NCBI RefSeq assembly: GCF_048593235.1
Contig: NC_133618.1
Coordinates: 389,502,562-389,566,561, forward strand
Reading direction: 5' to 3'
Source: Sminthopsis crassicaudata
Lineage: Eukaryota
DNA length: 64,000 nucleotides
A program made the position numbers and the translations under genes. The first letter of the stretch is position 1, and every line of letters begins with the position of its first letter. The notes under the pieces are model-generated. The model was not told the DNA's origin, ran no database searches, and worked only from the letters and a program-made list of their open reading frames with translations. Shown in pieces: positions 1 to 64,000 of this stretch.

Positions 1-444
1 TGAGAACTCATAAGTTCTCAAACTTGAAGGAAATAGGAATCATCAGCTGCTTACAATCTGGATGCTACTGTTTGCTTCCTCCCTATCCCACCCTATCATT
101 TTCTCTCAAAAGCATTGTAGAATTGAGTGTGGCTTTTTTTTTTTTTGGTCCAAATCATTTCTTTTTTAGGACAGATATTTACTGTTGGCTTTAAGATTTG
201 GAAGACCACATTCTTGACGGAAGCATTTGCTTTTAAACCACTTTTTAAAAAAGCATTTATATAAATAAATATATAAGTACATATGTATATGGTGTGGGAT
301 AATGTTGTGAATGTTTATAACACTTTTATGGGTAGCTCTTCAGAAAAGAACTTTAAAAAAAAATTAGAATTCGAAGGATAATATCTGGTACATGTTTCCT
401 GTGAAATTATTTGCTTTATTTTGAGAAAAATAATGAAGAGACGC

Positions 445-465
445 GTGGTGGCGCTGCAGACTAAG
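445..465 (+). promoter_or_regulatory. Protocadherin promoter CSE / CTCF-type site (gene 1)
   Basis: GTGGTGGCGCTGCAGACTAAG with CGCT core at 452-455, 242 bp upstream of ATG 694; same motif recurs before the other paralogs. Confidence 0.9.
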
Positions 466-654
466 TAGAAGCAGAAAAGATTTGCGAATATGCTAATACC
501 CAACCAGAAAGAGAGGCCAGAATCAGACATTTTGGAAGCTGAGAGGAAGCTTTGTTAGTGGCAACTGGAGAAAGGAATCAGTTCTTCCAGACAGACTGAC
601 GAAAGTGACAGCCTCTGACTACCATTTACGGTCAAGCTGGGCTACTCACACTGA

Positions 655-3042
<2,388 letters not shown>

Positions 3043-3664
3043 GAAATATCTTGTGTTTCACTTAATATTTTGACCTTTATTTAAATGGGTCATCCTACCC
3101 ACCCTACCCCATTCTTTCTCTGTGTGGCAAAAAAAAAAATACACAGTTAAGTAACATCCCATTTTATTATATTTGTCCTCTTTTCTATTTTCAGAAACGT
3201 TTTGCTCTCCTCTCTGCATTCTTAATTCTGAAGGAAGCACAGTACTCTGATTTCTGAATTTCCCAGTAATATTATAAATTAATTACATGCAAATGGCATA
3301 AATTACAAATGGCATGAGGTTATGGTATTAAAATGTAGTTGTGGTATACTACTATACTACTTTAAATAAGCTTATAACACTTTTCATCTGAAGTCTCTGA
3401 GGTTTGGCACTAAACATCCTACAAAAAAAAAGGGATTGGCCTAAAATCATTTTACATGAATATTTTCTTTTTCCCTTCAGTGAATATAGCCCATTAATTT
3501 CCCACTGTGCCAATCAAATGGTAATAATATCTTGTTCAAATGAGTGTTGTTAAATAATCTCCTTTTTAATATCAGAGTCTGTGGTCTTTGAGAGTTTTAA
3601 TTTTAAAAAATCTGATACTGTTTACAGAACATCAGATATGGAAAAGTTACAAGGTAACAAATCT

Positions 3665-3765
3665 TGAGGTAAAGAGATCTTAGAAATTATCTGTTCCAGC
3701 TCCTTATTTTTACAGATAAGGAAACTGAAACCAAGAGAGATACAATTATTTGCTCTGTCATATAA
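3665..3765 (-). mobile_element. MIR-like SINE fragment
   Basis: Contains TTTTACAGATAAGGAAACTGAAACC, resembling the MIR core in reverse orientation; boundaries approximate. Confidence 0.55.
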
Positions 3766-4004
3766 GTAATAATTATCAGATGTAGGATGTCAATTTCAGT
3801 TGTACATGTTGTTTTCCCCACATCATTCAGGCCAATTTCTCCTATGATTGTCTTTAATTTTTTTCATGGTTAAAATCTAAGAAATATGATTTTATATAAA
3901 CTTTTGTGAAACAAGGCATATTTATCAGTGCTGGAAGTAGAAAAGTTACTTAAGAAAGACAAGTGCAAACTAACTTTCTTTTTTTTTTTCCAAGAGAGAA
4001 AACT

Positions 4005-4368
4005 TTTTTTTCTGTTTATTTTTTAATAGCTTTTTATTGACAGAACATGTCTGGGCAATTTTTTACAACATTGTCCCTTGTAGTCACTTCTGTTCCGACT
4101 TTTCCCTTCCCTCCCTCCATCCCCTCCCCTAGATGGCAGGCAGTGTTATACATGTTAAATATGTTAAAGTATATTCTAGATACAATATACATGTGCAGAT
4201 TCATACAGTTCTCTTGTTGCACAAGAAGAATTGGATTCAGAAGGTAAAAATAACCTGGGAAGAAAAACAAAAATGCAAGTTGTCTACATTCATTTCCCAG
4301 TGTTTTTTCTCTAGGTGTAGGTGGTTCTGTCCATCATTGATCAATTGGAATTGAATTAGATCTTCTTT
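4005..4368 (-). mobile_element. L1 3'-end fragment (marsupial type)
   Basis: Poly-T followed by CCCTCCCCTAGATGGCAGG...CTGTCCATCATTGATCA, homologous in reverse to the 3' UTR after the ORF2 fragment at 61450-61800. Confidence 0.8.
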
Positions 4369-4705
4369 TTTGCATCCTCAAACTTATGATTTGTTCTTGC
4401 TCTTATGGTCTCTAAAAACCATCCCCGATGGGCCTACTACATGAAGGTGTGATTTTTTAGCTTTAAAATTGTGTTAAAATGCTTGAATGATTGGAGCCTT
4501 TTCACAGTACTTATCTTTAACATTTATATATATGGTATTAGATAAAATCCTAAATTAAGACATAGTGTCATTTCTTAGTGCTTGTAACATTAATATGTAC
4601 TCTCTTGTAAAGAATGAGCCAGAGACCCGTTGAAAGACATAAAGTAATTCAAGACAGGGCACCTGGCATGATTATTAACTACATTCTGAGATGATGATTA
4701 ACCGC

Positions 4706-4726
4706 GTGGTGGCGATGCAGGCTAAG
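4706..4726 (+). promoter_or_regulatory. CSE / CTCF-type site with variant core CGAT (gene 2)
   Basis: GTGGTGGCGATGCAGGCTAAG; CGAT at 4713-4716 replaces CGCT; 237 bp upstream of ATG 4950. Confidence 0.85.
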
Positions 4727-4904
4727 AAGACGCAGAAAAGATCAGCGGATACGCCAATTCCCAGAAAAACAGTGCTGAATCAATCAGACAAGAACAGGAG
4801 CTTTTTTTAACGAACTAAAGGAAGGGTTCGGGCGCCTCAAATTTCTGAGATACCAATCAGACAGTAAAGTCATAGCCTTGAATTATCGTTGGCAGTTGCG
4901 CTAG

Positions 4905-7322
<2,418 letters not shown>

Positions 7323-9599
7323 GATTTAATATGTGCTGCAATGCATGGAGGCTAGAGTTTATGGCATCCTTCCCTTTCGTCTTTCATTAGTTGCTTGTCC
7401 TCCTATAGCATGAAAGAGGAATTTTTCATACTTTTACATTTTGCCATAAGGTTTTAAATTTCCATACCAATCCTACACACATATTTTCCTTTTCTCCCTG
7501 CATTCTTTTCCTGTAAATCTTTCTCTTCTCTTTTTGTTCCCTTACATCTTAAAATTATACCCTATTAATTTTTTTTAATGAGTGGACTGCCATATTTTCC
7601 CTTCCTCATTTAAAATTTAAATTTTAACATTTCTTTGTCAAGTAATTAAGCCAATGTTTTTCAAGTGCTCAAATTTGATTGTGACTCCTTACTCTCACTC
7701 AGACTTATCCTCTTCTGTATGACTAACAAAAAAATGTTTTCCAAGAGTTCTTTCTTATTATGACAATAAAAATAATTGTGGTTCTCCTGAAGGGCAAACT
7801 AAGCATCTGTTCTGACCTTCGGGGGGATTTTTCTCCTCTTATTTACACCACTTTTAACATGGAAGATCTTCAGATAATGGTAATAATATTGTAACCTACT
7901 AGCTGTGGCCCTGTAATTTTTATAATTTACCATATACTTTAAAAAGTTAAGATAGAAGCTATTTGCTTGGATTTTGTTTTTAAGTGTTTCATTGACTTCA
8001 CTGAAAATATTCTTATTTGTTGTTTCTGTTGTCCCCTAAATAATGTCTAAAAAACAAGGTCTAATGAAGAACTAATGATTGATGAAAAATTGGTATAACA
8101 TACCTTTATGAAGGTAATGAAGGCAATTCTATGGTAAATTCTGGTGAAGAAAGAGTATGTGAAAAAAAGGACGACTATGTGCTAATTTGGAGACAACTGG
8201 GAAATACTAAATGAAGACTTCTCATCACTGAATAGTCCAATGACATTGCTCATTTATGATGATTTCTAATCTTTACATATTCTCAATATAAATTTGAAGA
8301 AGTAGGGTCATGCCTGTTGTTACTGTTCCTTAAAGTCATTCTTGTGAACTACTTTGTATGTGTTTATGCCACTTTTCCCCTTCAGTTCCATAGATTTGAA
8401 TATTTGCATCATTTAAAAGGTCAAGGCTTCTACCTTGCAGGGTTGTTGTGAAGTTCAAATGAGATGTTTATAAAGTTCTTAGCATGGTACTTAGCAAAAA
8501 ATAAGAATTAATAAATGATTATTATTTTCTCCTCCAGGACCTGAAAATAAGTTTAAATAACTATGTCTTAGTTTTCTCGTTATTTAAACTATTTTTCAAT
8601 ATGAAGGAACATTCCACTTCATGAGTGTCACCATTTTGGACAATGTTCATGCTTTTATAATATCTGTTTGAGATCTTCGAGAGACTTCATATGTACCTCT
8701 TCTGCATTTTATTATGGAATGTCTTACCCAGAAGGGTTTTCTAATTTTTCAATCAATTAGTGTTCAATCAATGTTCAATTTTGAAGAAATGCTATTTATG
8801 GCACATTTCTAATTTTTACAGAACATATTATCACTTGAATTTGAAAGTAGAAGAAAGTTGCATTTATTTGAGGCCACAATCTATCCTTTAACCTGCAAAA
8901 ACATAACTTTTTTTTATTTTAAAAGATAGATTAAGATGATAAACCATATCTCACTCTATCATCATTTGAAATTCAATGTTAATTGGAATTCAATGGGATT
9001 CAAGCATTTTTCTTTGCATGAACTGATGCACAAAGATGTGTGATTTTTCTTTTCAAATTGAGGAACAACTTACCAGTGATTTAGTAGACAATTGATAGGA
9101 AAGAGCTTCTGGAGCACAAATATTCAGTGGCTCAACTGTGGTCACATACGTAATAAATATCAAAAGAGAAATTTTTTTTTACTGTGCATTCCTGACTACA
9201 ATTAAACAGGTTTTTCTCCTGAGCCATGCTGTCTCTTTTTGGGAGTAATGTTTCCATTTAAAAATGATCCTGTTCTTTGCAGTTCTATATCTATGATCTT
9301 ATATCATTAAAACCTATAATAGAGAATATGAAAGTGGTATGGAGGGGGAGTTTTCAATGTCTTAACATTAACAGTAGGATTGGTATATACTGCAATTTTT
9401 TTTCTTCCGTTTTGCTCTTCTGGTTGTTTTAAAAATTGAAAAAATTAAAAATTGGTGAATTAGCAACTTTGTAAAGCAAAGTCATTATCTTCTTGGTAGT
9501 AGAGGAAAAGAGCAAAGTTAAAAGCTGTTTCAGAATTATTCCCTCTCTCTGTCTCAGTCTCTCTGTCTTTCTCTGTTTCTCTTGGTTTAGGTTTTTAAA

Positions 9600-9990
9600 A
9601 TTTTAAGCATTTTATTTTTATTTTAACAAACACCAAAAATTACATATAAAAGAGAACAGATTGTTGTACATAAAATCCCAAATCTCTGTTACTTATACTT
9701 CATTTTAAAATGCACATATTATGAATTTAATATTACTTTAAAAAATTGTACTGCTTGTCTATGTTTTCTTCTCTCTGCTGTGTAGGTATTAAAATGCTAA
9801 AATAATGTTTGTTCATTTGTTTTAATTTCTTATCTCTTCTCCCCCTCCCAACATTTCTATAAAAGTCATTGTCTAAGAAATGAAGTTCCATTTGCCAGAT
9901 TCTCCTCCTTTCTAGACCAATTGGCTGAAATCATCATCTATTGCCCACACTCAGTCTATAATGAACTTTCCAAGAAATTCCTTTTCTCAG
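9600..9990 (-). mobile_element. Old L1 3' UTR-like fragment
   Basis: T-rich start and degraded similarity to the other reverse-oriented L1 3' ends; boundaries approximate. Confidence 0.4.
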
Positions 9991-10171
9991 GAAACACAGT
10001 TTTGACCTGAGCCTGCGTTGTCAGATTATCAGTTTCCTAGGTGGTATTGTTGTTGTTCAGTGATGTCTGTCTTTTTCTGGGCCCATTTGGGATTTTCTAG
10101 GTAATGATACTAGAATAGTTTCATATTTCTTTCTCTAGCTTATTTTTACAAATCTGGAAGCTGAAACAAAT

Positions 10172-10287
10172 AGAGTTAAGTTCCTTGTCCAGGATTACAC
10201 AGCTTCAAATTATCTGAGGCAAAATTGAACTTAGGAAGATAAGTCTTCCTGACTCCAGGCCTGGCACTCTGTCCACTGAGCCAACTA
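10172..10287 (-). mobile_element. CORE-SINE fragment
   Basis: GTCTTCCTGACTCCAGGCCTGGCACTCTGTCCACTG is the reverse complement of a SINE head (A/B-box region). Confidence 0.65.
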
Positions 10288-10936
10288 AAGGCTTTGGGTG
10301 GTAAATAATGAATCATAAAACGGTGATATCTAAAGTCTGATAGCAAAGAGACCTTTGATCACAGAACCTTTCCATCATTTCAGTTGTGAAGAGGAAAGAT
10401 CTTTGATCACCAGAAATAATAGATAGGGAATGTTTTACATTTTTGGTTTTATAGATTCACAGACTTGAGCGCAATAGGAAGCATCATCTGTCTTCAGTCT
10501 GGATAGTGCCATTTTCTTTCTCCCTACCTCTCCCTGGTCCATCCACTCTTCATCATTTACTCTCTGTGTCTGCCTCTTGATCTCAACAGTAGTCCCTCTT
10601 AGTATTGAAGAATAGAGTATTGTTTTTGTGTTTTGTTTTGTTTTTGTTTTTTTGGTCTAAGTCTTTTCTTTTGCAGGTTAGATATTCTTTATTGTCTTCA
10701 AGATCTGTAAGGCTGTACTCTTGACTAGAATGTTCTTTTAAGCCAACTTTTAGAAACATATATGTGTGTGTGTATGGCACGGGACAATGTTATATATGGT
10801 TATGAAAATTACATAGTTAGCCCCACAAAAATTAAGTTATATACCATTTGTTCTATAAAATACAATTCGAAGGATGATATCTGATACAAATCCCATATGA
10901 CATCTAATTAATTCTGAGAAAAATAATGAAGAACGC

Positions 10937-10957
10937 GTGGTGGCGCTGCAGACTAAG
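10937..10957 (+). promoter_or_regulatory. CSE / CTCF-type site (gene 3)
   Basis: GTGGTGGCGCTGCAGACTAAG, identical to the gene 1 motif; 219 bp upstream of ATG 11163. Confidence 0.9.
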
Positions 10958-11147
10958 AACTCAGAAAACTTCGCGAATTCTCCAATTACCCAGATCTAGA
11001 GACCAGAATCCGACATTTCGGAAGCGGAGAAGAAGCTTTGTTAATTTCATCTGGAGAAAGAGATCAGTTATCCCACCCAGGCACACAAAAGTGGGAGCTC
11101 TGGTTACCGTTTGCGTTTGTAATAGAGCTGAGAAATTTGAGAAGTGA

Positions 11148-13526
<2,379 letters not shown>

Positions 13527-13699
13527 AATAACTACACTTAGGAATACAGTTTTAAGAACAGACTTAGGATATCTTTTTCCCTCATCAGTTTTACTCACTC
13601 ATTCTAATTTCTTCCTTAAGAAATTCAATATATAACTTGTTTGTATGTAATAAATTTCTCATTCACAGTTGTATCCTCTCATTTGCATTAGTATTAGAA

Positions 13700-14220
13700 A
13701 TAAAGTAACATCCTGTAGATAGTGAAAAATTGTGCTTCTAACCTCTCTCGCTCTTTTTATAAAGCTTTTTATTTTCAAAACATAGGCATGGATAATTTGA
13801 CAACATTGATCCTTGCATAATTTTGTGTTTCAGATTTTCTCCTCCTTCCCCCTATCACCTCCCGTAGATGGCAAGCAATTCAATATTAACATGTTAAACA
13901 TATTAAAATATGTTAATATATATTAAATCCAATATGTATAAACATATTTATACAATTCTCTTGCTGCATAAAAGAAATCAGATCAAAAAAAGAAAGTAAA
14001 TGAGTAAGAAAACAAAATAAAAGTGAACAACAACAAAAAGAGTGACAATGTTATGTCTATATTCAGTTCCTACAGTCCTCTCTGTGTGTAGATGGCTCTC
14101 TTCATCATAAGATCATTTAAATTGGTATCAATTATCTCATTGTTGGAAAGAGTTATGTTCATCAGAATTGATGGTCGTATAATATTGTTGTCGTGCACAA
14201 TGCTCTTCTTGTTCTTCTGC
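13700..14220 (-). mobile_element. L1 3'-end fragment
   Basis: T-rich tail, CCTCCCGTAGATGGCAAG and CCATCAGAATTGAT-like blocks matching the other reverse L1 copies. Confidence 0.7.
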
Positions 14221-14886
14221 TTCTAATCTCACAACAAAACTAAGTAAAAGTTCTGCAGTTGTCTGCTAAATTTTTCTTTTGAAATTTAAACAATCTACAT
14301 TTAAATTTTATCCTTTTCTTCAATAACTTTTTTGTTCCTTGGTTTTTAGATTTTATTTTTTACTCAGAAAATTGTCAGTAGATAATGATTTAAAGTTGGT
14401 TTTGGCACTGCTGCGCACCTCAATTTCTTTATATGAAAAAACTATGTTGGCCTAGATCATATCTAACATCTATTACAGTATTAACAATTTGTTGCCCTAT
14501 TATTCTTATTAAACATCTAGAATGTGAAAAAAATATTGCCTTCATTTTAAGGAACAGAGAAAAGTTTATGCATGTCTTTAAAACTATGTCTTAATATGCT
14601 ACCAAAATGGATAATTATTGTGTCATTTTTATATCATCTAATTGACCTTTACAAACTGTTGTGTGCGAGCATTTGTTCCTATTTCTAACATTTGTGTTGA
14701 AAAGTAGAGAGTTTGATATCATTTAGAGTCTTCTTTCCACCAGAAGTCAATTAATCACCATGCCTTGTAGATATTTATTGGTTTACACTTACTTTTTCAA
14801 ACACTACTCCTTGCTGTAAATCAGGTAATCATTATGACTGAGGATTTATTTTCTTTTTATAATAGAAGTATTAACAATTAGGTATA

Positions 14887-15009
14887 GGGGGCAGCTAGAT
14901 GGTGAAGTGGATAGAGCACCAGCCCTGAATTCAGGAGGACCCTAGTTCAAATCTGGTCTCAGACACTTAACACTTCCTAGCTGTGTGACCCTGGGCAAGT
15001 CACTTAACC
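14887..15009 (+). mobile_element. Marsupial CORE-SINE (WSINE1/SINE1_Mdo-like), cut by an N gap
   Basis: GGGGCAGCTAGATGGTGAAGTGGATAGAGCACC...AGTTCAAATC...GTGTGACCCTGGGCAAGTCACTTAACC. Confidence 0.85.
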
Positions 15010-15219
15010 NNNNNNNNNNNNNNNNNNNNNNNNNNNNNNNNNNNNNNNNNNNNNNNNNNNNNNNNNNNNNNNNNNNNNNNNNNNNNNNNNNNNNNNNNNN
15101 NNNNNNNNNNNNNNNNNNNNNNNNNNNNNNNNNNNNNNNNNNNNNNNNNNNNNNNNNNNNNNNNNNNNNNNNNNNNNNNNNNNNNNNNNNNNNNNNNNNN
15201 NNNNNNNNNNNNNNNNNNN
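15010..15219. other. Assembly gap (N run)
   Basis: Run of N. Confidence 0.99.
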
Positions 15220-15818
15220 ATGAATCTCAGTTTCCTGATGTATAAAATTAAGATAATGGCAGTACTTATTTTACAGGATTATTGTAAGAATAAAATAAAA
15301 TTGGTCATGTAAGACTTTTCTCAAATCTTAAAGTACTTTAAAAATAAGAACTATCATTAACATCCAGGGTGAATAAAGGCTAGTTCCTATTTTATCATAT
15401 TTTCACATTGACTTATATGAAATAAATTAGAGTAATGTACAGTACTACAGTAATGATCACAGTGAAACAAAATAAAGAGCCATCAAATGACACATGAAAT
15501 TTTAAAATAGAAAGTATAGCTAAAAGTTTAGCTCAAGAAGAGCCCTCATTCACTACATATAACCAAGGGAAATGTTTCTGAGAACAAATTGAGTTCAATC
15601 TGATCACTGGCGAAGGTGATAAAAAAAATTTGGAGGACCTAAACTCAGGATAGAGTTGTGCTTTAGTCAGCTCCTATGGGCTTGGTAAGGATGACTGTTA
15701 AATTTTCATTGTGTGTATTATACCTTAGAAATCAGCAATTGCTATAAATGAAGTCTTGGATCATTGGTTTCTTCATTGTCTAGATTTTTATAAAAGTGCT
15801 AACCACTCAAATTTAAGT

Positions 15819-15825
<7 letters not shown>

Positions 15826-15867
<42 letters not shown>

Positions 15868-15870
15868 TGT
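15826..15870. repeat. (TG)n microsatellite
   Basis: Direct reading. Confidence 0.95.
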
Positions 15871-16483
15871 AAGTAATATGAGTGAGTGTGGGTGTAGGTA
15901 TGCATATTTCATTCTCTTCTTCTCTCCATCTTTATTATTAAATATTTATCAGCAAAATCCTTCGTTATTCTAGAAATGTCACTCAAGCTCAGAAATAGTA
16001 TGATAGATGTAAAAAATGAAGTTGTCACCAGACTATTAACTATATACTATGAAAATAGAACTTTACAATTTTTAAAATAAAATTTAACTTTTACAAAATG
16101 CTTTACATCCATTATAGAACAGAGTCTTGTAGTGCCCCTGATCTGACTCCCCTAATTTCTATGGTACATCTCACAGTCCTGGTAAAGCATTAGGAATAGA
16201 ATGTCACTCCAGGTTTTCCAGAAATTTAATACAACACTTGAGACACTGTGTGAGGATTGAAAGCACCATTTAGGCTAAGTTAGTTGTGGGAGGCAAAGCT
16301 AAGTCCACTTATAATCGTACCTGAAAGAGAAGCAATTCAGCAGAAAAAAAATTTTTTTCAAGTTTTACTCTTTACGGTTCGAGTGGGCTCAAACATCTTT
16401 CAATGGAAGAGGAAAAGAAGAATGATGCCCATTGTAGGTAATGTGGGAGGAGTGGGGGAAGAGTCTCTTTGAGAATAGCAAGT

Positions 16484-16986
16484 AGCAATTTGGAACTATG
16501 TTCAAAAAGTTATCAAACTGTGCATTCCCTTTGATCCAGCAGTATTTCTCTTGGGCCTATATCACAAAGAGATCTTAAAGGAAAAAAAGGGATCCACATG
16601 TGCAAAAATGTTTGTGGCAGCCCTTTTTGTAGTGGCAAGAAACTGGAAACTGAGTGGATGCCCATCAGTTGGAGAATGGCTGAATAAGTTATGGTATATG
16701 AATGTTATGGAATATTATTGTTCTATAAAAAATGATCAAGAAAATGATTTTAGAAAGGCCTGGAGAGACTTACATGAACTGATGCTAAGTGAAGTGAGCA
16801 GAATCAGGAGATCATTGTACATGATGACATCAATATTATGACAATCAACTCTGATGAGTATGATGCTTTCCAACAATGGGATGATTGATACCAGTTCTAA
16901 TAATCTTGTGATGGAGAGAGCCATCTACACCCAGAGAGAGGACTATAGGAAGTGAATGTGGATCACGACATAACATTACTCACTCT

Positions 16987-16988
<2 letters not shown>
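16484..16988 (+). mobile_element. L1 ORF2 C-terminus plus start of 3' UTR
   Basis: ORF 16551-16841 ([23 protein letters not shown]...WRDLHELMLSE) is the L1 ORF2 C-terminal region. Confidence 0.9.

Positions 16989-16992
<4 letters not shown>

Positions 16993-17045
<53 letters not shown>
16993..17045. repeat. (GA)n microsatellite, probably within the LTR R region
   Basis: Direct reading; abuts the LTR sequence at 17046-17228. Confidence 0.95.
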
Positions 17046-17047
<2 letters not shown>

Positions 17048-17269
17048 TCAATTGCCTCTTCCTCCTCCTACTCTTCCCCCCTCACATCACTTTCCCCTCT
17101 TTGTTCCACCAATCAAGTCAGCACAGAATAGTCAACCTTCAAACAAGTTAATAGGGAACCGTCCAATTGGCAATTAGTCTCACGTGCTCCATTATCCAAG
17201 TGCATTTGCTCAGTTCTTGCCCTTTACATCTCCCGCTTTCTTTTGTTTTAGACCACAGGTGGTCCCGCC

Positions 17270-17420
17270 ATCCCTGACTTTTCAGGGAGGTGAGAACCCC
17301 AAAAAGGAGGTGATCACCCCCCCAACTTCTCAGGAGGGGAGATGAAAGCACTAAAAAGGAGATAATCACGCCCTCCCCAACATCTCAGGAAGGGAGATGA
17401 AAAGCACCAAAGGGAAGTGG
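17270..17420. repeat. About three copies of a ~53-bp tandem repeat in the ERV 3' internal region
   Basis: Recurring CCCCAAC(T/A)TCTCAGGA(G/A)GGGAGATGAAA(A)GCAC...AAAGG blocks. Confidence 0.7.
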
Positions 17421-17744
17421 GGATTGCTAGCAGGTTTCTGGGTTGAAGGGCCTTATTAGAGACAAGTATGCACAAACCCATCAGCATGGGAGTTATTACA
17501 CAAGCACATAGCAATAATGCAGAGGCTATTAGTGATAACTCCCCACAGTCAGTGCAGACTTGATGTGGTGTAACAACCATTAATTGTACATGAAAGTAGT
17601 GATATAACAAACAATATAAATCAACACGGTTTCGTAAAAGATTTCCAGAAGTCCTAGAAGGAGGGTATATAAATATCAGTCACACATACACCTTCTTCAG
17701 CAACCAAGAGATAGTCCAAAACCAATCTATTGCCCATTGCTTCA

Positions 17745-18020
17745 TGTGTTAGGGAATTCAATGATCCTCACAAGTTTTTGAAGTCCTGCATCAGTCTTTT
17801 TATATGTTAGGGAATCCAATGATTCCTACAGGTTTTGAAGTCCTGCAACAGTCTTATGATGCCTCAGAGAATCCAATAATTCCTGAGGACTTTCAAGTCC
17901 TACAATAGTCTTATGATGTCTCAGAGAATCCAATGATTCCTGAAGGTTTTCAAGTCCTACAATAGTCTTATGATGTCTCAGAGAATCCAATGATTCCTGA
18001 GGATTTTCAAGTACAACAAT
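17745..18020. repeat. 57-bp tandem repeat, about 5 copies, inside the ERV
   Basis: TCCT anchor recurs at 17824, 17881, 17938 and 17995 (period 57), with a more diverged copy at 17765. Confidence 0.9.
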
Positions 18021-18583
18021 TTTTTATGTCCATGAGTCAAACGCCATAACTGCCAGGTTCTTTCAGTGGTGGGCACAGTCAGCAATGGAACCACCCGATG
18101 TTTCTTGGGTCTTCTCCTTCATTTTAAGGGTCTGCTCCATCTCTCTCCAATGGACAAGGCAAATATGGCTCGTTGGCACCCATCTGATTCCTTCTCCATC
18201 TGTGGAGATACAAGCAAACCCTCTCCCCCAAGCGGTTAACCTATCTGGTCCTTTCCATTCACCACTTTCTGGGTCTCTCCACATAACCTGGCGATTATCT
18301 AAAGACAGTAGAACTGCTCTCACTGGACACTGCCCTTCTGGTGGGTTATAAAACCTGTCTGCCGGAGCCAGTGCATCTTTGTCAAAAATTTAAAAATGGT
18401 ATAGAGAACTAAATTTAGAAGTTTTCTAGGGTTACCCGTGGCTCCCCCTTTCTTTTGTTTTTGGAGGAGTGTCTTAATATCTCTGTTTCTTCTCTCTACT
18501 ATTACCTGCCCTTGAGGATTAAAGGGTATGCCAGGGGTATGTAAAATCTGCAATTAATCTCATGTGTTCCATTATCCAAGTGC

Positions 18584-18733
18584 NNNNNNNNNNNNNNNNN
18601 NNNNNNNNNNNNNNNNNNNNNNNNNNNNNNNNNNNNNNNNNNNNNNNNNNNNNNNNNNNNNNNNNNNNNNNNNNNNNNNNNNNNNNNNNNNNNNNNNNNN
18701 NNNNNNNNNNNNNNNNNNNNNNNNNNNNNNNNN
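18584..18733. other. Assembly gap (N run)
   Basis: Run of N. Confidence 0.99.
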
Positions 18734-18920
18734 TTTAGCTTTTATGGGAAAATATTAAGTTATTGTTTCCGATACCTGTCGACTATGCAGGTTAAGAAGG
18801 CTCTGTGTGCAACCCAATTCCTATCAGAGTAAGAGCAGAGTTGGGAAATAAACTCAGTCAAGGCAAAATTTTGTAAGGAGTTGCTGAGAGCCCAAACCGC
18901 AACTTCCAGACAGCAACCCC
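18734..18920 (+). promoter_or_regulatory. Orphan decayed copy of a PCDHB promoter/5' UTR with scrambled CSE
   Basis: Colinear matches to 19365-19564, e.g. TGCAGGTTAAGAAGGC vs TGCAGGCTAAGAAAGC and CTTCCAGACAGCAACCC vs CTTCCAGAGACAGCAATCC; no CDS follows. Confidence 0.7.
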
Positions 18921-18997
18921 AAATGGAATCATGAAAAGTTGAATATGGCTGAACAATAACAATAAAGGGATACCTAATATTTGATAGAAATACAAAC

Positions 18998-19080
18998 ATG
19001 GCAAATCATTCCACTATCTTAGCCAAGAAAACCCCAAATGGAATCATGAAGGGTTGGATAGAGTTGAACAACAACAATAA
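18998..19080 (+). mobile_element. MIR/MAR1-like SINE 3' fragment, partly duplicated at 18914-18990
   Basis: ATGGCAAATCATTCCACTATCTTAGCCAAGAAAACCCCAAATGG...GTTGAACAACAAC resembles the MAR1/MIR tail. Confidence 0.6.
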
Positions 19081-19414
19081 ATGGAAACCTAATATTTATT
19101 AGAAATTCAAACTTAAAAAAAAATAAATTCAAACTTTAAAGGAGCAAATGACCATTGCACAAAGAATGGAATTTTATTTTGTTTTAAGAATATAGACGAT
19201 CTATAATAATGATAAAGTGAATCTGGTTGTAATATGGCCTGATAGGTTGATAGAGGTGATATAATAATTTTCCACATCTATCAATAACCAGTATTCACAG
19301 AAGATAATAAATCACAATTCTAATCTTTCTCTTCCAAATTTCACTAATTCAGCGACTCCTTAATTCTTTTATGAGAAGTGTTATGAAAAAAGATGAAGTT
19401 ATTCTTTAAAGCAC

Positions 19415-19435
19415 TTGGTGGCGCTGCAGGCTAAG
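19415..19435 (+). promoter_or_regulatory. CSE / CTCF-type site (gene 4)
   Basis: TTGGTGGCGCTGCAGGCTAAG, CGCT at 19422-19425, 215 bp upstream of ATG 19637. Confidence 0.9.
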
Positions 19436-19609
19436 AAAGCGAGGAAGAGCCCAGCTTTCCAATAGAACAAAAGCAGAATTGGGGGAAAAAAAAACTCATA
19501 CAAGGGGACGTTTTGTAAAGGAAGAGCTGAGAGTTCAAACCTGAGCTTCCAGAGACAGCAATCCACGTTTGGCAATTGGAATTAGAAAGAAAAGGCAAAA
19601 TTTCTTTGA

Positions 19610-21955
<2,346 letters not shown>

Positions 21956-23237
21956 AAACAACTACATTCTTATTAAAGTATTATAACTGATCAACAGAAA
22001 CTTAATATTGTCATTTTGTAAAAGCTTTTTTCCTGCTATTTCATGAATCTTTTATTTTTGCCTAGGAGAGGAAACTTTAAATTTAATAAAGAAAGTCCTT
22101 TTAAGATGGTGCAAATTATTATTGGTCCTGAAAGTTTTTTCAATGATCTTGGTTTTTGTAAAGTATCTGGTAGCTGATTAATTGGATATGTAATAGTCCA
22201 CATTGTTTGCACAATGTGAATGTTGTTTTATAATTATATTCTATCCAAAAGAGTAAAATGAGAAAATAGATTGTTTCCTTTGAAATTTCAAATATTAGCT
22301 TTAAAACTCATATCTCAAAATTTATTTAGATGTTTTTCTTTCTATTTATCTTTGAGTTTAACTTTCACTATAGGATCTCATTTATCAAGCTAATGATTAT
22401 GAGACTCTTTCTCCTCCTACATTGAATATGCTATCTATAATTTAAATTTCTGCCACAATTAAATATAAGAGCAACTCCTGAGTAATGGCCAATAAATGCT
22501 AGGCTTCTCATAGAGGCAGAGTTAACTACAATCAGATTTACCTATAAGCAAAATTAATTGTATTTTTCTCTTATATATTAAATTAACAATACTTTCATGA
22601 TAGCTAATTAACAATATTATGATTTTATATTGGAAAGAATTATGAGTAAAGTATGGCACAAAGCTTAAAGAAATGGGAATTTTAATAACTGATTATTCTA
22701 TCCCTACTTTTTCCTCCCAGACCTAAGTAAAGATGAACTTTTAACCCATTCTTAACTCACTTTAATTCAGTAAATTCAGCCATTGAAATATACATGCAAA
22801 TATTTACATTCCAGTAAAATCTGGCTCTAACATTTTAGTTTTCAGGTTGATTATATGTAAATATTCCTTACAGTGGTTTTTGTCAAACCCTTCAAAATAG
22901 CTATAAATTTATTTTAAGAAGTTTTGTTCTTAATCCTTTCAATTAATTTTATGGACATTTCAAAGAAAGTCTCTAAACTGCCTGCTGAGGGAAAATCTCA
23001 GTTTCTTCTATACGACCTGAATATGCCAAAATATAGAAGAGACATTAACACTATCTCCTTATTTAGATACAGAGAACCTGAATCAATCTATGCTAAGTTA
23101 TTAATTTTTCTAAAGACCAGATTGTATTCCTTTCAATTCTCTCTTCAACAGATAGTTTGAAAATTCTATAAATTAGTCTTTGATAGTTACATAGTCTAAA
23201 TTCTGATATAATTAGTTTTCAAATAGCTCTGCCTAGT

Positions 23238-23262
23238 TGTGTGTGTGTGTGTGTGTGTGTGT
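23238..23262. repeat. (TG)n microsatellite
   Basis: Direct reading. Confidence 0.95.
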
Positions 23263-25225
23263 GAATTCCTATATTTTGCAAACAAGCAAATAAACAAGAA
23301 GCAATCCAGTTAAATGGAACACAAGTACATGATAGACGTATACTAAAATTTCTCTGCAATCATTACTTTTTAAAATCATGGGTTATATGTGTGACCATTT
23401 AATCATACAAAACGGAGAGACCTGCTATAAATGTTGATTTACTTTCCTCCTATCTTCTAGAGTAGTTTTTGTGAATGGTATTTGCATCTAAATTATGTCA
23501 ACACATTTTATATTTCTTTTACTTTTTTGTCTTTCTTTTTTTTATTTTATTTTCAAAATACATACAAAGATAATTTTCAACACCCACCCTTGCAAAACTT
23601 TCTATTATGAGTTTTTATATTTGTGATGTGAAATGAAGACTAAAATCAGCCTTTTCCAAAACAAATCCCTGTGCCATAGCCCACATTCTCCTCCTGAAAG
23701 AAGCTTTTGGCCCAACTCTAAATGAATGTTTTAACCCTCTATTTATTCTTCAATGTGTTCATTGATCTACAATCTCTAAATATCTGAACTAAAATGGCAA
23801 GTGGCATAATCAGTAAGTTAATGCAGTCAAATCCTTAGCTATTGAAAAAAAAATTATCATGCTCTGGAAAAATCTAGCTTGGATTTCAACTTCTGTGTAT
23901 ATGTTATATGTTATCTTTATTACAAAATAACTAACTGCTTTTTTATCCTATTTTTGTTTTCATTTTATTTAGCTTTTTAATATTTGTAAATATTACCTCC
24001 TTTTAAAAATATCAACAAGTGTTATTGCTACTAATGTAACCTCAATTCATTGTTTTATTTTGCCTACAACATTGTTCTGCTTTGCATGAAAACTTTATAA
24101 TAGGATTGAATAGAATTTAATCAAATTTGTCGTGTTGTCATTTCTATTTCAATTATCATTATGAAGCAATTTGCAAAAGTATAATGGTAATTTGATGGAT
24201 ATTTCAGTTCAATGGCAAGAACTAAGATAATTTATTTTTGCAAAATTGATTTCAATTATGTCTTCAAACACCACCTTTTGTGATTTTTATGGAAAGGTTT
24301 TCAAGAACAGCAGTTAATTTTAATCTGGGTTATTCATTTGTCTAGTTGTACGTAATTAAATTTGATGTGGAGTGATAAACAGTTTGCATATTTCACCTGT
24401 ATAGCTCTAGCCTTAAAATGCATCAACACTGACAAATTGAAATGAACCTAAATTATGAAAAACATAACTCATTTTGCTAATTCCCTTCTAATAAATTGAT
24501 TAAATTAAGTGATAAGTCTGATTTTGTTGACATGAAGATAGTTGTTTTGTGATATTTTCAGTTAAAGGTACATCTTGACATCATCTTTCTACTAGCTTTG
24601 TGTTGTTTTGCCTAAATAATCAAATTACAAACTCATGGAATTCTTTCTCTATATACTCAGAACAAGTTTGTATACTCTGCAGATTCCTTTACTCAGTGGG
24701 TGTATTGCTTTTGAAAGTGAACTTTCAGTTTTCTGCCTCATTCCTAAATGAAGTCCTGGATTTTTAGTACTTTTCATGGTGAAAATAGAGGAAAAATTTT
24801 ATGTGATGTTCTTTTAAGATGAGCAACTTTTATAAAGAGGCCAACTAATATTAGCAAAATGCAGTGGAGAATGGAGTCAACAGTGATCTTTATAAATCAG
24901 AATGCGGAGTAGTCAGGTATTTCTTTTCCTTGATGTTATTTTTATGTCAGAATTTAAATATCCTTGGAAAACATCTCCTCTCTCTTCGGTTTCCCTCAAC
25001 CCCCATAGTGATCTTCAATTCATTATATATAAAAGGAATTGGTCGGACTAAAATCACTAGATGGTCTTCAAAATACCTTCGAATTCTAACATTTAAATGA
25101 GTGTATAGTCTCTCAATTTCCCTGAATTCAGGATTTGATATGATTTTTTTTCTCCAAATGTGATACTAATTTATCCAGGAGATCTGAAAGGAATTTTAAA
25201 AGGTGGAGTTTATGATTAGGGACTC

Positions 25226-25246
25226 ATGGTGGCGCTGCAGGCTCAG
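25226..25246 (+). promoter_or_regulatory. CSE / CTCF-type site (gene 5)
   Basis: ATGGTGGCGCTGCAGGCTCAG, CGCT at 25233-25236, 215 bp upstream of ATG 25448. Confidence 0.88.
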
Positions 25247-25423
25247 AAGACAAACTCCACTACCCAGAGAAAACAGGACCTGCAAGAACAGTCAGAAAGA
25301 GAAGGCTTTCTCAGGCGTTTCTCAGACTTGGAGCTACCAGTAAGGACGAGCAGAAAATAGAAATAACTAGCTCAGAATTACTTCAGACAAGAAGAAAGAA
25401 TTGATTTATAAGGAATATAATAA

Positions 25424-27840
<2,417 letters not shown>

Positions 27841-29309
27841 GAATTCTTCAACTTATATTTAACATGTAAATTGTGTAAAATTTAGCTATTTCTGTGACTA
27901 GCTGCTTAGATACTAAAATTTCCTAGATCTGTGGTCTTTACACATGTGCTCAACAATTTGATTCCTAATAGTCAGTACTGGATCCACGTCATAGACAGAA
28001 AAACTTTTTACTGGTAATTTTCCTTAACAGAAATTTTAGCTAGCTAACAAGTTGAATATATAGTATTCTTACATTTATGTAGTCTGCCTGTCAATGTTGA
28101 CTTTTAAATTCTATTCAATTTTTAAGTAATAAAGTGGAAAGTTGAATTATTTTCCCCTCTTAATTTTTTTAAATTAGATTTTTTTGGGGGTTAATTTCAG
28201 CTTTAGAACGTTTGTATACTTTCCCTCAATATCTATATATCTGTATGTTTACCTTGTACTTCATAGGTTTGGGTTTGTGAAGTCAGTACCCTTGCAGAAG
28301 TTTACTTCTTTAATAGGCTAATTGATTTTAGAAGTGAGTTGCCTGTTTTAAATAATAGATTAACTTCATTAATTTAGTACTTCCTTCTGAAAATGGTATC
28401 AATCACAGGAAAGATTTATTTTTTTACTATATTTGGGAATTCCAACAACCTTACTCCAAAAAAGCAGTATGTATAAATGATACCCCATCTAGGCTCAAAA
28501 AGATGAAGAGATTTGCTTATGGTCACCAAAATTAATTAACCTCAATTTCAGCTCTTTCTGAGTCTTTATCCAGTATTTTACCCACAATGCTATTCTTTCA
28601 AACTATCTCTCAGAAATGATTATTGTTCTCAAAAATGAGTTACCTGCCTTTTTTTTTTTTGTATTTAAGTTTCAGAAATTGAAATAGAAGTTTAAAATTA
28701 AATGGCCTTGTAAAAGGAATATCTGTTAAGGAATTAAAACTGGTTGTAGCATAGCAAGAGTGGGGAAAATAGGAGCTTGTAGTGGCTTGGATTAATGAAG
28801 ATCTATTGCTATTTCAACTGAGTCCTTCCTTGATCTGAAATTAAACGTGATACATCTTTAAGCTTTCTCTGGTCTTAGTTTCACCATCTATAATAAAGAA
28901 AAATTTGAACTATATGAACTACAGCAGTGTGCAAATTTATTGAGACAACCAATAATTTTGATAAGGTTCCATTTTGTAACAGTAATGGTTATATTGTGTA
29001 CTCAGTAAGCTAACTCAGACCTTGACCAGAAAAAAAAAACAAAAAACAAAACTTAATTGAGCTGAACTTTAGGTTTCTATCAGTTGAGTGTGGAATTTCA
29101 TTTCATATATGAATATTTCATTACTGCTTTTGATTAGTGTTAAATGCTATGGTTTTAAAGTATGGCTATTGCCCAAAGAAATGAAGAAAAGTCACAGCTC
29201 TTAAAAAACACATTTCAGTGGCTTAGAGATATTACAGTGTCTATTGGTATTGAAAAGGCAAACATTTCAAGAATCACCTATGGTCATAATAAGTAAGAAT
29301 CAGTCACAT

Positions 29310-29620
29310 TTATTTTTTTTTATTTTCATTTTCCCTAGTTATATGTAAACAAAATGCCAACTTTTTTTTGGTTATACATTATATATATTCTTATGAAGCA
29401 TATTGGGAAAGAAAAATCAGAACAAAAGGGAAAAGCCATGAGAGAAAATAAAACAGAAGAAAAAGAAAAAAAGCAAACATAGCATGTGTTGATTTACATT
29501 GAGTCTCCCTACTTCTCTTTTTGATGTGGATGATGCTTTACATCCAAAGTTTATTGAGGTTGATTTGGATCACTAAACTATTGAAAAGAACCAAGTCTGT
29601 CATAGTTGATCAACGAACAA
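29310..29620 (-). mobile_element. Older L1 3'-end fragment
   Basis: Poly-T start and GGATCACT...GTTGATCA blocks resembling reverse L1 3' UTR; boundaries approximate. Confidence 0.5.
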
Positions 29621-29649
29621 TCAACGCACTAAAATGTGATTGAATTAAA

Positions 29650-29651
<2 letters not shown>

Positions 29652-29692
<41 letters not shown>
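29652..29692. repeat. (CA)n microsatellite
   Basis: Direct reading. Confidence 0.95.
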
Positions 29693-29696
<4 letters not shown>

Positions 29697-30667
29697 TACA
29701 CACACCCACACCTGACCCATTATTTCAGAAAAAATAATCCAATTAATTCTGAGAAAAAAAGCAGACATTCAACAGGACATAGCCTTTAGAGAGGTTGTTA
29801 TCAGTTTCTTAACAATTCAGCACAGGCTTCTTCTTAAAATTGGAATAAGAGTATGAACATCAGGGGGAAACCAGTAACTAATGCTGTGAAGAACACATGT
29901 TTGTTATATGCAAGATAATAAGTTTCAAATATTAAGGAAAGTTCATTTTGACTAATAAAGCTCACTTTTTCATTGAAGGCTATGCCAAAACTATTATCAG
30001 AAAAGTATAGGGAAGCCTGAGTTATCTAGATATCTTCAGATTGTGAGACATCCACCAAAATTGTTTAGAGAGGTTTTTTTTTTAATTTTTTATTTTTTTA
30101 CTTTAAGGAGTCATAGATATTTTTATCCTCAGAGAAAATTAAAATTCTTTTAGATATATTGATATACCACAATACAGAATAATTTCAGAATGGCAGAAAT
30201 TCCAAAATAAAAATGAGACATTAAAACGTTTCTTTACACCACCACACAGATAATGAATGATAAAAATATTTATTCAAGAAATGGATAAACATCCTTTTTG
30301 GGCATTTCAACCCTCTAGATAAGTATAGTTTTTAAAATATCTATTGTGTTAAATGTGGTTTCAAGATGAAAAATTATGGAATGTATAAAATGTTATGAAC
30401 TCAATTCTAAACAATGCAAAACCAGTTGTTGCAATAACAATAAGAAATTTTCAGTGTTAAAAGTTTTTAAAGTTATAGAACTTATGTATTAAACAAATTT
30501 AATTATTTTCTTAAGTATTAATTATTTCTTATTAAATAATTCCCCAAATTATGTATAATATCCTTTTAGTTCTAAAACTTTGGATGCCTTCATCTTGTAA
30601 TTTGTAAGAATTCCTTCATTTTGTAAAGACAAAATTTGGAACAAATTTCAAATTTAAAAAATATTTT

Positions 30668-30836
30668 GGGGGCAGCTATGTGGCACAGTAGATAGAGCAG
30701 CAGCCTTGAATTCAGGGGGGACCTGAGTTCAAATTTGGTTTCAGACATTTAACACTTCCTAGCTGTGTGACCCTGGGCAAGTCTCTTAACCCCAGCCTCA
30801 GGGAAAAATAAATAAATAAATAAATAAAATAAAAAA
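30668..30836 (+). mobile_element. Marsupial CORE-SINE (WSINE1-like) with (AAAT)n tail
   Basis: Colinear with the SINE at 14887; ends in AAATAAATAAAT. Confidence 0.85.
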
Positions 30837-30844
30837 TATTTCTC

Positions 30845-31416
30845 TGTAAGGGTCCTTTAAATGGGCGGCCACAGCACAACAGGAGATTTGAGTGGCCCAG
30901 AAGTAATCTCTGTGGATAAAGGCAGCCCTGTGAGTGGGATCCTGGCCATATTGAAATAGCTTTGTAATGGGTGAGGCTCTCTCGCTGGTTGGCTGTGTGT
31001 GTGTCTTCACAGGCCCTTTATAAGCTCACTGCTTGCAGCCAGTCGCTCTCTTTAACCTGGCTCCCTAGCCAGGGGTAGCTGAGCCAAGCTGATGGATAGC
31101 CCAGAGAGGTAAGGAATTTGGTAGTGAACACATGGATCTTCAGACCAGGTATTCACTAAGGAGTTAACAAGTCATGGCATTACGTCAGGGCATTATGTGA
31201 GTAGGTATAATAAAGGCTTTTAAGATTACACGTGGCTGTTCTTAAGTGTGTTATTGGTTATTAAACTATAGATTCAAGAAATTGTGGCCAGAGACCTTTG
31301 AAGGCCTCAGAGGAGGCGAGCCTGGTAGAATTGACACTGCAAAGGTCAGTGGTCAAAGGTACTCTGTTGGGCCTAGGACAGACTAGTAATAGTAACTGCT
31401 AGGAGGGCATGTTACA
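30845..31416 (+). mobile_element. Solo LTR, 572 bp, 6-bp TSD TTTCTC
   Basis: TGTAAG...GTTACA termini; TTTCTC at 30839-30844 and 31417-31422; TTTATAA at 31017-31023; AATAAA at 31209-31214. Confidence 0.9.
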
Positions 31417-31550
31417 TTTCTCTCCTTGCCTTAAAGAATATTATTAGTTCAGACATCAGGATTGTTTTGAATACTTAATAAATAATGTGATTTAAAGAGT
31501 GAAAAAAATAGTGATTTTAAAAGAGTGTTAATTAAAAAAAAAAAAAAAAA

Positions 31551-31750
31551 GAACTCCTACATCTGCATCCAGAGAGATGACTATAGAGACTATAAATTAA
31601 CACATGCTATGTTCACTTTTTTCCTTTTTTTCTGTTTTTTCCTCTTGTGTTCTTTACCCTTTGTTCTGATTTTTCTCTCCCAAGATGATTTATAAAGAAA
31701 TGTGTATTTAAAAAATGAATGTACATGTATAACCAGGAAAAAATAAAACA
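31551..31750 (+). mobile_element. L1 3' UTR fragment
   Basis: ACATCTGCATCCAGAGAGATGACTATAG resembles CCATCTACACCCAGAGAGAGGACTATAG in the L1 at 16920-16950. Confidence 0.6.
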
Positions 31751-32391
31751 ATTTTTAAAAACATCCTAGCATAGAACATAATTAGAAAATTCATGTTGAT
31801 ATTTTTTCAAATTCCAAATTCTTCTGCTCTCAAAAATTCCTAATATACAATAAAAATACCCTTTGAAATAGAAGCTGAAAACAAATTTGTAAGGATATGT
31901 GTGTATGTATACACGAATGTAATTTTAGAGTAAACTGAATTATTACATATGGACTTCTCAAGTGCACATGAGAAGTATAAAATGCAGCTTTCATGTAACT
32001 ATTGATCAGATAAATTAAATTCAAGAAGAATATTAATATTACATTTTGAGCATAAAATTTATATTACCTAAGTGAGTTTTGACAAGTTATTGCTGAAACA
32101 GATTTAAAGTATGTAATTTGTAGTTGCATAGTATGAGAATTAAGAAGGCATTTTAAATTACCTTTGACAAGTGTACTGTAATACACTACATTACAGAGAA
32201 AATAGAATTTGAAGGACACACTAAAAGAAAAGCTTTTGAAGGATTTAGTGGCAATGAAATATTACCTGTAAGAAACCAAAAATTCAGAATTCCTTAAAGC
32301 AAAAACAAACAAATAAATAAATAAATGGATGGATGAATGAATGAATGAGGTTACTGGGGGGGAATGTGGTTGATTGTGCCAGTATCTGTTT

Positions 32392-34362
32392 TTGAAAATT
32401 GCTCTTCATTAATACACAATTGAACAGACAATTGATATTCCTTGTTGCGCTGTTTCTGGTCTAAAGCAACTTTAGAGCTGGAAAATTCAGTAGCTGGGGA
32501 AATGAGAAGAGCTGCCTTTATAGCCAATATGATCAAGGCTTTTCATTTATTAGTGGTGGACATGGTGGGAGTGGGTGAGGTGGGCACAGTAAGGGAGATT
32601 TAGTTCTAAAAGAGAAACTGGATGGGCAAGAACTTCATGGCACCTCCAATCCTACCTGAACTATGGGTGCTAGGTAGAAATCAACATCATACTATTTTCT
32701 TGGATGTGGAGATGTTCCTGAAAATATCAGGAATGATGAAAAAGTAAGATACATTTGCTGAAGATTACTAAAGATATGAATACTGAATGAATAGAATCCC
32801 AACTTGCATAGTCAGTACCAATTCTCATGACCTCAAATTCTCATCCTCAAGGATGGCTTTCTTCTGAAAACTAATGTTAAAGAACTGGATCAGAAGGAAC
32901 AGCTGAAATGAGATTTTAACTTTCACAGTAATAAATGATGGGGCTTCATTTAGATGTGAGAAGCTTCCCAACCGAGATGTAGATTGAGGATGACATTGAA
33001 AATGCCCCCATGTTTATGGTATGAAATATGGATTCCTGAAAATGCCTCCACTGGCTCTCTTCTTGTGATTGTCTTGGCTATAGAGTTGGACTTCTGTAGA
33101 TATGTATTGTGTTCCAAGCTTGACATGAAGTTAATCAAAACATTTGAAGAAAATTCATATCTCTAAAGAAATCTGACTGAAAAAAATTACTTGACTTCAA
33201 GGCAATTCAGAAATATGGCATATTTATTGAGACCATAGAACTTTGGCCTTTTTCAAGAAAATGTTTGGTTTTGATTTTAAGTGAAAGGTCAGAGTGAAAA
33301 GACCATATCATCATTGACTGGCTCCACTTTTGAGAACTTGACTGAGACTATAGTCACTGATTTTTACATACATAATCTAGATTCAAGGGACAATGGGAGG
33401 ACAGTTTGCTTTATCCAAGAATATCTTCCTTTTATTCTAAAATGAGAGTTGAGAAACTTCTATACTCTCATAACAGAGGCAGCAGAATACAGACAACCTG
33501 TCCGAATAAAACATTATTATTACTATATCAATATGGGAGATTCCTAGGCTCAAAACTTAACATAATGTCAGTGCTCATCTCCAATGACAACTCACCAGTG
33601 TCTATACATATAACCTATAAGTATCATCTTGCTGCATCTCCTATTAAAGATGTGTCTTCTTTTCTTTACTTCAACTCAAAATAGAAAGTTTTCTTTTTTA
33701 AGATGAGTGAGCTATTGAGACATCCAAACTTTTCATTTCTCTGTAAGGATAACTGATGACAGCTTGCTGGTTCTGTGCCAGATGTTGGTTTAGGTTGTAG
33801 TTCTGGATGATAATACCTCTCCTTTGTATCCACTTCAGAATAGCACATCTCCCTGAAATGACTTGGTACTTGAGAACAGAAACAAGTTACCAAGGTGGTG
33901 GCTATGGATGGGAACTTGAGGGAGAATTCCTCACTTTAATGACAGCTACTCAAGTCCATGGATTTCTAGACTCATCACTGTGTGGGCCAATAACAAGAAA
34001 TTAAACTCATTAGTGAGAGATGCCATCAAGCAAAGATTGGTGGTACTGCTGAATGAACTGACTACAGTGGCCTGCTAGATGACTTTTCTGAATTCTATAT
34101 GCAGCTCCAAAAATCAGCTAAAGAATTAGCTAGCTCAAGTTCATGTTCTATCAGATAATTTCCTCCTTTGTGCTTATTGTCATTGTAGTCTTATTCATAA
34201 CCTTTCCCTTCTAGAGGAGTAAAAGGGACAACTGAAATGGTGGAAAATGGAGGCAAGTCAACATTCCAGGCTACTAGAAGATAACAGCATTGTCCCAGAG
34301 TTACTAATATGAAATGTAGCTGACTTTTGGCTCAGAATCTACAAATATAATTCTTGAAGCCT
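32392..34362 (+). pseudogene. Heavily decayed PCDHB pseudogene
   Basis: Remnants in correct order: NRQLIFL signal peptide (~32420), GKFSVAGEM..FIAN (~32480), LVLKEKLD (~32600), YEIWIPENASTGSL (~33020), PRLKT (~33545), TKVVAMD (~33890), AIKQRLVVL (~34020), SQSY (~34290), FLKP (34351-34362). Many stops and indels. Confidence 0.85.
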
Positions 34363-34425
34363 GGCTAGCTCAGTTGGTAGAGCATGAGACTCTTAATCTC
34401 AGGGTCGTGGGTTCATTGGGCACCA
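34359..34425 (+). tRNA. tRNA-Lys(CTT) pseudocopy with encoded 3' CCA and a 9-nt T-arm deletion
   Basis: GCCTGGCTAGCTCAGTTGGTAGAGCATGAGACTCTTAATCTCAGGGTCGTGGGTTCA---TTGGGCACCA; anticodon CTT at 34392-34394. It differs from the vertebrate tRNA-Lys-CTT sequence only by four CpG transitions and the deletion. Non-functional. Confidence 0.9.
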
Positions 34426-34427
34426 TA

Positions 34428-34929
34428 TGTTAAGTGCCATTCTCACACTTAATTAATGCTAATCAATCCTTATTCCTAGGCCTGATCAGAGAGACTCTGG
34501 TAAATATAGTATCAACCTTACCTCTGTTTTGGAGTCCTCAGAAGTCCTCCAGCTGCTATCTTATATGGACGAAGTTTGAGCACAATAGAGCACCTGAGAG
34601 TTTTGGCACACAAGCTTAGACATTATTCACGTGGTTTACACCTCACTCTATGACCTCCTGCACTACCTTGGTATTGCTCCCCAAGGTCAAACTCCAAATG
34701 GAGAAAGAGATGGAAAAGAGAGAGAATCCTTCCTCTTCTGAGCTTATATAGGGTCTCTGACGTCACAGGTACAAGCTAATCGATGATGAAGATTACATCC
34801 CGAACTTGAGATTTCAGAGTGAGATTTTAGGATTCCTGCCATGGCTGGAGGTCCCACTCACAAAGGAAGTCCCTATGTACTCAACTCCAATCACATCTGG
34901 GGACCTCAGAGACTATTAACTTACTTACA
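34428..34929 (-). mobile_element. LTR (~502 bp) whose U5 end abuts the tRNA-Lys copy at the PBS position
   Basis: Minus-strand termini TGTAAGT...ACTTAACA, GATTGG box, TGACGTCA (34758-34765), TATATAA (34744-34750); then a 2-nt spacer and TGGTGCCCAA, a tRNA-Lys PBS start. Confidence 0.75.
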
Positions 34930-36873
34930 TCTCAATGGCGCTTGCCTGACTTTTCTATTGGACCCTTTCCACATAGTCTCACTGTCTTTTTTTGGATGAC
35001 TGCCAAAGGCTCTCAAGAAAATCCCTTCCTTCAAAATTTGAAAAAAGTTTCTTTGAAAAAAGTTAGCCAATTATAGGGATATTTTAAAACATATTCACCA
35101 AGAAAACCAAATAACATATATGTTATGTATACTGCATATACTATTCCATATTTGTAGTCTTCCCACCTCTCCAATAAAGGGAGGGAAGTACAATTTTTCA
35201 ATACTTTTTCATGGCCAAACTTGGTTTTTATAATTATTCAATGTTCAATTTTGGCAACAACAATAATAAACTTTTCTAAAGTGTTTGTTTGTTTTTTTTT
35301 ACTACTAACTGCTTAGAAATTGTGATCTCAGATCTTTGCCAATTTAGAAGGGATCTCTATTTCTATCACCAAACTGCTTGCTTCAATATCAGGAAGATTT
35401 TTGACATTCCCAAAAGTTCATTGTTGGTGATCTTAGTTTCAGGGATGGAGTAGTTGGTGCACTTATACCTTGACTAGCCTACATGTAATCAATATTAATA
35501 AGATGAGATATTAAGGAAAATTTTCTCTCAGATATTTAAAATAATAATATTTTACCTCAGGATATTTTCTTCTTATATATGAGTTTTTCTTTCACTTTTT
35601 TAAAATTCATGAACCTAGTATTTTTGAGGATTTTTGTTCCCTCTTGGATATTTTACAAACAAAGCATTTTTGCTCATTGCCACCAAATGCATTGTGACTG
35701 TGCAATGGATAAGGGGAAATATTTCTCTTATAAAAAGTCAACTTATAAAAACTACATAAAGATTCCCTCTATCTAATTAAAAAGAGCATATTAATGTCTT
35801 ATTGAGGGAGAAACTGACTGTTACCTTCAGAAACTAAAATTGACAAAAATGTTAAAATGAGAGTTTATAGCCATATTCAGACATTAACAGAATATTCTGG
35901 TTATGAATAATTTATGAATAATTAATTTTCCTGTAAACCAAGTTCTACATTATTTCACTTTTCTAATTAGCCAACAATTTGAAAGTAACATACAATTTAT
36001 TTTTAGTAGTTTTATAGTCAAAGCTCAGACATAAACCACTTTTCATGTTATTAAGCTTATTTTGTGAAATTACTTTTTAGGATTTTAAACATTTTTAGTC
36101 ATTGACACTAGTTTCATGGTGACTGTGCAATGGATAAGTGAAAATAGTCTACTTCCCCAAAAAGTTAACTAAGAACATAGAATAACATAATTTTAACTAA
36201 TTATAATTTTCCATAAAATATTAACACATCTTAAGAAAAGTAATCAACAGTATTAGTATAACTTGTGGAAAAGAAAAGTAAAGTTTAGAGCAAGAATTTT
36301 AAAAAAGTAACCCAAGTTAATATTTGGTTAAAAAAAAAAAAACTTTCAAATGTTATTGTATTCTATGTTCCCTAAACTCAAAAACTACCTTGAAATTGTT
36401 CGATGCTTAATTGTGTTACATTGTAATCTGCATCTAGTTTATTTCAATCATCTTTATGAGCGATTTTTAAGAGTTTATCAGCTCAAATTGTAAAAGGTCT
36501 TATTATGATTATGTAGGCATGGAAATTAACAATATTTAATGGAACTTCAGGTCCAATACAGAAAATTAACATATTTTATCTTCTCAAAATAATTCTGCTA
36601 ACTTTCTCAAGTATTACTTTTAATCACTTCTATGAACTTAAAAAAGCATAATTTATCGACATTGTTTAATTTTCTACTTTATATAGATAAATTAAATGTA
36701 GAGCTGCAAACAAATTACTTTTTTGCCTTAGACTTTATTATCCTTAGTGAAGTGAAATAAAGAAGTGAACAAAAAATCAGGGGAAAATCTGAATGAACAA
36801 TGAAAACTAGAGTTTAGTTGGATTTAATTCCATTCAATTAAAAGATAAAAATAAATTAAAATGACTGATTTTT

Positions 36874-36968
36874 GGAGGCAGCTAAATGGTGCAGTGGATA
36901 GAATCTCAGACATTTAATACTAACTGGCTCTTTGATCCTGGGCAAGTCACTTAACTCCAATTGCCTCA
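36874..36968 (+). mobile_element. Internally deleted CORE-SINE
   Basis: GGAGGCAGCTAAATGGTGCAGTGGATAGA head joined to CTGGGCAAGTCACTTAACTCCAATTGCCTC tail. Confidence 0.75.
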
Positions 36969-37433
36969 CCCCTCCACCCTCCCAAAAAAATAGAGAAAAA
37001 AGAGAATTCTTTGTGTCTTAAAAAATACATTTTATTTAATAATTTTATTTTCACATCTCAATAAATTCTGGGATTAAGAAGGTTTTTACTTTTTTTTTGT
37101 TGTCTTGGGTATCATCGCGAAGCCCTAATAAGTCATAAAAAAAATAAACTTCTGAGGTAAGACGCTGAAGAAAAATTGGGACCCCTCCCTATCATAACAA
37201 GTTGATTAATTTTAATCACTTTTTCATGACATTACTGATTATTCAAATAAGCTCTTCATTGTTTTGCATTATTCTAATAATTTTTGTTTCTGTTTTTGAG
37301 TTCGGGGAGTAAGCTGATCCTAGAAATCTAAGTCTATAATTTTCATAGTAAGTTAAAGAACTTTAATCTAGAATTTTTTTTTTTAAATCGTGAAACGAAC
37401 TTTATATAGAGTGTAATTTGTCAATAAAGTCGC

Positions 37434-37454
37434 ATGGTGGTGCTGCGAAACAAG
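37434..37454 (+). promoter_or_regulatory. Degenerate CSE / CTCF-type site with TGCT core (gene 6)
   Basis: ATGGTGGTGCTGCGAAACAAG; TGCT at 37441-37444. The upstream flank AATTTGTCAATAAAG is shared with the gene 7 promoter. Confidence 0.75.
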
Positions 37455-37476
37455 AAGGCGATTAAAAGAATTGTAA

Positions 37477-39993
<2,517 letters not shown>

Positions 39994-42359
39994 GTTCAGG
40001 GGTATGGAAATAATTTAGAGGAAAATCTGTCATTTTAGAATAGCTATGGCATCAATTAATGATTCTATGCTATTAATATGATAATTTTAAATGACTTTTT
40101 CATCTTTTTTATTACATTGTATTATAGCTAATTTTTTGTGCTCCATTTTGTTCCATGTAATCAGTAGTATAGTAATGTATTAAACTTGTTTTCTAAACAT
40201 ACATATATACACATACATAGTCATTTTTAAAATATATTTAGAAGGGACTTTAGATTATTATATAGTCTAACTCTTTTATCATATAAATTAAAAAAAAAAA
40301 AAAAAAAAGAGACCCAGTGAATTTAAGTGTGTTGTTAGGACAGATTTATAGCTTGTTGCTAATGGAAAGATGCAATATTTTTACAACAGTTTATCTTATT
40401 AGTGTGTTAATACAGTGAAGCAGAACCATTTTCACATTTCCATTGCATGCACATTTCCATGAAGGTTTAGCCACTAGTAGCACATATTCTAAAACTGGAA
40501 CTATATAATGTTGATTAGTGTGACTCCTGCTCAAAGATGGCAAATTCATTGAGCACTCCACATTTTGGGTAAAATATTTCATGTTTCCTGGCTCTTAATT
40601 CTCTTTATATCTTTATATCAAATATGAGATAAGGGAATCTTTGAAAAATATGTTTTCTATAGTTACTAAATAATATTTCACTGAAGTTTTAAAAAATGTG
40701 GATTAAGTAGTTGCAGGAGATATAATTTTGATCTAATGGTATTTTCAGGATTTTTAAAAACTTCTTGTATTTTCTATTGTATTAATGTAAGTTAAGGCTT
40801 TCCACAAATGGTAGCTCCTTTTATCACTGGCCCTATGGAATGTGTTTACAAAATATGAAATGGTTAAAAAGTAATTTGTTTTGGAAACTCTGGCTATAAA
40901 TTAAATGTTCAAGAATCCAAAAAAATTATTTGGAGTTTTTCAGTGTATTAATGGTCCCTAATGACTAGTCATTAACTGCACCTGAAATTATGATTTGTTT
41001 GATGTTTCAAGTTTATCTACTACTGCTCTGCTTTCATAACAGAGATAAATTCAGTCTCACTAGTTTTCACTGAGGTTGGCACCATACATTTGAGCCTTAA
41101 TTGGAAGGGGGGATTTGGGAAGACATAGAAATGCACATTGTTAGAATAAAGGACAAGCAAAAGGAAAAGAATGTAAAAATAAAGGGAGTGATAAAGGATA
41201 GAAATAAAGAGACCAAAAGTGATAAAGAGGAAAAAAAGAGAAACAAAGAAGAGAAAGTGCAGATCAAGAAGATGTACACATATCAAGACTAAGAATAGGC
41301 TTAAGTGTCATAGGTCAACTTCAGGGTTCTTCTTTCCATTATTTTATAGAGACTGGGCAACTCTGTGATAAGTATATCTAAAAGATTTTAAAGAAATCAT
41401 TTGAATTATGAAGAAAAAAATCCTATAAATCCCATTTCAGAAATCTAATACACAAGGTTTTAAGGCGACTAGGATTTCACTTCTATTATGGAAGTTCACA
41501 TAGACTGAAATAATGGATAAAGAGCAGGATTTGGAGAAAAAATTCAAGTCTTTCCTCTAGTATTCATGAAACTGTGTTACTAAGGGCAAGTCACATAGCA
41601 AGTCAATTGCCTCAGATAATGGACTTATGATTTCTTATATCCAGAAATTCTTTCCAATGATGTAAATCTTAATATATCCATGCATCCAGTCTGTGTGATT
41701 CTAGTGCATCTTCTTCCAAAATTTTGCCACAGGAGATGCAGCATGCAGAAGGTCTTCACACTTTCTTGTCCCAATGGTATTGAAGCATTTTGGCTGTCTA
41801 CCTATCATCTTTTCCTCTTGCCATGTATCCATATTATTTTCTCTTATCCTGTGATTTCTTGATGATGTACTTCTGTTTTTCTTCAGAGTCTCTTGGTTCC
41901 AAGTTTCAGCTAGATCACAATTATTATCTGATGCTTTTCCATTTACCTCTGTGTGATATATTCAAGTTTTTTTGTTTTTGTATTTTTTTTATTTAGAGGC
42001 CCTGCTATTCTTTATAACCACATAGCAACAAAATTTTCTGATTCTTTAAATTACAAATGAACTTCAACCTGTGTTTTTCTTTTAACCTTTATTTCCCTAT
42101 AGAACTTTAGTTAAAGCTCTGGAGTCTCCCTCCACCTCAACCAGTGGAAGTTCAAATAAACATGAGTCAATCAACTTTTGACTTGATGGAGAAGGAAGAT
42201 AAGAAATACTTGATAAGGGACTCTAAAATGGAATTTTACCTTAATTATTTAAATGTATACACATATCACACTCAGCAAAGTAACAAAAATGACAAAAGAT
42301 GTCAATGAAGAGAATCATAGGAAGACAAGAACGCAATTAGTGAATTCATGAATTGGTCT

Positions 42360-42447
42360 TACCATTCTGTAAAACAATTTGCAACTCTGTGGGGAAAGAA
42401 ATCACTAAAATGTTCATTCTCCTTGAACTAGTGATGTTACTACTGGG
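42360..42447 (+). mobile_element. Old L1 ORF2 C-terminal fragment abutting the truncated pseudogene
   Basis: CCATTCTGTAAAACAATTTG...GTGATGTTACTACTGGG resembles CCATTCTGGAGAGCAATCTG...GTGCTACTATTGGG at 61066-61148. Confidence 0.5.
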
Positions 42448-42449
42448 AG

Positions 42450-44428
<1,979 letters not shown>

Positions 44429-45435
44429 AAATTTATTTTTCAATATTTTTCATGTTTAATAGAAGAATTAAATTTGTTTTCTTTTCTACACCTTTTATTT
44501 GATAGAATATCGATTTGATTAATTAGCTGGGTCTTTAACCATTTTATTCATGCCTCTCCCTCATCTATTCTCCCTTGTTTTTGTAATGACATTTTACACT
44601 TTGTTAGAACTCAAAAGAATAGTAAACAATTGAAACTTGACAATTGCATTCTTCTGTCTTAGCCATCAACCAGTGAAGTGAAGTTTATCTTCACTTACAA
44701 ATCAAGACATCACTCTTCTGAAGTCATTGGTCCTATTTGAGAAAAGATAAACAAGAAAAACAATAGGGTTGTTAGTTATGAAGAACTGAGTCTTTTTAGA
44801 TCCTCTGCTCTTCTCTGTACCATTTACTGTATTCTATGTCTTCCACAATGTATGCTTTCTATCATTTAAACTTTTCAACACAATAAAAATGGTGTCACTA
44901 AAAGCAATAAGCTTGGTCCAAAAGCAGAATATGTCCATTTGATTCTCTTATATAGTTGGTATTCTTGAGAATTATTGATGGTGAGTATTTTATCATTGTG
45001 TTTCAATGTGTATCTATACTGCCCCCCTTTTAGATATGATTATAACATATCTATTTCCCATAATGTTATAATCACATGGATAAAATTTTCTTATGGCTTG
45101 GGGATTGTTGTTGTTTGTCTTTTTTTTTTTTTTTTTTTTTTGAGATTTATCACTGGAAATATGTCAACAAGATGAAACATTTTTATCCTTTTAAATGAAT
45201 TTGGGTTGAATTAGCTAAAAACAACTAGCTTTGTCTTAATAAAGTTTTCAACTTCATTGTCCATCATGGCATCATGCAGATATTCTCTCTATCTGTGCTT
45301 TACTAATCCATATCAGTCATTCATTTGGGGGGAAATCACCTTAAAAATGGTCAGCTCTCCATCCTAATTTTTTTTCTATGTAGATAAATAGTATGGCTTT
45401 TCTTATAGGCTAAGTGGATTGTTCTCAACCATGAA

Positions 45436-45705
45436 TTGAGATATATTTAGAGAATCCCAGAGAATCAATTAAAACACTATTAGAAACAATTAACAACTTT
45501 AGCAAATTTTATAGGATATAAAATAAACCCACACAAATCATTAACATTTCTATATGTTACCACTAAAATTTAGCAACAAGAGATATAAAGAGAAATCCCA
45601 TTTAAAACAACTGTACGAATACATTTACAAAACACTTTTTACACAAATAAAGTTTGAGTTAAACAATTGGAAAAAAATCAATTGCTCATGAGTAGGCTGA
45701 ACTAA
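45436..45705 (+). mobile_element. L1 ORF2 (RT region) fragment
   Basis: Translates to ENPRESIKTLLETINNFSK..GYKINPHKS-like L1 ORF2 motifs. Confidence 0.75.
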
Positions 45706-46449
45706 TCTAACAATGAAATGAGAGATATTACAGGGGAAATTTGATGAAATAGGCTTATGGAAATGACAAGATATTATAAAGCTCAAGAATTGAATAAAGA
45801 ACTGAAGTGATTAGCTGAATGAATAAAAACTAGGTTTGACTAAAATGCATTATTATTTCAGTTACATCTTTGTTCTTAAAAAAACAACAACCCATATGAT
45901 CCTTCTAATACTATAATATGATATTGGGTAGGTCTCTTCCCCTCTCTTTGGCTCAATTTTATCACTTGTAAAATAAATAATTATATAATAAGGATTCATA
46001 TGCAATCCTAACATTTTATGATAATTCACTTAATTTTATTTAGATACATTGGGCTGGAATTCAAGAATTTACTTGTCTTCTAACAAATCACGTTACAAGG
46101 TAAAATACCACCCATATTATTCATGGAACATATTGAAAGCGAAGCAGATAAGAATGATTGAGGGAGAATACAGCCTTGCTGCAGATCACATTATCCAGAA
46201 GTTTTCAGGAAAACTTTACTTCCTGTAATGTCAGAAATGATGAAATGCATGAAAATATTTTTTATTTCGAAGCAAAATTGTTAATTACCTATTTAATTTA
46301 TGACTTTTTTATACTTGGTAGCCCTTGTATTATGAACAGCCTCATTAACAGGGTAAATGATGGGTTCTCTAACCATAACTGATAAGTGTCTTGGGAAGAC
46401 ATGATTTCCTTGATTTTTCACAAGTACCATAACTAGAGCAGATTAATAG

Positions 46450-46680
46450 GCAACTAGGTGAGACATAGATAAGAGTACAGAACTTGTCGTGAGGGAGACC
46501 TGAATCGGAATACTACTTCAAAGCTTACTAGTGTGACTGGGCAAATCACTTAATTTTTTGAAGCTTCAATGTCCTCATCTTAGTAATAATAATATCTTCT
46601 TCACAAGGTTACAAGGATTAACTGAAAAATGTAAAAAAACGTTTTGTAGATCCTAAAGCTCTATACAAATGCTAGCAATA
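46450..46680 (+). mobile_element. MIR/MAR1-like SINE
   Basis: GGCAACTAGGTG head, GTGTGACTGGGCAAATCACTTAA core, GTCCTCATCT; boundaries approximate. Confidence 0.55.
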
Positions 46681-46758
46681 ACTGTTATTATTTTATCTGA
46701 AAGGATCTATATATTTTCTAACTGAAAAGGATATAGAGTAATTTGTCAATAAAGACGC

Positions 46759-46779
46759 GTGGTGGCGCTGTAGACTAAG
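46759..46779 (+). promoter_or_regulatory. CSE / CTCF-type site (gene 7)
   Basis: GTGGTGGCGCTGTAGACTAAG, CGCT at 46766-46769, 254 bp upstream of ATG 47020. Confidence 0.9.
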
Positions 46780-46902
46780 AAGGAGAGTAAAATACTGCAG
46801 ATCTGGTGGATTGCCTTAATTCAGAGAAAAGAAAATACAAAAGCCATGCCGCGGAAGGAGATGTTTTCCAAGCCATAAATGGAGCTGAAGAAATATTAGT
46901 AA

Positions 46903-49395
<2,493 letters not shown>

Positions 49396-51029
49396 ATAGA
49401 GGTATGAAGTGATGAAAATGCACGTGTGATTTTGTTATATTTGCTATGAACATATCCCCAGTAGTCCTGTATTGCTTAGAATATTAGAGAGTTACTGTAA
49501 TGATAGTCTTCAATTTTTTTTTTAAATTTCTGCAGGTTCAATAGTCCAGTCATTTGGATATTCATGCATTGAATTCATTTGCATTATCTTCGTTTTAAAT
49601 TCAAAGGACAGAATTTTGTTTGACATTTGATTGATTAAACAGTGACTCACATTTGAGTTCTAACCCACCCTCTGAGCCTATTTGATCACTCTTAATGTTC
49701 TACTTTCTATGTCCCTATCCTATCAGCCTTTATAGAAACAATAAAGATGAGTATAATGTGGATGCTAGATGCCCTTGAGTTATCATTAACCTAGGTCAAT
49801 CTTTGTTATCATCTGTACTTTACAATTTCATGTTCTCTTCCCATAGTGTTTTAATACAAGTAAATGAAGTGCTTTGCTCTACAGTGTTTTTCCCCCCCTA
49901 CAAAAATCACAATTATTCTGAATAAGGCTTAGAATTTTCTTTTTGTATATGCCTTATTCAACTCCATATCTATTTCTGTGTGACATTTTAGAAATAAAAT
50001 AATTTTATGCTTTCCTGAAAATTAACATTGCTTATCAACTGAAATAATTTTTATCCAGGATACATAAATGTGTTAAAGAACCTAGACAATTTTTTTTTAT
50101 CAAGTATAATTTTAAAGAGCATTTTATGAGGATTTGGAGCATTCTTGAGAAATTTTTTAAGGTAAATCTATTTCATATTTTTAAAAAATTAAATTTGTGT
50201 TTTTGGGTTTATGTTATGATTACTTGCCAATACTACTTTCCTTTTCCCAAGGAATTATAAATTATAACTGAATAAAGCAGATGATCAAAACAAACTATCA
50301 AAAAGACTGAGTGTGCTAGATTCTGCACTTTAACTCACTATCTCTCTACTAAGAGGAGGAAACTGTTTTATCTTATACTCTAGAGTTAAGATTGATTGTT
50401 GCATTTAACTTCAATCTATGTTTTTAGTGTTGTTTTCACTTAAATTCTTGCAGTTCCTATTTATATTATTACCTTGATTCTTTTTTCATCAGTTCATATT
50501 TGTTTTCAAATGTTTCCAATTTGCACCTAACTGCTGTTTCTTATAGCTTACTACAAATCAATTGCATTATATACCACAATTATTCAGCTGTTCTGTAGTT
50601 AATGAGCACTTTTGTGAAAAAACAATAGTTTTTGCTACAGCAAAATCTGTTTTGCTATGAATATTTTAATAAATGTGAAACCTTTGTTTAATTTAGATCC
50701 CAATTTCACATATAGAAGTAAACAGATATCATTGATTATCTCTGGCTCACAGAATGTATTAACAAAGCTTTGGAGAAAATATGAATTGGATTGAAAATGT
50801 AATTTTGTGAACCTTCATATTCTTCACTGATCTCAAGATTGTTTTAATATTGCTGGACAATTTTCTTAAACTGGAATTTAATAGTAAATTAACCCCTCTA
50901 AATAATACAGTTCTGGAATCAAATGAGACAGTGACCTAGAATTTAAATACTTTGTCTCTTTTGAACACATTTGCAAATGTGTCTTCCTTGTTTTGAAAGT
51001 GTTTAAAATAATTTCATTATGTACTTTCT

Positions 51030-51300
51030 CCACCATTTCACTTCTTCTTATCCTTCTCTTTCTTTTCTCTTGCTCTCTTTGCCATGGTTTCTTTATTCTT
51101 TTTCTCTGTTTCTTTGTCTCTGTATCTCCCATTTTCTGACTGTCTCTTTTTTTGTTTCTATGTCTCTGTCTCTGCTCTGGATAGAGAGAGTAAGGCCCAA
51201 TATATTATGACTACTGTCTCTCTATATATGTTTCTGTCTCTGTCTCTCGTTCTTTCATTCTCTCCCTCTTTCTTCCCTGCCCTCCCTTTCTTCCTCCCTC
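51030..51300. repeat. TC-rich low-complexity tract containing a short PCDHB-derived insert
   Basis: Pyrimidine-rich degenerate (TC/TGTCTC)n sequence; insert at 51174-51218. Confidence 0.8.
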
Positions 51301-51548
51301 TTAAAAGGTCAGGAGACAAACAATGTGAGTGATTATGTGTTTTATCATTTCACCACACCAGTCTGTAGAGCTCTTCCCAAATCCCCCATACCATAAGAGA
51401 ATGGTTTCAAATCCTGGAGAGCAAAGTATTCTATAGACATTGGGTAATAAATTGGGTAATAAATAGTAGTTGCAACAATTAGATGTCTGACATACTTTGC
51501 AAAACAGCAAATCATAAAAACATAAGTTTTAACTTCTAGTAGCGACAC

Positions 51549-51569
51549 TTGGTGGCGCTGCTGGCTAAG
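51549..51569 (+). promoter_or_regulatory. CSE / CTCF-type site (gene 8)
   Basis: TTGGTGGCGCTGCTGGCTAAG, CGCT at 51556-51559. Confidence 0.88.
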
Positions 51570-51716
51570 AAGGAGACATTCACTGGTTCTGTAGACTGAT
51601 TTCTTAGAAATCGTGAAACAGACTAGAAGACCGAGACAAAGGCAGAAGAAGGAATGTTATTAGCTGGAGCTTGGTAACAGCCTGGGCCTTGTGCTGCTCT
51701 CTGGCAGTTAACCTAA

Positions 51717-54167
<2,451 letters not shown>

Positions 54168-55288
54168 AGATGAAATATTTCCCCCCACTAATTCTATCAA
54201 GAGCATTTCTTTGTCTCTGAGTTTTTAAATACATTTAAGAATATTTTAAAATGCTGATTTATCTAATTTATCCCTTTGTTTTCCAACTTTTCCCCACCTT
54301 TGTATAATAAAAATTGAGGCTGTCCTTCAGAACATATCCTTCCATTGCATTACTTGTAAAGGATTTTGCAGCTAGCATCCCTTAAAATCAACTTTTACAT
54401 TTTTAAACCAAATTTATTCTCAAATAAAGTACATTTCAACTATCAGTAAGCATGTACATGCTGCACAATTTCTTTCTAAGTCTTTTTACTCAACTTTGAA
54501 TGAGTACAATTATGCATAGCTCATCTATTTTTAAAATTCCATGGTTTTCCCTGCCTATTTTTCCTTCCATTAATTAATAATTAATTAAATAGAATATATC
54601 CTCAGGCCCAATTTTAGTTAGTTTATAAAACCATTATTTTCTTTAAGTTGGCAGATGCTCTGGAGGTTGACTATTTTCTCTCCTTTTTTTGTTAGAATTT
54701 GTCACTCTCTTTTCAAATGTAATAAACTTTATTTAATTATCTGAAATATACTGCTTACCTGGTGAGAAAACACATGTGAAACCATATCACCTTTCCTCTT
54801 AATCTACCATTGAAAAAAAACATACAGAAAAGGTGACCATAAATATCTTTATGAAGTCAGGGGAGACCATCTTCAGCAATTTCAAGTCACATACTTTGTA
54901 AACTATTTCCTGTCTCTCTGTAGCTCTTGATAATTGATTCAATTTTCCTTTCCAAGTGTGACTGTGGTAAAATTCTTCACTGACACAGGTGATGATGCCA
55001 TAAACAGATAAAGAATACCACAATTATGCTTGTGGAGTGGCAGGTCACTTTTGTGGTAGAAAATGAAAGAGGGTAGTGTCAGTGTCCCATGAATGGTTTT
55101 TCCTCTTCGTTTAACATTATTTTTAATGCTTCTCTAATCTTATAAAATAGTATATGTTTATCTAAAACACTCTGTCCTTGAATTTGTTTATGTTTAGTGA
55201 AACATACATAAAAACATCAATTTTGCAAGAACCAACAGGTTTTAACTATTTTTACCCAACTGAACATTCCTTGCGTTATTTGATTGAG

Positions 55289-55312
55289 CCACTTAGTGGC
55301 GCTGTAGACCAG
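55289..55312 (+). promoter_or_regulatory. CSE / CTCF-type site (gene 9)
   Basis: CCACTTAGTGGCGCTGTAGACCAG, CGCT at 55300-55303, 262 bp upstream of ATG 55562. Confidence 0.85.
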
Positions 55313-55561
55313 GAAGAAGCCTTTCGGAAAATTCCCAGAGCAAAACTCACAGTTACATTAAACTCCTTGCTTTCTGAAAAGCACTTGGGTCTGCAGGGCA
55401 CTTTCAAGCTGTGCCTAAATCCTGACCTCGGCTGTTGGAAACATTGTCACAACTGGAATCTGAACAGTGGAGTCCTGTGCCCATCTGACCCTTTTTCTGA
55501 CTTAGGGGTCACCACAACCGCAACGCCGTGTTTAGTGACCAGTTGATGTGGAGCGACAGTA

Positions 55562-57937
55562 ATGGCTCCAGCACCGCGGGAAATCAGGCAAGTTCTCTTT
55601 GTTTATATTTTTATCTTTGGGAGGTTCCGCACGGAGTGTGAAACCATTCACTATTCTATACCTGAAGAAATAACGATCGGCTCCTCCGTGGCTAATTTTG
55701 CAAAGGACTTGGGTCTGGATGTGAAAGCGTTGCCTTCTCGGCAGGCTCGGCTAGTTGCGTCTGGTAATGGAGAACATTTCCTTTTGGACCTGAAAACAGG
55801 GCAACTGCTCACAAAGGACAGAATAGATCGGGAAGAAATATGTGCCCAGATGGACGAATGCATCATCCGTTTTGAATTATTGCTGCAAAATCCATTGAAG
55901 TTCTTCCGGGCAGAGTTAGCTATTTCTGATATTAACGATCATTCTCCTCAGTTCCCAGAGGATGAATTCATTTTAAAGATCCCTGAATTGACTACCGTTG
56001 GCACTCGCTTCCCCCTGGAAAGTGCCCAGGATTTAGATGAAGGAGAAAATGCCCTTCAGAACTACACGCTCACTCCACCAAATGAGCTCTTCGTTTTGCA
56101 CACTAAGGAGCAGAGCGATGGCAGCAAGTACCCGGAGCTGCTACTGGTAAAGGCCCTGGACCGCGAGGAGCAACCAGAACTCGAGTTCATACTCACCGCT
56201 ATGGATGGCGGAATCCCGCCCACCTCCGGGACCGCCAAGGTCCGTATCATTGTACTGGATGCAAATGACAATGCCCCAGTGTTCTCTCAGTCTCTGTACC
56301 AAGCTACTGTGGCAGAAAACAGTCCAACAGGCTCAGTAGTGACTACTGTATTTGCAGTTGATTCAGACCAAGGTCGTAATGGAGAAGTGACTTACTCATT
56401 CAGTCAAAATGCCGGTAAAGGTCATCGTGCTTTCCAGATAGACTCTCTCACCGGGGAAATTCGAATCTCCAAACCTCTAGACTTTGAAATGACTGAGAAA
56501 TATGAACTAAGTGTTCGGGCCACCGATGGAGGAGGATTATCCTCGCATTGTAAAGTCCTCGTGGAGGTGGAGGATGTGAATGACAACCCCCCTGAAGTGA
56601 CAGTGACATCTCTTTCCACTCTACTCCCCGAAGACTCTTTACCTGGAACAGTGGTGGCCCTTTTTAGCGTCCGTGACAAGGACTCTGGGGATCACGGGAG
56701 AGCATCTTGTTCCATTCCAGATGATATCCCTTTCATCCTGAAGCCGATTTTCAGCAATTACTATGAATTAGTGACAGATGCAGCCTTGGATCGGGAAAGG
56801 ATTTCCAACTATAGCATAATGATCACTGCCGTAGACTCGGGATCTCCTAGTCTCTCAACTTGGGAGACTGTCACAGTGCAAATATTAGACATCAACGATA
56901 ATCTCCCTCTTTTTAATCAATCGTCCTACACCATGTATGTAACTGAAAATAACAGTCCTTTCCTAATGATTGGAGCCCTAAACGCTACTGATTCAGATTC
57001 GGGGCAGAATGCTAAAGTGACATATTCTATCTGGCCTGAGAACAATAATTCTCCCTTTTCAACCCCATTCATTTCTATCAATTCAGAAAATGGACAAGTC
57101 TACATTCTGAAGACTCTTGATTATGAGGAAATCAAAGACTTCAAAGTGACCGTGCAAGCATCGGATTCAGGGGCCCCTTCCTTGAGCACTAATGTTACGG
57201 TATATATAGTCATCGTGGATGAAAATGATAACGCCCCAGTTATTTTATACCCTATTCAGAACCACTCTGCTTCTTACAGTGAACTGGTCCCTAGGTCGGT
57301 TGAAGAAGGTTACTTGGTTACTAAAGTGGTGGCTATGGATGAGGACTCAGGTCAGAACTCCTGGCTTTCCTACCAGTTGCTTAAGGCAACGGATCCTGGG
57401 TTGTTCGTTGTATGGTCTCATAATGGAGAAGTTCGAATTTCGAGGTCCATCAGCGACAGAGATGCCATCAGGCAGAAACTCATCATCCTTGTAAGAGACA
57501 ATGGCATCCCAGTACTCTCTACTCTTGCAACACTAGACCTTCTTCTTGTAGATGGCTTTTCAGAAGCTCATATGCACGTCCCAGATTCTACTGAAGAGGA
57601 GACGCATGATGACAAATTGACTGTATATTTGATTATTTCATTGGTATTAGTTTCCTTTCTCTTTCTAGTTTCCATTTCAATCTTTATAGTTATCAAGGTG
57701 TATAAGAAGAAACAGTTGAAGGAGAGGTCCCATTGCTTTAGCCATTTTGATAATGCCAATAATATCCCAAGAAATTTATTGGATGTTACTGGCACAGAGA
57801 CTCTCTTTCGGGCATACAAATATGACTTGTGTTTAACAGATGGCTCTAGTAATAGTGAATTCAAATTCCTCAAACCTATTATCCCCAGCCTTCCATCTCA
57901 GCTGGAGAACAGCGAAATGTTCCCTCAGGGGAATTAA
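55562..57937 (+). CDS. PCDHB: Divergent protocadherin beta-family protein, 791 aa (gene 9)
   Basis: Six ECs, [11 protein letters not shown] and YKYDLCL...[10 protein letters not shown] tail place it in the beta family, but EC1-EC5 differ strongly from genes 1-8. Confidence 0.92.
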   Translation: MAPAPREIRQVLFVYIFIFGRFRTECETIHYSIPEEITIGSSVANFAKDLGLDVKALPSRQARLVASGNGEHFLLDLKTGQLLTKDRIDREEICAQMDECIIRFELLLQNPLKFFRAELAISDINDHSPQFPEDEFILKIPELTTVGTRFPLESAQDLDEGENALQNYTLTPPNELFVLHTKEQSDGSKYPELLLVKALDREEQPELEFILTAMDGGIPPTSGTAKVRIIVLDANDNAPVFSQSLYQATVAENSPTGSVVTTVFAVDSDQGRNGEVTYSFSQNAGKGHRAFQIDSLTGEIRISKPLDFEMTEKYELSVRATDGGGLSSHCKVLVEVEDVNDNPPEVTVTSLSTLLPEDSLPGTVVALFSVRDKDSGDHGRASCSIPDDIPFILKPIFSNYYELVTDAALDRERISNYSIMITAVDSGSPSLSTWETVTVQILDINDNLPLFNQSSYTMYVTENNSPFLMIGALNATDSDSGQNAKVTYSIWPENNNSPFSTPFISINSENGQVYILKTLDYEEIKDFKVTVQASDSGAPSLSTNVTVYIVIVDENDNAPVILYPIQNHSASYSELVPRSVEEGYLVTKVVAMDEDSGQNSWLSYQLLKATDPGLFVVWSHNGEVRISRSISDRDAIRQKLIILVRDNGIPVLSTLATLDLLLVDGFSEAHMHVPDSTEEETHDDKLTVYLIISLVLVSFLFLVSISIFIVIKVYKKKQLKERSHCFSHFDNANNIPRNLLDVTGTETLFRAYKYDLCLTDGSSNSEFKFLKPIIPSLPSQLENSEMFPQGN

Positions 57938-58734
57938 AGCTTTTCCCAAGAATGATAAAAAAAAGAAAAGAAAATAGTGAGACTTTGATCTTGCTTATGA
58001 TATTTTCCAGAGTGAGATAGAGAGGTGAATGAAGATTTCCATATAGAATAAGCTTGTCCTTATGTAGTCTTTATATCTTTGCTAAATCACTACTGATTGT
58101 GGGTCCTCTTTTTTGAAAGCATGTTTTACTTTTTGCAGAGCTTTTGTAGAGCAGTAATTTTTCTTTTAGAAACTAATATACTTAAAAGGCAATTTTTGAA
58201 GTACAATATGTAATCATCTCTAGTCCTTAATTAAACAATGGGTGTTTATATGCTTTAACATTACTGTATACACAGAATGCCCAGAATGAATCACAAACTT
58301 TGCATGTAGAAAGGGGAAAAAAAAGAAATGCTGAAAAGAATGTTTCAGTAATGCTACAATACTTATTTTGAACTGTCTAGACCAATTATCTTTTATGTCA
58401 TATCCCTAAAGATTTGAAAGATGTTTGAGGGAATGGTTATGATTTTTAAATGTTGCTATGTTTTATTAAAGATTTTGTTTCCAACATGTTTCATTGGTTC
58501 TTATATGTTATATTGAATTTATGGAGAAAAAGTTTGGAAGAACCTCTAAAGAAAAATAATGATAACCATAAGATAGTATTTCGGTTTCTACCAACCTCAA
58601 AACTCTTCAACACTAAAAATTTTCAACTTTTTCACTTTTCATTCTACATCATTATCATGTACTACTTGTTTTCTTCTGCAAGATTATTGTGAGTTGATTC
58701 TCCTCCTATCCCATAGAAATAACCCAGTTGCATC

Positions 58735-58883
58735 NNNNNNNNNNNNNNNNNNNNNNNNNNNNNNNNNNNNNNNNNNNNNNNNNNNNNNNNNNNNNNNNNN
58801 NNNNNNNNNNNNNNNNNNNNNNNNNNNNNNNNNNNNNNNNNNNNNNNNNNNNNNNNNNNNNNNNNNNNNNNNNNNNNNNNNNN
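58735..58883. other. Assembly gap (N run)
   Basis: Run of N. Confidence 0.99.
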
Positions 58884-59449
58884 TCTGCCCAACTGAAAGT
58901 CATCTTCAAGTATGGATTTGAGAGTGAAATTGCCATTCTCAAGATCTAATTTGCCTCTCCACTTGCCTTGCGAACCATTTTTTTTTCTTTTTTTGGCAGA
59001 AGGAAAGAACGTAGCTACTGTGACAAAACTAATTTGCTGGTGTATGTCTTGAGGAATCCATGAATAAACGAACTTTATTATTTATCAACAAAACCCTTTG
59101 AGCACCTATTTATTACATTATACTGGGCTTGCCACTAAAAAAGCCTTAAGAATAAATATGATAAAGTATCTATCCTAAAATAACTGACAGTTTAACAGGC
59201 ATGGATAAAATACACACAGATGACTATATTCAATAATATCATAGAGCCAGGCAAAATAATGCAAAGTAATTTTTCATCAAGAGAATAGAGCCAGGCAAAA
59301 TAATGCAAAGAATTCATAAGAGAAACAAAAAAAGAATCATGATATCAAATTAGGGAGTGATTCTGAAGGACTGTACTGGCAAACCAAATATAAGTTAGCT
59401 GATTTTATCTTGTTTTTGCCATGGAATGAAGAGACAGAAAAAAAAAAAA

Positions 59450-59574
59450 GGTACTTGGGGTTAAGTGATTTAGCTAGGGTCACACAACTAGAAAGTGTTA
59501 AGTGTCTGAGACCAGATTTGAACTTAGGTTCTCCTGACTTCAGGGCTGATGCTCTATCTCCTGCATTACCCCAG
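59450..59574 (-). mobile_element. Marsupial CORE-SINE (WSINE1-like)
   Basis: Reverse complement of the SINE at 14887 (GGGGTTAAGTGA...GGTCACACAACTAGAAAGTGTTAAGTGTCTGAG). Confidence 0.85.
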
Positions 59575-59589
59575 AAAAATATTTTAAAA

Positions 59590-59882
59590 GAATAATTGTT
59601 CATCAAATTAAAAAGCTTTTGCACAAACAAAACTAATGTAAACAAGATTAGAAGGGAAGTAACAAATTGGGAAAACATTTTTACAGTTAAAGGTTCTGAT
59701 AAAGGCCTCATCTCCAAAATATACAGAAAATTGACTTTTAATTTACAAGAAATCAAGCCATTCTCCAATTGATAAATGGTCAAAGGATATGAACAGACAA
59801 TTCTCAGATGATGAAACTGAAACTATTTCCACCCATATGAAAGAATGTTCCAAATCACTATTGATCAGAGAAATGCAAATTA
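59590..59882 (+). mobile_element. Host L1, 5' part (ORF2 fragment)
   Basis: IKLKSFCTNKTN...[18 protein letters not shown]2 motifs; ends at TSD AGAGAAATGCAAATTA (59867-59882). Confidence 0.88.
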
Positions 59883-60914
59883 TTTTTATTTCTTTTTTTT
59901 AATTAATTTTATAATTATACATTTTTGACAGTATATATACATGAGTAATTTTTATAACATTATCCCTTGTATTCATTTTTCCAAATTTTCCCCTCCCTTC
60001 CTCTACTCCTTCCCCTAGGTGATGGGCAATCCCATACATTTTACATGTGTTACAATATAACCTAGATATAATATATGTAAATCCAATTTTCTTGTTGCAC
60101 GTTAAGTATTGGATTCCGAAGGTATAAGTAACCTGGGTAGATAGACAGTAGTGCTAATATTTTACATTCAATTCCCAGTATTCTTTCCCTCGGTGTAGCT
60201 GTTTCTGTCCATCACTGATCAGCTGGAAGTGAGTTGGATCTTCTTTATGTTAAGATATCCACTTCCATCAGAATACATCTTCATACAGTATTGTTGTTGA
60301 AGTGTATAGTGATCTTCTAGTTCTGATCATTTCAATCAGCATCAGTTCATGCAAGTCTCTCCAAACCTTTCTGAATTCATCCTGCTGGTCATTTCTTACA
60401 GAACAATAATATTCCATAGCCTTCATATACCATAATTTACCCAACCATTCTTCAATTGATGGACATCCATTCATCTTCCAGTTTCTAGCCACTACAAAAA
60501 GAGCTGCTACAAACATTTTGGCACACACAGGTCCCTTTTCCCTATTTAGTATTTCTTTGGGATATAAACCCAGTAGTAGCACTGCTAGATCAAAGGGTAT
60601 GCACAGTTTGATAACTTTTTGGGCATAGTTCCAAATTGCTCTCCAGAATGGTTGGATTCTTTCACAGCTCCACCAACAATGTATTAGTGTCCCAGTTTTC
60701 CCACATCCCCTCCAACATTCATCATTATTTGTTCCTGTAATCTTAGCCAATCTGACAGGTGTGTAGTGATATCTCAGAGTTGTCTTAATTTGCATTTCTC
60801 TGATCAGTAGTGATTTGGAACACTCTTTCACATGAGTGGAAATAGTTTCAATTTCATTATCTGAGAATTGTCTGTTCATATCCTTTGATCATTTATCAAT
60901 TGGAGAATGGTTTG
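59883..60914 (-). mobile_element. 5'-truncated L1 inserted in antisense into the host L1, 16-bp TSD
   Basis: T-rich tail at the left end; ORF 60268-60879 is the ORF2 C-terminus; flanked by AGAGAAATGCAAATTA at 59867-59882 and 60915-60930. Confidence 0.9.
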
Positions 60915-61812
60915 AGAGAAATGCAAATTAAGACAACTCCGAGATACCACTATATACCTGTAAGATTGGCTAAGATGACAGGAACAAATAATGATGAATG
61001 TTGGAGGGGATGTGGAAAAACTGGGACACTAATACATTGTTGGTGGAGTTGTGAAAGAATCCAACCATTCTGGAGAGCAATCTGGAATTATGCCCCAAAA
61101 GTTATCAAACTGTGCATACCCTTTGATCCAGCAGTGCTACTATTGGGCTTATGTCCCAAGGAAATACTAAAGAGGGGAAAGGGACCTGTGTGTGCCAAAA
61201 TGTTTTGTAGCAGCTCTTTTTGTAGTGGCTAGAAACTGGAAGATGAATGGATGTTCATCAACTGGAGAATGGTTGGGTAAATTATGGTATATGAAGGCTA
61301 TGGAATATTATTGCTCTGTAAGAAATGACCAGCAGGATGAATTCAGAAAGGTTTGGAGAGACTTGCATGAACTGATGCTGATTGAAACGAGCAGAACTAG
61401 GAGATCATTTTACACTTCCACAATGATACTGTATGAGGATGTATTCTGATGGAAGTGGATATCTTCAACATAGAGAAGAGCTCATCCAATTCCACTTGAT
61501 CAATGATGGACAGAATTAGTTATATCCAGAAAAGGAACACTGGGAAATGAGTGTAAACTGTTAGCATTTTTTTGTTTTTTCTCCCCAGGTTATTTTTTAC
61601 CTTCCCAATCCAATTCTTCCTTTGCAACAACAACAACAACAACAACAAAATTTGGTTCTGCACATATATATTGTACCTAGGATATACTATAGCATATTTA
61701 ATATGTATGGGAATGCCTGCCATCTAGGGAAGGGGGTGGAGGGAAGTAGGGGAAAATTCAGAACAGAAGGGAGTAAAAGGGATAATGTAAAAAATGTGCA
61801 TTTTATTTTTTA
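60915..61812 (+). mobile_element. Host L1, 3' part (ORF2 end plus 3' UTR)
   Basis: [12 protein letters not shown]...WRDLHELML continues the ORF2 that stopped at 59882; the 3' UTR includes a (CAA)n run at ~61624-61647. Confidence 0.9.
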
Positions 61813-61880
61813 ATTTCTAAATGCCTTATTGGTTTTCTTTCCTATATTTCTTTCTTTCTTTTTCTTTTTTGCTGATGTAT

Positions 61881-62006
61881 TTGGGGTTAAATGACCTGCC
61901 CAGGATCACACAGCTAGGAAAGGTTAAATATCTGAGGCCAGATTTGAAGTCAGATCCTCCTGACTTCAGGGTTGATGCTCTATCCACTGCACCAACTAGC
62001 TGCCCC
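61881..62006 (-). mobile_element. Marsupial CORE-SINE (WSINE1-like)
   Basis: Ends ...TATCCACTGCACCAACTAGCTGCCCC, the reverse complement of the SINE head. Confidence 0.88.
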
Positions 62007-62019
62007 ATCTTATTGGTTT

Positions 62020-62872
62020 TCTTTTTTTTTTTCAGTGCTATATATTTATTATAGTTTTTATTTACCAGATATATGCATGGGTAAGTTTACAGCACTGACA
62101 ATTGCCAAACCTTTTATTCCAATTCCCCCTCCCCCCAGATGGCAGGTTGACCAATACATGTTAAATATGCTAAAGTATAAATTAAGTACAATATACATAT
62201 AATTGTCCAAACAGTTGTTTTGCTGTACAAAAAGAATAGGACTTTGAGATAGTATACAATTAGCCTGTGAAGGAAATAAAATATGCAGGTGGACAAAAAT
62301 AGAGGGATTGGGAATTCTATGTAGAGGTTCATAGTTATCTCCCAGAGTTCTTTTGCTGGGTGTAGCTGGTTCAGTTCATTACTGCTCTATTGGAACTGAT
62401 TTGGTTCATCTCATTGTTGAAGAGAACCATGTCCATCAGAATTGATCTTCATATAGTATTATTGTTGAAAAGTATATAATGATCTCTTGGTCCTGCTCAT
62501 TTCACTTAGCATCAGTTCATGTAAGTCTCTCCAGGCCTTTCTGAAATCATCCTGTTGGTCATTTCTTATAGAACAATAATATTCCATAATAGTCATATAC
62601 TATAATTTATTCAGCCATTCTCCAATTGATGGGCATCCACGTAGTTTCCAGTTTCTGGCCATTACAAAGAGGGCTGCCACAGACATTATTGCATATACAG
62701 GTCCTTTTCCCTTCTTTAAGATCTCTTTGGCATATAAGCCCAGTAGTAACACTGCTGGGTCAAAGAGTATGCACGGTTTGATAACTTTTTGAGCATAGTT
62801 CCAAATTGTTCTCCAGAATGACTGGATGTATTCACAATTCCACCAACAATGTGTCCGTGTCCCTGTTTTCCC
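62020..62872 (-). mobile_element. L1 3' fragment (ORF2 end plus 3' UTR)
   Basis: Reverse-complement match to the ORF2 C-terminus (e.g. CATCAGTTCATGTAAGTCTCTCCAGGCC) and poly-T tail. Confidence 0.85.
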
Positions 62873-63369
62873 ATTGGTTTTCTTTTTTAAAAATCCTTAT
62901 CAATTCCTAATGACTCCTCATCTTGCCTCCATAGATCTTGTTGCAAATAACCCAATGAATCAAAAGAAATTGACAAATTGACTGAATGAAAATGTCTTCC
63001 TCATTCCATATCTGTAGTCCAACATTTCTTTGCTAAGATGGTGTAGGCATGTTTCACTACTATTTCTCTGAATTTCTGATAACTGGACACTATATATTGT
63101 TGCAAATTCTAACATATTTCAGTGTTGTTTTCTTTATTCTGTTTTGGTCATCATGTAAAATTGTTTTCCTGGTTCTGCTTAGTTCAACCAAGCATTTCCA
63201 TTTTAATATCCTTAACTTTCTGAAGTAGTTGTCTTTTGGTGGCATTATCTATAGTTGTCTTAATGGAATCAGAAGAAAAAGAACTAGCAAAATTTAATAA
63301 GAAAAGTAATGAAATTTAATAGAGAAACTTGCTTTCACATCTCAGTTCAAAAATTTACTATTTGTGTAT

Positions 63370-63475
63370 CATTGGGCATTACTTTACTTCTTGGGGTCTC
63401 AATTTCTGCATTTGTAAAGTGAGGAGGTTAGGACAGATGAGATCTAGGTCTGGTTCTAGATCTAAATCTATGAAA
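63370..63475 (+). mobile_element. MIR-like 3' fragment
   Basis: CTCAATTTCTGCATTTGTAAAGTGAGGAGGTTAG...TTCTAGATCTAAATCTATGA. Confidence 0.55.
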
Positions 63476-63580
63476 AATCCTACAATCCTACCAAAGGTCC
63501 TTAACATGATAACCTCTCTCTTCTTGAATAATAAAATATCTTTTCTTTAAAACAGAATTTAAGTATCAGATGTTATTGTC

Positions 63581-63932
63581 TGTGAAGATGGAGTTAGCAC
63601 CCTGGATACCTTAGAATCAGCCAGAGTCAGGATAAGCAAAAGTCCTTGGTCTTTATTCTTGGTCTTTAGGGGTAGAAGTGAAGAGAAAGGACACAGATCT
63701 CTGCAACCTTCCTTTTCTGTCCTCTAGTGCCAAAGTAACCCTGGCTTGTCTTACCCCACCCCCTAATCCTTTTCACAATTCTTTGTATACACCAAAAGAT
63801 TGAAGCAGCACAGAATAGTGGGAATGGCCATTTCCAAGCATATGCTAATAGAGTATTGTCCAATCGGTAATTAGCCTTAAGTGCTTGGTTGTCCAAGTTC
63901 AGTGCATCAACTCAGAGTTTCAGCCCTTTACA
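63581..63932 (-). mobile_element. Solo LTR, 352 bp, 6-bp TSD ATTGTC
   Basis: Minus-strand start TGTAAAGGGC and end TTCACA; ATTGTC at 63575-63580 and 63933-63938; AATAAA on minus at 63652-63657. U3 is homologous to the ERV LTR at 17046-17228. Confidence 0.9.
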
Positions 63933-64000
63933 ATTGTCACTAGTTTTAGGGATGAGTTTCTTTAATTCGGGTCACTGAACTCCAACAGACAATTTAATCC

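Follow-up and report, generated by a model that had tools for sequence, protein, structure and literature searches.

A long terminal repeat joined to a copy of its tRNA-Lys primer in Sminthopsis crassicaudata: a probable fossil of reverse transcription past m1A58

Solo long terminal repeats (LTRs) keep their target duplication and lack a primer-binding site (PBS). Retroviral 2-LTR circles, which are unintegrated circles in infected cells, can carry PBS or tRNA insertions at their junctions. For SINEs, whose intact promoter consists of internal Pol III A and B boxes, a strong-stop DNA model of the origin of tRNA-Lys-derived families was reportedly put forward in 1993 by Ohshima, Okada and colleagues. 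During reverse transcription, the usual 18-nt PBS is explained by the strong stop that plus-strand synthesis meets at m1A58 of the primer tRNA, and reverse transcriptase (RT) continues when m1A58 is missing; the available text of that 2021 report states that the read-through cDNA is nonintegrable, treating it as a dead end (PMC8599865). Short inserts in defective HIV-1 proviruses were reported only in 2025, where they are attributed to deferred (aberrant) second-strand transfer with read-through of tRNA(Lys-3), and where, in the sections available, position 58 was changed in 5 of 44 sequences (PMC12657518). A separate route by which tRNA sequence reaches chromosomes is L1 activity, which makes tRNA retropseudogenes, tailless ones included, that are described in the consulted part of the source as standing alone, often 3'-truncated, and accompanied by duplications of 8-30 nt (PMC5322556).

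Our analysis concerns a unit in a window of 64,000 nucleotides, the whole stretch of S. crassicaudata DNA that was analysed. On the minus strand, a 544-bp LTR of an endogenous retrovirus (ERV) is followed by a TA spacer, by the complement of a whole CCA-ended tRNA-Lys(CTT), and then by host DNA; in order, the sequence runs ...GGCACTTAACA, TA, TGGTGCCCAA, TGAACCCACGACCC...GCTAGCCAGGC and TTCAAGAA. The unit thus extends from the U3 5' end of its family to base 1 of the tRNA. A literature search, mostly outside subscription journals, yielded no description of germ-line units that combine an LTR with a whole tRNA.

The LTR (34428..34971, minus strand) is complete, with U3, R and U5 bounded by TG...CA (termini TGG...ACA), as judged from scored copies, aligned flanks and a full provirus, L133. 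Its 5' end, TGGAAAGGGTCC at about 34971, corresponds to TGTAAGGGTCC in the family version and was placed by an alignment of 29 family copies with the provirus; the first-pass annotation had set the limit at 34929, which is too short. A search of the species' own genome with this LTR returned 771 first-look candidates. The 39 other copies that were scored share 79-87% identity with it, and 28 of them end within 3 nt of 34428, while none of the 39 runs more than 13 nt into the tRNA. The spacer (34426..34427, minus strand) marks the boundary between U5 and primer copy exactly as in normal proviruses of the family, with LTR-TA-TGG present in eight relatives (L014, L016, L021, L137, L138, L141, L146 and L147). 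LTR homologs with a Lys PBS, on which the first-pass reading depended, do exist: the ordinary arrangement of LTR, TA, 18-nt Lys PBS and leader was found in five family copies versus the whole tRNA in one, that of the window.

The provirus L133 encodes a zinc knuckle (zf-CCHC), an RT (RVT_1) and an integrase (rve), and its target duplication matches at 5 of 6 bases, about 6 bp being expected. Its integrase is nearest to PDB entries 5cz2, 3jca and 7usf (E about 1e-36), which we take to be MMTV integrase. Both LTRs of L133 match the window LTR at 82-83% identity, and outside the LTR there is no similarity to the provirus. The family is a beta-like (class II) ERV primed by tRNA-Lys1,2.

The tRNA part (34359..34425, plus strand) is a DNA copy of mature tRNA-Lys(CTT) from base 1 to CCA, with 67 of 76 nt retained. 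The Rfam tRNA model scored 31.1 bits on the plus strand at 34359-34422 (gathering score 29), with a shortened T arm, which bears out the original proposal of an LTR fused to a nearly complete, CCA-ended tRNA-Lys complement. ARAGORN found no tRNA in the window, as expected because the T arm is broken. For reference we used the full 76-nt complement of the same tRNA at another locus of this genome, L042. Relative to that copy, positions 11-19 of the complement (tRNA 58-66) are missing at 34415..34416, in a register that is ambiguous by 2 nt because CG stands on both sides, and of the 67 bases that remain, 63 agree. The four substitutions, at tRNA 73, 57, 17 and 4, are each C>T or G>A within a CpG, and one CpG is still intact; the comparison returned the same gap, the same ambiguity and the same CpG transitions that had been read from the window itself. 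As also noted at first pass, the CCA is encoded (TGG at 34423-34425, minus strand). The copy has mature ends, with neither leader nor trailer, and the template was therefore mature tRNA. Moreover, its first 10 bases match the tRNA (CCCAA), where four of the five normal family copies have an inherited variant, CCAGA or CCTAGA. The gap takes out the m1A58 position together with the 3' half of the T arm and of the B box, and a genome-wide search for the gapped form matched the window only, so that the same 9-nt deletion occurs nowhere else.

Both flanks were examined by genome search and by comparison with proviruses, over about 600 bp per side, and no match spanned a junction. Next to the tRNA 5' end, the host flank (33760..34358) is not of ERV origin and is unique in the genome at the junction. 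The search returned the window itself and three local paralogs (67-68% identity) that start about 300 bp away, and no similarity to L133 was detected. Unique host DNA directly abuts the end of the copy at tRNA base 1, and internal viral sequence is absent there. Next to the U3 end, the flank (34972..35560) is unique except for an old, short repeat; it contains neither a polypurine tract nor proviral sequence, and the two flanks have no repeat in common. We found no direct repeat or target-site duplication around the unit, in agreement with the first-pass annotation, and among genome paralogs of the flanks we found no pre-insertion sequence. Poly(A) is absent from the unit, as is a run of T before the LTR. 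The open reading frames around the element include nothing coding, and the unit is a by-product with no function of its own.

Three familiar explanations were rejected. A solo LTR formed by LTR-LTR recombination would not have a spacer and whole primer copy attached, and the duplication is absent. A tRNA-derived SINE is at odds with the half-lost B box and with a gapped unit that is single copy. Finally, an L1-mediated tRNA retropseudogene does not fit an element that is not stand-alone and that has neither the 8-30 bp duplication nor an A-rich 3' end.

The first-pass annotation presented the unit as a singular event, but it belongs to a class that recurs in this genome. A search for the CCA-ended tRNA-Lys complement of at least 35 nt gave 127 matches in the genome, and the reversed control gave none. 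Set against 4123 matches to the Lys1,2 PBS pattern, this amounts to about 3 read-through copies per 100 sites; with 38 matches for Lys3, strict patterns identify over 150 loci. The class figures that follow are for 99 of the 100 matches listed (of 127), all but the one in L134. In 96 of the 99, CA lies 2-4 nt upstream of the tRNA part, and in 82 the upstream sequence is LTR-like and common to other copies. These sequences fall into seven clusters, with 17 copies unclustered, and the largest LTR cluster holds 57 of the 99. The tRNA part ends at varying points, with tRNA base 1 the stop in 44 copies. The primer read-through architecture therefore recurs behind many different LTRs, and the window copy is the sole read-through copy found for its own LTR family. 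One further locus, L032, has the order LTR, tRNA part, GA, LTR and resembles a 2-LTR circle junction.

The class also carries a mark at position 58. Among 98 copies, the base opposite A58 is T in 70, A in 18 and C in 10. When shared junctions are removed, the counts are T62, A16 and C10 among 88, so that 26 of 88 are not T. The wrong bases opposite A58, at about 30%, compare with 1-3% nonreference bases at neighbouring unconstrained non-CpG positions, and the excess is the mark expected of m1A. The same position in the Lys3 read-through copies is T in 33, A in 4 and C in 1 of 38. Because the window copy has lost position 58, the m1A mark comes from the class, and mostly from other LTR families. 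None of the 98 other copies has a gap at position 58; all read straight through. It had been suggested that RT read through or jumped the T arm. Read-through is well supported. For the gap, a jump over position 58 and later slippage are equally likely origins.

Taken together, our results indicate that the window unit is probably plus-strand strong-stop DNA that was read past m1A58 to the 5' end of the primer and captured by end joining. The plus strand would start at the polypurine tract and run through U3, R, U5 and the TA spacer. Reverse transcriptase would then cross the m1A58 stop and copy the primer tRNA to base 1. End joining, and not normal integration, probably brought this dead-end product into germ-line DNA, and the minus strand or host repair perhaps supplied its second strand. 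The first-pass proposal that the joining used a GCCT shared with a pseudogene draws no support from the genome paralogs of the flanks, among which no empty site was found. With the U3 5' end and tRNA base 1 as its ends, the unit covers exactly what a plus strand would cover on running off the primer terminus, and the TA spacer and PBS start, which are those of normal members, support an origin as primer copy. The first-pass interpretation of a reverse-transcription primer fossil, in which mature tRNA was copied beyond m1A58, is well supported because a Lys PBS lies behind the same TA in relatives, because of where the unit ends, and because about 100 analogues carry the A58 mark.

An unlikely alternative is that a duplex of minus-strand DNA, its tRNA primer still attached, and normal plus-strand strong-stop DNA was captured and that a host polymerase with RT activity, not the viral RT, copied the remaining 58 nt of tRNA during repair. 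This would give the same final sequence, and it predicts the U3 boundary and the m1A58 mark equally well. Host repair is in any case implied by capture that leaves no target duplication, and the scheme is close to the strong-stop DNA model of SINE origin. Yet in many class members the tRNA part runs on into the element's own inverted LTR, into U5 pieces or into the pol region, which indicates template switching inside the reverse-transcription complex. Furthermore, the available text of the respective reports documents read-through by viral RT both in vitro and in HIV-1 (PMC8599865, PMC12657518). The tRNA was probably copied by the viral enzyme and not by a host polymerase.

It is considerably less probable that the tRNA complement was inherited, with the window copy as a truncated member of a mobile lineage that carries the whole tRNA complement in its leader. 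Such lineages do exist in this genome: seven copies have identical sequence right after tRNA base 1, shared-junction families include L074, L078, L095 and L121, and four young elements, 98-99% identical, have tRNA inserts ahead of a Lys3 PBS. However, all five normal copies of the window's own family have an ordinary PBS and leader, the 9-nt gap has no second copy in the genome, and, since unique host DNA adjoins tRNA base 1, any deletion would need to have stopped at precisely that point.

We give still less credence to LINE-mediated retroposition of a chimeric RNA made of tRNA and antisense LTR RNA. L1-made tRNA retropseudogenes are common in therian genomes, to judge from the portion of the source consulted (PMC5322556), and an A-run follows the truncated tRNA part in two class members (L038 and L100). 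Against this route, the window unit has no poly(A), T-run before the LTR or target duplication; its ends are the U3 start and tRNA base 1, and the exact viral spacer lies between its parts. An assembly artefact or a chance adjacency of LTR and tRNA pseudogene is hardly credible, even though the junctions on the LTR side and the tRNA side are known from the assembly alone, given that, of 43 sampled words from 34200-34620, shares of 0.95 and 0.93 were present in runs X1 and X2 of one study, 0.74-0.77 in X3-X5 of a second and 0.70 in X8 of a third, that about 100 further loci have the same architecture, and that a CCA together with the family's own 2-nt spacer is no chance event.

The manner of insertion differs within the class. 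In 11 copies, the tRNA part is followed by the element's own LTR in inverted orientation. Where the start of this LTR can be recognised (L041, L046, L068, L103 and L125), the inverted copy extends to the LTR 5' end; the 5' end of the molecule was therefore the start of U3. Two of these, L041 and L046, have perfect 6-bp target duplications. The largest LTR group includes 16 "simple" copies, five of which keep GA before TG and lack a duplication. GA is the dinucleotide that follows the polypurine tract in proviruses of that group, and its retention fits capture of an unprocessed end, which is probably also how the window copy arrived. In four other simple copies of the 16 (L057, L082, L108 and L119), repeats of 4-9 bp lie directly against both ends, and the insertion route was therefore not uniform. 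Duplications were counted by eye, and only where repeats exactly abut both ends, as the automatic score in a scan of simple copies was not clearly above that of shuffled pairs. At the window, the two bases before the LTR are TG, or TA in the other register, where TT precedes the 3' LTR of L133, which gives no clear sign of an unprocessed end. Insertion of the window unit was presumably independent of integrase.

It is nearly as likely as not that this genome holds a fossil record of primer read-through at more than 150 loci, one that preserves the m1A58 spectrum, with the correct base in roughly 70%, A in 18% and C in 11%, and the fates of the products. Those fates may comprise end-joined units of LTR and tRNA, LTR-tRNA-LTR tandems, and snap-backs of LTR, tRNA and inverted LTR inserted by integrase with 6-bp duplications. 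Deleted proviruses may be a further fate, some of them multiplying with a whole tRNA in the leader. If this reading is true, the intact-tRNA units (the 44 of 99 that reach base 1) are the chimeras of tRNA and antisense U5 needed by the strong-stop SINE model, which, within the literature searched, had not previously been shown in the germ line. The element in the window and some 100 related units show that read-through products get into the germ line and survive there, at the rate per Lys1,2 PBS site given above. They offer a natural in vivo read-out of how often, and with what errors, a retroviral polymerase crosses m1A58. More generally, tRNA-LTR chimeras could seed new Pol III-driven repeats. 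Annotators should likewise count a "tRNA pseudogene" found 2-4 bases off the end of an LTR, together with that LTR, as a single element.

The window unit can be compared with several described systems. Like a solo LTR, it has one LTR without internal genes; unlike a solo LTR, it has a spacer and whole primer and no duplication. It shares with L1 retropseudogenes that it is a DNA copy of a processed small RNA, but, in contrast to those in the available account, the copy is covalently continuous with the U5 end through the viral spacer (PMC5322556). Junctions of 2-LTR circles likewise consist of U5, spacer and a tRNA complement of variable length, whereas the window unit is chromosomal and has one LTR. 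The order of sense tRNA-Lys followed by minus-sense retroviral U5 and R is that of the SINE strong-stop model. The resemblance to SINE birth drawn at first pass is one of geometry, and a link is not supported: the unit has a whole LTR, U3 included, rather than U5 alone, a half-deleted B box, a single copy and no LINE-type tail. With respect to integration, and in contrast to the statement in the consulted part of PMC8599865, the loci described here show read-through cDNA reaching chromosomes. The HIV-1 inserts, as far as their published description was available, are somatic, come from an exogenous lentivirus, measure 7-54 nt and invariably continue into viral sequence at the deletion junction, whereas the window unit is a germ-line fossil of a beta-like ERV in which the tRNA is copied to base 1 and host DNA comes next, with no second LTR or duplication (PMC12657518). 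Even so, these tRNA(Lys-3) inserts in defective HIV-1 proviruses are, on that description, the closest known case to the window unit: there, as here, 5' LTR and PBS continue into the primer tRNA past position 58, and the HIV-1 architecture of a tRNA part followed by pol or the 3' region is that of several members of the class (PMC12657518).

The minus strand of the window carries a retroviral LTR that ends ...GGCACTTAACA and is followed by TA and TGGTGCCCAA; from there the complement of tRNA-Lys(CTT) continues unbroken as far as tRNA base 1 (GCTAGCCAGGC), with TTCAAGAATT next on the same strand. The CCA is encoded (TGG, 34423-34425, minus strand). As a standard we used a natural full 76-nt complement of the same tRNA at another locus of this genome (L042; L-numbers denote such loci). 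Relative to L042, positions 11-19 of the complement (tRNA 58-66) are absent from the window copy; with CG on both sides, the register of this 9-nt gap can be shifted by 2 nt. The four other mismatches are all C>T or G>A inside CpG, and one intact CpG is left. The first-pass annotation had described the copy in just these respects (complement to base 1, encoded CCA, 9-nt gap, four CpG transitions), and it did so correctly. Its core interpretation, that the fusion is the fossil of a reverse-transcription primer, is supported and can be widened to a class of around 100 loci; the observation of the fusion itself is confirmed, with one boundary corrected. The Rfam tRNA model matches 34359-34422 on the plus strand (31.1 bits against a gathering score of 29, T arm shortened), and ARAGORN reported no tRNA at the copy.

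The corrected boundary is the 5' end of the LTR, which had been placed at 34929. The flanks of 29 family copies are alike as far as TGTAAGGGTCC (window equivalent TGGAAAGGGTCC), and a full provirus of the family, L133, can be aligned to the window up to 34967, so that the LTR occupies 34971-34428 on the minus strand (544 bp). We searched for the LTR in the animal's own genome, an assembly of 8 contigs totalling 3.24 Gb, and scored 40 of 771 first-look candidates. The 39 other scored copies are 79-87% identical to the window LTR; 28 end at most 3 nt from its last base, three extend 9-13 nt further, into the primer binding site (PBS), and none covers the tRNA part. Three family copies (L014, L016, L021) read LTR-TA-TGGTGCC..., with a Lys-type 18-nt PBS and then a common leader. 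A pattern of LTR end plus PBS start matched the genome 12 times: the window, five normal PBS/leader copies, and six sites that are unrelated or belong to other families. In four of the five normal copies the PBS shows an inherited variation (CCAGA or CCTAGA); the window has CCCAA, as in the tRNA.

Provirus L133 comprises an LTR pair (L014 and L019), a target duplication matching at five of six positions, a polypurine tract (...aaaggggaTT/TG, the slash marking the junction), and coding sequence for a zinc knuckle, reverse transcriptase, and integrase. The nearest PDB entries to its integrase are 5cz2, 3jca, and 7usf (E about 1e-36), which we take to be MMTV integrase; HTLV-2 and avian sarcoma virus are named among later matches. 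Within the L133 regions 3477-4562 and 5457-6474, a LINE-1 ORF2-like piece was noted, fused in frame behind the integrase core, and 5457-6474 resembles repeats at window 59601-62873, 16484-16821, and 4059-4368. Outside the LTR, the window shares no similarity with L133. Unique host DNA adjoins both junctions of the window unit, and a search for a flanking direct repeat found none.

A pattern that required 35 nt or more of the Lys complement with its CCA end, allowing 0-12 nt at the window's gap position, matched the genome 127 times; the same pattern read backwards matched nowhere. The 18-nt PBS pattern alone has 4123 matches, which puts read-through at about 3 per 100 PBS sites. Class statistics cover 99 of the 127 matches, 86 of which also fit the strict 18-mer. 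CA lies 2-4 nt upstream of the tRNA part in 96 of these copies. Clustering of what lies upstream gave groups of 57, 6, 5, 5, 4, 3, and 2 members, with 17 unclustered, and likeness within clusters ends at a common 5' boundary (e.g., TGTTAGG...GCTACA, about 465 bp). The tRNA part ends at base 1 in 44 copies, at bases 2-16 in 46, and at bases 20-35 in 9, and two isodecoders with covarying anticodon-stem bases account for 65 and 11 of 78 scorable copies.

Positions 11-19 of the tRNA complement were left free in the class pattern. At the non-CpG positions 13-18 the non-reference share is 1-3%; at position 19, opposite A58, the bases are T70/A18/C10 (n=98), or T62/A16/C10 once shared-junction copies are collapsed (n=88). 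The 25 scorable "simple" copies give T20/C3/A2, and a tRNA-Lys3 read-through pattern modelled on locus L069 matched 38 times, giving T33/A4/C1 at this position. The modified base m1A causes misincorporation. A transversion-rich excess at the position opposite m1A58, and nowhere else, would be expected from copying of a mature, methylated tRNA. The base m1A58 is a stop for copying of primer tRNA (PMC8599865).

In the window copy position 58 is gone in each of the three possible registers, the gap lying between two CG dinucleotides. A polymerase that had copied 10-12 nt might have let its CG end anneal again within the T loop, skipping the methylated base; alternatively, later replication slippage might have removed the bases. 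We regard these readings as equally probable. Each of the 98 other class copies examined runs uninterrupted through position 58, so that jumping is at the least not the rule, and both the genome pattern search and the 99 examined copies place the 9-nt gap in the window copy only.

What follows the tRNA part varies. In 26 of the 99 copies, the window's included, it is sequence unique among the fetched loci. Eleven copies carry their own LTR inverted, and where the LTR start is recognisable the inversion reaches the LTR 5' end (L041, L046, L068, L103, L125); perfect 6-bp duplications occur at L041 (CATAAC, whole LTR inverted) and L046 (GTCAGT). Such copies and duplications fit a route in which the plus strand would fold back and copy itself to its own 5' end, for integrase to insert the product via two U3 ends. 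L079 holds an inverted pair of LTR-tRNA units 358 bp apart, and L035 a palindromic joint of PBS start and sense tRNA 3' end between two opposed U5 ends. Five copies have a direct repeat of their own upstream sequence, among them an LTR-tRNA-GA-LTR tandem (L032). At L038 and L100 the tRNA copy ends near base 33-35 and a run of 13-19 A follows.

Other copies continue into viral sequence. Four (L042, L060, L065, L097) have a U5 piece, Lys3 PBS, and leader, with 98-99% identity across 1.4 kb and unlike junctions. Both LTRs included, the young tRNA-insert elements L042 and L060 (L135, L136) measure only ~3.1 kb, of which ~2.6 kb separates the LTRs, and they are probably non-autonomous. An integrase-coding region follows, from three nearby entry points, in L079, L104, and L081 (the last identical to L120). 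In a group of seven (L048, L074, L077, L078, L095, L121, L129), tRNA base 1 is followed immediately by one shared internal sequence; downstream, most members have 96-98% identity, their U5 ends differ, and so does the base opposite A58 (A, T, C). They look like a lineage whose leader contains the complete tRNA complement, with position 58 rewritten each cycle. L069 is a double read-through: LTR, whole tRNA-Lys1,2 complement, 8 nt from the U5 end of a different family together with a spacer, and a Lys3 PBS that itself continues as tRNA-Lys3 complement. In L043, L094, and L127 a polypurine tract and internal sequence lie upstream of the LTR preceding the tRNA copy, so that this must be a 3' LTR with a primer copy behind it; their layout suggests the right end of an intermediate without the second jump.

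For the insertion route we tallied 16 simple copies of the largest LTR group with a readable TGTTAGG start; the provirus junction of this group is ...AAAGGGGGAGA/TGTTAGG (L135, L136). Five copies retain GA before TG without duplication (L033, L049, L067, L092, L111), against a chance expectation of one in 16; four have 4-9 bp repeats abutting both ends (L057, L082, L108, L119); seven have neither. Thus, two routes seem to occur, one in which an unprocessed end is captured by end joining and one assisted by integrase. The window unit lacks a duplication, but the two bases upstream of its LTR (TG or TA) differ from the TT of L133; for this unit, end joining is therefore inferred rather than demonstrated.

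The assembly was checked with 43 sampled 31-letter words from window 34200-34620, sought in sequencing runs. The share present was 0.95 in X1 and 0.93 in X2, both from one study, 0.74-0.77 in X3-X5 of a second, and 0.70 in X8 of a third. Three N runs (15010-15219, 18584-18733, 58735-58883; 509 bases in total) are all distant from the unit. A unit of several hundred bp at 33112-34056 recurs with 64-71% identity at about 10 other window places, among them 2245, 6559, 12274, 12729, 26291, 27013, and 53357 (approximate positions), and outside the window in adjacent DNA (L062-L064); it is a local tandem family.

In vitro work has established that reverse transcriptase copies on into its own primer when m1A58 does not stop it, and such read-through is there said to prevent integration (PMC8599865). 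In the literature searched, which left most subscription journals outside, we found no description of a germ-line record of primer read-through, of whole-tRNA units abutting host DNA, or of snap-back forms with duplications. The strong-stop model of SINE origin reportedly has its geometry in common with the window unit. The likeness is one of geometry: the window unit has a whole LTR attached, a broken B box, and a single copy, and we rejected it as a SINE on those grounds. In a 2025 report, tRNA(Lys-3) inserts of 7-54 nt lie at deletion junctions of 44 defective HIV-1 proviruses, with position 58 altered in 5 of the 44 sequences (PMC12657518). Our U5-piece/Lys3-PBS, integrase-region, and seven-copy groups match the "deferred second-strand transfer" presented there for HIV-1 (PMC12657518).
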